Shown one piece after another: positions 1 to 64,000 of a stretch of DNA of 64,000 bases. Below the pieces are notes generated by a model. The model had not been told where the DNA came from. It saw nothing but the letters and a program-made list of their open reading frames with translations, and did not search any database. The translations under genes and the position numbers were made by a program. Source of the DNA: Deltaproteobacteria bacterium (GTDB taxonomy: Bacteria; Desulfobacterota; Syntrophia; Syntrophales; UBA2210); contig JAFDAI010000006.1 of NCBI GenBank assembly GCA_019313905.1, positions 9,264 to 73,263 on the forward strand, written 5' to 3'. Every line of letters begins with the position of its first letter. The stretch's first letter is position 1.

Positions 1-1369
1 TTCCCGGCATAAGCACAAGACACGCGGGAATCAGGGAAGAGGAAATAAACACGGCGAACATTACGCCGACGGCGGAAGCTATGCCCCACTCACGCACAGC
101 CGAAACCTGGCTGGTTGCCAGCGTCATAAAAGCCATAAAGGTTGTCAGCCCGGCCAGAAGCACTGTCAGCGATATGTGAGACATAGACTCATAGAGGCCC
201 GTCTTCTTGTCCGTTTTCATAATGGTATTGAAATCGGAGTAATACTGATTGAGTATATGAATAGCGTAAGAGCTTCCCACTGCTATTATCAGCGGTGGAA
301 TGGATACACCGACCGGGGTTATCTTGTATCCGACATATCCCATAAGACCCAGAATCCACAGCTCTGCCAGTCCGAGCGTAACGAAGGGCAGCAGCACGCC
401 CCGAATTGATCGGAAATTGAAATAGAACACAATAACAACAACCAGCAGAACAAGGGAAACATTTTTGAATATATCATCGTGCATGTAATTGTTCATCTGC
501 ATATTTACGACCGGGACGCCCGAGGATATTATATCAAGGTCGTCACGGTGGCTGTCGATAACTTCCGTCATTTCGCGAACAACCGGGTCCTGATCATCGA
601 GATTGATAAACTTAACGACAACGCAAAAATCAGTTATTTTCCCTGTCTGAGGGTCTCTGCTGTATAGACCTTTTTCGAAGGAAGGATTACGCTCCAGTCT
701 CTGTCTGAATTCACCGATCTCTTTTTCGGACGAAGGGAGTATGCGTTTTCCGTCGTCATCTTTTTCGATAAGATCGTATGTTTCGAGGGTGTCGTTTTCG
801 CCGGTTATATCTTGCGACGTCAGTGGAGAAATAATCGAATCTATGACTTCCTTTCTCTTGAAGTCCATGGAATAAAGTATCTGTCCTCGCAGCTTTTTCA
901 GGTCGCTCCTGCTTAATATGCCGGTTTTGCCGAAGGCCCTGTCTGCTTTTCTTTCAAGCAGTCTCTGGAAGCCGGGATCATCGCGGAAGGCTGCCATAAG
1001 ATCATCATATCGAACGTTTTTATCTGATATTATCGAATCAAATTTCTTCAACCGGGAATTTTCTCTGTCCTTATCGAAGTCTTTATATCCCTCCAGGTCG
1101 GCAAGGAGGGCATCGAGTTCTCGGAAAGTTTCAGTGTTCCACAGATCATCACCGGACACGGCCATGATGATAAATCTGCCGTTATCACCGTAGATGTCTT
1201 TCAACTTGGTGTAATAAATATACTCACTGTCATCTTTGGGCATAAAGGACTCGACAGAGTTATCGAATTTCAACATGGTTATTCCGGGGACCAGTACCGC
1301 TGTGAAAATGACAAGCATGATCAGTATGGGTACGGGTCTTCGCAGGACAAAATTGATGTATCTATTCAT
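1..1369 (-). CDS. RND/MMPL-type membrane exporter, N-terminal part; gene runs off the left edge
   Basis: Absent from the ORF track because it is open at the window edge. Manual reverse translation from the ATG (complement of 1367-1369) gives MNRYINFVLRRPVPILIMLVIFTAVLVPGITMLKFDNSVESFMP..., then a large soluble loop, then a TM cluster ...LLPFVTLGLAELWILGLMGYVGYKITPVGVSIPPLIIAVGSSYAIHILNQYY.... This is the MMPL/HpnN-like layout. Confidence 0.6.
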   Translation of the reverse strand, partial: MNRYINFVLRRPVPILIMLVIFTAVLVPGITMLKFDNSVESFMPKDDSEYIYYTKLKDIYGDNGRFIIMAVSGDDLWNTETFRELDALLADLEGYKDFDKDRENSRLKKFDSIISDKNVRYDDLMAAFRDDPGFQRLLERKADRAFGKTGILSRSDLKKLRGQILYSMDFKRKEVIDSIISPLTSQDITGENDTLETYDLIEKDDDGKRILPSSEKEIGEFRQRLERNPSFEKGLYSRDPQTGKITDFCVVVKFINLDDQDPVVREMTEVIDSHRDDLDIISSGVPVVNMQMNNYMHDDIFKNVSLVLLVVVIVFYFNFRSIRGVLLPFVTLGLAELWILGLMGYVGYKITPVGVSIPPLIIAVGSSYAIHILNQYYSDFNTIMKTDKKTGLYESMSHISLTVLLAGLTTFMAFMTLATSQVSAVREWGIASAVGVMFAVFISSSLIPACLVLMPG

Positions 1370-1480
1370 AGAAAAACCTGATGGTGAACTTTTAGTCTAT
1401 TGCAGACACGAAACAGATGAAGTATATATATCCCATTACAATGTCAAACGATTTCTTCAACCAGACCAGGGGAACATAAA

Positions 1481-3055
1481 ATGAAGATAAGCAGTGTAGC
1501 ACAGATGAGAAATCTGGACAGGACAGCCATAGAGAAGTTCGGGATAGAAGACAAGCTGTTGATGGAAAACGCGGGTCTTGCCACGTTCGGCGTTATCCAG
1601 AGTAAATTGGGTGTAGGGGGCAGGAAGTTTGCTGTATTCTGCGGTGTTGGAAACAATGGAGGCGACGGGTGTGTTGTCGCGAGAAAACTGCACTCAAACG
1701 GCGGAGACGTAAAGGTTTTTATTGTTGGTAATCCGGATCGGTTCGCGGATTCCGCTAAGATGAATTTTAATATTATCAAAAAGCTTCCCGTAGAGATCAT
1801 AGAGATTGTTGATGCGGACTCCGTGAAGGCATATGTGCTCGATTCCGACGCGATTATAGACGCGATCTTCGGGACAGGCCTTGCGCGGGACGTCGAGGGA
1901 CTGTACCGGGATGTTATAGAAATGATAAATGCCGGCGGGAAACCGGTCTTCAGTGTTGACATACCATCGGGTGTCAACGGCGACACGGGAATGATTATGG
2001 GTGCAGCGGTGAAGGCGGATTACACCGTTACATTCGGACTGCCCAAGGCAGGGAATATGCTCTTTCCGGGATATGATCTGTGTGGAAAACTGTACGTGAC
2101 CCATATTTCGTTTCCCCCTTCACACTACAACGATGATTCCATAAATGTCGAAATCAATACTACGCCGGAGATTCCACCGAGAGGTGCTGACGTCCATAAG
2201 GGAGATTTAGGCAATGCACTCTTTATTGCAGGCGCCGCCGGTTATTTCGGAGCCCCTTATTTCGCAGCTTTTTCATTTATGAAAGCCGGGGGCGGATATT
2301 CGCGACTGGCATCCCCGCAGTCTATTACGTCCTTCATAGCCGACAAGGGAAGTGAGATTGTCTTTATCCCCCAGGAAGAGACAGCTTCCGGCAGTATCGC
2401 TTCCAAAAATAAAGATGATCTGCTGAAACTTTCAGAGAAGATGGATATGGTTGTGCTGGGGCCGGGTCTGTCGCTTGATGAAGAAACGCAGATGCTCGTG
2501 AGGGAACTCGCACGCGGGATCACAAAGCCCCTGCTGATAGATGGGGATGGGATTACCGCTCTGTGCGCGGATCTTCAGATTATCAGAAAAAGAACGGCGC
2601 CTACCATCCTGACGCCTCATCTGGGCGAGATGTCCAGAATCACGGGCGTTGATGTGGAAGAGATACAGGCGGACAGGATAAATATACTGCAGAACGCAGC
2701 CCGGGACCTGAACGCGATTATTGTAATGAAGGGCGCTCACTCGCTTACAGGATATCCCGATGGAAGAATTTTTATAAATCTCAGCGGAAATCCGGGGATG
2801 GCAACGGCCGGATCGGGTGATGTGCTCACCGGCACAATTGCCGCCATGTTCGGACTGGGATTGCCCATCGGGGAAGCGGTCAGAAAGGGTGTGTTCATGC
2901 ATGGAGTCTCCGGCGACCTCGCCGCGGAATGTGAAGGGGAAGATGGCATGACAGCTCAAGATATTATGGATTATCTTCCTCTCGCGGTAAAGATGGATCG
3001 TGAAGGCCTGGATGATGCCCTTCGCGGGAGATATGAGGGGGTGACTGTGATATGA
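1481..3055 (+). CDS. nnr: bifunctional NAD(P)H-hydrate repair enzyme (YjeF epimerase + ADP-dependent dehydratase)
   Basis: 524-aa ORF. N-terminal FCGVGNNGGDG motif (YjeF_N) and C-terminal carbohydrate-kinase-like GPGLS...GSGDVLTG motifs. Confidence 0.85.
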   Translation: MKISSVAQMRNLDRTAIEKFGIEDKLLMENAGLATFGVIQSKLGVGGRKFAVFCGVGNNGGDGCVVARKLHSNGGDVKVFIVGNPDRFADSAKMNFNIIKKLPVEIIEIVDADSVKAYVLDSDAIIDAIFGTGLARDVEGLYRDVIEMINAGGKPVFSVDIPSGVNGDTGMIMGAAVKADYTVTFGLPKAGNMLFPGYDLCGKLYVTHISFPPSHYNDDSINVEINTTPEIPPRGADVHKGDLGNALFIAGAAGYFGAPYFAAFSFMKAGGGYSRLASPQSITSFIADKGSEIVFIPQEETASGSIASKNKDDLLKLSEKMDMVVLGPGLSLDEETQMLVRELARGITKPLLIDGDGITALCADLQIIRKRTAPTILTPHLGEMSRITGVDVEEIQADRINILQNAARDLNAIIVMKGAHSLTGYPDGRIFINLSGNPGMATAGSGDVLTGTIAAMFGLGLPIGEAVRKGVFMHGVSGDLAAECEGEDGMTAQDIMDYLPLAVKMDREGLDDALRGRYEGVTVI

Positions 3056-3064
3056 AGCCGAAGA

Positions 3065-4129
3065 CTATACGGAGAGGTCGATATTGATAGTATACTGAAG
3101 TATCACGTAGATCAGGTAGATACCCAGCAGCCACACCCCCTGCCACTTTCTAAACCCCCCGTCCCTGTTCATAAAGACGAATGTCCTGAATGAGTATAGG
3201 ATAATGAGCATGACGGGAAAGTGAAAGATGAAAAAGTTTGGCGATATGTACAGTGGCCTTGCAGCTGCCGCGGCTCCTATGACAAAGAGGCAATTGAGCA
3301 CGTCGGCTCCCACGATATTTCCGACGATGATATCCGGGTGACCCTTCCGGATGGATGCAAAGGCGGTCATGAGTTCCGGCAGTGAAGTGCCGAGGGCCAC
3401 CATGGTGGCGGCTATGACATCCTCAGGTACACCGATTCGCAGCGCGATTTCCGCCGCCGCGGGAACGAGTATACGCGCCCCGGCGACTACCATAAACAAT
3501 CCCCCCACAACCATTGCCCAACACCTGCCCATATTGATGATCTCGGCGTCGCTGTGATTCTCTTCATTTGGGCCTGTGTCCTGTCTGGACCATCTATAAG
3601 TCAGGTACATATAACCCGCGAGGAGTGTCAGGAAAAAGATTCCCACCCACCTGTTCAGCACTGGTTGGCCGGACATTGAAACGAAAGCGTGGATGGAAAT
3701 AATGACCAGCAGTGTGGCAACTCCCACCTGCACCCAGCCCGTCCTGTTGAGGATGAAGCGATTGACCGGAATCGGCGCCAATATGCAGGCAAGACCGAAG
3801 ATCAGACCTGTGTCGGCGATTATAGAACCGACGCCATTTCCCAGGGCGAGACCCGGATTTCCCATCCATGCCGCCATTACTGACACGAACGCCTCCGGCA
3901 TTGTAGTGCCGAGAGAGATAATGGTCGCGCCGATTACGATCTTGGGAAGACCGGTTCGTTTTGCCAGCGCGACAACGCCGTCTATCATCCAATTCGCGCC
4001 TATGGACAGGAGAGCAATGCAGATGACGATTAAGAGCAGGAGGAGAAGGGCAGGGGCCCCCGCCATCAGATTGTGAAGGACAGTTGCGTCCCATAGCCAG
4101 CGAAAAATTTCCATATAATGACCGCTCAC
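3065..4129 (-). CDS. CaCA-family sodium/calcium (cation/Ca2+) antiporter, YrbG-like
   Basis: 354-aa polytopic ORF with two alpha-repeat signatures, GTTMPE and GTSLPEL. Confidence 0.75.
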   Translation of the reverse strand: MSGHYMEIFRWLWDATVLHNLMAGAPALLLLLLIVICIALLSIGANWMIDGVVALAKRTGLPKIVIGATIISLGTTMPEAFVSVMAAWMGNPGLALGNGVGSIIADTGLIFGLACILAPIPVNRFILNRTGWVQVGVATLLVIISIHAFVSMSGQPVLNRWVGIFFLTLLAGYMYLTYRWSRQDTGPNEENHSDAEIINMGRCWAMVVGGLFMVVAGARILVPAAAEIALRIGVPEDVIAATMVALGTSLPELMTAFASIRKGHPDIIVGNIVGADVLNCLFVIGAAAAARPLYISPNFFIFHFPVMLIILYSFRTFVFMNRDGGFRKWQGVWLLGIYLIYVILQYTINIDLSV

Positions 4130-4207
4130 TTTATTAAGAACAGGTGGCTGCTGTTTGAAATACAGAGGGTTTCCACTATGCTCATATCATAATAATAAAA
4201 CGTTTTT

Positions 4208-4480
4208 TCAGGCCCTAAAAATAGTCAGAGCGCCAATAGCGATAAAACCGATACCTGCAATTACGGAGAGATGTTTCTCACTAATATAATTGGAAATAAA
4301 ACTGCCTGCAAGGACACCGATTGCCGATGCGACAATGAGAGCCAGAGACGCACCCAAGAACACGGTCAGCTTGCTCACGCCCTTGTCCGTCGCGAAGAGC
4401 ATGGTGGCCAGCTGCGTTTTGTCACCGAGTTCCGCGATAAAGACAGCGGAAAATACGATAGAAAGAACTTTTATATCCAC
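4208..4480 (-). CDS. half-size GDT1/TMEM165 (UPF0016) family cation transporter subunit
   Basis: 90-aa, 3-TM ORF with the family signature ELGDKTQLAT. GTG start preceded by AAGGAG. Confidence 0.7.
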   Translation of the reverse strand: MDIKVLSIVFSAVFIAELGDKTQLATMLFATDKGVSKLTVFLGASLALIVASAIGVLAGSFISNYISEKHLSVIAGIGFIAIGALTIFRA

Positions 4481-4730
4481 GAGTTTCTCCTTGTTCAGTC
4501 ACCCAAAAGTGCGATAAAAAATTGAGTTATGTGCCAGATTCCAATAAATACGTTCTTTAAGCGTACATTAAATATATATATGACGTCAAGCTTTTGACCA
4601 TTCTTTCGGAGGATGGTTATTGTATAGTCTTTTATAATGTCCGGGTTGTATCTTGTGGTTTCAACGAAAATGTATTACATAACCGAGGTAAATCAGGTCA
4701 TTAAATCAGTATCACAGGAGTTTAATAATC

Positions 4731-5804
4731 ATGACAATCTCGCGAAAAGTCGAAGGTTTTATGTCAAAGTCTTCCTGGATAAGGAGGATGTTTGAGGATG
4801 GGATAAAGCTGAAGGAAAAATATGGCGCGGAAAACGTGTTCGACTTCAGTCTCGGAAATCCCAATGTTGCTCCCCCCGACAGGTTCAGAGAACTGTTGTC
4901 GGAGATTGCGGGTGAGAGCGTGCCGGGTGCCCACAAGTACATGCCGAATGTCGGTTACGCGCGGACCAGGGCTGAGATCGCGGCACATCTTTCCGGTGAG
5001 CATTCGGTGGCCCTGTCTCCGGAACATGTTATTATGACCTGCGGAGCGGGAGGAGCGCTGAATGTTGTATTTAAAACGCTTCTTGATCCTGGGGAAGAGG
5101 TCATCATACTGAAGCCGTTTTTTGCCGAATACACCTTTTATGTGGATAATCATGGCGGAACTTCCGTATTTGTAGAGACAAATGAGGACTTTTCCCTGAA
5201 TCTGGATGCCATAGAGAGGGTGGTGACAGAGAAAACAAAGATTATCTTAATAAATTCTCCTAACAATCCAACCGGAAAGATATATGACGAGGAGTCCATA
5301 AGGGGCCTTTCGCTGCTTATCGAGAAGAAGGAAAGGGAATATGGTAAAGAGATATATCTTGTTTCTGATGAACCTTACAGCGCGATAGCTTACGATGGAA
5401 TAAAAGTTCCAGGCATTCTTGGCGCCTGCAAGAACAGCATAATAGTCACGTCATATTCAAAGAGCCTGTCCATTCCGGGTGAAAGGATTGGTTATATAGC
5501 TCTCAGCCCCGGGATATCGGATATTGATAAGCTTATCGGGGGAATTGCCCTGTGCAATAGAATACTCGGTTTTGTGAATGCTCCGGCGTTTATGCAGAGG
5601 ATCGTGGAGCGGATGCAGGGAATATATGTCGATATTGAGCACTACAGAAGAAAACGGGATCTGTTGTGTGACGGCCTGTGGAAAGCAGGATTCGAGTTTG
5701 AAAAGCCTGAAGGCGCCTTCTATCTCTTTCCCAGAACACCGATAGACGATGATGTAGAATTTGTCCGCGCGCTGCAGGAGAAAAATATCCTTGTTGTCCC
5801 CTGA
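4731..5804 (+). CDS. class I/II PLP-dependent aminotransferase (aspartate/alanine aminotransferase-like), 3' end disrupted
   Basis: NSPNNPTG and SYSKSLSIPGERIGY (PLP-Lys) motifs. The ORF ends prematurely at ...NILVVP*. See the detached tail at 5803-5871. Confidence 0.75.
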   Translation: MTISRKVEGFMSKSSWIRRMFEDGIKLKEKYGAENVFDFSLGNPNVAPPDRFRELLSEIAGESVPGAHKYMPNVGYARTRAEIAAHLSGEHSVALSPEHVIMTCGAGGALNVVFKTLLDPGEEVIILKPFFAEYTFYVDNHGGTSVFVETNEDFSLNLDAIERVVTEKTKIILINSPNNPTGKIYDEESIRGLSLLIEKKEREYGKEIYLVSDEPYSAIAYDGIKVPGILGACKNSIIVTSYSKSLSIPGERIGYIALSPGISDIDKLIGGIALCNRILGFVNAPAFMQRIVERMQGIYVDIEHYRRKRDLLCDGLWKAGFEFEKPEGAFYLFPRTPIDDDVEFVRALQEKNILVVP

Positions 5805-5871
5805 CGATTCCACGATTATAAACTCTATGGATGGCTTTGAAGCCGTTATGAAAAAGTACAGAAAGAGTTAG
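5803..5871 (+). pseudogene. detached C-terminal tail of the aminotransferase in the +1 frame
   Basis: Manual translation gives DDSTIINSMDGFEAVMKKYRKS*, the normal end of this family. The intervening GxGFG...FRIxYCV segment is missing. Confidence 0.55.
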
Positions 5872-5879
5872 TAAGTTAG

Positions 5880-5915
5880 AAATTATTTTCTGCGTTTTTT
5901 GGCAGAAAATAATTT
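5880..5915 (+). terminator. 14-bp perfect hairpin downstream of the aminotransferase
   Basis: AAATTATTTTCTGC (5880-5893), 8-nt loop, GCAGAAAATAATTT (5902-5915), followed by T-rich sequence. The AT-rich stem makes terminator function uncertain. Confidence 0.4.
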
Positions 5916-6025
5916 TGTTAACGCATTAGTAAGATAGAAGTTGCTTTCTCGTGGAAAGCGACTTCATTATCGCACTTATCCCCTTTGGGGGGCTTATCCC
6001 GTTTATCGGGGTTAGGAGAGTTTCA

Positions 6026-6364
6026 ATGGAAGAACACCGGCCATGGGGATATTATCAGGTACTTTCTGATGAAGCTGATCACAAAGTAAAGAGGATTGTT
6101 GTTTATCCCGGCAAACGTTTGAGCCTCCAGAGACACCGTCGTCGTGATGAACACTGGTATCTGCTGACCGGGGAGGGCATTGTCACCATCGGCAGTGAAG
6201 ATCTGCATGTAAAAAGAGGACAATCGGTGGATATTCCAAGAGGCGCGCTGCATCGTATGATGAATTCCGGGACAGGGCCTGTAATGTTTATAGAAGTCCA
6301 GACGGGCGATTACTTTGGTGAAGACGATATCGAGCGGGTTGAGGATGATTATGGACGGGTCTAA
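6026..6364 (+). CDS. cupin-domain protein (type II phosphomannose isomerase C-terminal domain-like)
   Basis: RPWGYY...KRIVVYPGKRLSLQRHRRRDEHWYLLTGEG...IPRGALHRMMN is the cupin GxxxSxQxHxxRxExW pattern. ATG at 6026 is preceded by AGGAGAG. The track's upstream GTG start (5951) is unlikely. Confidence 0.7.
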   Translation: MEEHRPWGYYQVLSDEADHKVKRIVVYPGKRLSLQRHRRRDEHWYLLTGEGIVTIGSEDLHVKRGQSVDIPRGALHRMMNSGTGPVMFIEVQTGDYFGEDDIERVEDDYGRV

Positions 6365-6378
6365 ATCGAGTGGCTGAT

Positions 6379-7179
6379 ATGGAAGTTGTAAAGATTACCA
6401 TACTTGGATCGGGGACATGTGTTCCATCTCTTGTGCGCAGTTCCTGCTCTGTGCTTATGGAGATGGGCGGCGCGAGACTCGTGTTTGACATGGGTATCGG
6501 CACGATGAGACGTCTCCTCGAATCGGGCGTCACGATAGGTGAGGTATCCCATATCTTTTTCAGTCACCTTCATCCTGATCATACCGGCGAGCTGGTCAAT
6601 TTTCTCTTCGCGAGCAAGTATCCGGAGGGGAGCCGGAGACGCGACAGGCTCAGAATTACAGCCGCCGCGGGATTTATGGATTTTTATGAAGGGTTGAGGG
6701 ATGTGTATGGACAGTGGGTGGAGCTGGAAGAAGGAATCGTGGATATTGTTGAGATGAGCAATTCAGGGCCGGATTCCATTCAACTCGATTTTGCGGCTAT
6801 AAATACCCTTCCCATGGCACATATAGAAAGCAGTATTGGTTACCGCGTGACGACACCTGACAATATATCCATTGTTTATACAGGGGACACTGGTTACTGT
6901 GAAAACGCGGTAAAGCTCGCCATGGATGCCGATTTGCTTATATGTGAATCCGCGTTTCCGGATGAGCTGAAGGTTGACGGTCATCTGACTCCCTCGCTCG
7001 CGGGCAGGATTGCCTCTGAGGCCCGCGTGAAGAACCTTGTCCTCACGCACTTTTATCCTGAGTGCGAAGGGGTTGATATCGAGGCACAATGTCGAAAAAC
7101 ATATGGTGGCAGGCTTGTGTGTGCCGAGGATCTTATGCGGATTGAGATCGCGGAGGGACACCTCACCCTCTTGGAATAA
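6379..7179 (+). CDS. MBL-fold metallo-hydrolase (RNase Z-like)
   Basis: HLHPDHTGE metal-binding motif. ILGSGT start typical of RNase Z/MBL proteins. Confidence 0.7.
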   Translation: MEVVKITILGSGTCVPSLVRSSCSVLMEMGGARLVFDMGIGTMRRLLESGVTIGEVSHIFFSHLHPDHTGELVNFLFASKYPEGSRRRDRLRITAAAGFMDFYEGLRDVYGQWVELEEGIVDIVEMSNSGPDSIQLDFAAINTLPMAHIESSIGYRVTTPDNISIVYTGDTGYCENAVKLAMDADLLICESAFPDELKVDGHLTPSLAGRIASEARVKNLVLTHFYPECEGVDIEAQCRKTYGGRLVCAEDLMRIEIAEGHLTLLE

Positions 7180-7257
7180 GGGGATGTGTTACCTTATAAC
7201 CATTGAAGGGGTAAAAGAAGAAGTGGCGCCGGATCAATGCATGCACCGGAGTGAACT

Positions 7258-8709
7258 GTGATGAAGATGCAACTGCCGTTACATAAGACCAAAATAATCT
7301 GCACGATCGGTCCCGCCTCGCAGTCGGAAACGGTTCTATCTGATATGATGCGCAGGGGGATGACCATCGCCCGAATCAACTTCTCCCACGGTACCCTGGA
7401 AGAGCACCAACAGACCATCGCCTCCATACGAATGGTGGCGGAGAAACTTGGCAGGCGCTGTCCCATCCTTGTCGATCTACCTGGTCCGAAGATGCGGATC
7501 GGTAAACTGGAGAAGGAACCGCTGTTTCTCACGAAGGGAACAGAGGTTACGTTAACCACCAGGAACGTTTTGGGTACACCGGCCATTATCCCCGTGACTT
7601 ACCGGAGACTTCCAGAAAGCGTTTCACCGGGGAGTGTTATCTATCTTAATGATGGTTTCATCGCCATGGAGGTGATAACGGTCCTGGACGATGAGGTTTT
7701 GTGCACGGTGACGATGGGAGGACAGCTCCTCTCTGGGAAGGGTCTCAATCTTCCCGGGGCAAAGATCTTCATGAATCCCGTTACCGACCGGGACCTCGAA
7801 CTGATGGACTTCACCCTCGGGGAGGGTATCACCACCTTCAGTACATCTTTCGTCGAAACGGCGGATGATATCATCCGGGCAAAAATGTTTGCCCGGGAGA
7901 AGGGCAGGGAAATCTATGTTGTAGCGAAGATCGAGCGAGCAGCCGCCGTCGAGAATATTGATGAAATCCTTGAAGTCGCGGATGCCATTATGATCGCCCG
8001 TGGTGATCTGGGGGTCGAAATCCCCATCGAAGAGGTTCCCATTGTTCAGAAGCAGTTGATTCGAAAGGCCAACCTCTCCTGCCGTCCCATTATCACGGCG
8101 ACGCAGATGCTGGAATCCATGATCGACAACACCCGTCCCACCAGGGCGGAGGCGACCGATGTCGCCAATGCCATTCTGGACGGCACCGATGCCGTTATGA
8201 TGTCTGAGGAGACGGCAATCGGCCAGTACCCCGTCGAAGCCGTGGAGGTAATGGCACGGATTGCCATCGCCCTGGAACGGCAGCGGCACATGATACGGTC
8301 ATCCATTTTCCTTCAGGAGCAGCTGAAAGAAGAACTGGTCAACCGCCAGATAACCGTTCCGGACACCGTTTCACTGAATGTTTCCGAGGCGGTCCGGGCG
8401 CTGGGTTGCCCCTTTGTCCTGACGGCTACTTCAGGGGGGATGACGGCGCGCCGCGTGTCGAGGCTCAAGCCTGACAGCTGGATTATAGCCTGCAATAACG
8501 ATGAACGGATCTGCGATTTTCTCCGGTTTTCATACGGTGTCTTTCCCATACTCATGGACACCGGCATCCGGAAATGGTACCGGAAGCTGATAAACCTTCT
8601 CAAGAATTCAGGACTTATCCGAAGGGGAGACAGGGTCATCCTGACGGAGGGCAAGTTCTCAGGCACGACGGGGGGAACCGACTCTCTGGGGATTATTACG
8701 ATCTCATAG
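7258..8709 (+). CDS. pyk: pyruvate kinase
   Basis: 483-aa ORF with KIICTIGPAS, ARINFSHG, MIARGDLGVEIP and TQMLESM motifs. The start could be the ATG at 7261. Confidence 0.9.
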   Translation: MMKMQLPLHKTKIICTIGPASQSETVLSDMMRRGMTIARINFSHGTLEEHQQTIASIRMVAEKLGRRCPILVDLPGPKMRIGKLEKEPLFLTKGTEVTLTTRNVLGTPAIIPVTYRRLPESVSPGSVIYLNDGFIAMEVITVLDDEVLCTVTMGGQLLSGKGLNLPGAKIFMNPVTDRDLELMDFTLGEGITTFSTSFVETADDIIRAKMFAREKGREIYVVAKIERAAAVENIDEILEVADAIMIARGDLGVEIPIEEVPIVQKQLIRKANLSCRPIITATQMLESMIDNTRPTRAEATDVANAILDGTDAVMMSEETAIGQYPVEAVEVMARIAIALERQRHMIRSSIFLQEQLKEELVNRQITVPDTVSLNVSEAVRALGCPFVLTATSGGMTARRVSRLKPDSWIIACNNDERICDFLRFSYGVFPILMDTGIRKWYRKLINLLKNSGLIRRGDRVILTEGKFSGTTGGTDSLGIITIS

Positions 8710-8757
8710 CCCCTTCGTGAACGAGGCACGAACGGTTGAGACCTTTGCATAACGTCC

Positions 8758-8858
8758 CCTTTTGCCCAATTTCTGCGTCAGGCTCAAATTTTAATCCTCG
8801 AAATATCCAATATATTCCTGTGGTTAAAATCTTCGCCTTCCTTGAACTTGAACAAAAT
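8758..8858 (+). repeat. copy 1 of a ~100-nt structured dispersed element (partner at 24672-24780, opposite orientation)
   Basis: Manual alignment to the reverse complement of 24672-24780. The 55-nt core has about 43 identical positions, with conserved flanks TTTYGCCCAATYTCTG and CCTTGAMCTTGAAC. A hairpin is maintained by compensatory changes. Confidence 0.6.
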
Positions 8859-8947
8859 TGAATATTCTGCAAAGACCTCCGGTTGGCTGTAAGGCCTCAC
8901 GGCTGTGACGGAGATACTGGCGTGACCCTGTAATAGCAGTATGCAAT

Positions 8948-9430
8948 TCAGATATCTTCAAACTGGCCAAGTTCAACGTTTTTCCTGACCCTGCCGGAAT
9001 CAAAAATCCGTCCGTTCATCACGATGTATACACCCGGCGGCAACAATTGGACCGCGGCTATGGCGCATCCGATATTGAATTCCGCGTCACTCGATCTGAA
9101 TCTTGCCGGTTCCATCGAGCCGGTAAGAACTATCACTTTGTCCGGCACTGATCGTAGTATTTCTGCGGTTTGCACCATGGTATCGGTTCCGTGCGTTATC
9201 ACAATGTGCCGGTGTTTTTCTTCTGCTACCCTGCCCAGGATTATTTGACGTTCCTCATCTGTGATGTCCAGGCTGTCTTTCCTGAGGATGGATTCGCATT
9301 CGTATTCGAAAACGACATTTACTTCCTTCAATATCTCGTGGAGACGGGAATCTCCTACCTGATAGTTGTTTTTCCTGTCGAAATACACCTTGTCTATTGT
9401 GCCTCCGACTGTGAAAAATTTGATTTTCAT
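8948..9430 (-). CDS. asparaginase-domain protein (single N-terminal-type domain)
   Basis: MKIKFFTVGGTIDK...HIVITHGTDTM matches the L-asparaginase N-terminal TGGTI / HGTDT motifs. Start chosen at the internal ATG. Confidence 0.6.
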   Translation of the reverse strand: MKIKFFTVGGTIDKVYFDRKNNYQVGDSRLHEILKEVNVVFEYECESILRKDSLDITDEERQIILGRVAEEKHRHIVITHGTDTMVQTAEILRSVPDKVIVLTGSMEPARFRSSDAEFNIGCAIAAVQLLPPGVYIVMNGRIFDSGRVRKNVELGQFEDI

Positions 9431-9512
9431 GATTTGCACCCGGACGTTTTTTCTAAGGGACATAATAACAGGTAATCCTGTTTGTCAAGATGAAAGGTTT
9501 GCGCAAACAATG

Positions 9513-9546
9513 TAAAAAAGGCGTCCCATCCTGCAGGAGACGCCTT
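9513..9546 (-). terminator. rho-independent terminator of the YtfJ-like gene
   Basis: On the minus strand, GGCGTC...GACGCC stem with an inner TCCTGCAGGA palindrome, followed by TTTTTT. It lies 28 nt after the stop codon. Confidence 0.7.
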
Positions 9547-9573
9547 TTATGTATTTGTAATACCCGGGAATAT

Positions 9574-10104
9574 TTACTCGTTCTGAAGGTCAGCAGCTAA
9601 CTGTACAAGAACCGCAACCTGATCATCCGGCACACGACCACGCACGATGGCACGGCATACACCATCCTTGTCCAGAAGTATCGCGTTTGCGCTGTTTGTC
9701 TTGAGACCCCACGCATTCCTTAACGACGCGTCATAATCAAAAAGGATAACGGTCTTATATTTCTCTGCCTTTGCGGCGCCGAATGACTTAATAAGAAAAT
9801 CCGGCTTCCATGATGCCTTGCAATCGGCAATTCCTATCCCTTTATAAGTCGCATTTTTGAGAAGCCCGTCATCTTTTGCCTTTTTCATGGCCTCGGTGAA
9901 ATGCTCATTCATGTCTTTCTCATCCGGATCATTATAATTAACCAGAAGCACCTTACCTGCCCAGCTTTGCATCGTATACACCTTGCCGTCCGCGTCCGGG
10001 AATGACCAGTCCGAAGCCTTGTCTCCCACCTTTAAATCACCCGCGATCGCGCCTGAAACTGTCCATAACAACACCAGCAAAACTGTAAAAAATATCTTTT
10101 TCAT
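9574..10104 (-). CDS. secreted YtfJ-family / thioredoxin-fold protein without CxxC
   Basis: Signal peptide MKKIFFTVLLVLLWTVSGAIA. Overall layout (GKVLLVNY...ILLDKDG) resembles periplasmic YtfJ. No redox-active cysteine pair. Confidence 0.5.
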   Translation of the reverse strand: MKKIFFTVLLVLLWTVSGAIAGDLKVGDKASDWSFPDADGKVYTMQSWAGKVLLVNYNDPDEKDMNEHFTEAMKKAKDDGLLKNATYKGIGIADCKASWKPDFLIKSFGAAKAEKYKTVILFDYDASLRNAWGLKTNSANAILLDKDGVCRAIVRGRVPDDQVAVLVQLAADLQNE

Positions 10105-10139
10105 TTCAAACCCCCCTTTTAATTTGAAAGTATTGTGTG

Positions 10140-10168
10140 ACTATAGGGTAGCAAAGACTGCGTGTCAA
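10140..10168 (-). promoter_or_regulatory. sigma-70-type promoter for the YtfJ-like gene
   Basis: Minus strand reads TTGACA-N17-TATAGT (-35 at 10163-10168, -10 at 10140-10145), about 35 nt upstream of the ATG. Confidence 0.55.
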
Positions 10169-10252
10169 TGAAAATGAGACATCTCCGCCAATAATTTACT
10201 GTATCACAGAATCATTTCCTTCCAGTGATGGTTTATTAATCCAGACATCCTT

Positions 10253-10903
10253 CTAAGCCGTTCTTTTGATAATATAGATGCTGAGACGGTCTATTACGTC
10301 TTCGGCCTCATCTCCTATCTTTTCGATGAACCTCACGAAGTCGCGGAGATGCCTTTTGTGACTTAATCTCAAGCTCTCGTTTCTGAAGATGCGCTTCTGG
10401 AGCCTGGTAGACACGATATCTCCTTCAGTTTCCCAGAATATGACCTTGTGCATATGATTGCATGTCTCATCGATTTCCCGGAAAAAGGCCTTGCAGGACA
10501 GGACGGTAGATTCAACAGCGTTCACGCCGGAGACAATCAACTCTCTAAAGTCATCGTGAAATTCGGGCAGAATATCCGGATGCTCTATGTCAAACCTCCA
10601 TATGATGGACTTGTAGTGGTCAAGCAAAGCGTCCATATTTTCGAGAAGCTCCATTACGTCTCCGCGAGACTCAGGAACCAGCGTCTTTGTATATAAAAGA
10701 TGTTCAAGACTTCGACGCAGGGCGTCGCCCTGATGTTCGATGTCGCCCATTTTGTCCCGTTTCTTTTCAAAGGCTTCGAGATTGCCTTCAAAATAGTTGT
10801 CAGTGGCCTCACGGAAGAGCACTCCTGCCACACTGACATTGTCAAGGAAATTGCCGAATTGCCGCTCTGTTTCCTCGCTCGTTTTAAGTATACTGGATTT
10901 CAT
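10253..10903 (-). CDS. DUF47 (PhoU-like) phosphate-transport regulator family protein, copy 2
   Basis: 216-aa helical protein paralogous to 12487-13137. The C-terminal ~140 aa are roughly two-thirds identical by eye. Adjacent to pit. Confidence 0.75.
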   Translation of the reverse strand: MKSSILKTSEETERQFGNFLDNVSVAGVLFREATDNYFEGNLEAFEKKRDKMGDIEHQGDALRRSLEHLLYTKTLVPESRGDVMELLENMDALLDHYKSIIWRFDIEHPDILPEFHDDFRELIVSGVNAVESTVLSCKAFFREIDETCNHMHKVIFWETEGDIVSTRLQKRIFRNESLRLSHKRHLRDFVRFIEKIGDEAEDVIDRLSIYIIKRTA

Positions 10904-10996
10904 GACTTTTTGGTCCTCTTTGGGTTGAGGGAATAAATATTATGGAAAAACCTGTCGCCTCGCATATCCGCCGGGCCTTCGAAGTACCGGGAGAGA

Positions 10997-12475
10997 CTAT
11001 CTCATAAAAACTTCACGGGTACGGAACAGATTATGGATATAGGCGAACTTGCTTCTCAGAGTCCTGTTGAATAGCTTGTCGCCTTTCTTTATTCTCCACG
11101 ATGGAGATGCCCTGGAGATGGTCTTGTCCATCATCCATTTATGAATAAAAATCTGTCCGTCAAGTTTTTCCAGAGCCCTTAGCTGTTCTTCTGTAAGCCA
11201 CTCCGTATCCAGGGAACGGATACCAGCATCCGTTATTTCCATTTTATGATACTCAGTTGATTCCATAATAAAATTTAAGTCTTTATGCCTGATGTTTGTG
11301 CTTTCCTTCAGGGCATTGTTGAATCGAAGGGCTGAGGGGAATTTGTTGTCAAGCATGCCCTTGAGTTCATTTGTTGGTATGCCCTGATTCTCAATCCTTT
11401 CTATCGCCTCTGTGGAAACTATATACTCAACCGGTTTGTATGTCTGCTGCTGGAATACGTTCTGAAAAATGAAGAGAGAAATGAAACTTATCAGGGCGGC
11501 GAGGAGAGGCGTTACTACCCACCCGACGGAAATCCCACCCACAGTTTTCCATCTGATACCCTTTCCTCCCTTGAGGAGACCTATGCCGATAACCGCGCCG
11601 ACGATGGCCTGTGAACTGGAGACAGGAACCAGAGGAATAGAGGGGAGACCATGGTTTATCAGGAAACGCTCCAGGCCCTGGGAGGCGAAGAGAAAAAGAA
11701 CAATAGAATGGGCCCACACCGCCACAAACGCAGAAACGGGTGAAATTTTCATTATACCCGTTCCCACAGTCATCATGACACGCTTTGAATAGGTGATAAC
11801 CCCGATTGCTATGGCAATGCCTCCGATGAAGAAGAGCTGTTGCGCGGAGGTAAACGAAAAAATTCCCATAAAGGAGATGTCGCGGAATGGCGAGACGGGA
11901 ACAAATACACCCATAACGTTTGCAATATTATTTGCTCCGAGGGAGTAGGCCCCGAATATGCCGACGATTACCAAGCCGTATCGAATGAGAATATCGAGTT
12001 TGAACATCCGTACATTAAAAGTTTTAATGTAGATGACAACCAGCTTGTACAGTATAATGGAAAAAATTGCCGACAGAATCGGGCATGCAATCCAGCTGGA
12101 GACAATCTTTGTGAGAGAGGTGTAATCAATCAGGGAGCCGGTGAAAAGATTCCAGCCTATGATAGCCCCGACAATACCCTGAGAGGTCGATACGGGATAT
12201 CCCATGACGGTCATTATATAGACGCTTATTCCCGCGGCCAGGGCGACGATGAATGCACCGGCTATGGCATTCACGGTACCTAACTTTTCAAGAGTTCCGG
12301 AGGGGCCGGCACCACTAATAACCGCCCCGAGTACTAGAAAAATACCGCAGAGAATTGCGGCCTTTTTAAAGGATATCATTCGCGAGCCAACTGCGGTTCC
12401 GAAAACATTGGCGGCGTCGTTGGCCCCTAATGACCACCCTAGAAACAATCCGCTCGAGAGGAAAAAAAGAAACAT
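10997..12475 (-). CDS. pit: inorganic phosphate transporter, PiT (PHO4) family, with a ~150-aa soluble C-terminal extension
   Basis: GANDAANVFGT near the N-terminus and a second GANNIANVMG repeat. After the last TM (...FIFQNVF) comes a hydrophilic tail not typical of PiT. Confidence 0.8.
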   Translation of the reverse strand: MFLFFLSSGLFLGWSLGANDAANVFGTAVGSRMISFKKAAILCGIFLVLGAVISGAGPSGTLEKLGTVNAIAGAFIVALAAGISVYIMTVMGYPVSTSQGIVGAIIGWNLFTGSLIDYTSLTKIVSSWIACPILSAIFSIILYKLVVIYIKTFNVRMFKLDILIRYGLVIVGIFGAYSLGANNIANVMGVFVPVSPFRDISFMGIFSFTSAQQLFFIGGIAIAIGVITYSKRVMMTVGTGIMKISPVSAFVAVWAHSIVLFLFASQGLERFLINHGLPSIPLVPVSSSQAIVGAVIGIGLLKGGKGIRWKTVGGISVGWVVTPLLAALISFISLFIFQNVFQQQTYKPVEYIVSTEAIERIENQGIPTNELKGMLDNKFPSALRFNNALKESTNIRHKDLNFIMESTEYHKMEITDAGIRSLDTEWLTEEQLRALEKLDGQIFIHKWMMDKTISRASPSWRIKKGDKLFNRTLRSKFAYIHNLFRTREVFMR

Positions 12476-12486
12476 TATTATTGCTC

Positions 12487-13137
12487 CTATAACGCCCGTT
12501 TGATGATATAGATACTGAGCCGGTCTATTACGTCTTCGGCTTCATCGGCTATTTTTTCCATAAATCTGACGAAATCGCGAATATGTCGCTTGTGACTCAA
12601 TCGCAGGTCTTCGTGTCTGAAAATGGCACGCTGGAGGCGCGTCGAAACGACGTCGGATTTCTTTTCCCAATAGATTACCTTATCCATGTGGGCCGAGGCC
12701 GTATCGATATTTCTGAAAAAGGCCCTGCACGCGCAGACCGTGGATTCTACCGCCTCTACGCCATAGTCCACCAGTTCCTTGAAGTCCTCATGGAATTCAT
12801 CGCAGATCTGGGGCCTCTCGATGTCGATTCTCCACATTGCGCCCTTGTAATGATCCAGGAGTGTGTCCATGTTTTCGATGAGTTCCAGCACATCGCCCCT
12901 TGATTCGGGAATGAGCGTTTTCGTGTAGAGCATGCGCTCAAGTTCACGACGAAGGACATCGCCCTGTCGCTCGCTTTCATGGAGCCTGTCTCTCTTATGC
13001 TCGAAGGTTTCCAGATCGCCCTTCAGATAATCGACGATGGCACCCTTGAAAATCAGTCCCGCCTCGCTTATCCTGTTCAGAAATTCGTCGAGCTGTGTCT
13101 CTATTCCGGGTTTCCTTTTAAAGATGTCAAATTCCAT
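12487..13137 (-). CDS. DUF47 (PhoU-like) phosphate-transport regulator family protein, copy 1
   Basis: 216-aa ORF immediately upstream of pit (11-nt gap), the usual DUF47-PiT pair. Confidence 0.75.
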   Translation of the reverse strand: MEFDIFKRKPGIETQLDEFLNRISEAGLIFKGAIVDYLKGDLETFEHKRDRLHESERQGDVLRRELERMLYTKTLIPESRGDVLELIENMDTLLDHYKGAMWRIDIERPQICDEFHEDFKELVDYGVEAVESTVCACRAFFRNIDTASAHMDKVIYWEKKSDVVSTRLQRAIFRHEDLRLSHKRHIRDFVRFMEKIADEAEDVIDRLSIYIIKRAL

Positions 13138-13217
13138 TTTATCGTATCCTCATAGATTAATAGGTTCAAAATAGGGGAATGAATGCTATGTGTTAGTAGG
13201 TTCTACGCAGGCCTGCC

Positions 13218-15855
<2,638 letters not shown>

Positions 15856-15983
15856 TATCGAACTCTCAACAATAGATTTCAGGAAGATATTAGCTATACA
15901 CTGGTAAAATGTCAAACCAAAAGCTGTAAAATAACACTTGTCTTTTTATTATAGATATAATAGAAAATTCGCTATTGATGATT

Positions 15984-16466
15984 ATGAAAATAGGCGTTAT
16001 TTCCGACACTCATCTTAATGTTTCCGACGACAGACTTGAAAAGATCGTAGAGGATTATTTTCGTGATGTTGACTTAATCCTGCATGCGGGAGATATAATT
16101 GAGTTGGATGTCCTCAATGTTTTCAAAGGCATAGACGTGTACGCCGTTAGTGGAAATATGGATCGCGATTCGGTTAGGGAAGTGTTTCCCGAAAAACAGA
16201 TATTGGAGATCGAAGGGCGAAAAATAGGCTTGATACATGGCTGGGGGTCTCCATTTGGTTTGGAAGATAAGATAATGCAGGAATTTGAGAATGTTGAGTG
16301 CATAGTGTATGGTCATACACACCGGGTCATGAACGAGACGAGAAACGGTGTGCTGCTCTTCAATCCCGGATCACCTACAGATCGGAAATTTACCAGACAC
16401 AATTCAGTAGGGATACTGGATGTCGGAGAAGGGATAACCGGAAGGATTATATATCTGGAAGATTAG
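15984..16466 (+). CDS. YfcE/MJ0936-family metallophosphoesterase
   Basis: MKIGVISDTHL...HAGD...GNMD...GHTH motif series. Confidence 0.8.
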   Translation: MKIGVISDTHLNVSDDRLEKIVEDYFRDVDLILHAGDIIELDVLNVFKGIDVYAVSGNMDRDSVREVFPEKQILEIEGRKIGLIHGWGSPFGLEDKIMQEFENVECIVYGHTHRVMNETRNGVLLFNPGSPTDRKFTRHNSVGILDVGEGITGRIIYLED

Positions 16467-16648
16467 GGTCTGTCATGAAATAAGTGTTGCAGTTAGGCGC
16501 TCAGATTTAGGTTAGGTTTAGTCGATACGAGTGAGTAAAACCGTAAGAATAGCAGGGCTCTTTTGAGGATTTTGCGATTGAGAATCGGCTAAAAATGGCC
16601 TGAAGATGAGATGCATAAATGTGATACTTATTTCATGACAGACCCTTA
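16463..16648. mobile_element. MITE-like non-autonomous element with terminal inverted repeats and TTA flanks
   Basis: GGGTCTGTCATGAAATAAGT at 16466-16485 is the perfect reverse complement of 16626-16645 (21 bp if the adjacent A/T is included). 140-nt non-coding interior. TTA lies on both flanks (16463-16465, 16646-16648). Confidence 0.6.
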
Positions 16649-16665
16649 GGACAGGATATCGATTA

Positions 16666-17148
16666 ATGGATAACATAATGGCTCCCGGGAGGATGGAGTA
16701 TATTAAGGGTATAAAGCCGGATGGGTGTATCTTTTGCCGAGGATCTGCCAGGGAAGAAGATCTTGTATTGTACGAGGAGAAATCCTGTTATGTCATGATG
16801 AATAAATATCCCTATTCTTCCGGACATCTGCTGGTAATTCCTTTCAGGCATATATGTGCTATAGAAGAAACGAACGCCGAAGAAAAGCTGGAAATGATGG
16901 AACTCACCGACATGTGCGTGAGAATCCTGAAAAAAGCGCTTGATCCGGAAGGTTTCAATATAGGGATGAATCTCGGAAAGGTAGCAGGTGCCGGTGTTGA
17001 TGATCATCTGCATATACACATTGTTCCCAGGTGGCTGGGTGACACCAATTTCGCTACGGTACTGGGAGAAGTCAGGGTCATTCCAGAGGATATTGCAAAG
17101 ACCTGGAATACTTTATTACCTTATTTCATAGGAAGAGAGGAGACGTAG
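16666..17148 (+). CDS. HIT-family nucleotide hydrolase/transferase
   Basis: Histidine-triad DDHLHIHIVPR, plus the upstream MNKYPYSSGHLLV motif. Confidence 0.85.
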   Translation: MDNIMAPGRMEYIKGIKPDGCIFCRGSAREEDLVLYEEKSCYVMMNKYPYSSGHLLVIPFRHICAIEETNAEEKLEMMELTDMCVRILKKALDPEGFNIGMNLGKVAGAGVDDHLHIHIVPRWLGDTNFATVLGEVRVIPEDIAKTWNTLLPYFIGREET

Positions 17149-17149
17149 A

Positions 17150-17473
17150 ATGAAGCTTCTTTATACAATCATTATAACGTTAGTTATGCTGTTTATCATT
17201 ACCTTTTCGCTGGTAAATACCAGCCCTGTTCAGCTCAAATATTATGGCTTTATAGACGTTAGCATGGCTGCTTATATGCTGATCTTCATATCTTTTGGCG
17301 TGGGTATAATATTCGCCGGCTTTATGGGAATAGTGGAGAGGCTGAGACTTTCCGGGGAAGTTAAAAAGCTGAAAAAAAAGATTAAGGCGCTGGAGAAAAA
17401 AATACCGATCGAGAGCATACCTGCTGTTCAGGAGACCAAAGCTGAAGAGACGACAGGCAGGTGGAATTCATAA
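17150..17473 (+). CDS. LapA-domain (DUF1049) small membrane protein
   Basis: Two TM helices followed by a charged coiled tail (KKLKKKIKALEKK). Confidence 0.55.
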   Translation: MKLLYTIIITLVMLFIITFSLVNTSPVQLKYYGFIDVSMAAYMLIFISFGVGIIFAGFMGIVERLRLSGEVKKLKKKIKALEKKIPIESIPAVQETKAEETTGRWNS

Positions 17474-17487
17474 GAGGATCAGGGGAA

Positions 17488-17988
17488 TTACCCGCCGCAG
17501 TCCGACGTGTCCCCCTTTAGCTTTTCTATTGTGTGTTTCAGAGCCGGTAGAAGAACTGCCAGGTTTTCCCTGGCGCCTCTCGGGCTTCCTGGTAAATTGA
17601 CGATCAGAGATTGTCCTCTTATTCCTGCCACGGCCCTTGATATCATCGCGTGAGGTGTTTTGTCCATGCTTTCCCTCCGCATGGCTTCTCCCATACCGGG
17701 GAGTTCTTTTTCTATTACTTCCAAGGTCGCATCGGGTGTAACGTCCCGCGGACTTACGCCGGTTCCGCCGGTTGTTATAACCAGATCCAGATTTTTTTTA
17801 TCGGTATACTCTACTATCCTGTCTTTTATGATTTTTTTTTCATCGGGGATTATTTCGTAATCGGTAATCTGGATACCGATACCACCCAGCATGCGAATAA
17901 CCTCCCTGCCACTGATATCTTCCCTCTCACCGCGGGAACCCCTGTCACTTACTGTTATGACTCCACCAGTAATCATATAGATGTCCAT
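17488..17988 (-). CDS. mog: MogA/MoaB-family molybdenum cofactor biosynthesis protein
   Basis: ITVSDRGSRGEREDISG...LVITTGGTGVSPRD...LPGSP motifs. Confidence 0.85.
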   Translation of the reverse strand: MDIYMITGGVITVSDRGSRGEREDISGREVIRMLGGIGIQITDYEIIPDEKKIIKDRIVEYTDKKNLDLVITTGGTGVSPRDVTPDATLEVIEKELPGMGEAMRRESMDKTPHAMISRAVAGIRGQSLIVNLPGSPRGARENLAVLLPALKHTIEKLKGDTSDCGG

Positions 17989-18007
17989 CTCGTAACTGCT
18001 CAGGTTC

Positions 18008-18035
18008 AGGGTTCAAGACTGACCCCTTGAACCCT
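18008..18035. repeat. 10-bp perfect hairpin embedded in TTCAAG/TTCGAG short repeats
   Basis: AGGGTTCAAG (18008-18017) and CTTGAACCCT (18026-18035) with an 8-nt loop. No U-tract on either strand. Confidence 0.5.
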
Positions 18036-18055
18036 TGAATCCTCGAATCCTTCTC

Positions 18056-20134
18056 TTAAGACTCTTCCTTTTTCGATTCGGCGATGACCTTTTCCTGTAA
18101 GTGCGCGGGGAGTTCTTCGTAGTGAGAGATCTCGTAAGAGAAAGTGCCTCTGCCGCTGGTAATCGACGTAAGATCAGGCGCGTATGAAAGAATTTCAGCC
18201 AGTGGAACCTGTCCTTTGATGACCTGGTTCGATCCCTCTTTATCCATACCCAGCACACGTCCCCGTCTGCTGTTGAGATCGCCGATTACATCTCCCATAT
18301 ATTCATCGGGCATTTCAATGCTGATGTCGGCTATCGGCTCCAGGAGCGTTGGTTGACACTCCTGAACTCCCTTCTTAAAGCCCATGGAACCCGCTATCTT
18401 AAAGGCCATTTCGGATGAATCCACGGTATGGTACGAGCCATCGACAAGGGAGACTTTGATATCGACAATAGGATAGCCGGCCAGAAGACCTTCAGCCATT
18501 GCCTCTACAATGCCTTTTTCCACTGCCGGTATGTATGTTTTCGGTATGACTCCGCCTACAATCTTATCGACAAACTCAAACCCGCTGCCCTTAGGAAGGG
18601 ATTCTATTTCGAGCCAGGTATCACCGTACTGTCCTTTGCCCCCTGATTGTTTTTTATATTTGCCCTGGATTCTTGTTTTGCCCTTGATGGTTTCCCTGTA
18701 CGGAACCTTCGGTTGTCGAAGATTTACGTCAACACCAAATTTTCTCTTGAGCTTTTCCAAGGTTACATCGATGTGTACCTGCCCGACACCGGAAAGGATG
18801 GTTTCTCCTGTCTGGGGGTTTCTATGGATCGAGAGTGTTTGATCTTCGTCGATCAGCCTGTTCAGGGACGAATGTATCTTTTCCTCATCACCTTTGGACT
18901 TGGGTTTTACCGCGTAGTGAACGATCGGATTTATCAAAGGAACCTTATCATAGACAATAGGCGCTTTTGGATCACATATGGTATCGCCGGTGGACGTCTC
19001 TTTTAGTTTAGCAAGAGAGGCAATATCCCCGGGAATTAATGATTCCACCGGAACCTGAGTTTTTCCCTCCAGGTAGAAAATATTTCCGCATTTCTCACTA
19101 AGATCCTTTGATGCGTTATAAAAAACAAAATCCGACGTTAATGTTCCTGAAAATACCCTGAACAGTGTAAGCTTTCCCGCATATGGGTCGGCGATCGTTT
19201 TGAATACCATTGCCGAAAAGGGTGCATTTTCATCCGGTGTTCTTTCATTCTTTTCCTCTGTATTCGGTTCTTTGCCTGTGATAGCCCCTTGATCTATGGG
19301 GGAAGGGAGAGAGGTTACAATAATATCCATAAGAGGGACAATTCCTGTGTTATTCAGAGCCGATCCACATATAACAGGGATCAAGTCTCCTGAGATTACT
19401 CCCTTTCGGAGTCCATTTTGAATGTCGTCGATAGAAAGGTCTCCCTCCTCCAGGTATTTATCCATTAAGACCTCATCACATTCGGCTATATCTTCCACCA
19501 TAGTTTCCCGGTATGCCCTGGCATCTTTTACGAGGTCTTCAGGAATATCTTCTTTCCTGGATTTTCCCTTGGGATCATCAAAGATAAGTGCCTTCATGTT
19601 CATAAGGTCTATCAGACCTTTAAAGGATTCTTCGGAACCTATCGGAAGATAGCAAACAGTTACTTTCTTGCCGAATTTAGTATTTATATCGTTCAATGTT
19701 TTGGAAAAATCGGCACGCTCCCTGTCCATCCTGCTGATATATATCATACGTGGAAGCGATAGCTCGTCAGCGTATCTCCATACCCTTTCCGTCTGGAATT
19801 CGACCCCGCCCACGGCATCCACTACGACTATCACGCTGTCGGTGATGCGCAGACTGTATTTGGTGTCCATGAGAAAATTGGAATCGCCGGGAGTATCAAT
19901 AATGTTTATCTTGCATTTCTTCCATTCAAAAAAGTTTATTGCCGAGCCAATGGAAATATGTCTTTTCTGCTCTTCCGGTTCAAAATCCAGGGAAGAACTT
20001 CCATCGTCGACCCGCCCAAGCTTGTCGGATTTTCCGCTTAGAAACAGGAAAGATTCGCAGAGGGAGGTCTTCCCCGTTCCTCCATGTCCAGCGATTGCAA
20101 TATTCCTGAGTGAATTAGAATCGTATTTTGCCAT
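18056..20134 (-). CDS. elongation factor G paralog (EF-G-like GTPase) with degenerate G4 motif
   Basis: 692 aa with full five-domain EF-G length. P-loop GHGGTGKTS and DTPG are present. The NKxD position reads SRMD. Not in an rpsL-rpsG-fusA-tuf context. Confidence 0.8.
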   Translation of the reverse strand: MAKYDSNSLRNIAIAGHGGTGKTSLCESFLFLSGKSDKLGRVDDGSSSLDFEPEEQKRHISIGSAINFFEWKKCKINIIDTPGDSNFLMDTKYSLRITDSVIVVVDAVGGVEFQTERVWRYADELSLPRMIYISRMDRERADFSKTLNDINTKFGKKVTVCYLPIGSEESFKGLIDLMNMKALIFDDPKGKSRKEDIPEDLVKDARAYRETMVEDIAECDEVLMDKYLEEGDLSIDDIQNGLRKGVISGDLIPVICGSALNNTGIVPLMDIIVTSLPSPIDQGAITGKEPNTEEKNERTPDENAPFSAMVFKTIADPYAGKLTLFRVFSGTLTSDFVFYNASKDLSEKCGNIFYLEGKTQVPVESLIPGDIASLAKLKETSTGDTICDPKAPIVYDKVPLINPIVHYAVKPKSKGDEEKIHSSLNRLIDEDQTLSIHRNPQTGETILSGVGQVHIDVTLEKLKRKFGVDVNLRQPKVPYRETIKGKTRIQGKYKKQSGGKGQYGDTWLEIESLPKGSGFEFVDKIVGGVIPKTYIPAVEKGIVEAMAEGLLAGYPIVDIKVSLVDGSYHTVDSSEMAFKIAGSMGFKKGVQECQPTLLEPIADISIEMPDEYMGDVIGDLNSRRGRVLGMDKEGSNQVIKGQVPLAEILSYAPDLTSITSGRGTFSYEISHYEELPAHLQEKVIAESKKEES

Positions 20135-20248
20135 GATGCTCCCTTCCTTGTAGTTGTTGGTGGTGTTATAACCGAATTTGCTTAGCCCATTCCATCTTGC
20201 AAAGTCAAGACAAATTTCTACATTCAGCGAGTTTCTTGGAGGATTTGA

Positions 20249-20277
20249 TTGACCGCAATACAGGATTGTGATATATA
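20249..20277 (+). promoter_or_regulatory. sigma-70-type promoter with extended -10 for carD
   Basis: TTGACC (20249-20254), N17, TATATA (20272-20277), with TG at 20269-20270. About 54 nt upstream of the ATG. Confidence 0.5.
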
Positions 20278-20330
20278 TACTTTTTTATGAATATAGATTG
20301 ATTCAGATCGAGAGAGGTGTGTGGAAAGAG

Positions 20331-20813
20331 ATGTTTAATGTGGGAGATATGGCTGTTTATCCAGCACATGGAGTAGGCGTTATTGAGGCTATAGAAACCA
20401 GAAACGTTATGGGAAGCGAACAAGCCTTCTACGTAATGAAGATATTGGGTAATAATGCGACTATCATGATACCTAGGAATGGCGCTGAATTTGTTGGTCT
20501 CAGGGAAGTAATTTCAGAAGAAGAGATACCCATGGTCTATAAGATATTAAAAGAGAAGAATGTGGTGGTAGACAAGCAGACATGGAATAAGAGATATAAG
20601 GAGTACTGGGAAAAGATAAAAACAGGATCTGTTTATGAAATAGCGGGGGTATTGCGCGATCTTTTTACGTTAAAGGTTGACAAGGATCTGTCATTTGGCG
20701 AGAGGAAGATGATGGACACCGCGAAAAGTCTGTTGATAAGAGAAATATCGATAGCCGGCGACTGCGATGAAGCAGAAGTAGAAGAAAACCTTAAAGTAAT
20801 ATTTACGATATAA
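20331..20813 (+). CDS. carD: CarD/CdnL-family RNA polymerase-binding transcription regulator
   Basis: MFNVGDMAVYPAHGVGVIEAIE is the CarD_TRCF N-terminal signature. The track's upstream start (20268) only adds junk residues. Confidence 0.85.
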   Translation: MFNVGDMAVYPAHGVGVIEAIETRNVMGSEQAFYVMKILGNNATIMIPRNGAEFVGLREVISEEEIPMVYKILKEKNVVVDKQTWNKRYKEYWEKIKTGSVYEIAGVLRDLFTLKVDKDLSFGERKMMDTAKSLLIREISIAGDCDEAEVEENLKVIFTI

Positions 20814-21011
20814 TATCTTATGTTTTGTTCTTTGAAATAATGATAAGTTCTTGAATATTGATGATATCATATAAGCACTTGACTTTTTGCTGTTTTGTCA
20901 TTTTTCTGGAAGCAAAAATCAGGTGTTGTCAGTTAGTTGTATAAAGTTACGATCATAATATATATTTCATATTATCTTTTTTACGGGTCCATCAGCATTA
21001 GGAGGTGAAAT

Positions 21012-22028
21012 TTGATTCTAAGGTTTTTACTGATAGTGGGCTGTTCCATAGGTGGTTATTTTATTGCTTTACAATATCATACATTTCCGTTTTCATTAAT
21101 AGGTTTGGTAGCAGGATTTTTTCTTTCAATTTTTGTAATACAGATCGAACAGACCATAAGAAAACTTTCCCTGAGGGTTATAGCTGGCGGTGTTATCGGA
21201 ACAGTTTCCGGGCTTCTGATTGCCTTTCTCTTTACCTATGGTCTGAAGTTTATGCCAGGGCTGGAGAAACAGGAGATAATACCGTGGGGATATCTCTATT
21301 TCATAGTTACCTGCATTCTGGCATACCTCGGCTTGGTTCTTGGCTCAAAAAAGGTTGAAGAAATCTCCTTTCCCAGATCCAAATCTTCAAAAGATGAAAA
21401 AAATCCGGATTACAGGATACTTGATACCAGCGTTATTATTGACGGCAGAATGGCTGATATATGCGATACGGGCTTTATTGAGGGCAGTCTGATAGTTCCT
21501 CGTTTCGTATTGGATGAATTGCAACAGATAGCCGATTCATCCGACCATATGAAACGTTCAAGGGGCAGGAGGGGGCTGGATATACTCAACCGGATGCAGA
21601 AAAGTGCCGATATAAGGATTGATGTCGTGGATGTCGATTTCCCGGAGATAAGGGGTGTCGACGCGAAGCTTGTCGCCCTTGCCAAACAAAAGGGGGGCAA
21701 AATCGTAACCAATGACTACAATCTGAACAAAGTTGCTGAATTGCAGGGTATAAAGATTCTGAATGTCAATGAACTTGGGAATGCCCTGAAACCTCTGGTT
21801 CTACCCGGAGAGACAATGACAGTCAGGGTTATAAAAGAAGGAACAGAAGCGGGGCAGGGCGTAGCATATCTTGATGATGGCACCATGGTGGTTGTGGATA
21901 ATGGGGGCAAACACATGGGAGAAAACGTAGGGGTGGTTGTAACCAGTGTTCTTCAAACAACGGCGGGAAGGATGATCTTTTCCGGCATGAAAAATGATGA
22001 ACATGACAGCGCATCCGCGCAGACATAA
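21012..22028 (+). CDS. membrane-anchored PIN + TRAM domain protein (YacL-like)
   Basis: N-terminal TM helices, then PIN ([11 protein letters not shown]...) and a C-terminal TRAM-like beta domain. TTG start after AGGAGG. Precedes ispD-ispF, as in the yacL-ispD-ispF arrangement. Confidence 0.75.
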
Positions 22029-22078
22029 GAAAAAGGGTTTGAGTTGAAAAACTCTTCAATGAGACTGATAGCCTGAAT

Positions 22079-22122
22079 AGTGCCCCTCCAGAAATGGCTA
22101 TTTTTCACTCTGGAGGGGCACT
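22079..22122. other. 14-bp perfect GC-rich hairpin between yacL-like gene and ispD
   Basis: AGTGCCCCTCCAGA (22079-22092), 16-nt loop, TCTGGAGGGGCACT (22109-22122). No U-tract on either strand. Confidence 0.6.
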
Positions 22123-22145
22123 AAATAGCAAATAGAAAAGCAATA

Positions 22146-22850
22146 ATGATGGTGCAATCAATTGCGATTATCGTTGCCGGCGGTTCCGGAAAACGAATGT
22201 TGCGTGATCTTCCAAAACAGTTTCTATCGCTGGATGGCATACCTGTATTAGCCCGAACCCTTAGCAAATTTGAAAAGGCTCTGTCCGTTATCCGCATCGT
22301 ACTTGTGGTTCCGAAAGAGGATATGAATTATGCGAAGGATGAAATCGTTGGCAAACACCGAATCCTTAAGGTAGAGCATATCCAGGCCGGGGGGAAGACA
22401 AGACAGGATTCCGTCAGAAAAGGCTTGGAGATGGTTGATGACGGAGACGACATTATAGTTATTCACGATGGTGTCAGGCCCTTTCTCTCGGAAGAATTGA
22501 TAGACCTTTCCATTCGGGAAGCTGTCCGAAACGGGGCAGTGGTTCCGGTAATTCCCTTGACGGATACGGTTAAGATAGTTGGTGAAGACGGAATTATAAG
22601 AGATACCCCCGGCAGGAACGATCTGTGGTTCGCTCAGACGCCCCAGGCATTTAGAAGGGAAATCATCCTGGAGGCATACAGAAATGCGTACAGAGAGGGA
22701 TTTTACGGCACAGACGACGCATCCCTTGTGGAACGCATGGGCGTGCCTGTGAAAACAATCCCGGGTTCGCATGACAATATCAAGATTACCACGCCGGAAG
22801 ATATTACCCTTGGTAACCTTCTCCTGAAGAAAATTGGAACAGGCGTATGA
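22146..22850 (+). CDS. ispD: 2-C-methyl-D-erythritol 4-phosphate cytidylyltransferase
   Basis: AIIVAGGSGKRM N-terminal motif. 4-nt overlap with ispF. Confidence 0.9.
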   Translation: MMVQSIAIIVAGGSGKRMLRDLPKQFLSLDGIPVLARTLSKFEKALSVIRIVLVVPKEDMNYAKDEIVGKHRILKVEHIQAGGKTRQDSVRKGLEMVDDGDDIIVIHDGVRPFLSEELIDLSIREAVRNGAVVPVIPLTDTVKIVGEDGIIRDTPGRNDLWFAQTPQAFRREIILEAYRNAYREGFYGTDDASLVERMGVPVKTIPGSHDNIKITTPEDITLGNLLLKKIGTGV

Positions 22851-23335
22851 GAATCGGTTTTGGATATGACAGCCACAGGCTGGTGAAAGGGAGGAAACTG
22901 ATTTTGGGGGGCGTGGAGATTCCCTGTGAAAGGGGACTTCTTGGTCATTCCGATGCGGATGCCCTGCTTCATGCCCTGTGTGACGCCATTCTGGGCGCTA
23001 TTGGAGAAGGTGACATTGGAAAACACTTTCCGAACAGCGATCCCGCCTACAAAGATATATCCAGCAGAGAGCTGTTGATCAGGGTTAATAAACTGGCAAT
23101 CCGGAAGGGGTACCGGGTGAATAATGTTGATTCAACTCTTATACTGGAAGAGCCGAAATTAAGAGAGTATATAGACGAAATGATTGCGAATATAACCGGT
23201 TTCCTTGATATGGAGCCGGGCCGGGTAAACGTCAAGGCTTCAACCAACGAAGGTATGGGCTTTACCGGACGGCGTGAAGGTATAGCGGCCTTTGCGGTGG
23301 TTACGATGGAAGCTCAGAGCCCTCTCCTGCCTTAA
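22847..23335 (+). CDS. ispF: 2-C-methyl-D-erythritol 2,4-cyclodiphosphate synthase
   Basis: MRIGFGYDSHRL...GHSDADALLHAL...GDIGKHFP motifs. Confidence 0.92.
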   Translation: MRIGFGYDSHRLVKGRKLILGGVEIPCERGLLGHSDADALLHALCDAILGAIGEGDIGKHFPNSDPAYKDISSRELLIRVNKLAIRKGYRVNNVDSTLILEEPKLREYIDEMIANITGFLDMEPGRVNVKASTNEGMGFTGRREGIAAFAVVTMEAQSPLLP

Positions 23336-23362
23336 TACACCCCAGTATTGGGGAGTTGTATC

Positions 23363-23391
23363 TTGACCGCTCCGCGTCAGTATTATATAGA
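23363..23391 (+). promoter_or_regulatory. candidate sigma-70 promoter for pgk
   Basis: TTGACC (23363-23368), N17, TATAGA (23386-23391), about 45 nt before the GTG start. Confidence 0.35.
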
Positions 23392-23435
23392 CACACAATC
23401 TCCATTCTGAACGTATACTAAATAAGGAGGAATTT

Positions 23436-24632
23436 GTGAAGTACATAAATCAGGTTGACATTAAAGGTAAAACGGTGCTTTGCCGGTTTGATTTTAACGT
23501 TTCGTTGGATGAGGATCTGCATATTGCCGATGACAGGAGAATAAAGACGGCGCTTCCGACAATCAACTATGCGCTGGATGAGGATGCGCGGGTGATAGTG
23601 ATGGCTCATTTGGGCAGACCAGAGGGGAAAGTAATAGATAGCCTCAGTCTCAGGCCAGTGGCCAAAAGATTGTCACGCCTTCTTGGCAAAGAGGTTGTGC
23701 TGACAAAGGACTGTATTGGCGACGATGTAAAAACGCTGATTCAGGATATGAAACCCGGTTGCGTACTCATGCTGGAAAACCTGAGATTTCACATAGAAGA
23801 AACAGAGAATAATGATGAGTTTGCACGGGAACTGGCCGGTTATGCCGATGTGTACGTGGATGATGCCTTTGGAAACGCCCACAGGACCCATGCTTCCAAT
23901 GTTGGAATAACAAAATTTGCAAAGGAGTGTTGCGCCGGTCTTCTGATGAAAAAGGAATTAAACTATTTTAGCGCTACCCTTAAAAACCCCTTACGCCCTT
24001 TTGTGGCTATAATCGGTGGTTCAAAGGTATCAGACAAGCTGGAAGCCCTTGCGAATCTCATCAGAAGAGTTGACAAGATGATAATAGGGGGGGGGATGGC
24101 TTTTACCTTTCTGAAGGCGATGGGGCACGAGGTGGGCACATCCCTGATAGAGGATAACCTTATCAATATGGCGCGCCGGGGCATCAAGATAGCAAAGGAA
24201 AGGGGCGTAAAATTATACCTTCCCGTTGATTGCGTTATCGCCGAAGAGGCCGATTCGAAGGCGGTGACAAAGATCGTACCCGTCCAGGAAATAGACCCCG
24301 ACTGGATGGGTCTGGATATTGGACCCGCCTCTATTGCCCTCTTTCGTGAGGTGCTCGGAGACGCGAAAACAATTATATGGAACGGTCCTATGGGCGTGTT
24401 TGAGATTGACGCGTTCAGCATGGGCACCTTTTCCATGGTTCATACCGTTGCGCAATCCCATGCCCTTACGATTGTGGGAGGAGGTGATACGGATGTCGCT
24501 GTCCACAGAGCGGGACAGAGCGATTATATTACCTATATATCCACCGGAGGTGGCGCATCCCTTGAACTTCTGGAGGGCAAGAAATTGCCGGCGGTTAAAG
24601 CGCTTGATGAATGTAAAAAGAGAATGAGTTGA
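23436..24632 (+). CDS. pgk: phosphoglycerate kinase
   Basis: 398 aa. RFDFNV, HLGRPEG, GGGMAFTF and STGGGASLE motifs. GTG start after AAGGAGG. Confidence 0.95.
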   Translation: MKYINQVDIKGKTVLCRFDFNVSLDEDLHIADDRRIKTALPTINYALDEDARVIVMAHLGRPEGKVIDSLSLRPVAKRLSRLLGKEVVLTKDCIGDDVKTLIQDMKPGCVLMLENLRFHIEETENNDEFARELAGYADVYVDDAFGNAHRTHASNVGITKFAKECCAGLLMKKELNYFSATLKNPLRPFVAIIGGSKVSDKLEALANLIRRVDKMIIGGGMAFTFLKAMGHEVGTSLIEDNLINMARRGIKIAKERGVKLYLPVDCVIAEEADSKAVTKIVPVQEIDPDWMGLDIGPASIALFREVLGDAKTIIWNGPMGVFEIDAFSMGTFSMVHTVAQSHALTIVGGGDTDVAVHRAGQSDYITYISTGGGASLELLEGKKLPAVKALDECKKRMS

Positions 24633-24671
24633 CTTTTTGCTGCTACATCATAGATGATTCTATTGATTTAT

Positions 24672-24780
24672 GAGGATTTTAGTTCAAGGTCAAGGCATGC
24701 GAAAAAAATAACCGCAGGTATATAGTTAATATTCCGAGGATTATTTTTTGAGCATAACACAGAGATTGGGCGAAAAAACC
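24672..24780 (-). repeat. copy 2 of the ~100-nt structured dispersed element
   Basis: The reverse complement aligns with 8758-8858. Same hairpin architecture with compensatory substitutions. Confidence 0.6.
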
Positions 24781-24821
24781 ATTAATCAACAGCATCATGA
24801 ATTGACCGTGGACCGGACCCT

Positions 24822-25556
24822 ATGAGAAATGTAAGGATTGTTTGCGAATATGACGGCACCTCCTATCATGGGTGGCAGATACAACCCAACGGTATCAGTA
24901 TTCAAGAGGTGCTTGAGAAAAAGATAGGGATAATCACGCAGGAAAAGATAAAATTGACGGCTTCGGGTAGAACGGACGCCGGCGTTCATGCCTTAAATCA
25001 GGTGGCAAACTTCAGAACAGGGTCGGCCATAGGGTGTGAGAACCTTCTGAAAGGGATCAACAGCCTTCTGCCCGGAGACATTGTCATAAAAGACCTGCGG
25101 GATACGGATGAGGATTTTCACGCGCGCTACAACGCGAAGAACAAGATATATCTGTACAAAATATTAAACAGTCCGGTGAGAACAGCCCTCTACAGAAACT
25201 ATTCCTGGCATGTGCGCGTTTCTCTTGATGTGGGTGCAATGAGAGAAGCGGCGATACTGCTGAAGGGGAGACGCGATTTTTCATCTTTCTGCGCCTCCGG
25301 GTGCGATTCCGAAAACCATGTAAGGACGGTTATTGATACTTCTATTGATGTGAAGGGCGACATGATTTCATTCACCATAGCGGCAGACGGTTTTTTGCGT
25401 TATATGGTGAGAAACATTGTCGGTCTGCTTGTCGATGTGGGGAGGGGAATCGTTACGCCTGCCGGATTCGAGGAAATAATGGATGCCAGGAACAGGACGG
25501 CGGCCGGTATTACTGCCCCTCCGCAGGGGCTTTTTCTCAGGGAGGTCAGATACTGA
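24822..25556 (+). CDS. truA: tRNA pseudouridine(38-40) synthase
   Basis: YDGTSYHGWQIQPN...SGRTDAGVHA catalytic Asp motif. Confidence 0.92.
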   Translation: MRNVRIVCEYDGTSYHGWQIQPNGISIQEVLEKKIGIITQEKIKLTASGRTDAGVHALNQVANFRTGSAIGCENLLKGINSLLPGDIVIKDLRDTDEDFHARYNAKNKIYLYKILNSPVRTALYRNYSWHVRVSLDVGAMREAAILLKGRRDFSSFCASGCDSENHVRTVIDTSIDVKGDMISFTIAADGFLRYMVRNIVGLLVDVGRGIVTPAGFEEIMDARNRTAAGITAPPQGLFLREVRY

Positions 25557-26395
25557 TGAAGATACTGGTGCTGGGACATAATGGTATGCTCGGAACTGAC
25601 CTTGTAACAACTCTTGGCGGAGTCCATGATGTAATCGGAAAAGATGTTGAAGATTTTGATATTGCGTCTGCCACCCATTGCAGACGTGTGGTTGAAGAAT
25701 CCGGTGCGGATATGGTTATAAATGCGGCCGCCTATACGAATGTGGACGGTTGTGAAACGGATGAGGCAGGATGTTTTTCCGTGAATGCCGATGGAATGAA
25801 AAACGTAGCTCTGGCGTGCAGAGAGCCCGGCACCAAGCTGGTCCACTTCAGCACCGATTATGTGTTTGATGGTACGAAAGCCGCTCCCTATGTGGAAGAG
25901 GATGCATGTAATCCTATCAACGTCTATGGGAGATCCAAGCTGAAGGGGGAGGAGTATCTCAGGAAATTTTCCGATAATTACATATTGTTGAGAACGTCCT
26001 GGCTTTATGGGAAGAATGGAAGGAATTTTGTCGGGGCAATAGTGGAAAAGGCGGAGAAAACTGGAAAACTGGAGGTGGTTGATGACCAGACGGGCTCGCC
26101 CACCTGTACAGTGGATCTGGCGGCAGCAGTGAAGGTTCTTGTTGAGGGCGATTACAGGGGCGTTTTTCATGTAACGAACAGGGGAACGTGTAGCTGGTAT
26201 CAGTTTGCCCTGAAGATACTGGAATACAAGGGTGTGGAGAATGTCAGGATTGTTCCGATAAAATCTGCAAAACTTGGCAAAGGCGCGCCCCGTCCCGAAT
26301 ATTCGGTTCTCAGTTGTAAAAAGTTCGCCGATGCCACACACAGGACGATGAGATTCTGGCAGATAGCGCTGAAGGATTATATGGCCGGCGCATAA
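25556..26395 (+). CDS. rfbD: dTDP-4-dehydrorhamnose reductase
   Basis: MKILVLGHNGMLG Rossmann start, YGRSKLKGE (YxxxK), RmlD-type length. Confidence 0.85.
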   Translation: MKILVLGHNGMLGTDLVTTLGGVHDVIGKDVEDFDIASATHCRRVVEESGADMVINAAAYTNVDGCETDEAGCFSVNADGMKNVALACREPGTKLVHFSTDYVFDGTKAAPYVEEDACNPINVYGRSKLKGEEYLRKFSDNYILLRTSWLYGKNGRNFVGAIVEKAEKTGKLEVVDDQTGSPTCTVDLAAAVKVLVEGDYRGVFHVTNRGTCSWYQFALKILEYKGVENVRIVPIKSAKLGKGAPRPEYSVLSCKKFADATHRTMRFWQIALKDYMAGA

Positions 26396-26413
26396 TCTGA
26401 GGAGAATTGACGA

Positions 26414-27217
26414 ATGATCACCACAGACAGAGACAACCTCCGGAAAGTGTATCCAGTTTTGAACACAGGTTTTGCCAGGGCTTACCTTATCGAAGGCAGT
26501 GGAGGACTCATGGCTGTTGATGTAGGGAGTCCCGGATGCGCGAAAGATATAGCCGGGTACATAACCCGTGTGCTGGGTCGGACTCTGGATGATCTGAAAT
26601 ATATAACAGCCACGCATTTTCATATAGATCACATAGGTGGAATCGGCCACCTGCTTGACATGTGTCCGCCGCAAACGAGGGTGCTTTTTCATTATATGGT
26701 GAAGGATTACATCATGGGAAGAAAAAAGATATCCCTGATAAAAAACTGGTTTGTGGGCCTTCCTCCCGCAACAGTGGTGAGCGCCCGCTATCTCAGGAGA
26801 TTTTCGCATCTTGGTATTGAGAGCCTGACGGGGATTCCCATCCCGGGACTGAGGAATATCGTAAGACTTCCCTTCAGCCACGACAGGATCGATTATTTCG
26901 GAAGCGAGGGAAGGAAAATATATCCCCTCGACGATCCAGGTTTTGAAGAATGGGAGGCAATAAAAACGCCCGGCCATACGGAAGACTCTGTGTGCTTTTT
27001 CAACAGGGCAACAGGAGAACTGATATCGGGGGACCTGATCATAAATATTTCCAAAGATGGCAGGGGAGAGCTGAACAGGTTTCACTGGAGCAGAAATGTC
27101 ATAAAAGAATCCTGCGATTATCTGCGCGGCACAATAAAACCTGTGGTTATCTATCCCGGTCACGGTGAGGTGATAGCCGGGAACGTTGATATGCTCGCGA
27201 AAGTTAAGACTTTTTAG
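26414..27217 (+). CDS. MBL-fold metallo-hydrolase
   Basis: THFHIDHIGG motif, later TPGHTEDS. Confidence 0.7.
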   Translation: MITTDRDNLRKVYPVLNTGFARAYLIEGSGGLMAVDVGSPGCAKDIAGYITRVLGRTLDDLKYITATHFHIDHIGGIGHLLDMCPPQTRVLFHYMVKDYIMGRKKISLIKNWFVGLPPATVVSARYLRRFSHLGIESLTGIPIPGLRNIVRLPFSHDRIDYFGSEGRKIYPLDDPGFEEWEAIKTPGHTEDSVCFFNRATGELISGDLIINISKDGRGELNRFHWSRNVIKESCDYLRGTIKPVVIYPGHGEVIAGNVDMLAKVKTF

Positions 27218-27234
27218 AGAGTGATGAGGAGCTT

Positions 27235-28881
27235 GTGGTGCAGGGAAAAATAGTTGTCATGTCTGAAGAGCTGTCCAACAGGATAGCCGCGGGCGAGGTA
27301 ATTGAAAGGCCCGCCTCCATAGTCAAGGAGCTTGTCGAGAATTCCCTTGATGCCGGCGCGACTGACATCCTTGTTGAACTTGAGAGCGGAGGAAAGCAAT
27401 CTGTAAAGGTTGTGGATAACGGCAGGGGGATCGACAGGGATGACGTGGCCCTGGCCTTTGAGAGACACGCCACGAGCAAGATATATACATTTGAAGACAT
27501 CCATGAGATAGAATCTTTCGGGTTTCGCGGCGAGGCCATCGCGAGCATAGCTTCCATATCCAGGATTGAAATGCTGACAAGAAAGGAAAATTCTCTGTCA
27601 GGTACCCGGGCGGTGGTAAAGGGAGGAAGAGTCGAAGAGATTATTGATGCCGGCTGCCCTGTCGGCACATCGGTAACTGTCAGTGATATCTTTTATTCCA
27701 CGCCAGCCCGGATGAAGTTTATGAAGGGGGATTCCACCGAACAGACCCACTGCATAGACGCCATAATGAGGCTGGCGCTTTCCAACCCGGAAGTGAAAAT
27801 GAGGGTTGTCGCAAAAGGCAAAGCTGTCCTTAATGTACCGAGAACAAAAAATCTGTCAGACAGAATTGCACTTGTATTTGGCGAAGACTTCGGGAGACAC
27901 ACACTTGAGGTTGAAGGACAAAGGGGAAATGCAACCATTCGAGGGATCATCTCCATGCCCGACCGCACAAGGGCAAACACGAAGGGGCAATTCTATTTTA
28001 TCAACAACAGATTTATAAGGGACAGACTCCTGAATCATTCGGTTATAACCTCTTACAGAAGATTGATAGAACCTAGGAGATTTCCTTACGTCGTCCTGTT
28101 TATAGATATGCCCGCGTCCGATGTGGATATAAATGTCCATCCGGCCAAGATGGAGGTGCGCTTCAGAAGCTCTGGAGATGTATACAGTCTTGTTACAGAC
28201 ACCCTTTCCAGGGCGCTGTCCGGTATGTCCACTGCCAGAACTGACTTCCCCGAGCCCTCTTTCGGAGTGAGTGCGGGTGCGTACAGAGAAAGGGTTGGAG
28301 ATGTTTTAAAAAAGTACACCGTTCTGTCAGGTGCTGAAAAGAAAACCTTTAATATGAATGTTTCTGAGGGGGGAATGAGAAAGGCGTGGGATTCTTCCGG
28401 CTGGAAAGGAGGCGAGGAAGAGCTGCCAACCCTTTTCAATGAGCATGATGTGCCGGAAGACACGGTAACCTTCTCGTCTCTCAAATACTTGGGACAAATT
28501 GCGGGCACATACCTCGCGTTTTCATCGGACGGCGCATTTATTCTCATGGATCAGCATGCGGCCCACGAGAGGGTGCTTTTTGAAAAGCTGAAGGTGTCCA
28601 CGAAAGAGATGACACATATTCAGGGCTTGCTGATACCGGAGATTGTGAGCCTTCAACCCGGACGCTTTGATCTGCTTATGAATAATATTGACGTGCTGAA
28701 AGATGCGGGACTTGGCGTGGAGCGGTATGGCGAGAATACGATACTGGTAAAACAGATTCCCGCCTTCCTGACTGGGTGCAATCTGGAAGAGCTTATTTCC
28801 GATATAATAGAAGAAATCGGGGATACAGGGAAGACTGCGAATATCGATGAAACAAGAGACAAAATCCTTACCAGACCTTGA
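27235..28881 (+). CDS. mutL: DNA mismatch repair protein MutL, 3' end disrupted
   Basis: IAAGEVIERPASIVKELVENSLDAG GHKL ATPase start and DQHAAHERVLFEKL endonuclease motif. The ORF stops at ...DKILTRP*, before the ACR/SCK and CPHGRP motifs. Confidence 0.85.
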   Translation: MVQGKIVVMSEELSNRIAAGEVIERPASIVKELVENSLDAGATDILVELESGGKQSVKVVDNGRGIDRDDVALAFERHATSKIYTFEDIHEIESFGFRGEAIASIASISRIEMLTRKENSLSGTRAVVKGGRVEEIIDAGCPVGTSVTVSDIFYSTPARMKFMKGDSTEQTHCIDAIMRLALSNPEVKMRVVAKGKAVLNVPRTKNLSDRIALVFGEDFGRHTLEVEGQRGNATIRGIISMPDRTRANTKGQFYFINNRFIRDRLLNHSVITSYRRLIEPRRFPYVVLFIDMPASDVDINVHPAKMEVRFRSSGDVYSLVTDTLSRALSGMSTARTDFPEPSFGVSAGAYRERVGDVLKKYTVLSGAEKKTFNMNVSEGGMRKAWDSSGWKGGEEELPTLFNEHDVPEDTVTFSSLKYLGQIAGTYLAFSSDGAFILMDQHAAHERVLFEKLKVSTKEMTHIQGLLIPEIVSLQPGRFDLLMNNIDVLKDAGLGVERYGENTILVKQIPAFLTGCNLEELISDIIEEIGDTGKTANIDETRDKILTRP

Positions 28882-28975
28882 TTCAATACCATTCGCGGCG
28901 ACCTGCCCGCATGGGAGACCTACCTATGCAGTGCTTCGCATAAGGGATTTGGAGAGGATGTTCAAGCGAAGATGA
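28877..28975 (+). pseudogene. detached MutL C-terminal fragment in another frame
   Basis: Manual translation gives LDSIPFAATCPHGRPTYAVLRIRDLERMFKRR*, the canonical MutL end including C(P/N)HGRP. Confidence 0.65.
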
Positions 28976-29013
28976 CGGATAACCAGGAGAGTAGGGAGTA
29001 AGGAATAACCGGA

Positions 29014-29973
29014 ATGCAAAACTCAAGACCCGAAACTCGAAACCCCCAAAAGGGGACACGCCCGAAACCCCCGCTTATTGTTATCATGGGTCCCACCGGT
29101 GTGGGAAAGACCAGCCTGGCGATCAAACTTGCCGAAAGATACAACGGAGAAATTATCAGTGCCGACTCAATGCAGATTTACAGGTACATGGATATAGGCA
29201 CTGCAAAACCTTCTTCTGAAGAGAGGCTTCGTGTACCCCATCACCTGATTGATGTTGTAAATCCGGATGAAGAATTCAATGCCTCAATGTTTGTGAAAAA
29301 GGCCGATGAGGCAATTGCGCTTCTTCACAGCAGGCATAAAAAGGTGTTTGTGGTGGGAGGCACAGGATTGTATCTGGACGCCCTGCTCGGCGGGCTTTTG
29401 AGTGCCCCCGGCGCTGACGGGAGACTCCGCGATTCCTATAGAAGGGATGCCTCGCAATATGGAAAAGAACATCTTTACAAACGGTTAAAGGAGATAGATG
29501 CGATAGCCGCCGAGAAAATACACCCGAATGACCTTGTCAGGACAATCAGGGCGCTTGAGGTGCTGGAGCATACCGGACAGTCCATCACCGAGATACAGGG
29601 AGAACACAAATTCAGCAATAATGCTTATGATTTCGTGAAGATAGGCCTTAATATCGACAGGAATCTCTTGTATGACAGGATAAATGACAGAGTTGAGAAG
29701 ATGATAGAGACCGGACTTGTGGAGGAAGTGGAAAGACTTATGGACAGGGGTTATGACGAATCAGTCAGGCCGATGCAATCGATGACCTACAGGAACGTTA
29801 TTTCCTTCATCAGGGGAAAACAGAGCGAGCAGGATATGGTGAGATTGATCAAGCGTGATACGAGGCACTATGCTCGCAGACAACTGACCTGGTTCAAGAG
29901 GGATCCGGACATCAAATGGTTTGCCCCTCAGGATGAAAATATGATAAGTGGCACGATTGAAAAATTTGTGTGA
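29014..29973 (+). CDS. miaA: tRNA dimethylallyltransferase
   Basis: IMGPTGVGKTSLAI P-loop, DSMQIYR, HHLIDV motifs. The first ~20 codons are a shared DNA-level leader module, so the exact start is uncertain. Confidence 0.88.
   Translation: MQNSRPETRNPQKGTRPKPPLIVIMGPTGVGKTSLAIKLAERYNGEIISADSMQIYRYMDIGTAKPSSEERLRVPHHLIDVVNPDEEFNASMFVKKADEAIALLHSRHKKVFVVGGTGLYLDALLGGLLSAPGADGRLRDSYRRDASQYGKEHLYKRLKEIDAIAAEKIHPNDLVRTIRALEVLEHTGQSITEIQGEHKFSNNAYDFVKIGLNIDRNLLYDRINDRVEKMIETGLVEEVERLMDRGYDESVRPMQSMTYRNVISFIRGKQSEQDMVRLIKRDTRHYARRQLTWFKRDPDIKWFAPQDENMISGTIEKFV
29018..29072 (+). repeat. leader module shared with trmFO (heptamer repeats + CCCCCAAAAGGGGACACNCCCGAAACCCCC)
   Basis: 39 nt, ACTCGAAACCCCCAAAAGGGGACACGCCCGAAACCCCCG, matches the trmFO 5' region with 2 mismatches (manual alignment). 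Confidence 0.65.
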
Positions 29974-30013
29974 GCAGTTTATGCTCGCTATAGTAAATCA
30001 AGAAGGACGTGTT

Positions 30014-32671
30014 ATGGAAAAAGAAGAATTGAACAAATCTTATGAGTCTCGTGATGTTGAAGAAAAGTGGTATCGGAGCTGGCTTGATGAAGGCCTGTTC
30101 CGGGCGGAAGATAAGAGTGACAAAAAACCTTTCTCGATAGTTATTCCCCCGCCGAATGTTACCGGGATACTTCACATAGGACACGCGCTGAACAATACCC
30201 TGCAGGATATTATCGTGAGATATAAGAGGATGGATGGCTGCAATACGCTCTGGATGCCCGGAACTGATCACGCGGGAATTGCCACTCAGAACGTGGTGGA
30301 GCAGGAACTTGCCAGAGAGGGAACGACCAGGCACGATATAGGAAGAGAAAGATTTATAGAGAAGGTGTGGGAATGGAAGAAAGAATATGGCGGCGCCATC
30401 ATAAACCAGCTGCATAAGATGGGCTGTTCCTGCGACTGGTCCCGGGAACGGTTTACCATGGATGATGGACTTTCCCGCGCGGTCAGGGAGGTTTTTGTCC
30501 GGCTCTATAATGATGATCTTATATATCAGGGTGATTATATCATTAACTGGTGTCCAAGGTGTCATACGGCCATATCCGACCTTGAGGTTGAATATGAGGA
30601 AGAAGAGACCAGCCTCTGGCATATACGATATCCATATGCCGAAGGAGAGGGCGAAATAGTTGTGGCTACGACACGTCCGGAGACCATGCTGGGCGATACT
30701 GCCGTTGCGGTCAACCCCGACGACGAAAGATACGCGGATGTTATAGGGAAGGAAGTAATTCTTCCGATTGTGAACAAGAGGATACCGATTATCGCGGATG
30801 ATTACGTGTCCAGGGAATTCGGTACAGGCGCGGTGAAGATAACACCTTCAGCGGATCCCAACGACTTTGCCATGGCGCAAAGACATGATCTTGATGTGGT
30901 TACTATTATAGACAAGAGTGCTATTATAAATGAAAACGGCGGAATATATCAGGGGCAGGATTGTTACACATGCCGGGAAAATATCGTTGAGGATCTTAAG
31001 AAGGGCGGCTATCTTGTGAAAACAGAGCCCTATTCACACAACGTGGGGCGCTGTTACAGATGCAAGACTGTTGTGGAGCCAGCGGTATCCAAACAGTGGT
31101 TTGTCAAGGTGAAACCCCTGGCAAGGCCGGCGATCGCTGCAGTTGTGAAAGGTGAGACAAAGATTATTCCTTCCACGTGGGAGGCCACATATTTTGACTG
31201 GATGGATAATATAAGGGACTGGTGTATTTCCAGGCAGATATGGTGGGGACACAGAATACCGGTATGGTATTGTAATGATTGTGGTAACACCATAGCGGCA
31301 GTTAAAGACCCTGACAGTTGCCCCGAATGTGGGGGGACTTCTCTCAGGCAGGATGAGGATGTCCTGGATACATGGTTCAGTTCCTCTCTATGGCCGTTCT
31401 CAACCATGGGATGGCCGGATAAAACGCAGGCGCTTGAGACATTTTATCCCACTTCGCTCCTTGTAACCGGGTTTGATATCATATTTTTCTGGGTAGCCAG
31501 GATGATGATGATGGGGCTTTACGTTATGGGAAAGGTTCCCTTCTCAGATGTTTATCTGCATGCCCTTGTTCGGGATGAAAAGGGCGACAAGATGAGTAAA
31601 TCAAGTGGAAACAGTGTAAATCCACTGGAAATGATTGACAAATACGGTGCAGACGCCCTTCGCTTCACCCTGGCGGCCTTTACCGCGCAGGGGCGGGATG
31701 TGAAGATGTCTGAGGAGCGCATTAAGGGATACAGACATTTTGTAAATAAGATATGGAACTCGGCCAGATTTTCTCTGATGAATCTTGAGGATTATCCTGG
31801 GGAAACCGTATTAAAACGGGAAGAATATTCGCTCTGTGACCGGTGGATCAAAGACAGTCTTAACAGTACGGTGGCGGATGTCAGGAAAGCGCTTGACGAA
31901 TATCGGTTTAACGATGCCGCGGGCAGGATATATCAGTTTATCTGGCATGAGTTCTGTGACTGGTACCTTGAGCTGATAAAACCGGCACTGTATGACAAAC
32001 AACAATCACGGCAGGGAAAACTTGCCGCCCAACAGACATTGCTCTCAGTATTAAAGACAACCCTTCAACTCCTTCATCCCTTCATGCCCTTTGTCACAGA
32101 GGAAATATGGCAGAAATTAACAACAGACGAGGGATATATAATGGTGAGCGAATTTCCCGACCAGGATGATTCTCTCAGGGATGAAGATGCAAGGCAACGG
32201 ATGGATCTTATTAAGAATATTATAAACAGTATCAGAAATATAAGGGGTGTAATGAATATCAGTCCTTCAAAAAAGTTGAAGGCACTTGTTTCCGCTCCCG
32301 ATAGTGATATGCTGTCCATTATAGAGGCAGGCAGAGACTATATAAGGGACATCGCGAAGCTGGAAGACCTGATGATAGAGAAAAATGCCATAGAGCCGAA
32401 GGGGTCTGCGACAGGGGTAGTGGGTCCTGTCAAGGTGTATATATTCCTTGAAGGTGCTGTGGATGTCGCGGCCGAGAAGACAAGGCTGGAAAAGGAAATG
32501 AAAAAGCTTGATAAAGACCTCGGTTTCATCTCCAAAAAACTGGGAAATCAGGATTTTCTGGAAAAGGCGTCCAAGAATATAGTTGAAAAAGAAGAAAATA
32601 AATTCAGAGACCTGAAGGAAAAAAGCGGGGTGCTGGAAGACGCTCTGGGCAGGCTCCGTAATATAGCGTGA
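30014..32671 (+). CDS. valS: valine--tRNA ligase
   Basis: PPNVTGILHIGHA (HIGH) and KMSKSSGN (KMSKS) motifs, plus a C-terminal coiled coil. Start placed at MEKEELNKSYESRDVEEKWY. Confidence 0.95.
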   Translation: MEKEELNKSYESRDVEEKWYRSWLDEGLFRAEDKSDKKPFSIVIPPPNVTGILHIGHALNNTLQDIIVRYKRMDGCNTLWMPGTDHAGIATQNVVEQELAREGTTRHDIGRERFIEKVWEWKKEYGGAIINQLHKMGCSCDWSRERFTMDDGLSRAVREVFVRLYNDDLIYQGDYIINWCPRCHTAISDLEVEYEEEETSLWHIRYPYAEGEGEIVVATTRPETMLGDTAVAVNPDDERYADVIGKEVILPIVNKRIPIIADDYVSREFGTGAVKITPSADPNDFAMAQRHDLDVVTIIDKSAIINENGGIYQGQDCYTCRENIVEDLKKGGYLVKTEPYSHNVGRCYRCKTVVEPAVSKQWFVKVKPLARPAIAAVVKGETKIIPSTWEATYFDWMDNIRDWCISRQIWWGHRIPVWYCNDCGNTIAAVKDPDSCPECGGTSLRQDEDVLDTWFSSSLWPFSTMGWPDKTQALETFYPTSLLVTGFDIIFFWVARMMMMGLYVMGKVPFSDVYLHALVRDEKGDKMSKSSGNSVNPLEMIDKYGADALRFTLAAFTAQGRDVKMSEERIKGYRHFVNKIWNSARFSLMNLEDYPGETVLKREEYSLCDRWIKDSLNSTVADVRKALDEYRFNDAAGRIYQFIWHEFCDWYLELIKPALYDKQQSRQGKLAAQQTLLSVLKTTLQLLHPFMPFVTEEIWQKLTTDEGYIMVSEFPDQDDSLRDEDARQRMDLIKNIINSIRNIRGVMNISPSKKLKALVSAPDSDMLSIIEAGRDYIRDIAKLEDLMIEKNAIEPKGSATGVVGPVKVYIFLEGAVDVAAEKTRLEKEMKKLDKDLGFISKKLGNQDFLEKASKNIVEKEENKFRDLKEKSGVLEDALGRLRNIA

Positions 32672-32679
32672 GGATTATC

Positions 32680-33522
32680 ATGATTTCAGATATCAGGTTG
32701 AAGGAACTTATCCGGACAGCGTTTGATGAAGACATGGGGTCGGGTGACCTTACCACGTCATCTATCCTTACCGGTGACGAAACCGGTGTTGCGCAGGTGA
32801 TTTCGAAGGGAGAAATCATAGTTGCGGGTATCAATGTTTTCAGAGAGGTATTCCATGTTCTGGATTCATCTCTGGACTTTGAGACGTATTTCTGCGACGG
32901 CCAATCGGCGGGGGAAGGAGAGATTCTTGCCTGTGTTTCGGGCAGCCTGAAAAGTATTCTCCTTGCAGAACGCGTGGCGTTGAATTTTTTTCAGAGAATG
33001 TGCGGGATTGCCACGATGACACACCAATATGTTGAAGAAGTAAGAGGCATTGGAGTCAAAATACTGGATACTAGAAAGACGACGCCAAACCTGAGAAGTC
33101 TTGAGAAATACGCGGTAAAAACAGGAGGGGGACTTAATCACAGATTCGGCCTGTATGATGGTGTGATGATCAAGGATAACCACATAACCGCTGCGGGGAG
33201 TATCTCGGATGCGGTAAGAAAAGTGATTGGAAATATTCCACCCACTGTAAAGATCGAAGTAGAGGTGAAAAACCTTCAGGAAGTTGAAGAGGCCCTTGCC
33301 ACGGGAGCTGATATAATCATGCTGGACAATATGGTGACAGGGGAGATGAAAAAAGCGGTTTCTCTCATCGATAGAAAGGCGCTGGTCGAGGCCTCGGGAA
33401 ATGTCACCCTGTCGAATGTGAAGGAGATCGCGGGAACCGGTGTGGACTTTATATCTGTCGGGGCGCTTACTCATTCCGCACCCGCCGCCGATATATCGCT
33501 TGTGTTCAAGAATAAGGGGTGA
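32680..33522 (+). CDS. nadC: nicotinate-nucleotide diphosphorylase (carboxylating)
   Basis: EDMGSGDLTT start. ILDTRKTTPNLR and MIKDNH motifs. Confidence 0.9.
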   Translation: MISDIRLKELIRTAFDEDMGSGDLTTSSILTGDETGVAQVISKGEIIVAGINVFREVFHVLDSSLDFETYFCDGQSAGEGEILACVSGSLKSILLAERVALNFFQRMCGIATMTHQYVEEVRGIGVKILDTRKTTPNLRSLEKYAVKTGGGLNHRFGLYDGVMIKDNHITAAGSISDAVRKVIGNIPPTVKIEVEVKNLQEVEEALATGADIIMLDNMVTGEMKKAVSLIDRKALVEASGNVTLSNVKEIAGTGVDFISVGALTHSAPAADISLVFKNKG

Positions 33523-33555
33523 GGAGTAAGGTACAACAACCCGGAACTCGAAACC

Positions 33556-34356
33556 ATGGACCTGAAATTTAATAAAACCAACCTGGAGAAACTCGTTTCC
33601 GATGGCCTCATAGGAAACAGAATCCACTTTTTTGACGAGCTTGATTCAACGAATAACCATGCGGTTTCGCTTGCCGGGGATGGAGCCGGCGAAGGTGAAG
33701 TGGTAATAGCCGATTGCCAGACAGCGGGAAGGGGAAGATTGAGAGACAGGGTCTGGCACTCACCCCCGGGCAGGAACCTGTACACATCCATCATATTAAG
33801 GCCTGATATACAACCCGCTTCCGCTCAGGGTTTGACCCTTGTCGCCGGAGTTGCGGTGACTGAATTGCTTTCCGGTTATTGTCCTGTTGCGCTCAAGTGG
33901 CCCAACGACATACTAGCAGGGGACAGGAAAATTTCCGGTATCCTGACGGAAATGAGGATCAAAGGACAGAATCTTGATTCTGTTGTTGTGGGAATCGGCA
34001 TTAATGTAAATATGGAACCAACCGATTTTCAGGAGGAACTTCGCAATATATCCACATCGCTGAAGGAGCAGACATCAAGCAGCATTTCACGTCTTGACCT
34101 TACCGTCGATTTGTACAGGTTGTTTGAGAAATGGTACAGGATATTTATTGATGAGGGGTTTATCTCTGTGAGAGACCAGTGGATAGAATATTCGGATATA
34201 ATCGGGAAAACCATTGAGGTGACAGACAGAGGTGTTGTGCAGAGGGGGGGGATATGCCGGGGAATAGACAGCGAAGGTGCGCTTCTGCTCATTGATGAGA
34301 AAAACAGGACAAGACGCGTTCTGTCCGGAGATGTAAATGTGACGAAGAACAGGTGA
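33556..34356 (+). CDS. birA: biotin--[acetyl-CoA-carboxylase] ligase, no N-terminal HTH
   Basis: QTAGRGRLRDRVWHSPPG (GRGRxGR) motif. 266 aa. Confidence 0.88.
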   Translation: MDLKFNKTNLEKLVSDGLIGNRIHFFDELDSTNNHAVSLAGDGAGEGEVVIADCQTAGRGRLRDRVWHSPPGRNLYTSIILRPDIQPASAQGLTLVAGVAVTELLSGYCPVALKWPNDILAGDRKISGILTEMRIKGQNLDSVVVGIGINVNMEPTDFQEELRNISTSLKEQTSSSISRLDLTVDLYRLFEKWYRIFIDEGFISVRDQWIEYSDIIGKTIEVTDRGVVQRGGICRGIDSEGALLLIDEKNRTRRVLSGDVNVTKNR

Positions 34357-34362
34357 TCTATT

Positions 34363-35127
34363 ATGCTTCTGGTTATCGATGTGGGAAATTCAAATACCGT
34401 TATTGGTCTTTATGATGGGGATAAACTTTTAAACCACTGGAGAGTTCGTACAGTAGCGGACCACACCGTTGATGAATACGGAATGCTTCTTTTGAATCTC
34501 TACAAGACAAGTAAAATGGGTTCAGACTCCATTGATGCTGTCATTATATCATGCGTAGTGCCATCCATGCTGAATATACTGGAACCTCTTTGCAGGAAAT
34601 ATTTTCATCTTACTCCGCTCATCGTGGGCCCGGGTATAAAGACGAGTATGCCAATATACTATGACAATCCGAAAGACGTGGGTGCTGACAGGGTTGTCAA
34701 CGCCGTTGCCGCCCATGAGAAATATGAAGGGAATCTCATCATTGTGGATTTTGGCACAGCGACTACCTTTGATTATATTACGAAAAAGGGAGAGTATATG
34801 GGCGGATGCATAGCTCCGGGGGTTGTTATATCAAGCGAGGCGCTCTTTGAGAAGGCCTCCAAGTTGCCGCCGGTTGAATTCAGCAGACCTAAATCCGTAG
34901 TTGCCAGGGATACCGTGAGCAGTATACAGGCTGGCATCATGTTTGGGTATGCAGGTCTTGTAGACGGGATAGTGGATCGTATAAAGAAGGAAACAAAGAC
35001 GGAATCCACCGTTATCGCAACAGGCGGGCTGGCGAAAGTTATGACCGCGGAAGCCAGTAGCATTGATCTTGTCGATGAAATGCTTACACTGGAAGGACTT
35101 AAGATAATCCATTCAAGAAACATATAA
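34363..35127 (+). CDS. coaX: type III pantothenate kinase
   Basis: [12 protein letters not shown]...GADR...DFGTATTFD motifs. Confidence 0.92.
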
Positions 35128-36528
35128 TCCCATCCATTTTCTCAGCGCATCGATGGAGCGCCCGGCATAAATCCCGCCTCTTTCTTTCTTTGGCGCCCGG
35201 TTTTCAAGCGGAGCAAAGAGACCGAAATTCACATTCATCGGCTGAAAGGTTTTATAATCAGCGTTTGTAATGTGACGTAAAAGCGCACCCAGAGCGGTTG
35301 TTCCCGGAGGTTCCTCCATATCCCTTCCCTCTATATACCGGCAGACGTTTATTCCAGCCATCAATCCCATGGCTGCCGATTCCACATATCCTTCAACACC
35401 GGTAAGCTGTCCCGCAAAGAAGAGGTTATCATCGGAGTGAAACTGAAGTGATCTTTTAAGCAGGGCAGGGGAATTTATGAATGTGTTGCGGTGTATGCTG
35501 CCGTATCTGGCGAACTCGGCCTTTTCCAGTCCCGGTATCATCCTGAAAATGCGTTTCTGTTCAGGCCATGTCAGTTTTGTTTGAAATCCCACCAGATTGT
35601 AAAGAGTGCCCTCACTGTTTTCCTGTCTGAGTTGGACTACGGCATGGGGTCGCTTTCCTGTTTTCGGATCTGTAAGTCCCACCGGTTTCATCGGGCCGAA
35701 AAGCAGGGTTTTCGGCCCCCTTCTTGCGAGGATCTCAACAGGAAGGCATCCTTCAAAAAAACGCCTGTCTTCAAAATCTCTGAGGGGTACCTCATCCCCG
35801 CCCGATATTTCCGTCCAGAACCTTTCATATTCCTCCCTTGTCATGGGGCAGTTCAAATAGTCTCCTTCACCGCTGTTGTCGTATCTCGATGCCCTGAAAG
35901 CCCTGTTGTAGTCAATAGAGCGTGCTTCCACGATGGGTGAAATGGCGTCATAGAAATAGAGGTATTCATTTCCTGTAACGGAAGAAATGGTTTTTGCCAG
36001 AGATTCGGATGTGAGAGGACCAGTAGCTATAATGACTATGGAATCTTCAGGGATTCCGACGACCTCTTCCCTGATTATCCGGAGCCTGGTGGATGCGAGC
36101 CTGTCTTCAATATAGTTTGAAAAAAGGGTTCTATCCACGGCCAGGGCCTTGCCTGCCGGAACGGCTGTGGCATCGGCGGCTTCCATTACCAATGATCCCA
36201 TCGTGCGCATCTCTTCCTTGAGAAGACCAATCGCATTTTCTATCGCGTTGGAGCGGAAAGAGTTACTGCATACGAGTTCCGCGAGGAGAGGGGATTTGTG
36301 AGCCGGAGAGAAGAGGGTGGGTTTCATTTCGTAAAGTAGAGTGTCAAATCCCCTTCTTGAAATTTGCCACGCGGCCTCACACCCTGCAAGTCCGCCACCT
36401 ATGATTATAACAGGTTTAGAGAGAGCCTCCTTTTGGGTGTTTCGGATGCGTCCCATTCCGGGGGTTTCGGGTGTGTCCCCTTTTGGGGGTTTCAAGTTTC
36501 GAGTATCTGATTTCAAATTTTGATTCAC
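35113..36528 (-). CDS. trmFO: methylenetetrahydrofolate--tRNA-(uracil54-C5)-methyltransferase (FADH2-oxidising)
   Basis: [17 protein letters not shown] motif with Gid/TrmFO length and context (dprA-topA-trmFO). The first ~35 codons are the shared leader module, so the true start probably lies downstream of 36528. Confidence 0.88.
36460..36520 (-). repeat. leader module shared with miaA
   Basis: Reverse complement reads AAATTTGAAATCAGATACTCGAAACTTGAAACCCCCAAAAGGGGACACACCCGAAACCCCCG. A degenerate second unit GAAACACCCAAAAGGAGG follows at about 36425-36445. Confidence 0.65.
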
Positions 36529-36554
36529 TCCCTATATCCCATACCCTACACCTT

Positions 36555-38819
36555 TTACTCTTCATCTCTCTCTTTATACCCGCATTCCTTGTTGGGACAC
36601 GTTTTTATGAGACCTTTCCCACGGTAATACTTTTCGACCAGAAATGGATGGCCGCATAATGGACATTTCTCCGGTATCGGCCTGTCCCACAGGGCATAGG
36701 TGCAGTTCGGGTAGTTTGAACATCCAAAGAACGTCTTGCCTTTTTTTGAACGTCTCTCACAGAGGCTGCCGCCACACCCCTCCTGCGGGCATTCTACCCC
36801 TGTATCGATCGGTTTTGTATTCTTGCATTCCGGGTACCCCGAGCATCCCAGAAATCTTCCGAATTTGCCTTCCTTGATAATCATACTCTTGCCACACACG
36901 TCGCAGATAATATCGGTTGTCTCCGCCTCCATTTTGCTGATTGCGCCATTTTCATCCTGCGCGATATTGCCTGTATTCTTGCATTCAGGATAGTTGGAAC
37001 AGGCCAGGAATTTCCCGTTCTTTCCCCACTTTATTACCATTGGGCTTCCACACTTATCGCATGCAAGATCGGTGGGGATTTCTTCTCTCTTGACATTTTT
37101 CATTTCTTTACCGGCCTTTTCCAGCTCCGACTTAAAGGGGGTATAGAAATCCTCTAATGTCTTATGTCTTGTGAGATTCCCCTCCTCGATCATATCCAGG
37201 TTGTTTTCCATCGAAGCGGTGAACTGGACATCCATGATGTTGGGAAAATTCTCTACAAGAAGCCCATTGACAATGGTTCCGAGTTCCGTGGGGTGGAATC
37301 TGCCCTTTTCAAGTTCTGCATACTTTCTGTTCTGTATAGTGCTTATGATAGCGGCATATGTGCTGGGTCTGCCGATCCCTTTTTCTTCCAGCTCTTTCAC
37401 GAGAGTCGCTTCGGAAAACCTTGCCGGCGGCTGCGTGAAACTTTGCTGCGGTTCCAGTGAGATCAGGGTAAGCTCATCCCCTTTGGAAACCTCTGGGAGT
37501 TCCGACGTGTCCGGCTTGCCCGACTGGTTATCTCTGTCATTGACTTCTTTATCTGTGGTTTCTGTGTAAACAATGCTGAACCCGGGGAATTTCATTATAG
37601 AACCCTGCGCGTGGAGAAGACAGCGACCCGCCTCTATATCAATGCCTGTCTGGTCGAATACAGCCGGATTCATCTGGCTCGCTATGAAGCGGTTCCATAT
37701 CAGTTGATACAGACGAAATTCGTCATTCTTGAGATACTGTTTGATATTTTGTGGCGTGTATGCTGTCGCGGTCGGTCTTATTGCCTCATGCGCGTCCTGT
37801 GAAGATTTTGGGGATTTGAAGAATCTGGCTTTTGCGGGAAGGAATTCTTTTCCATAATTCTTTTCTATGTACCCTCTCGCGTCTTCCAGGGCTTCCGACG
37901 CTACACGGACCGAATCGGTTCTCATGTACGTGATAAGACCAACGGAACCTTCTTCCCCCAGTTCTATTCCCTCATAAAGCCTCTGGGCCACACTCATCGT
38001 TCTTTTTGCCGTGAAACGAAGCTTTCTTGATGCCTCCTGCTGGAGTTTGCTTGTAGTGAATGGGGGAGCCGGAGAACGCTTTACCTCCTTTTCCTCCACT
38101 TTCTTCACAATAAAGGAAGCGTCTTTCAGCTCTTCGAGCAGTTCTTTTGTCTGAGTTTCATTTGTAAGTTTCAGCTTTTTGGAGTCTATTTTTGTCAGTC
38201 GCGCTTCAAGGGGAGGAGGATTGTCTCCCTCCAGCACAGCTGTAATGTTCCAGTATTCCTCCGATACAAACGCCTGGATCTCGGCCTCTCTGTCGCATAT
38301 TATTCTTACCGCAACCGACTGGACCCGGCCCGCGCTCAGTCCACGCTGTACCTTTTCCCAGAGTATCGGACTGATTTGATATCCTACAAGCCTGTCAAGA
38401 ATCCGCCTGGTCTGTTGGGCCTCATATTTATTGATGTTAAGCTTCGAAGGATTATTGATGGCCGCGATAACGGTTTTCTTTGTAAGATCGTTGAAGAGTA
38501 CCCTGTAGATATTTTTATTTCCGCCTATTTCGCTCGCCACGTGCCATGCTATGGCTTCTCCTTCTCTGTCAGGGTCAGGCGCCAGAAAGATATTATCCAC
38601 GTTCTTCGCGGATTTCTTCAGCTCAGAGATGACTTTTTTCTTTTCACTGATAACTTCGTAAGTTGGTTCAAAATTGTTTTCAAGATCAATACCCAGTTTG
38701 CTTTTGGGAAGGTCTTTTACGTGTCCAACAGAGGCCTTCACCTCAAATTCCGGGCCGAGATATTTCTTTATCGTTTTTATTTTTGCCGGCGATTCAACGA
38801 TAATAAGAGAACTGGGCAT
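36555..38819 (-). CDS. topA: DNA topoisomerase I
   Basis: 754 aa. TOPRIM start LIIVESPAKIKTI, catalytic-Tyr region GLITYMRTDS, multiple C-terminal C4 zinc ribbons. Confidence 0.95.
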   Translation of the reverse strand: MPSSLIIVESPAKIKTIKKYLGPEFEVKASVGHVKDLPKSKLGIDLENNFEPTYEVISEKKKVISELKKSAKNVDNIFLAPDPDREGEAIAWHVASEIGGNKNIYRVLFNDLTKKTVIAAINNPSKLNINKYEAQQTRRILDRLVGYQISPILWEKVQRGLSAGRVQSVAVRIICDREAEIQAFVSEEYWNITAVLEGDNPPPLEARLTKIDSKKLKLTNETQTKELLEELKDASFIVKKVEEKEVKRSPAPPFTTSKLQQEASRKLRFTAKRTMSVAQRLYEGIELGEEGSVGLITYMRTDSVRVASEALEDARGYIEKNYGKEFLPAKARFFKSPKSSQDAHEAIRPTATAYTPQNIKQYLKNDEFRLYQLIWNRFIASQMNPAVFDQTGIDIEAGRCLLHAQGSIMKFPGFSIVYTETTDKEVNDRDNQSGKPDTSELPEVSKGDELTLISLEPQQSFTQPPARFSEATLVKELEEKGIGRPSTYAAIISTIQNRKYAELEKGRFHPTELGTIVNGLLVENFPNIMDVQFTASMENNLDMIEEGNLTRHKTLEDFYTPFKSELEKAGKEMKNVKREEIPTDLACDKCGSPMVIKWGKNGKFLACSNYPECKNTGNIAQDENGAISKMEAETTDIICDVCGKSMIIKEGKFGRFLGCSGYPECKNTKPIDTGVECPQEGCGGSLCERRSKKGKTFFGCSNYPNCTYALWDRPIPEKCPLCGHPFLVEKYYRGKGLIKTCPNKECGYKERDEE

Positions 38820-38821
38820 AT

Positions 38822-39946
38822 TTACTCCTTAACAACAAAATTTTTGCCTGGAAGCTGTTCGACATAGTCACCGAGTTCAAGTGACATGAGAATACTTAGG
38901 ATATCATGTATTTGATAGCTGGAATCAGTCGCCAGGCTGTCTATATGAACAGGTTTTTTGCCTATTAACTTCAGGATTGCTCTTTCATCAGCATTTAACT
39001 CTTCGGATCTGCCCGAATGACCCTGCACAGGTTTTTCGTCTGATGATTTGGCAGTTGTATGATTAAGATTTAACTGTGGTAATATTTCTTCCAATATATC
39101 ATATGTATTTTCAACAAGTTTTGCGCCTTCTCTTATAAGCCTGTGGGTTCCTTTTGTTCCCGTGGAGTCGATGCTCCCCGGCACGGCGAAGACTTCTCTT
39201 CCCTGTTCCAGTGCAACCCGTGCGGTTATCAAGGAACCGCTTTTCTCGTTGGCTTCAACCACGACAACTCCCAGTGAAAGACCGCTTATTATCCTGTTTC
39301 TGGCGGGAAAGTTGGAAGCCAGCGGCTGGGTGGAAAAGGGGAATTCGGTAATAACGGCGCCATGTTCCGCGATCTTTTCAAAGAGCTTCCTGTTTTCCGG
39401 GGGATAGATAACATCAATGCCGGATCCGAGCACAGCGATTGTCCTTCCCTTTCCCGCGATCGCGCCGGCATGGGCAGCGGAATCAATTCCCCTTGCCATA
39501 CCGCTTACGACAGTTATTCCCTTCATGACAAGCTCGCGGCACAGTCTTTCCGTCGTAAATCTGCCATAAGTGCTTGCCATCCTGGAGCCTACCACGGCAA
39601 TATTGATATCCTGATTGGAGAGTGTCCCCCTGATGTACAGAATGGGTGGAAAATCGTATATATTCAGAAGCAGTCTGGGATACAGTGGGGAATCGGACGT
39701 GATTATTGAAACATTCGACTTATCAGCCAGTTCCAGTTCCTTTTCGACCCTTGCCCAGTTGTCAAAGTTTTTTATGTCGCGGGCTGTCTTTTGTGTAATG
39801 CGGTGTATCTTTTGTAGAGAGGATGCCGGTGCGTCAAAGACCGCCCGTGGAGAACCAAAGGTTTCTACAAGATTGTTGAACCCGACATTTCCCACTTTTT
39901 CCACAAACTTCAGGGCAAGCCAGTATTTTATATCATTATGAGTCAT
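38822..39946 (-). CDS. dprA: DNA-processing protein DprA (Smf)
   Basis: Rossmann-like core VVSGMARGIDSAAH...GSGIDVIYP...FPARNRIISGLS. Confidence 0.9.
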   Translation of the reverse strand: MTHNDIKYWLALKFVEKVGNVGFNNLVETFGSPRAVFDAPASSLQKIHRITQKTARDIKNFDNWARVEKELELADKSNVSIITSDSPLYPRLLLNIYDFPPILYIRGTLSNQDINIAVVGSRMASTYGRFTTERLCRELVMKGITVVSGMARGIDSAAHAGAIAGKGRTIAVLGSGIDVIYPPENRKLFEKIAEHGAVITEFPFSTQPLASNFPARNRIISGLSLGVVVVEANEKSGSLITARVALEQGREVFAVPGSIDSTGTKGTHRLIREGAKLVENTYDILEEILPQLNLNHTTAKSSDEKPVQGHSGRSEELNADERAILKLIGKKPVHIDSLATDSSYQIHDILSILMSLELGDYVEQLPGKNFVVKE

Positions 39947-40030
39947 TGTCTTGTCGATAAAGGTTAAAGTTGTAATGGTTATAGATGATTATCAATATCA
40001 AGCCCGGCACTATATATGGTATCTTCGAGA

Positions 40031-40068
40031 GATGTCAAGCTTTTTTGGCCTGTCTGCCGCTTGACATC
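40031..40068. promoter_or_regulatory. 10-bp perfect inverted repeat overlapping a TTGACA box in the dprA / 40199 divergent region
   Basis: GATGTCAAGC (40031-40040) and GCTTGACATC (40059-40068). The right arm contains TTGACA (40061-40066). Confidence 0.3.
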
Positions 40069-40198
40069 ACCCTGAAGTTGTAATAATTTCACAATTACTC
40101 AGAGGGCAGGGGGAAACTCCAGCCTCTCATTAAACAGGATGATAACCACTTGTTAAGAATAAAGACTTTAACCCTGAACCCTGAAGAAAGGTATAGCA

Positions 40199-43075
40199 TT
40201 GTTTAAATCAAAATCTATAATTGCCGCGGTCTTTGCCGCGCTTTTGATGTTTGTGGAGTTGCCCGCTCTGTTCGCGCAGGTCAATCAGCCTGTTGAAGAA
40301 GGACCTATCCTTTCTGTAATGCCCGAGGTGATAGATTTTGGCGTTCTGGAGGGAACAGCGACGGGGGTCGAGTTTATTGAGATAAGCAACAAAGGGCAGG
40401 GGAAGATAAAATGGATAGTTAAAAGGACAGAACCCTGGCTGACGCTGGATGTGTATTTCGGGGTTGTGGGTGACGGTGTTAATGTCGTACCAATTACAGC
40501 AGATCCGAGTGATCTTTCCCCGGGACATCACCAGGCTGAAATTGCCATAACATCGTCCTGCGGGACCAGAACCGTACCGGTTTCCATTACCGTTCTCCCG
40601 GATAATGATGATACATTCATACCGGAATTGGAGGAAATCAATCTGGATGTGGTGGCTACTGCCACTCAGGTCGGCAGAAAAATTTACCTGGGCGCTGTCG
40701 GTGTATATTCGGATGGTTCCAAAAAAGATATTACAAAAGAGATAAAATGGGTATCAAAGAACAGGAGGGTTGGATATTTTATCGATAAGGGACTTTTTAT
40801 CGGAAAACAGACGGGGGATGTATCTGTCTTCGCGAAGAAGGATGGAATTAAAAGCCCTGTAATTACAATCCATATAGATGCCCTCGATGGACCCGTCCTG
40901 AAGGTGTCTCTGCCGAAGATCAAGCTGGATCATATGGAAAGGGGGTCGGTTGAAGATATTCCCATGACTCTGCGAAATGCAGGCAAGGGAGAATTGGAGT
41001 GGGAAATCATAAGCATGACGCCATGGCTGGTATTGAATGGAGGCATATCTTCAGATGGCGCGAAAGAAGATCTGCCGGACGAATGGAAATCTGTATACAG
41101 CAGCCTGCATGGCAGAGGTAAAAAGAAGGTAAAAATTGTTGTGGATACCACAGAACTTCCGGATGGAAGGCACGAGGGGATCATTCTGGTAAGATCAAAC
41201 GGAGGCGATCAGAAAATAACTGTTCCCGTAAAGATTCGTTCACTCGAATCCATCTCCCTCACGCCGGTTTCTGTAAGAATGGCTGTCAACCATAAAACAA
41301 TGTTCAGGGCGACCGGTATGTGGTCCGACGGGAGCAGAACCGATCTTTCAGGGGGTTCGGATGGAAGATGGATAATATCTGATTCTTCCATCGGGTTCTT
41401 CCCGCGCGGCAGATCTGTCTTTGTGGCCCAAAACACCGGTCCTGTGGAGATCAGAAGAGTGAGAGGGGATGTAAGCAGCAATGTCGCGGTTGTTGATGTT
41501 GAAGAGGATGTTGCAGGTCCTGTTCTGCTGGTATCTCCCCGCGAAGTGGATTTTGGCGCAATAGGCCCCGGCGAGAGTTCAAAGGGTGTAATTTCCCTTA
41601 AAAATGTTGGAGGCGGAAACCTGACGTGGCAGGTGAACAGGATGGGAGACTGGATATCGCCATTTGATGACACGCTTTCAGGAACGGCCGGGATGTCCGC
41701 GCGTTACCTTCGTATTTCAGTTGAGTCTATGGCAGATGATGGAGCTTTAGTGGATGGGCTGTCTGACATTCGGATGAAATTCGAAACGAGACATAAAACA
41801 GTGTATTATAGAAAGCTTCTGTCTACCGGGAGCTACAGAGAAGAGCTAAAGGTATCCTTTAATGGAGGAGAGCGAACTGTATTTCTAAAATTTGTTGTGG
41901 CAGAGAAGGAGGGCTCTCGTTCCTCTATGGATGTAAAGCCTCTCGGAATAGACTTTGGCAGTGTTGATGCCGGCATAAAATTGATGAAAAGGGTTGAACT
42001 GAGAAACGCGGGGGGGAATGTCCTGAAATGGAAGGCGATACTGCAGAGAAACAGGAAGACTTTCCGGGGCGTGGTTCTTGAAAGGGGCAGGTATGTTTCG
42101 TTTGCTAATGAGGCCGTTTTGGGGAAGGGTAGCTATAGCGTGCCGGGCCGTTTGGAAAGCGAGCTTGATATCTCCGGTGAATGGTCCGAGAAGGGTGGCT
42201 ATCCATATGGCACAGGTGACAATAAACTACTGAAATATACATTCTTTGGGAAAGGAATAGTCCTCTTTTTATGGAAGGACGTTTATGGGGGAATTCTTGA
42301 TCTTTTTGTTGATAACCAGATGGTGGGTCAGATAGATTGCGCATCCGAGAAGAAAAAAAGGATTGAATTTCCGGTGGTGGAAAACCTGGCGGAGGGGGAG
42401 CCGCATTTGCTCGTCCTGGCGGCAAGAGGGGGAAGTGTAGAAATTGAAGGCGTGAGGATTTATACTTCGGGGCTCATGAAGGGTAAGAAGGGCTGGATAA
42501 GGATATCTCCTGAAAAGGGAACCACCACGAATGAAGTGGATTACATTAATGTAATGGTCAACACCGGGGACTTATCCCCCGGTTCGTATAGTGAGAATAT
42601 ACTTTTTTATTCCAGCGAGGGGGCCGAAACAGTTGAAGTGTCACTTGATATCAGGAGCGACAAGGTGTCAGAATTAATTGATATCTACAGGTATACAAAA
42701 GGAACGGACAGCTTGCTGTCTCCAGATGTCGCGCGCGGGGACTTCTCGCTTGAAGGATACAAAAAAAGTGGGCCGGCATTCAGACTCTTTCACAAGGATA
42801 CGCCGGGAACCACAGAATTCTTCCAGTGGCATAATCCTTCGGAGGCAACCCATTTTTATTCCTACATCCGGTCAGGTGGAAAACATTCTCTAAAGGGATA
42901 TGTTTTTGACGGGTCTATAGGAAATATCGCAACCCTGAAATTGCCCCACACCAGAGATCTGTACAGATGGTTCAATCCTGAAACGAGAGCATATTTCTAT
43001 ACGACAGACCCGAAGGGTGAAAGTCGCGAGAAAATGGGATACATATACGACGGAGTGGCGGGATATGTCAGGTAG
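40199..43075 (+). CDS. large secreted multidomain protein (BACON-like + Ig-like Big_2 domains, C-terminal HFY(T/S) repeat module)
   Basis: Signal peptide MFKSKSIIAAVFAALLMFVELPALFAQ. Repeated 'IDFG...G...W.....PWL' beta-sandwich units, Big_2-like segments (..VGVYSDGSKKDIT..) and C-terminal repeats (THFYSY, AYFYTTDPKGE). Confidence 0.6.
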   Translation: MFKSKSIIAAVFAALLMFVELPALFAQVNQPVEEGPILSVMPEVIDFGVLEGTATGVEFIEISNKGQGKIKWIVKRTEPWLTLDVYFGVVGDGVNVVPITADPSDLSPGHHQAEIAITSSCGTRTVPVSITVLPDNDDTFIPELEEINLDVVATATQVGRKIYLGAVGVYSDGSKKDITKEIKWVSKNRRVGYFIDKGLFIGKQTGDVSVFAKKDGIKSPVITIHIDALDGPVLKVSLPKIKLDHMERGSVEDIPMTLRNAGKGELEWEIISMTPWLVLNGGISSDGAKEDLPDEWKSVYSSLHGRGKKKVKIVVDTTELPDGRHEGIILVRSNGGDQKITVPVKIRSLESISLTPVSVRMAVNHKTMFRATGMWSDGSRTDLSGGSDGRWIISDSSIGFFPRGRSVFVAQNTGPVEIRRVRGDVSSNVAVVDVEEDVAGPVLLVSPREVDFGAIGPGESSKGVISLKNVGGGNLTWQVNRMGDWISPFDDTLSGTAGMSARYLRISVESMADDGALVDGLSDIRMKFETRHKTVYYRKLLSTGSYREELKVSFNGGERTVFLKFVVAEKEGSRSSMDVKPLGIDFGSVDAGIKLMKRVELRNAGGNVLKWKAILQRNRKTFRGVVLERGRYVSFANEAVLGKGSYSVPGRLESELDISGEWSEKGGYPYGTGDNKLLKYTFFGKGIVLFLWKDVYGGILDLFVDNQMVGQIDCASEKKKRIEFPVVENLAEGEPHLLVLAARGGSVEIEGVRIYTSGLMKGKKGWIRISPEKGTTTNEVDYINVMVNTGDLSPGSYSENILFYSSEGAETVEVSLDIRSDKVSELIDIYRYTKGTDSLLSPDVARGDFSLEGYKKSGPAFRLFHKDTPGTTEFFQWHNPSEATHFYSYIRSGGKHSLKGYVFDGSIGNIATLKLPHTRDLYRWFNPETRAYFYTTDPKGESREKMGYIYDGVAGYVR

Positions 43076-43139
43076 TTTCCATCCATAATTGGCCATTTCC
43101 CGGATGAAGACGAGGTATCTGGACGAGTAGTGTTTTGTC

Positions 43140-43168
43140 TTGACAAATATAAGCAAAGTGACTAAAAG
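43140..43168 (+). promoter_or_regulatory. candidate sigma-70 promoter for the tRNA pair
   Basis: TTGACA (43140-43145), N17, TAAAAG (43163-43168), about 20 nt before tRNA-Arg. Confidence 0.45.
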
Positions 43169-43189
43169 AACCTTTCATTTTCGAACAAT

Positions 43190-43266
<77 letters not shown>

Positions 43267-43323
43267 TAAATGGTGTCTATCCGGTTCCGATACATGGGGC
43301 TGTCCGGGCACGCAAATATATGT

Positions 43324-43401
43324 GGTGGATGTAGCTCAGTTGGTTAGAGTGCCTGGTTGTGGCCCAGGAGGTCGGGGGTTCAAGTCCCCTCATTCACCCC
43401 A
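43324..43401 (+). tRNA. tRNA-His (anticodon GTG) with encoded G-1 and CCA
   Basis: Acceptor GTGGATG/CATTCAC. An extra 5' G pairs with discriminator C. Anticodon stem CCTGG/CCAGG with loop TTGTGGC. T-loop TTCAAGT. Confidence 0.88.
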
Positions 43402-43410
43402 AATAAAAAC

Positions 43411-43447
43411 AAGGGGTTACGAGAGATTCGTAATCCCTTTGTTTTTG
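43411..43447 (+). terminator. rho-independent terminator after the tRNA pair
   Basis: About 12-bp stem AAGGGGTTACGA / TCGTAATCCCTT with a 5-nt loop, followed by TGTTTTTG. Confidence 0.7.
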
Positions 43448-43527
43448 CCTGATTTTAGATTTCCAACCCTCGGCTCTAATTTCAGCCTTTTTGCCTCTAT
43501 CTCACTACAAGAACCTGAATGTGGTGA

Positions 43528-43558
43528 TAAAAAAGGCAACGCCTTGATGACCTTGCCT
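43528..43558 (-). terminator. rho-independent terminator of the PEP-CTERM gene
   Basis: Minus strand: AGGCAA, 13-nt loop, TTGCCT, followed by TTTTTTATC. About 30 nt after the stop. Confidence 0.55.
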
Positions 43559-43589
43559 CCTTTAGTTAAGATTGTCAATTCTATAAATT

Positions 43590-44171
43590 TTATTTTTTTA
43601 TCCTTCGCCGGATTCCCGCTAAGCCGACCAAACCAAAGCCGAGAAAGAGGAGGGTGACAGGCTCGGGGACGCTGGTGGAGCCGTAAATGGATACGTGGGA
43701 AATGGCTCCCTGGTTTGGCCAGAAATTCTCCATGTAGATGGTATCGGTGCCGTCCCAACTAACAGACGGGGTCGGCGGGGACACAGAATGCAAATCAAAG
43801 ATGTACGATCCCTGAATGCCATCCTTAACCAAAAGATAAAGAGGATCTCCCGTAATATAGGGTCCCGATCCATAACTTATTGTCGCGTCCTCGGGATCAG
43901 TCGGTGTGTTATAGAAGGTAGTTTCGTAAGATGAGGCGAACGACCCGGATTCACCGCCATCGACGTCTTGCTTGTACAACTCAAACAAAGTCCCGCCGTA
44001 GCCAACTATACCAGGGATGTCAGCCGCTTGGGGGTTAGAATTGTCCGAATGCGATACAATCCACTGGGGAAGAGTATCCGGCGTAATTGTGAGGGCGCTT
44101 GCGCTGGCCACCATGCCAAACGTCACAAACGTCACACACAATATTGTCATTAATATCTTAATCTTTTTCAT
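43590..44171 (-). CDS. PEP-CTERM sorting-domain secreted protein
   Basis: Signal peptide MKKIKILMTILCVTFVTFGMVASASA. C-terminus VPEPVTLLFLGFGLVGLAGIRRRIKK (PEP motif + TM + basic tail). Start at 44171 follows GAGGTG. Confidence 0.85.
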   Translation of the reverse strand: MKKIKILMTILCVTFVTFGMVASASALTITPDTLPQWIVSHSDNSNPQAADIPGIVGYGGTLFELYKQDVDGGESGSFASSYETTFYNTPTDPEDATISYGSGPYITGDPLYLLVKDGIQGSYIFDLHSVSPPTPSVSWDGTDTIYMENFWPNQGAISHVSIYGSTSVPEPVTLLFLGFGLVGLAGIRRRIKK

Positions 44172-44224
44172 ATGACACCTCATAAGAGACTGTTTTATTC
44201 TTCTATTATTATTGGTAAACCAAC

Positions 44225-44239
44225 GCAATTTATATGCCC
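44225..44239 (-). promoter_or_regulatory. sigma-54 (-24/-12) promoter for the PEP-CTERM gene
   Basis: Minus strand reads GGGCATATAAATTGC, against consensus TGGCAC-N5-TTGC. The GG and GC dinucleotides are 12 nt apart. It lies 54 nt upstream of the ATG at 44171. Confidence 0.6.
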
Positions 44240-44650
44240 AATAACATTTATAAGTTTCATTTATGCATTATCTGTTTAATATAATTGATTAAATGTTAGA
44301 TAATATTTATCAAGAAGAAGGCTCTTTTTTTAACGCCATCACAATATGTAAATTTATCCGACACTAAAAGGTGGCAAATTTAGGCTCAGTTTCTTTATCT
44401 TATCGAATTATTTGATCTTTTAGAAAAATTAACTTATTTTAAGATTGTAAAAAATTCCGACACTCATAATGGAAGAATAGACGTATTCCAATATTCTATA
44501 ATAATTATAATACCATACAGCATTTTAAAGCTGTAAAGAGATCCGAGAGTTTTATGTAAATTTTACATTTTCGCTCTCGGAGCGCGTATTTTCACTTTCA
44601 ACTCTATAGATACTCAAATGTATTACCCCGCCGCAAGCAGCGGGGTATCA

Positions 44651-45048
44651 TCAAAAACATTGAACGTCCCAAGGGGCAGGGAATGTAACCCTGATCTGAT
44701 CTCTAATATTTTCGATTTCCTTGTCAAGATAGTCAATGTGTCCTTTGATCAATGGGGTGACGGATTCATGGGCACTACCGAGCCGGTTCTTCTCCTGGGT
44801 AAGCATACCTATCAGGCTGTCGGTCCTTCTGACCAGGGCTCGCAGGGATCTGATTTCGTGTGAAGGCGGAGTCCATGATTCCGGTCTCACGGCCATACAA
44901 AAACACGCAATAATACCTGCATCAACCTTGTCGATCTTTGTACGAATGGTGCGTTCTTGAATGATCTGTTCTTGACCTTGCCATCGACAAGCAATACCAC
45001 CTCTACCCTCTGTTTGGCGATGTCGATCCCGAGAATTGGTGTTGACAT
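44651..45048 (-). mobile_element. decayed IS110-family transposase (N-terminal DEDD-domain fragments only)
   Basis: ATG at 45048 after GGAGG gives MSTPILGIDIAKQRVEVVLLVDGKVKNRSFKNA.... A frame change follows to ..IRTKIDKVDAGIIACFCMAVRPESWTPPSHEIRSLRALVRRTDSLIGMLTQEKNRL.... About 60 internal residues and the whole C-terminal domain are missing. Confidence 0.7.
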
Positions 45049-45527
45049 ATGAATCCCTCCTCTCAATTATAAGTGCCGCCTGATCGGTAAAAGCCCTGTT
45101 CGAATCAACCTTGCAAGTACAAACTCATTCCCATGTGGGACGGTTTCTGATACCGTACAAGTTACTGAACAAAGCATTGGGAAGAGGATCTAATATACGA
45201 GCCATGCTCACGGGCATCAGGTGAATCACAGATTCTCTCTCCCCATTTACCCCGGCGTCCCAGGGTATCTTACAACTTCTGATATCCTTTTAAAACACAA
45301 GGTGAAGACAACAACAAGAACACCATATGAAGCATTCAAAGTCCTTCTTTGCTACTTTATATTGCTGTGGTGCCAGATAATATTCATTTTCCTCGTAGAT
45401 CTGCCCAAAGTTTAGATTCGTTCCGGATGCATATACCAAGGGAGAAATGGAAATTGGTCAGAGTATCTTAATAAGCTACGAGACAGTTTCTAACCTGCCT
45501 CAACCAGCGACCCCAGATATTTTATCT

Positions 45528-46907
45528 TCATTTGGTGTCTTTCTTTCGAAGATTATATTTTATCATTTTCAGTTGGAGTCCTTTTCTGCTGAGGCCGAGC
45601 TTCAGGGCTGCCTTGCTGATATTCCTGTTACACTCTTCCAGGATCTTTACGATCACGCCCTTTTCTAATTGTTCCGTTTTGCTTTTAAGGATATTCCAGG
45701 GAGTCCCTTCCGATTTCGCAGTGCCAATGGTCGTTTCAGCCACAGCGGAGACATGCATCTCCGGTGGAACATCCTCAAGGGTTATCGTGTTACCCGTAGC
45801 CAGCAGCACAAGTCTTTCCATGAGATTTTCCAATTCCCTGATATTTCCGGGCCAGTTGTAGTGCGCAAAAAGCTTCCTCACCTCGGGGTCAACATGTTCT
45901 ATCCTGCGGCTGAGCTTTTTATTAAAAGTATCGAGAAAATAATCGGTAAGACGCTCTATATCACCCTTTCTCTCTCTGAGAGGAGGGAGATTTAAAGGCA
46001 ACACATTCAACCTGTAATACAAATCCTCCCTGAATCGTCCCTCTTGTACTTCCTGCAGGAGGTTCTTGTTTGTTGCCGTAATGAGCCTTACATCGATTTT
46101 TATTGTCTGAAGACCACCTACTCTTTCAAATTCCTGCTCCTGAATCACCCTGAGGATTTTTGCCTGCATATCTTTTGGCAAATCCCCAATCTCATCAAGG
46201 AAGAGAGTGCCTGTGTGGGCCAGTTCAAACCTTCCCGGTTTTTTGTTTACAGCGCCCGTAAAAGCACCTTTTTCAAAACCGAAAAGCTCGCTCTCCATCA
46301 AATTTTCCGCGATAGCCACACAATTGATTTTGATGAAAGGGTTGTTCATGCGAGGGCTGTTCATATGGATTGCACGGGCCAGAAGCTCCTTTCCAGTACC
46401 TGTTTCACCGGTAATCAGGACTGTCGTTGTAGTCGGAGCCACTTTCTCGACAAGCCTGTATATCTTTACCATGCGTTTACTGGAGCCTATAATTTCACTC
46501 TGGCCTGTTTTTCCGGGAGATGAAACCAGTTCACTTTCATTCAGTGCGCTTGTCTTAAAGGCCTTTTCTATAATATTTTTCAGGTCATCCTGATCAAAGG
46601 GTTTTGTGATGTAATCAAATGCTCCGTTCTTCAGGGCTTCCACCGCTGTTTCGACGGTGCCATGAGCGGTGATCATAATTACAGGTATTGAAGGATAATG
46701 CGCTTCTATTCTGCTAAGAAGCCCGAGACCATCAAGCCTGGGCATTTTCAGATCTGTAACGACCACAGCCACATCACCGGCTTTGAGGATATTAAGCGCT
46801 TCAAGACCGTCAGATGCCGTAACAACTTTATACTTCTCCTTTTTAAGCATGGCCTCTAAGACAAGAAGCATGTTCAGTTCATCATCAACTATCAGTATTT
46901 TTCCCAT
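45528..46907 (-). CDS. sigma-54-dependent response regulator (NtrC/AtoC family; REC + AAA+ + Fis HTH)
   Basis: ILIVDDE...D (REC), GETGTGKELLARAIH, ESELFGFEKGAFTGA (GAFTGA) and a C-terminal Fis-type HTH. Confidence 0.92.
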   Translation of the reverse strand: MGKILIVDDELNMLLVLEAMLKKEKYKVVTASDGLEALNILKAGDVAVVVTDLKMPRLDGLGLLSRIEAHYPSIPVIMITAHGTVETAVEALKNGAFDYITKPFDQDDLKNIIEKAFKTSALNESELVSSPGKTGQSEIIGSSKRMVKIYRLVEKVAPTTTTVLITGETGTGKELLARAIHMNSPRMNNPFIKINCVAIAENLMESELFGFEKGAFTGAVNKKPGRFELAHTGTLFLDEIGDLPKDMQAKILRVIQEQEFERVGGLQTIKIDVRLITATNKNLLQEVQEGRFREDLYYRLNVLPLNLPPLRERKGDIERLTDYFLDTFNKKLSRRIEHVDPEVRKLFAHYNWPGNIRELENLMERLVLLATGNTITLEDVPPEMHVSAVAETTIGTAKSEGTPWNILKSKTEQLEKGVIVKILEECNRNISKAALKLGLSRKGLQLKMIKYNLRKKDTK

Positions 46908-47027
46908 GGTTTATGTATATCCGGTTCTTTAATTTTTTTACGAGTGTAACATTTTAATGCCTGTTAATGCCTGAAATAACTTTTATGAGATTTAATTCCT
47001 GTCAAGGCAATCTAATACACGGGTTGA

Positions 47028-48542
47028 TCAGATCCTTATAAAAAAAGCTGTTCCCTCGCCGGGAACGGATTCAAGATCGATGCTGCCACCATGACTTCTC
47101 ATAATCCGCTGACACACGGGAAGACCAAGTCCAGTCCCCTTCTTCTTAGTTGTAAAAAAGGGTTTAAAGATATTCTTCAAATCTTTCCCTTCTATCCCGG
47201 AACCTGTATCGCGAATAGTAATTTCCACAGTCATATTTCCGTTATTTTTAATTCCGGCTGTTATAAAGCTTAAAGAACCTCCTTCCGGCATTGCTTCAAT
47301 TCCGTTAAGTGCCATATTCAGGATAACTTGTGTCATCTGTTCTCCGTCCACCTTCATGCTTGGAAGTTCGGAATCCAGATTTTCCTCAATGACTACATTT
47401 TCCGGTAGACCGGCGGTCTTGAGAAGCGATACCACTTTGGTTACGATGCGGTTTACATCCTGATTGCTCGCATCTATTGAATGAGGTCGTGCGTAGTTAA
47501 GAAATTGTGACATAACACCGTTCAGTCTGTCTGTTTCCTCTACTATCACATCAAGAAGCTTCTGGTTCTGGGGAAATTCCGTTTCTGATTTAAGGTATTG
47601 CGCGGCACCCTTGATGGCCCCCAGGGGATTTCGTATTTCATGAGCAAGACCGGTTGCCATTTCTTCCAAGAGCATCGACTTTTCTTTCTCTACCTCTTCA
47701 TCGATGGCATAGAGCGATATGGATACATCACTCCTGCCTTCAAAGAAAATATGCCCCGCAACCTTTTTTAAGATCACTTTAACCGGATCTATAAAGATAA
47801 CGATGATAAAGGATGCCATTAAAACACTGTTTAACCAACTGCTTGAATTCTTTCCGAAAAGGGCAATAACGAAGCAGAAAGTAATAGTGGCAAATAGTAC
47901 AAGGGCAAAGATGATGAGCGCCCTTACCATGATCTCGTGAATCTCCGGCAGGCGGTGGTGCGTTATGATTATCAGAATAAAATAGATCAGAGCGGCTATC
48001 GCAATATTAGACAGCGGGGGAAGAGCACTGCCATAGTAATGAAATATATCAGAAATGCTTAAGATTACAGTCAGGGCACAGGCAATGGCTATGTAAAGCA
48101 TTCCCTTTCTTTCCACGCCCGGCGTCTCTTTTTTGATAGAGTCAATAAGCGCTATGTAACAGTAAATCATAGCGGAGCCATTGTACAGATAGAGGACGAT
48201 ATGCATGTATGGCCATTTGTATCCTGACGCGAAGAGAAAGATGATGAGGAAAAGACTACCGAGTACAGTTGCCAGTATAATTTTTTTAGAGGGGAATTCT
48301 TGCCGGTTCAGGAAGGTCCGGCAAAAGGAGAGCAGGAGCGGAGGAATTACCAGGGCTCCGGTATAGTTAACTATTTTCCATGCATTGGCGTTGAAGACTT
48401 CGTAGAAAAATGTTCCGGTCTTTTGGAGAAAGAGGGCAAAACACAAAAGGGCAAAGGCCTGGTGGACAGGGCTCTTAACTTTTTTGATAAACAGAGAAAT
48501 AGCAATTGTCAGACTGATTGCTGCCAGGGCAAAGGTTTCCAT
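47028..48542 (-). CDS. membrane sensor histidine kinase (multi-TM N-terminal sensor + HisKA + HATPase_c)
   Basis: About 7 predicted TM helices, then H-box LAHEIRNPL, and N/G boxes (NALNGIEAM, DTGSGI, GTGLGL). Start placed at METFALAA. Confidence 0.85.
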   Translation of the reverse strand: METFALAAISLTIAISLFIKKVKSPVHQAFALLCFALFLQKTGTFFYEVFNANAWKIVNYTGALVIPPLLLSFCRTFLNRQEFPSKKIILATVLGSLFLIIFLFASGYKWPYMHIVLYLYNGSAMIYCYIALIDSIKKETPGVERKGMLYIAIACALTVILSISDIFHYYGSALPPLSNIAIAALIYFILIIITHHRLPEIHEIMVRALIIFALVLFATITFCFVIALFGKNSSSWLNSVLMASFIIVIFIDPVKVILKKVAGHIFFEGRSDVSISLYAIDEEVEKEKSMLLEEMATGLAHEIRNPLGAIKGAAQYLKSETEFPQNQKLLDVIVEETDRLNGVMSQFLNYARPHSIDASNQDVNRIVTKVVSLLKTAGLPENVVIEENLDSELPSMKVDGEQMTQVILNMALNGIEAMPEGGSLSFITAGIKNNGNMTVEITIRDTGSGIEGKDLKNIFKPFFTTKKKGTGLGLPVCQRIMRSHGGSIDLESVPGEGTAFFIRI

Positions 48543-48747
48543 ATATTTTTCACCATATACAATTTTCAGGCAGTTATGATATCGGCAAACAACCTGCAAG
48601 TCAAGGTAACGCAGGTGTATTGTGCGTACAACAGTTCCGGCTGCGAACAAAACTACGCACCAAAAACCGGACTTTCATATACAAACCCGGGAAAGCTCAT
48701 ATGCCAATTAGTAAGAATTCCGGAGTGTTATGCGGTATCACTACTTT

Positions 48748-48763
48748 TGGCATGGATGGTGCT
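48748..48763 (+). promoter_or_regulatory. sigma-54 (-24/-12) promoter in front of the lipid cluster
   Basis: TGGCATGGATGGTGCT, against TGGCAC-N5-TTGCW, with correct GG/GC spacing. About 100 nt upstream of the GTG at 48860 and divergent from the kinase/regulator operon. Confidence 0.55.
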
Positions 48764-48859
48764 AACAATTAAGAGCACAGAGTGGTGCGCTTAGTCGATA
48801 CGAGACCCAGATCCGACAATTGAAAATAGAATACTGCGAAGCTTCAAGGAGAACGAGAC

Positions 48860-50059
48860 GTGGATTACAAGCTTACCGATAATCAGAGAATGTACATAGA
48901 GACGGTCCAGAAGTTTGTTAAGAACGAAATTACACCAACCGTTATGGAACGTGAAGCAACCCATGAATTCCCCTTCGATATAATTAAAAAGGCATGGGAA
49001 GTTGGCGTATTGAATCTTTCTATTCCCGAATCAGTGAAGGGATATGAAGTGGACGATATTTCCGCGGCTTTAATTATCCGGGAACTGTCCTACGGTGATA
49101 CGGGTATTTCTACGTCAGCCATGTGTAATGACCTGGCGAACGTTGTAATAGCACAGCATGGAACAAAGGAGCAAAAAAAAGCTTTTCTGCTTCCCTTTGT
49201 AGAAGCTCCCCTCATTTCATCTTTCTGTCTGACTGAACCGGGTGCAGGTTCTGATAACCTGGCCATGACTGCATTTATTAGAAAAAGAGATGATGGAAAG
49301 TATATTCTGAACGGAGAAAAATCTTTCATTACCAATGCTTCATACGCCTCTCAGTTTACCGTGTTCTGCAAGGTTGGGAAACCGGGTAGCCTTCTAATGG
49401 CCTGTGTTGTTATCCCATACGATTCGATTCGTAATGGAGAAGTGGTCACTCAGCCTTCCGGTGTAAGAGAGATTACCCTGTCCACAGGAGGTACGGTAAT
49501 AACAGGAAAACCGGAAGATAAACTTGGACAGTGCCTCTCGAATACGGCAACGGTCAAGTTTGAGGATGTTGTTATCGAAGATAATCAGATTATCGGCAAC
49601 AGGAGGCTCGGCTTTCGGTATATAATTGAAGTTCTCGATTATGCGCGGCCCATGATTGCGGCCATCGGAGTCGGTCTTGCCAGGAGAGCACTGGATCTGA
49701 CACTGGAATATACGAAGGAACGCAAACAGTTCGGGCAGAGGATCTGCGATATACCCGTAGCGAGAGACATGCTGGTCAACATGTGGAAAAAAGTAGAACT
49801 GGCCGACATGGCCCTGATGAAGGCCGCATTCAAGGTCTTGGAACAGGACGAAGACAGGGGGATGTATGCTTCCCTGGCAAAAAATGTTGCAGCGGAAGCG
49901 GCCCTTTACTGCTCCAAAGAGGGGTTACACCTTCACGGTGGTTACGGTTTCATGTCGGAATATGAGATATCGAAACTGGCGCGGGATGCCCATATCATCG
50001 ATATTTATGAAGGTGTGAGGGAAATTCAGGATATGATTATAGGAAGGGAGTTGGTGTAA
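48860..50059 (+). CDS. acyl-CoA (or acyl-ACP) dehydrogenase family flavoprotein
   Basis: 399 aa. CLTEPGAGSD and C-terminal YEGVREIQ (catalytic Glu region). GTG start after AAGGAG. Confidence 0.8.
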   Translation: MDYKLTDNQRMYIETVQKFVKNEITPTVMEREATHEFPFDIIKKAWEVGVLNLSIPESVKGYEVDDISAALIIRELSYGDTGISTSAMCNDLANVVIAQHGTKEQKKAFLLPFVEAPLISSFCLTEPGAGSDNLAMTAFIRKRDDGKYILNGEKSFITNASYASQFTVFCKVGKPGSLLMACVVIPYDSIRNGEVVTQPSGVREITLSTGGTVITGKPEDKLGQCLSNTATVKFEDVVIEDNQIIGNRRLGFRYIIEVLDYARPMIAAIGVGLARRALDLTLEYTKERKQFGQRICDIPVARDMLVNMWKKVELADMALMKAAFKVLEQDEDRGMYASLAKNVAAEAALYCSKEGLHLHGGYGFMSEYEISKLARDAHIIDIYEGVREIQDMIIGRELV

Positions 50060-50061
50060 CT

Positions 50062-51048
50062 ATGTTATATCTTCATGGATTAGGTCATTTCCACCCGGAA
50101 AATGTTATTACAAACCGATTTCTGAGTGAACTGGAAATAGGAAGCAATGAGGAATGGATCATGGAGCGCGTGGGCGTTCGTACCCGCCGCACTAGCCTTT
50201 CTCTGGATTACATAAAAACGACAAAAAATGAAGACCCTCGAGCGGCTTCCGAGGCAAGTATGTACACTAACGCGCAGATGGGGGCTTTTGCAGCGCGCGT
50301 GGCGCTGGAGAGGGCCGGGTTGAAGCCTGAAGATATAGGCATGGTAATATCCGGGAGTTCGACACCGGATCATGTGACACCGGCCGAGGCCGCAACCGTG
50401 GCGGCAGAGCTTGGGGTGGATGTTCTCTGTTTTGATCTTAATTCCGCGTGTTCAACCTTTGGAATGCAGCTCAAATTTCTGTCCGACATGAAACCGGACG
50501 CGCTTCCGGCTTACGTCCTGGTTGTCAATCCGGAGAGTTTTACCCGCTCGGTTGACTATTCTGACAGGAAGGTGGCCCCGTTATTTGGTGATGGAAGCAG
50601 TGCCGCGGTTGTGTCCGCTTCCGTTCCTTCAAAAATGGTATTTGAGGCGTTCTTTTGTGATTCAAATCCCCTGTCGTGGGACAAGGTGCGTATTCCCCAC
50701 ATGGCCCACTTCGGACAGAACGGAAGAGCCGTTCAGGGTTTTGCTATACGTAAGACCACTGAATCGCTCAGGAAATTGCAGGAAATTTACCCTATAAACT
50801 CCGGCAGATTCAAGTTTGTAGGACATCAGGCAAACTATGGAATGCTGAAGACTGTATGTGAAAGATGCGGCTTAGCTGAAGACGATCACTGGCATAATGT
50901 TGTAAATTACGGCAATACGGGAGGCTCGAGTGCTCCCTGTGTCCTGAGTCAGCATTGGGACAGATTCCGTCCAGGAAACCACATAGCATTAGTTATGGTT
51001 GGCTCGGGGCTTACCTGGGGTCGCACGATGCTGAAGATTCAGGAATAA
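50062..51048 (+). CDS. KAS III (FabH-like) 3-oxoacyl-ACP synthase
   Basis: Cys-His-Asn triad contexts NSACSTFG, VGHQANYG and NYGNTGGSS. Confidence 0.8.
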   Translation: MLYLHGLGHFHPENVITNRFLSELEIGSNEEWIMERVGVRTRRTSLSLDYIKTTKNEDPRAASEASMYTNAQMGAFAARVALERAGLKPEDIGMVISGSSTPDHVTPAEAATVAAELGVDVLCFDLNSACSTFGMQLKFLSDMKPDALPAYVLVVNPESFTRSVDYSDRKVAPLFGDGSSAAVVSASVPSKMVFEAFFCDSNPLSWDKVRIPHMAHFGQNGRAVQGFAIRKTTESLRKLQEIYPINSGRFKFVGHQANYGMLKTVCERCGLAEDDHWHNVVNYGNTGGSSAPCVLSQHWDRFRPGNHIALVMVGSGLTWGRTMLKIQE

Positions 51049-51089
51049 AGGCTTCGAGCTTCAAGTTAGAAACCGGATATGGAAAAATA

Positions 51090-51686
51090 GTGAAATACTC
51101 TGAATTTATAAAAAAAGAAAGTTTTGAACTGGACGACCTGATTGCCTTTGCTTACGGACGACTGGTTGCTGATCCGCCTGAGGATTTCGATGCACGACTA
51201 CCCGCCCCCCCCTTCCTTATGGCGGATCGCATCCTTTCGATAAAGAATGACGGAAGGAAGGGATCTATTATTGCCGAGCAGGATATAAGGATAGACGCTT
51301 GGTATTTTCAGTGCCATATGCCGGGAGATCCTGTGCAGCCGGGTTGTCTTTGCGTGGATGCGATCTGGCAATTGCTCGGTTTTTACTGTAGCTGGAGTGG
51401 AGGATTGGGTGGCGGCAGAGCGCTCGGTTGCGAAGAAATCGTCTTCAACGGACAGATACGGCCATATAATCAAAAGGTTCGTTATGAAATTGACGTAAGG
51501 CGTTTTTCTCATCTTAAAGCTTCAGGTTCAAGTATTGTCATCGGAAATGGCAGAGTATTCGTGGATGACGAATTGATAATGACTATTAAAAATGCCCGCA
51601 CTGGAATCTTCAAGGGAATTGTCTATCCGGATTATCCGAAAATGTCACCCAATTCCAGGGGAGGAATTATAAAGAGAGATATATGA
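51090..51686 (+). CDS. fabA: FabA-type 3-hydroxyacyl-ACP dehydratase/isomerase
   Basis: LPAPPFLMADRI...WYFQCHMPGDPVQPGCLCVDAIWQLLGF...GRALG matches the FabA core (CHFxGDPVMPGCL). GTG start is the first plausible start after the fabH-like stop. Confidence 0.75.
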   Translation: MKYSEFIKKESFELDDLIAFAYGRLVADPPEDFDARLPAPPFLMADRILSIKNDGRKGSIIAEQDIRIDAWYFQCHMPGDPVQPGCLCVDAIWQLLGFYCSWSGGLGGGRALGCEEIVFNGQIRPYNQKVRYEIDVRRFSHLKASGSSIVIGNGRVFVDDELIMTIKNARTGIFKGIVYPDYPKMSPNSRGGIIKRDI

Positions 51687-52441
51687 ATAGGTCAAAATTA
51701 GAAATTAAAGATTCAGAATTGAAACCCGTTGCAATTGTAACCGGCGGCGGAACCGGAATAGGCGCGGCCTGTTGCCTGGCCCTTGCCGACGAAGGTTTCA
51801 GGGTGGGTATTCATTATCGGAAAAGTGAAGATCAGGCAAAGGACGTTCTCTCTCGAATAGACGATGGATTTCTTCTGAAAGCCGATCTTGCCGATGTGGA
51901 TGAAGTGGAAGAAATGTCAAAATCCATCAAGAGCGCGGCTGGTCGTGTGGACGTATTGGTCAACAATGCCGGGATATCTATTAACAGTGATATCAACACG
52001 ATGAAGGTCGGCGAGTTTGACGCACAGCGGGCGATGCTTCGCGGCACCTGGTATCTGACCAAGCGGATATTGCGCCTTTTCATGCTGCGCGGCGGCAGTG
52101 GAAGAATTATCAATATCTCCAGTGTAGTAGGGCATACCGGTAATGGCGGCCAGATTCCATACACTATGGAAAAAGCAGCACTTGATGCCTTTACCAAATC
52201 TCTGGCCAAAGAATTATGGGGACGAAATATTCTCATCAATTCCGTGGCGCCCGGGTTTATCGATACGTCCATGACGGAAATTCTTCCTGATGACGTTCGG
52301 AACAAGATTCTTGAGAACATTCCCCTGGGGCGGATGGGCCAGCCTGAAGAAGTGGCCGATGTCGTGACCTTTCTTGCCAGCCGGGGCAGCTATATTACCG
52401 GAACGGTTATTCATGTTAACGGGGGGCTGTATGGGGGTTGA
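51683..52441 (+). CDS. fabG: 3-oxoacyl-ACP reductase (SDR)
   Basis: TGGGTGIGAA, NNAG, and Y-x3-K (YTMEK). 4-nt overlap with fabA. Confidence 0.85.
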   Translation: MNRSKLEIKDSELKPVAIVTGGGTGIGAACCLALADEGFRVGIHYRKSEDQAKDVLSRIDDGFLLKADLADVDEVEEMSKSIKSAAGRVDVLVNNAGISINSDINTMKVGEFDAQRAMLRGTWYLTKRILRLFMLRGGSGRIINISSVVGHTGNGGQIPYTMEKAALDAFTKSLAKELWGRNILINSVAPGFIDTSMTEILPDDVRNKILENIPLGRMGQPEEVADVVTFLASRGSYITGTVIHVNGGLYGG

Positions 52442-52910
52442 TGCAAACATGGTGCAAAACGTACTTTCTCTGGTTCCTCAACAGCATCCGTTCCGTTTTA
52501 TTGATGACATACTGGAGATGGATGAGGATCATATCGTTGGAACATACCGCTTCCGGGACGACGAATACTTCTATAAGGGACATTTTCCCGGACAGCCGGT
52601 CACGCCCGGGGTTATTTTGATTGAAACGATGGCTCAAACCGGCGTTGTTGCCTTTGGCATATATCTGCTCATGCGGCAGGGTTTATTGTCCGGGCAGATT
52701 AAACAACTGGTTACCCTGTTTGCCATGGTTGATGGTTGTGAGTTCAACGGCATCGTCAATCCGGGAGAAAAGGTTATCATTAGAGGCGAAAAAGTCTATC
52801 TTCGCAGAGGAAACCTGAAAACGAAGGTCAGTATAGAAAGAGAAAACGGAGACATTGTCTGTTACGGAGTGCTTACCGGTAAAGGAGTTGAACTTAATGA
52901 AGAAAAATAG
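52431..52910 (+). CDS. FabZ-like hotdog 3-hydroxyacyl-ACP dehydratase
   Basis: PQQHPFRFIDDI...YFYKGHFPGQPVTPGVILIETMAQ is the FabZ His/Glu motif context. Start at 52431 or 52449. Confidence 0.75.
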   Translation: MGVDANMVQNVLSLVPQQHPFRFIDDILEMDEDHIVGTYRFRDDEYFYKGHFPGQPVTPGVILIETMAQTGVVAFGIYLLMRQGLLSGQIKQLVTLFAMVDGCEFNGIVNPGEKVIIRGEKVYLRRGNLKTKVSIERENGDIVCYGVLTGKGVELNEEK

Positions 52911-54174
52911 AGTAGTTATAACAGGAATGGGCGTTGTAGCGCCGAATGGACACGGGTTGAACGATTTCGAACAGGCCCTGCGCGATGGGCGGTCGGGAAT
53001 TAGTTTTTTCCCCAGACTGAAAGAACTCAAATTTGGATGCCAGATCGGGGGGATGCCGCATGGCTTTGACGAAGTTCGCAAGAGCTATTTCGATCATGAA
53101 AAGCTTCTCTCTCTGAACGATAATATCGGATATATATCCGTATCTGCTGTTGACGCCTGGCGTGACGCGGGATTTGACTGGTCCGACGATAACCATGAGG
53201 TAGACTGGGACACAGGCGCCATTCTCGGTTGCGGTATCGGCGGCATGGATACGATTGCCGAGAGGGTTGTTCCCATGGTTAACCAGGGCAAGACAAGACG
53301 CATGGGGAGCAGGATTGTTGAACAGGTCATGAACAGTGGTACGAGTGCCCGCGTAGGCGGTTTGTTGGGGTTGGGCAACCAGGTAACCTCCAACTCCGCT
53401 GCCTGCAGTACCGGAACAGAAGCAATTGTTAATGCGATGTTAAGAGTGCAATCGGGACTGGCAAAACGGATGCTGGCAGGTGGATCTGAAGGAGCATCGC
53501 CCTACATATGGGCGGGATTCGATTCAATGCGTGTCATTCCCCGCAAGTTCAATGACAATCCGGAGCAGGGTTCCCGTCCGATGAGCGCTTCCGCAAACGG
53601 ATTTGTTCCCGGTGCGGGAGGGGCAGTCCTGGTCCTTGAAGATCTGGAAACAGCGCTTGAACGGGGGGCTATGATTTACGCGGAAATCCTCGGAGGAAAC
53701 GTCAATAGCGGCGGGCAGAGGAACGGTGGTTCCATGACAGCGCCAAACCCTGAAGGCGTTCAGCGCTGTATCAGAAGTGCCATGGCTGATGCGGGTGTTA
53801 CCTCGCGTGAAATAGATGCCATTAATGGACACCTGACGGCGACATTTGCGGATCCGTCTGAAGTAAACAACTGGTCACTGGCTCTCGACAGGGGGCCCGG
53901 GGATTTTCCGTACATAAACTCGACAAAATCAATGATCGGTCACTGTCTCGGTGCGGCGGGAGCCATCGAAGCTGTTGCCGTTGCCCTTCAGCTATATAAA
54001 GGATTTATGCACCCGTCTGTCAATTGTGAAGATGTACATCCGGAGATTGAAGCGTTCGCGGAAAACATTCCTCATGAAGTTATGGAGTACCCGGAATTAA
54101 AAATCATGGCGAAGGCATCTTTCGGTTTTGGAGACGTGAACAGTTGCCTTATTTTCAAAAAGTGGGAAACATAA
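52897..54174 (+). CDS. elongating beta-ketoacyl-ACP synthase (KAS I/II type)
   Basis: RVVITGMGVVAPNG start, active-site Cys in NSAACSTG, His residues in INGHLTAT and KSMIGHCLGAAG. AAAGGAG RBS. Confidence 0.85.
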   Translation: MKKNRVVITGMGVVAPNGHGLNDFEQALRDGRSGISFFPRLKELKFGCQIGGMPHGFDEVRKSYFDHEKLLSLNDNIGYISVSAVDAWRDAGFDWSDDNHEVDWDTGAILGCGIGGMDTIAERVVPMVNQGKTRRMGSRIVEQVMNSGTSARVGGLLGLGNQVTSNSAACSTGTEAIVNAMLRVQSGLAKRMLAGGSEGASPYIWAGFDSMRVIPRKFNDNPEQGSRPMSASANGFVPGAGGAVLVLEDLETALERGAMIYAEILGGNVNSGGQRNGGSMTAPNPEGVQRCIRSAMADAGVTSREIDAINGHLTATFADPSEVNNWSLALDRGPGDFPYINSTKSMIGHCLGAAGAIEAVAVALQLYKGFMHPSVNCEDVHPEIEAFAENIPHEVMEYPELKIMAKASFGFGDVNSCLIFKKWET

Positions 54175-54227
54175 ATTCAATTTTGAGTTTCAAGTTAAAA
54201 GACATAAAAATTACAAGGAGAGAAATA

Positions 54228-54476
54228 ATGGAAGAAAAAGAAATTTTGCAAGAGATGGTAAATATCCTCAAACCGTACATTAAGGACCCGGCTTTGCTGG
54301 ATAATGCGACAAAAGAGACACATATCCTCGATGACCTCAAGGTCAATTCAGCGCGCCTTGTGGATATCATTATCAAATGTGAAGATGTATTTGACATTGA
54401 AATCGACGATGACGATGCCGACAAGATCAGAACCATCGGAGACGCTGTTGAAATTATTCAGAATAAATTAAGTTAG
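54228..54476 (+). CDS. dedicated acyl carrier protein
   Basis: 82-aa acidic four-helix-type protein. Putative phosphopantetheine Ser in DDLKVNSARLVD (non-canonical versus DSL). AAGGAG RBS. Confidence 0.7.
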   Translation: MEEKEILQEMVNILKPYIKDPALLDNATKETHILDDLKVNSARLVDIIIKCEDVFDIEIDDDDADKIRTIGDAVEIIQNKLS

Positions 54477-54506
54477 TCTTCAGATGGATATGAATCAGGG
54501 TAATTT

Positions 54507-55325
54507 ATGATGAAACGGACGGCAAAATTTTTCCTGTACCTGCAGCTTCTTATTGGGCGCCTGGGGGTTTTCCTTTTAGGCCCCCTTATATTTATCGCGA
54601 TAAAGCTTATAGGGTACAGGGTGAGAGATCTGAGAAAAATAAGAGGGAATGTCCTGAACCTGTTTGAAAAACACAATGGTCCCTGGGTGATATGTCCAAA
54701 TCACCTGACCATGATAGATTCAGCAGTGCTGGCCTATGCCATGGCGCCGCTGCATCGCTATATGCTTAATTACAGGTTACTTCCCTGGAATCTTCCGGAA
54801 AGAGCGAATTTCCAGAGCAATATTTTTCTGGCTGTTCTCTGTTATTTGGCGAAGTGCCTACCGATCAGCCGCGGTGGAAATCGAAAAAAAATGAAAGCCA
54901 CCATGGACAAATGCGCCTATCTCTTGAATCAGAAAGAAAGCCTGCTCATTTTTCCGGAAGGGGGACGTAGCCGGACAAGCCGTGTGGATACGGAAAACTT
55001 TTCCTATGGAGTCGGGCGTTTGATAAACAACAACCCTGATTGCAATGTCATGTGTATCTATCTGCGCGGTGATGGACAGGATAAATACAGCAATATTCCC
55101 CGTTTTGGTGAACGGTTCACTATGCGCATAGAAGCATTTCAACCTCGTACGGAAAGTACAGGATTGAAAGGACAGAGAGAATGCGCGAAGCAAATCGTAG
55201 AACAACTGGCCCAGATGGAGAAAGATTATTTTGGTAGGCAACGATATTGTAGATCTGACCGATTCCCGGACAAAAGGGAAAAGCCGGGATATGCGGTTCA
55301 TGAACAGAGTGTTCACACCGGCTGA
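54507..55325 (+). CDS. lysophospholipid/glycerol-phosphate acyltransferase (PlsC/LPLAT family)
   Basis: HX4D motif NHLTMID and FPEGGRS motif. The 3' end overlaps the next gene by 95 nt. Confidence 0.75.
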   Translation: MMKRTAKFFLYLQLLIGRLGVFLLGPLIFIAIKLIGYRVRDLRKIRGNVLNLFEKHNGPWVICPNHLTMIDSAVLAYAMAPLHRYMLNYRLLPWNLPERANFQSNIFLAVLCYLAKCLPISRGGNRKKMKATMDKCAYLLNQKESLLIFPEGGRSRTSRVDTENFSYGVGRLINNNPDCNVMCIYLRGDGQDKYSNIPRFGERFTMRIEAFQPRTESTGLKGQRECAKQIVEQLAQMEKDYFGRQRYCRSDRFPDKREKPGYAVHEQSVHTG

Positions 55326-55866
55326 ACAACTGGATATCCTGGAAAGCAGCAAACCGGATATTGTTCTCTGGAGCCTGTGGGCGGCAAAAGAAACGGGGTA
55401 CAAGGCAATAAGCAAGCTGCATCCCACCGTTTCTTCCGCACCCGGGTATTATGAAGTAAAATTGTTCTCAGCAGACGGGTCTTTGCCTGAAACGGGGGTT
55501 GTCTATACGCCTTGCGGACAGGTATCAGTCTGTTTTTTCATAAGCAGTGACCATATTCATTGTATCGGCACAACTCCGGATAGAGATACGGATTCGATCA
55601 TGTGGGATGTCCGTAAGATATACCGGCGCCGGTTTTCCCCCGATTATGAATCGGATCTTGTCCGGAATATGGCCGGGGAAAAGATAGCGCGCTATCTGAA
55701 AAAAGATTCGAAAGCCATAGAGATCATTCGTCCAAAGGGGCATCGCGGTCTCGGCCCCCCGGTAATCTATGCCGGAAAGAAAAGAACCGCAATCGACATC
55801 AGCATGAGCCACGACGGCCGGTTTGTGGCCTATGCGCTTCAGGACACAAACAATACTATTCATTAA
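55231..55866 (+). CDS. 4'-phosphopantetheinyl transferase
   Basis: GNDIVDL start and WAAKETGYKA (W..KEA..K) motif. TTG start preceded by GGAGAAAG. Confidence 0.6.
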   Translation: MVGNDIVDLTDSRTKGKSRDMRFMNRVFTPAEQLDILESSKPDIVLWSLWAAKETGYKAISKLHPTVSSAPGYYEVKLFSADGSLPETGVVYTPCGQVSVCFFISSDHIHCIGTTPDRDTDSIMWDVRKIYRRRFSPDYESDLVRNMAGEKIARYLKKDSKAIEIIRPKGHRGLGPPVIYAGKKRTAIDISMSHDGRFVAYALQDTNNTIH

Positions 55867-56056
55867 TAAAATCAATTAGTACCCATCTATCACATAGAAA
55901 ACGGGTGCCTTTATTTGAAATAAAAGAAAAGGTTTTTCGGAGAAAAGCAATTTCTTCCTGTCCTCCATAAACTCTTTCAATTATCCGGGCGTGATGATTT
56001 TTGCACTTAAGCAAAATTTGTTGTGTATTTATTTGCTTTATGGTAAATAAGCTCAC

Positions 56057-57223
56057 ATGATAATATCACGGTATCTAACAGAACCGATCCATCAGGATCT
56101 CAAAGAAAAGATGGTTTTCATTTCCGGGCCTCGGCAGGTAGGTAAAACAACTCTAGCGAAGACCTTTCTGGAAAAGAAAGAGTATCAGTATTATAACTGG
56201 GATAACCGGGCGGATCGAAAGAAGATATTAGCTGCACAGTGGCCGGCGGTTGAAAGCGTCATAGTATTTGATGAGCTTCATAAATATAAAAACTGGAAGG
56301 GCTGGATCAAGGGCGAATATGATTCTCATGGCGACCGAATCCAGTTTATCATAACAGGTAGCGCCCGATTGGATATTTACCGCAAGGGTGGAGATTCACT
56401 ACAGGGACGTTATCATGCTCATCGTTTACACGGTTTTTCAGTTGGTGAACTGCAAAAAACGAAGGCAACCCTTGTCCCCGGAAAAGAGATTGAGTTTCCC
56501 GAAAAGATTGAACAGGATCTGTTGCCTGCATTATTCCAGTTCGGTTCCTTTCCCGAGCCCTTCCTGAAGCAAAATAAGCGCGGTTTGAGAAGATGGCAGC
56601 GAGAACGCCTGGATCGTTTTTTCAGAGAAGATGTTCGTGATCTTGAAAACGTTCGGGATCTCTCGTCAATGGAACTCCTGGCGTCCATGCTCGAAGATCG
56701 TATAGGCAGTCTTCTTTCCCTCCAGTCATTGCGGGAAGATCTTGAAGTCAGCCATCGGGCGGTATCTCACTGGATGGCCATACTTGAACATTTGTATCAC
56801 TGTTTTAGTGTGACACCATTTACTCACAAATCCATACGATCGCTTAAAAAAGCTGCAAAGGTATATTTGTGGGACTGGTCTGTGGTGCCGGATAAGGGGG
56901 CCCGCTTTGAAAATCTCGTGGCATGTCACCTGTTAAAAATGAAACACGCCCTTGAAGATCAGGAGGGCTACAGAATTGGCCTTCACTACCTGAGAGATGC
57001 CGGAAAAAGAGAGGTTGATTTCCTGGTTACCGTTGAGAACAAGCCCTGGTTTGCCGTAGAATGCAAGACAGCAAGCCGGACGCCGAACCCCGCGCTCAAC
57101 TACTATGGCGAAAGACTGAAAATCCCCTACCTGTATCAGATAACACTTGAAGAGGGCGATGATACATTTAACGGCAGAGTCAGAGTGATGCCGGCCGGCA
57201 AGTTCCTGGGAGCGCTTCCATGA
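56057..57223 (+). CDS. AAA+ ATPase with DUF4143 (PD-(D/E)xK-like) C-terminal domain
   Basis: Walker A GPRQVGKTT, Walker B VIVFDELH, and C-terminal ..REVDFLV...AVECK nuclease-fold-like motif. Confidence 0.75.
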   Translation: MIISRYLTEPIHQDLKEKMVFISGPRQVGKTTLAKTFLEKKEYQYYNWDNRADRKKILAAQWPAVESVIVFDELHKYKNWKGWIKGEYDSHGDRIQFIITGSARLDIYRKGGDSLQGRYHAHRLHGFSVGELQKTKATLVPGKEIEFPEKIEQDLLPALFQFGSFPEPFLKQNKRGLRRWQRERLDRFFREDVRDLENVRDLSSMELLASMLEDRIGSLLSLQSLREDLEVSHRAVSHWMAILEHLYHCFSVTPFTHKSIRSLKKAAKVYLWDWSVVPDKGARFENLVACHLLKMKHALEDQEGYRIGLHYLRDAGKREVDFLVTVENKPWFAVECKTASRTPNPALNYYGERLKIPYLYQITLEEGDDTFNGRVRVMPAGKFLGALP

Positions 57224-57317
57224 TAAAACAAAACTCCAAGTCACCTGACACGCGCTCCAATCCTGCTCTGACAATTGTTTAGAATAATCAAGCATAAAGA
57301 ATCAAGAGGGACATAGT

Positions 57318-58838
57318 GTGAATAAAAAGAATAATAATTCGAATAATAATCATATTGAACTTTCCGGATTGTCGAATCACCTTTGGGAATCGGCAAGCAT
57401 ATTACGCGGTCCTATCGATGCGGCGGATTTCAAGACATATATTTTCCCGTTTTTATTCTTTAAGAGAATTTCAGATGTTTATGACGAAGAGATGAAAGCT
57501 GCTTTGGATGAATCCGATGGTGACCTTGAATACGCACAGTTTCCAGAAAACCATCGTTTCCAGATCCCGAATGACTGCCACTGGGAGGACATTCGAGAAA
57601 AAGGCGAAAATATCGGCTATGCGCTTCAGGAGGCCATGCGCAGTATAGAAAAGGCGAATCCCGACACTTTGCATAGTATATTTGGAGACGCTCAGTGGAC
57701 AAACAAAGACCGACTATCAGACGCACTCTTGAAAGACCTGATCGAACATTTTTCGAAATTGAGCCTTGGGAACCAAAACTGTAAAGCCGATATCCTCGGT
57801 CAATCCTATGAATATCTCATCAAAAAGTTTGCTGATCTGACGAATAAAAAGGCCGGTGAGTTCTATACGCCTCGTTCCGTTGTTGCGTTGATGGTGAGAA
57901 TACTGGCGCCGAGAGAAGGCGGAACAATCTATGATCCTGCCTGTGGAACCGGTGGAATGCTTTTAGAAGCACTGCATTATGTCAAAGAGCATGGTGGTAG
58001 TGAGAATTTGATGCTGGGAAAATTATATGGACAGGAAAAAAACCTGACAACGTCAGCCATTGCAAGAATGAATCTGTTTCTTCATGGGGCGGAAGATTTT
58101 CGCATTGAACGAGGAGATACCCTCCGCCTGCCTGCGTTCTACTCAGGCGACAGCTTGGCTACTTTTGATTGCGTCATTGCAAATCCACCTTTTTCACTCC
58201 AGAAGTGGGGTGATGAAATTTGGCAAAATGATCCGTATGGGCGAAATTTTGTAGGCTTGCCACCTGCTAAGACCGGTGATTTCGCCTGGGTTCAGCACAT
58301 GATCAAATCCATGGCACCCAAAACAGGTCGCATGGCTGTTGTTCTACCACACGGCGTACTTTTCCGCATGGCCAAAGAGGGCAAAATTCGGCGCAAACTC
58401 ATTGAAATTGATATTCTTGAGGCAGTCATTGGATTAGGACCAAATCTTTTTTACGGCACCGGCTTGGCGGCCTGTATATTGGTCTTTCGAGCAACGAAAC
58501 AACAGTCGCACCGGGAAAGGGTGCTCTTCATCGACGCATCAAAAGAATTCAAGACAGGTAGAGCACAGAACGAGCTTTTACCGGAACATATAGAGAATAT
58601 ACATGGGTGGTATGCTGATTTTCAAGATGTCGAAGGTGCTTGTCGGGTAATCACGCTCGATGAAGTCAGGGAGAATGACTACAACCTGAACATCCCACGC
58701 TACGTGGAACCGGTTATCGAAGAAGAAACCATGACCTTGGATCAGGCTATCGCAAATTTTAAAGAATCGATTGAGGCAGCATATAAAGCGGAAGATCGAC
58801 TTAAAGATTTATTGAAGCGTGAGGGTCTAATGACATGA
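57318..58838 (+). CDS. hsdM: type I restriction-modification DNA methyltransferase subunit M, copy 1
   Basis: 506 aa. HsdM_N-type start (LW..A..LRG), EFYTPRSVV, DPACGTGGML (motif I) and NPPF (motif IV). Confidence 0.9.
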   Translation: MNKKNNNSNNNHIELSGLSNHLWESASILRGPIDAADFKTYIFPFLFFKRISDVYDEEMKAALDESDGDLEYAQFPENHRFQIPNDCHWEDIREKGENIGYALQEAMRSIEKANPDTLHSIFGDAQWTNKDRLSDALLKDLIEHFSKLSLGNQNCKADILGQSYEYLIKKFADLTNKKAGEFYTPRSVVALMVRILAPREGGTIYDPACGTGGMLLEALHYVKEHGGSENLMLGKLYGQEKNLTTSAIARMNLFLHGAEDFRIERGDTLRLPAFYSGDSLATFDCVIANPPFSLQKWGDEIWQNDPYGRNFVGLPPAKTGDFAWVQHMIKSMAPKTGRMAVVLPHGVLFRMAKEGKIRRKLIEIDILEAVIGLGPNLFYGTGLAACILVFRATKQQSHRERVLFIDASKEFKTGRAQNELLPEHIENIHGWYADFQDVEGACRVITLDEVRENDYNLNIPRYVEPVIEEETMTLDQAIANFKESIEAAYKAEDRLKDLLKREGLMT

Positions 58839-61096
58839 AAGATGCACAAAAACCAGATCACATAAGTCTGAACACACTCATTAATAGACTGAAGGAAGGC
58901 CGATTCGTTATTCCGGATTTTCAGAGAGAGTTCGAATGGCGGCCTTGGGATATCAAAGATTTAATGCGATCAATCTTTCTCGATTATTACATTGGCAGCA
59001 TGTTGTTATGGAAAGGTAAAAGAGAGAATTTCAATGCCTTATCCTGCGAAATTCTCTATGGATTCGACAACAAAACCGGGCAGCATCCTTGGAACTACAA
59101 TGGTGGCAAACCGGAGTACATCGTGCTTGATGGACAACAGCGACTCACGGCTCTATATTATGCATTCATTGCGCCAGATGTACCACTGCCCAATAGGGCT
59201 AATCGTGCGGTTTATTTTATACATGTCGATAAGTTCATGGACGAACACTACGATGAAGCCTTTCAATATGATTGGCTTTCGAGGCGCTTTAATAAAATCT
59301 TGAATGATCGTAAGGTGCAGTATGATGAACATATATTTCCTCTCTCAGTGGTAGGCGCCGGGGGATGGGATTTGCCTAATTGGGTGCAAGGTTATGAGCA
59401 ATACTGGGGAAAAGCGGCGTCAGATGCCCAAGGTCGTGGCAATGCAGCAGAAGCAGAGAGTGCAAAACGACATGCTCAGAATGCGAAAGCATTCGGCGAG
59501 CACCTGAAAGGTATCACTGAAGAATATCAGATTGCATATATAGAGCTCAATAAAGACATAGCGGTCGATAAGGTTTGTGACATTTTTACCCAGATCAACA
59601 GTCGTGGTATTAGGCTTGATGTTTTCGACCTCGTCAACGCCCTGATTAAGCCAAAGGGACTTCAGCTCAAACACATGTGGAGAAAAGCGGCGCCCCGCTT
59701 AGAGTTTGTTGATACGGAAAAGATGAATGTCTATATTTTGCAGGTAATGTCAATCTTGCGACAGTCTTACTGCTCTCCAAAATATCTCTATTATTTGCTT
59801 CCCGGTCAGGAAAAACAGGTAAGAGACCCCGATGGCACAAAAAGAAAAGAAGTCCTCATACCGGACATCGTTGATTTCGAGAAGCGATGGGATGAGGCCG
59901 TAGTTGCACTTGAGAATGCGATCAGGCTCTTACGACATCCACAAGAGTTTGGAGCTGTTTCGTCACAATACCTGCCTTATGTTTCCGTTCTTCCCGTTTT
60001 TGCAGCCTTGCAGGCGCAAAGCACAACCCTGCCCGCCAACAAGCGGCTTGATGCCCAGCGCAAAATCCGTTATTGGTACTGGGCATCGGTGTTCATAAAC
60101 CGTTATTCAGGCTCTGTTGAGTCGACAAGTGCCCGTGATTTCCTTGATGTAAAGGCATGGTTAGAAGATGATGCTGCCGAACCTGTGCTATTACAGGAGT
60201 TCAAGATCCATTTCAAGAATCTGGAGTTACGCAAAGAAAACAAGAAAGGCACTTCTGTTTACAACGGCATATTTAACTTGCTTGTTCTTCAGGGCGCTCG
60301 GGACTGGATGACTGGCAATGTTCCGCAATATGATGATCTTGATGACCACCATATTGTGCCCGCCTCTTGGGGGGCAAGGAATCTGGGAAACAACTCTGTT
60401 CACACAATCCTTAACAGAACCCCGTTGAGTGCTGATACCAATAGGAATATTATTAACGATAGATTGCCTAATGAATATCTACCAGAACTGATCTCAAACA
60501 ATGGGGAGAAGGCTGTGCGCGCTATCCTCGAGTCGCACTTTATATCGCAAGTGGCGCAGGAAATCTTAATGCGCGATCCGTTTACTCCTGATGATTTTGA
60601 GGCATTTATTTCTGAGCGCCAGCGCACTATTCAAGATGCCATAGAGAATCTACTAATCAAAGAGCGTCTGGATCTTTCGCCTCAGCTCCGTGAGTTGGAT
60701 GAGAACATTGAACAAACAGAACTTGGCTTACGCCAGATAATTGTCAAAACCTTTGGCGAAGATGCCTCACAACTTCCTCAACACATTCAACAAAAAGTCG
60801 GTGAAAGAATTCAAGGTGCAGCTAAGAAAAATCCCGCTATGGATACGGAACGGTATCAAACCCTTCCCGGCATGATTGAGTTCTTTGACCTGCGGGACCT
60901 TCAGGACGCAATTACATCCAAGACATATTGGGCACAATTCGAATCAAGATTCTCTAATAAAGAAATGCTTATGGCAAAGTTCAGTCAACTAGTAGGGCTC
61001 AGGAATGTCATTCGCCATAGCCGTACAGTCGACGATATTACCAGGAAAGAGGGCGAGGCAGCGATTCTTTGGTTTAAACAGGTCTTGGGGAAATGA
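58835..61096 (+). CDS. DUF262 (ParB/GmrS-like) + His-Me finger (DUF1524-like) + C-terminal Swt1-like HEPN fusion protein
   Basis: IPDFQREFEW and DGQQRLT (aa 99-105, nt 59129-59149). DDHHIVP...N...N (His pair at nt 60347-60352). LRNVIRHS Rx4H HEPN motif (nt 61001-61018). ATGA overlaps at both ends. Confidence 0.7.
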   Translation: MKDAQKPDHISLNTLINRLKEGRFVIPDFQREFEWRPWDIKDLMRSIFLDYYIGSMLLWKGKRENFNALSCEILYGFDNKTGQHPWNYNGGKPEYIVLDGQQRLTALYYAFIAPDVPLPNRANRAVYFIHVDKFMDEHYDEAFQYDWLSRRFNKILNDRKVQYDEHIFPLSVVGAGGWDLPNWVQGYEQYWGKAASDAQGRGNAAEAESAKRHAQNAKAFGEHLKGITEEYQIAYIELNKDIAVDKVCDIFTQINSRGIRLDVFDLVNALIKPKGLQLKHMWRKAAPRLEFVDTEKMNVYILQVMSILRQSYCSPKYLYYLLPGQEKQVRDPDGTKRKEVLIPDIVDFEKRWDEAVVALENAIRLLRHPQEFGAVSSQYLPYVSVLPVFAALQAQSTTLPANKRLDAQRKIRYWYWASVFINRYSGSVESTSARDFLDVKAWLEDDAAEPVLLQEFKIHFKNLELRKENKKGTSVYNGIFNLLVLQGARDWMTGNVPQYDDLDDHHIVPASWGARNLGNNSVHTILNRTPLSADTNRNIINDRLPNEYLPELISNNGEKAVRAILESHFISQVAQEILMRDPFTPDDFEAFISERQRTIQDAIENLLIKERLDLSPQLRELDENIEQTELGLRQIIVKTFGEDASQLPQHIQQKVGERIQGAAKKNPAMDTERYQTLPGMIEFFDLRDLQDAITSKTYWAQFESRFSNKEMLMAKFSQLVGLRNVIRHSRTVDDITRKEGEAAILWFKQVLGK

Positions 61097-62613
61097 ATAA
61101 ACGTATTGCACAAGCTGAACTTGAATCATACCTCTGGGGTGCGGCAACCCTGCTGCGCGGCCACATCGATGCCGGGGACTACAAACAATTTATTTTCCCC
61201 CTGCTTTTCTACAAGAGGTTGTGCGACGTCTATGATGGGGAAATTACTCAATCATTGGAAGAATCAAGTGGCGATAAAGAATATGCCAGGCTCCCGGAGC
61301 AGCATCGGTTTCAAATCCCGATGGAAGCGCACTGGAAAGTCATTCGCACCAAGGTCAAAAATATCGGCAAGGCCATTCAGGATGCTCTCCGCTCAATCGA
61401 AAAGACAAATCCCGATACCCTCTATAGCGTATTCGGGGATGCACAATGGACCAACAAGGAACGACTGCCGGACAGCATGCTTAGAGAGCTCATCGAACAT
61501 TTCAGTTCCAAAACACTATCCATAGAAAATTTGCCTGAGGATGAACTCGGACTTGGATATGAATTTCTTATAAAGAAGTTTGCCGACGACTCCGGACATA
61601 CGGCGGCTGAATTCTATACTAACCGGACCCTGGTCCATCTTATGACCGAAATGCTTGAACCAAGCCCGGGTGAATCAATTTACGATCCCACATGCGGTTC
61701 TGCCGGGATGCTGCTCTCCGCTGTGTCGCATTTAAAACGGCAAAACAATGAATGGCGCAATCTCAAACTTTACGGCCAGGAACGCAACCTGTTGACCTCG
61801 GCGATAGGTCGTATGAATCTCTTCCTGCACGGTATTGTCGACTTTAAGATCGTCAGGGGAGATACACTTGCGCACCCGGCATATGTGCAGGGCGATCGGC
61901 TCATGCAATTCGACGTTGTGCTGGCCAATCCACCATATTCCATCAAACAGTGGGATCGTAAAGCCTGGTCATCTGATCCGTGGGGGCGCAATATTTACGG
62001 TACGCCACCACAGGGCCGTGCTGACTATGCCTTCTGGCAGCATATTATCGCCAGCATGAAACCTAAAACCGGCCGCTGCGCAATCCTCTTCCCCCATGGT
62101 GTCCTTTTCCGCAACGAAGAACTTGGTATGCGTGAGAAGCTCATCGCTCATGACTTGATAGAGTGTGTACTCGGGCTGGGACCGAATCTATTTTATAACT
62201 CGCCAATGGAGGCCTGTGTCGTTATCTGCCGCATGGCCAAACCACGAGAAAGGCGGAACAAAGTTCTCTTCATAAATGCGGTAAACGAAGTCACCCGAGA
62301 GCGGGCGCAGAGTTTTCTGACTGACGAGCATATTTCAAAGATCGTGAATGCATATCGTGATTTTGAAGACTCAAACGGATTTGCTCGTGTAGCTGATGTG
62401 AGCGAAGTTCGGGAAAAAGGAAATAATTTGAGTATCCCACTCTACGTGCGAATGAACAATGGAAATCATGTGCTCGGCATTGCAGAACACGCGCCTCCAT
62501 ACGGACTCACGCCGCTTACTCAAGCAATAGATGAGTGGCAAAAAAGCTCACAAGAATTACATGAATCTCTAAATGAATTATTTGAAACTCTGGAGGGCAA
62601 TTACCGTGGATAA
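61093..62613 (+). CDS. hsdM: type I RM methyltransferase subunit M, copy 2 (divergent paralog)
   Basis: Also 506 aa and colinear with copy 1 (roughly half or more of N-terminal residues identical by eye). NPPY motif IV. Atypical EFYTNRTLV and DPTCGSAGML. Confidence 0.85.
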   Translation: MNKRIAQAELESYLWGAATLLRGHIDAGDYKQFIFPLLFYKRLCDVYDGEITQSLEESSGDKEYARLPEQHRFQIPMEAHWKVIRTKVKNIGKAIQDALRSIEKTNPDTLYSVFGDAQWTNKERLPDSMLRELIEHFSSKTLSIENLPEDELGLGYEFLIKKFADDSGHTAAEFYTNRTLVHLMTEMLEPSPGESIYDPTCGSAGMLLSAVSHLKRQNNEWRNLKLYGQERNLLTSAIGRMNLFLHGIVDFKIVRGDTLAHPAYVQGDRLMQFDVVLANPPYSIKQWDRKAWSSDPWGRNIYGTPPQGRADYAFWQHIIASMKPKTGRCAILFPHGVLFRNEELGMREKLIAHDLIECVLGLGPNLFYNSPMEACVVICRMAKPRERRNKVLFINAVNEVTRERAQSFLTDEHISKIVNAYRDFEDSNGFARVADVSEVREKGNNLSIPLYVRMNNGNHVLGIAEHAPPYGLTPLTQAIDEWQKSSQELHESLNELFETLEGNYRG

Positions 62614-63922
62614 AGCCACACCCTTCTCCCAAGAGAAGCTCAATGAAATATTTAAAATATTGCCTAAGAACCCCGAAAGAGTAATTTCTCGGGAAAGCAG
62701 AAATTTAGAATTTAAAGAATCCTTCGGCTGGAAAAGTCTGCCAAAGTATCTCAAGACATGTGCTTCATTTGCTAATACAAAAGGAGGATACATTGTATAT
62801 GGCATAGCAAATCGGCCGCATAAGCTCATTGGTCTTACAGGGGCCAATTTGAAGTTGTTCGAAGGCATTGATCCTGCGAAATTGGCAATGTATTTTAATG
62901 AACATTTTTCACCCGAGATGATTTGGGATATCCAAGAGTATGAACTCAGTGGAAGAAGCTATGGTCTTCTATATGTACACGAATCGCAGGATAAGCCGGT
63001 TGTCTGCACCAAGAATGCAGAACAAGAGCTAAAAGAAGGGGATATTTACTATCGGTATCGTGGGCGCTCCCAAAGAATTAAATATCCAGAATTGCGAAGT
63101 ATTTTGGATTATAAGAGAGAGAGCGAACAGCGGCTATGGATGCGACACCTTACACAGATTGCCAAGATTGGCGTTAAGGACACTGGAATTTTTGATCTTC
63201 AAACAGGGCAAGTTACCGGAACAGAAGGAGCCTTTCTTATTGATGAATCTTTGCTGAGTCAGTTGTCTTTTATAAAGGAAGGAGAGTTTTTCGAGACTAA
63301 GGGCAGGCCAACGCTTAAACTCATTGGAAGCATAAAATCAATTAAAGGTGGTCTGCCAATAATTGGACAAAAACAGATAATCAGAAGTAAAGGAATACGA
63401 ATCGGTGATATAGTCTTGGCATTCCTAAATAACCTGAAGATTGATGATCCAACCGAGTATATCAAACAAATCTGTTTCGAAAGTACAGGGTTTCTACCTG
63501 TATATTATTTTATGCATAGAAGTGGTTTTAATAAAGACAAAACGATTGGCTTAATCGAAAAAGTTATATCCCGTTCTCAGTCAAAAAATAAATTGCTTGA
63601 GCGATTACAGGAACAAAAAACTCAATATTTAAAACTATCTTTATCAAATACGCCTGCCGCCGTAAAAAGACGGACATATGTCGAACAAGCCAAAAAGAAA
63701 GGGATTCCTTTAGATCTTGGCAACCAGGAGATCAATTATTGCCTGAAAGGGCTGCGCACGCTCACTCCCGAAGAAGTAAAAAGACTCTCTGATTACATCT
63801 GTGACACATTGAGAACGTGGTTCAATAAGCACTATGCATCTGGCGATGGAGTGTTGGCAGACAATCTCAGACGGACAATATGCTGGGTCGATGAAGCGCT
63901 GTACATGGAGGGTCTGGAATGA
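62606..63922 (+). CDS. Schlafen/AlbA_2-domain putative nucleic-acid-binding protein
   Basis: ESRNLEFKESF...KTCASFANTKGGYIVYGI is the AlbA_2 signature. The C-terminal ~250 aa are unassigned. GTG at 62606 follows GGAGGG and overlaps the hsdM2 stop by 8 nt. Confidence 0.65.
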   Translation: MDKATPFSQEKLNEIFKILPKNPERVISRESRNLEFKESFGWKSLPKYLKTCASFANTKGGYIVYGIANRPHKLIGLTGANLKLFEGIDPAKLAMYFNEHFSPEMIWDIQEYELSGRSYGLLYVHESQDKPVVCTKNAEQELKEGDIYYRYRGRSQRIKYPELRSILDYKRESEQRLWMRHLTQIAKIGVKDTGIFDLQTGQVTGTEGAFLIDESLLSQLSFIKEGEFFETKGRPTLKLIGSIKSIKGGLPIIGQKQIIRSKGIRIGDIVLAFLNNLKIDDPTEYIKQICFESTGFLPVYYFMHRSGFNKDKTIGLIEKVISRSQSKNKLLERLQEQKTQYLKLSLSNTPAAVKRRTYVEQAKKKGIPLDLGNQEINYCLKGLRTLTPEEVKRLSDYICDTLRTWFNKHYASGDGVLADNLRRTICWVDEALYMEGLE

Positions 63923-64000
63923 GCATACTCGAAGATCTCGCTCGGTGGGTAGAAAAAAAGCCTTTGGTTTTGATGAGATTTGACAAGGAATTTGCTGAGT
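63919..64000 (+). CDS. 5' end of a further coupled ORF, function unknown (runs off the right edge)
   Basis: ATGA overlap with the preceding stop. Manual translation gives MSILEDLARWVEKKPLVLMRFDKEFAE.... Only 27 codons are visible. Confidence 0.35.
   Translation, partial: MSILEDLARWVEKKPLVLMRFDKEFAE

Follow-up and report, generated by a model that had tools for sequence, protein, structure and literature searches.

Several members of the GmrSD family, including BrxU/HEC-05, HEC-06 and TgvAB, have been shown experimentally to be defence enzymes. BrxU and the GmrSD proteins Eco94GmrSD and EcoCTGmrSD are single-chain type IV restriction enzymes, in which a helical linker joins a DUF262 domain with a DGQQR motif to a DUF1524 His-Me finger. 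Genes for type I restriction-modification (RM) are the most frequent neighbours of GmrSD homologs (Machnicka 2015, PMC4619093; TgvAB, PMC11411939). In Vibrio cholerae VPI-2 (TgvAB) and Campylobacter (RloF) the GmrSD-family gene is nested within a type I RM operon, an arrangement that probably gives complementary protection (PMC11411939; PMC4619093); TgvAB consists of two proteins without a HEPN domain, and lies between other hsd genes. The anticodon nucleases PrrC and RloC, which are also found inside type I RM loci, have a C-terminal HEPN RNase regulated by an N-terminal ABC/Rad50-like ATPase and lack a DNase domain, and PrrC depends on its RM partner. Validated systems that pair DUF262 with a HEPN or HNH effector include PD-T4-2 and SspE/DndI (PMC10952713). 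PD-T4-2 splits these domains between a DUF262 protein and a RiboL-PSP-HEPN protein encoded by separate genes, and its HEPN is of another family than that of the protein analysed here. SspE and DndI are sensors of phosphorothioate and have no HEPN domain. The closest precedent is in the census of Anantharaman et al. (2013; PMC3710099, Table 1), which lists a Swt1-like HEPN domain fused to 'ParB (DUF262) with HNH', with VNG7073 as the example. This entry is one line of a census table, without biochemistry or analysis of genomic context.

Here we analysed a GmrSD-family protein with a C-terminal HEPN domain, referred to below as T, which is encoded within a 64,000-nt stretch of DNA (the window). 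T shares its domain order and HEPN family with the fusion predicted to be catalytically active in the 2013 census, and is a further member of a known architecture. A preliminary description of this ORF had regarded the combination of DUF262, HNH and HEPN as unusual. This view could not be upheld, as the combination was already listed in 2013 and relatives of T at 62-78% identity are present across many phyla. The literature that we searched contained no experimental data on HEPN-tailed members of the family. We consider it reasonably probable that T is a self-contained GmrSD-family defence enzyme with both DNase and RNase effectors.

Domain architecture of T

T is encoded on the forward strand at positions 58835..61096, with an ATG start and 753 amino acids; its full-length homologs have 742-756 amino acids. 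The ORF and all motifs quoted in the preliminary description were recovered: IPDFQREFEW at aa 26-35 (nt 58910-58939), DGQQRLT at aa 99-105, DDHHIVP at aa 503-509 (nt 60341-60361), NRTP at aa 527-530, TNRN at aa 535-538 (nt 60437-60448) and the C-terminal FSQLVGLRNVIRHSRTVDD at aa 716-734. Together with the analyses below, this confirmed a single polypeptide carrying a DUF262 domain, a GmrSD-type His-Me (HNH) finger and a Swt1-like HEPN domain, with the catalytic residues of all three intact. NCBIfam gave no match to T, and when its middle and C-terminal parts were scanned by themselves Pfam returned nothing useful at E<=10. The AlphaFold2 (AF2) model of the whole protein had a mean pLDDT of 87.

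The N-terminal DUF262/GmrSD_N domain, a ParB/Srx-like NTPase domain (58871..59647, forward strand; aa 13-271), was matched by Pfam PF03235 with E=1.3e-32. Its motifs Q30-R31, D99-G-Q-Q-R103 and F251xxxN255 are invariant in the family alignment (A1) and in all representatives that retain the N-terminus, and DGQQR is unchanged in every HEPN-bearing representative. The only PDB sequence match of T was BrxU (7p9k; E=4e-11, aa 12-108), and sequence similarity to BrxU/GmrSD was detectable only in the first ~100 amino acids of DUF262. A Foldseek search with the full AF2 model gave BrxU 7p9k as the best match (E=1.1e-12, 658 columns) and DndI 9jfl as the second best (E=4e-5). The TM-scores were just 0.3-0.4, as is to be expected when a protein has several domains and the angles between them are flexible. 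The BrxU alignment takes in the largely alpha-helical linker assigned from AF2 secondary structure (59648..60151, forward strand; aa 272-439). PADLOC HEC-05 models also matched T, whereas the PADLOC PD-T4-2 models did not at E<=0.01. With its DUF262 motifs, DUF1524 His-Me finger and overall fold like that of BrxU/SspE, T resembles the GmrSD family in sequence motifs and predicted structure. It differs from BrxU and GmrSD in the additional C-terminal HEPN domain of ~140 amino acids.

A divergent DUF1524/HNH finger occupies positions 60152..60634 (forward strand; aa 440-600). Pfam gave no direct match to this segment of T itself, but PF07510 (GmrSD_C; best 3e-6) and HNH_4 each matched 5 of 24 relatives. 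The family profile of aa 440-600 matched the HNH domain of SpCas9 (6o56, E=2e-4), placing DDHHIVP on DVDHIVP, N527 on the Asn of IDNKVL and N536 on the Asn of DKNRG, so that H506, N527 and N536 align with residues of its active site. The predicted secondary structure has the corresponding His-Me elements: a strand at 502-506 ending in H505-H506, a strand at 528-532 after N527, and a helix at 533-540 containing N536.

A Swt1-like HEPN tail

Sequence profiles identify the C-terminal region (60680..61090, forward strand; aa 616-752) as a putative Swt1-like HEPN domain, in agreement with the preliminary description. The C-terminus of T itself had no match to Pfam, including PF18731 (HEPN_Swt1), at E<=10, but PF18731 matched 11 of 24 aligned C-termini of the family, the two best with scores of 42.7 and 28.2 bits, above the gathering cut-off of 27.5. 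An hhalign comparison of the clade of T with a distant clade that includes Pfam-matching members gave a probability of 99.8% (E=6.6e-30), and the motifs lined up in it; PADLOC PDC-M34B matched aa 627-735 (E=5e-8). The published definition of HEPN comprises an Rx4-6H motif with a polar residue after the arginine, an upstream Ex3[KR], and a helical core whose last helix but one ends in Rx4-6H (PMC3710099). T has R723-N-V-I-R-H728 and, in the first helix, E629-L-G-L-R633, and its predicted helices put the former at the stated place. For the Swt1-like family the expected fold is an up-and-down bundle of four helices, with an insert between helices 2 and 3. The AF2 model of this domain (pLDDT 90) has long helices at 616-640, 649-665, 709-727 and 734-752, and short ones that separate the second from the third; R723-N724 form the end of helix 709-727, and H728 opens the loop ahead of the last helix. 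Since a Foldseek search with the C-terminal domain model against PDB and BFVD gave no match with E<0.6, we base the fold assignment on sequence profiles together with the predicted secondary structure. The C-terminal alignment gave noise only when used as a profile against PDB, a search with the C-terminus alone returned just fragments of T's own family, and one for independent Swt1-HEPN proteins, seeded with a Pfam-positive HEPN tail, came back empty. A gene on plasmid pNRC100 of Halobacterium NRC-1 aligns to T aa 334-751 at 24% identity (E=6e-21), a stretch that takes in the HNH as well as the HEPN motifs, and appears to be N-terminally split. We did not equate it with VNG7073 because RefSeq uses new locus tags; VNG7073 was not found in the supplement of PMC3710099.

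The bare Rx4-6H pattern is not evidence of HEPN, because T has four copies against about three expected from its composition, of which only the R723..H728 copy is invariant. R723 and H728 are present in all 26 HEPN-bearing representatives of 50%-identity clusters and N724 in 24 of them, and E629, R633, R723 and H728 are invariant, with N724 almost so, down to ~28% identity. The HNH histidine is missing in 6 of the same 26 representatives, all of which keep Rx4H, and this argues that the HEPN tail functions as an effector and is not carried along passively. It could be that in the clade of T the HEPN RNase is the main effector and the HNH DNase an auxiliary one, making T a DUF262-gated, DNA-sensing RNase, a kind of 'type IV restriction enzyme' that answers foreign or modified DNA by cutting RNA, but we regard this as fairly unlikely. 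On such a reading the HNH finger would already have decayed in several lineages.

Another view is that the HEPN domain has no catalytic role and helps T to dimerise or to bind nucleic acids, a function that has been proposed for eukaryotic Swt1. T would then be a GmrSD-type DNase whose tail is structural. Inactive members are indeed recognised among the HEPN domains of the Swt1 family (PMC3710099), no active HEPN RNase was matched in our fold searches, and relatives function without any tail: the core of T is modular, and occurs by itself, joined to the HEPN domain, or joined to a different C-terminal extension of ~175 amino acids. However, the catalytic residues are conserved to great sequence distance and Rx4H is kept where the HNH histidine is lost, and Anantharaman et al. 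classed the ParB+HNH fusions as 'active' (PMC3710099). We therefore judge a purely structural tail to be improbable.

T is inserted in a type I RM operon

As the preliminary description had noted, T lies between two methyltransferase genes. Upstream is hsdM1 (57318..58838, forward strand; Pfam N6_Mtase 1e-101 and HsdM_N), which leads a tandem pair of paralogous type I methyltransferase genes; its orthologs retain the NPPF and DPxCGTGG motifs. Downstream is hsdM2 (61093..62613, forward strand; Pfam N6_Mtase 4e-85 and HsdM_N; PADLOC MTase_I PDLC03039, 964 bits), which is 54% identical to hsdM1. The stop of hsdM1 overlaps the start of T, and the stop of T the start of hsdM2, by 4 nt (ATGA) in each case, and T is translationally coupled to both genes. 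After hsdM2 is a gene with a Schlafen/AlbA_2 domain (62573..63922, forward strand; Pfam SLFN_AlbA_2 7.8e-20) in a slot for variable cargo, which homologs at 62-63% identity fill in three other loci (L097, L103 and L107). The gene order in syntenic loci is hsdM1 - T - hsdM2 - (variable cargo) - hsdS - hsdR, with a separate downstream hsdS (PF01420) in loci L002, L003, L029-L031 and L042; the hsdS of this operon is expected beyond the end of the window, after the Schlafen/AlbA_2 gene. In 46 of 49 informative loci hsdM1 directly abuts hsdM2. Because this operon family normally lacks T, T is an insertion: it is cargo in an operon of the form hsdM1-hsdM2-(cargo)-hsdS-hsdR, placed precisely where the two tandem hsdM paralogs would otherwise meet. 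Scans for repeats around the insertion gave short chance-level matches only, promoter and terminator counts were within shuffle expectation, and mentions of tandem hsdM paralogs in the literature searched were unrelated usages.

These data bear on two suggestions in the preliminary description. The context was considered unusual, but no genes are found beside GmrSD homologs more often than those of type I RM (PMC4619093, PMC11411939). T was also said to sit where hsdS would be expected, which the downstream position of hsdS in syntenic loci, the M1-M2 junctions without T and the lack of a Methylase_S match contradict. Nesting in a type I RM operon is shared with TgvAB and RloF, and T differs from TgvAB in being a single protein located between tandem hsdM paralogs. 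T would probably complement the RM system rather than belong to its methyltransferase or specificity machinery.

Distribution of T homologs

Full-length relatives of T at 62-78% identity were found in more than 15 phyla, including many bacterial ones, and also in archaea, namely in Methanoculleus and a Methanobacteriota genome, and from these sequences the family appears to have spread horizontally. Phage records hold only distant, HEPN-less relatives, and a phage origin of T was rejected. Type I RM genes were near T in 34 of 65 informative loci; in the other 31, no homolog of the type I RM query proteins was detected within flanks of 5-10 kb on each side, and one member with a dead HNH finger is located among housekeeping genes. 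The family is thus often independent of type I RM, with about half of the homologs standing alone.

This distribution bears on the idea that T is a PrrC-like guard, held inactive by HsdM1/HsdM2 or the whole RM complex until a phage anti-restriction protein disables RM and frees the HEPN RNase, so that the embedding would itself be functional. PrrC, an ABC ATPase with HEPN embedded in a type Ic RM locus (PMC3710099), provides a precedent, and T resembles PrrC/RloC in its predicted NTPase-regulated C-terminal HEPN RNase inside such a locus. The ATGA overlaps at both junctions, the proximity of RM genes in about half of the loci, and the recurrence of the M1-T-M2 order in genomes of Geobacteraceae, Verrucomicrobiota and Planctomycetaceae and in several metagenome contigs are consistent with this idea. 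Against it, T is absent from the 46 M1-M2 operons above and frequently stands alone, unlike PrrC, a crude NJ tree mixes embedded and stand-alone copies in at least two groups, and the related GmrSD enzymes BrxU and HEC-06 work alone. T also has DUF262 in place of an N-terminal ABC/Rad50-like ATPase, leaving HEPN and RM embedding as the only features in common with PrrC/RloC. We consider such a guard role about as improbable as a purely structural tail. In a weaker variant of the reading in which HEPN is the main effector, those T copies located between hsdM1 and hsdM2 might, like PrrC, keep watch over whether the two-HsdM methyltransferase is intact. Because T is translationally coupled to both of its hsdM neighbours, it may still be functionally linked to the RM complex. 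A dedicated partnership of T with hsdM1 was rejected, as T is missing from 46 of 49 hsdM1 loci.

T might instead be a specificity subunit that has diverged from HsdS, or form a novel methyltransferase with HsdM1 as one of its obligatory subunits. Both ideas are favoured only by the position of T between the hsdM genes and by translational coupling, and are scarcely credible: T has no Methylase_S/TRD (PF01420) match at E<=0.1, the whole protein matches BrxU and DndI, syntenic loci have a bona fide hsdS further downstream, T is normally absent from M1-M2-S-R operons and there is often no methyltransferase nearby, which effectively refutes T as an HsdS surrogate.

Discussion

The self-contained dual-effector enzyme that we favour would be ordered as DUF262 NTPase and sensor, helical linker, His-Me (HNH/DUF1524) DNase, hinge and HEPN. 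We propose its mechanism by analogy with BrxU, SspE and HEPN RNases, and it is from these that we infer the biochemical activities of T, its trigger and the dimer-dependent activation of HEPN. DUF262 would bind and hydrolyse NTP and sense the trigger, for which DNA that is modified or foreign in some other way is the most likely candidate. Shifts in conformation and oligomeric state that depend on NTP would then license the HNH finger for DNA cutting. The same shifts would bring together two HEPN domains, each carried on a flexible hinge (aa 609-615), as a composite Rx4H active site that would cleave RNA. RNA cleavage would provide a second effector arm, either abortive or growth-arresting, alongside the predicted DNase activity.

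Since earlier publications had already described this architecture and its link to type I RM, the value of T is incremental. The locus nevertheless offers an intact candidate in which all three catalytic motifs are present, and its natural HNH-dead relatives are ready-made controls. If the prediction is true, T would couple the sensing of DNA to the cleavage of both DNA and RNA in one polypeptide, and so link type IV restriction with HEPN-type abortive defence.

Domain composition of T

The protein studied here, T, is encoded by a single ORF of 753 aa on the + strand at 58835..61096. Mapping on the translation located all of the motifs quoted in a preliminary description at the positions given there: IPDFQREFEW (aa 26-35), DGQQRLT (aa 99-105), DDHHIVP (aa 503-509, nt 60341-60361), NRTP (aa 527-530), TNRN (aa 535-538) and FSQLVGLRNVIRHSRTVDD (aa 716-734). 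Pfam assigned GmrSD_N/DUF262 to aa 13-271 (E=1.3e-32). BrxU (7p9k) was the sole PDB sequence match of T (aa 12-108, E=4e-11), and PADLOC models of the BrxU-like HEC-05 also matched. We generated an AlphaFold2 model of T from a 30-sequence alignment (mean pLDDT 87, pTM 0.70), and a Foldseek search of PDB with this model returned four significant matches, namely three BrxU chains, the best with E=1.1e-12 and 658 columns in the alignment, and DndI, which senses phosphorothioate (9jfl, E=4e-5).

The middle segment of T by itself had no Pfam match. Among 24 aligned family members, Pfam scans matched five to PF07510 GmrSD_C (best 3e-6) and five to HNH_4. A family profile of aa 440-600 aligned with the isolated SpCas9 HNH domain (6o56, E=2e-4), placing ddHHIVP on DVDHIVP, N527 on the Asn of IDNKVL and N536 on the Asn of DKNRG; the aligned SpCas9 residues correspond to H840, N854 and N863. 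In the AlphaFold2 model, the region of the HNH motif forms two strands (502-506 and 528-532) and a helix (533-540). The SpCas9 alignment, the Pfam matches of relatives and these modelled elements together establish that the His-Me finger of T is real, though divergent.

HEPN domains have been characterized by an Rx4-6H motif with a polar residue after the R, an upstream Ex3[KR], and an Rx4-6H position that closes helix 3 and reaches into the next loop (Anantharaman et al., PMC3710099). The bare Rx4-6H pattern means little by itself, since T contains four copies where about three are expected from composition. The only conserved copy is that at 723-728, which all 26 HEPN-bearing 50%-cluster representatives share without change. 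It reads R723-N-V-I-R-H728 and, in the AlphaFold2 model, R723-N724 end helix 709-727 and H728 opens the loop, while E629-x3-R633 lies within helix 616-640. Short helices separate the second long helix of the model from the third, and a low-confidence hinge lies at aa 611-614, just before the HEPN domain.

The C-terminal tail of T itself had no Pfam match, and a C-terminal profile of the family found only noise in PDB. When the 24 aligned family tails were scanned one by one against Pfam, 11 matched PF18731 HEPN_Swt1 and fewer matched other HEPN families (RiboL-PSP, Abi_2, MAE_28990, SAV2148). Two tails scored above the PF18731 gathering score of 27.5 bits (42.7 and 28.2 bits), both matches starting at the Ex3R helix and reaching Rx4H. 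Alignment with hhalign of the close clade of T (120 tails) to a distant clade with Pfam-positive members gave a probability of 99.8% (E=6.6e-30); in the 129 columns aligned, Ex3R and Rx4H are both in register. A model of the isolated HEPN domain (pLDDT 90) gave nothing significant with Foldseek in PDB or BFVD, so that the predicted HEPN fold draws its support from profiles and predicted secondary structure. Pfam, family profiles and hhalign thus bear out the proposed fusion of DUF262, His-Me finger and HEPN in one polypeptide.

The T family and its exchangeable modules

A search of 1.84 billion cluster representatives yielded 5198 proteins with E<=1e-3, of which 559 had E<=1e-30, and full-length homologues (742-756 aa, >70% identity) were numerous. 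A survey of contigs, with one genome per species, placed relatives of 62-78% identity in Bacteroidota, Desulfobacterota, Acidobacteriota, Planctomycetota, Chloroflexota, Verrucomicrobiota, Proteobacteria, Cyanobacteria and Gemmatimonadota, as well as in Methanoculleus and one Methanobacteriota MAG. This wide distribution indicates horizontal transfer. The C-terminal module is exchangeable: some proteins with the DUF262-linker-HNH core have no tail (about 560-608 aa), and others end in either HEPN or an unrelated module of ~170-180 aa. Among representatives such as P0253, P0257, P0267, P0315 and P0353, some have this alternative tail, which lacks an aligned Rx4H, and others have N-terminal extensions of 170-550 aa.

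DGQQR and Rx4H are kept together in all 26 HEPN-bearing cluster representatives. The HNH His is replaced in six of the 26 (P0245, P0250, P0264, P0277, P0289 and P0310), and the same six lack N536. Loss of HNH residues with retention of Rx4H suggests that HEPN acts as a functional effector in this family. We give smaller weight to a non-catalytic HEPN domain in T. P0277 is a stand-alone gene amid housekeeping genes.

The ParB (DUF262), HNH and Swt1-like HEPN combination had been considered unusual, but is already listed among Swt1-like HEPN fusions as 'ParB (DUF262) with HNH (VNG7073), active' (PMC3710099, Table 1). By tblastn, a homologue on Halobacterium NRC-1 pNRC100/pNRC200, a candidate for VNG7073, aligns with T aa 334-751 through HNH and HEPN. 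In PD-T4-2, DUF262 and HEPN are encoded by different genes (PMC10952713), and the PADLOC models of this system did not match T. In the literature searched, we found no test of a GmrSD protein with a HEPN tail. T is a further example of an architecture known at census level.

T is inserted into a type I operon

As the preliminary description stated, T lies between two methyltransferase genes. Both hsdM1 (57318..58838, +; N6_Mtase 1e-101) and hsdM2 (61093..62613, +; N6_Mtase 4e-85) also encode HsdM_N by Pfam; they are 54% identical, and each shares a 4-nt ATGA stop/start overlap with T. One 1106-aa protein (P0008, on a JGI contig of 7793 nt) joins HsdM_N and N6_Mtase to a full-length T of 81% identity. 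It may be a true fusion of HsdM and T, or else an artefact of read-through or of assembly at the ATGA junction.

Genomic contexts of T homologues varied. The M1-T(-M2) arrangement was present at 14 loci, 20 adjoined unrelated type I RM genes, and at 31 no homologues of the type I RM query proteins were detected within 5-10 kb each side; in 23 the contig was too short for a call. Embedded copies formed at least two groups in a crude NJ tree, mixed with stand-alone copies. A PrrC-like dependence of T on the RM complex also receives smaller weight than the mechanism proposed below. Embedding itself had been called unusual, a view that does not hold: type I RM genes are the commonest neighbours of GmrSD homologues, RloF being cited (Machnicka et al., PMC4619093), TgvAB, a GmrSD-like system nested within a type I operon, has been validated by experiment (PMC11411939), and Payne et al. 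extended the concept of embedded defence genes more generally and validated HEC-05 and HEC-06, which are BrxU-like.

Loci of close homologues are ordered hsdM1, T, hsdM2, zero to three variable genes, hsdS and hsdR, with the same 4-nt overlaps. Given this synteny, hsdS and hsdR of the operon most probably lie past the window end. We searched metagenomes with HsdM1 and counted 49 loci with enough downstream sequence. In 46, hsdM2 followed hsdM1 without an intervening T, mostly adjacently, and most of these continued to hsdS and hsdR; T was present between them in the other three. T is thus an insertion into an older two-hsdM type I operon and does not replace hsdS. The suggestion that T occupies the hsdS position is not borne out, and an HsdS-like role retains essentially no weight. 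The observations of the preliminary description stand, and its interpretation is supported in part, as regards the fusion.

This two-hsdM family is widespread (loci L087-L165), with anciently diverged paralogs of about 50-54% identity, followed by a single hsdS and a single hsdR. NPPF/NPPY and the SAM-binding motif are conserved across the orthologues of each paralog, a hint that M1, M2 and S may form a heteromeric methyltransferase. We found no description of a tandem hsdM-paralog type I system in the literature searched.

Neighbouring genes

The hsdM2-hsdS gap is a second variable cargo slot. In the window it holds a Schlafen/AlbA_2 gene (62573-63922, Pfam), with homologues of 62-63% identity in the same slot of three other loci (L097, L103, L107). 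Its ORF start overlaps the hsdM2 end by 41 nt (62573-62613), whereas the other overlaps of this operon measure 4 nt, and the true start may be further downstream. In L143, a relative of 95% identity, the slot is filled by two other genes (13305-16914; 477 aa and 728 aa), by eye SIR2-like and HerA-like, and another locus (L002) has a Hypoth_Ymh gene (13770-14591).

Directly upstream of hsdM1 is an AAA_14 and DUF4143 ATPase gene (56057-57223) that matches the PADLOC candidate PDC-S01 (E=2e-53) and has a 93%-identical copy upstream in L143. A series of + strand ORFs that precedes the defence genes, at about 51683-55866, looks, from translations alone, like a lipid or polyketide-type cluster; putative members are an SDR/FabG-like reductase, a hotdog dehydratase, a ketoacyl synthase, an ACP-like protein, an acyltransferase and a phosphopantetheinyl transferase-like protein.

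Proposed mechanism

The catalytic signatures of all three domains of T are intact, its tail is modular, homologues are frequently autonomous and, in the window, the gene is embedded in an operon. By analogy with BrxU, SspE and HEPN proteins, its DUF262 domain would bind and hydrolyse NTP and sense a trigger, and this response would control the conformation and oligomeric state of T. The HNH finger would cut DNA, and an RNase site would arise where two HEPN domains pair. We consider it reasonably probable that this whole package, from DUF262 sensing and conformational control to HNH DNA cutting and a paired-HEPN RNase, describes how T acts.
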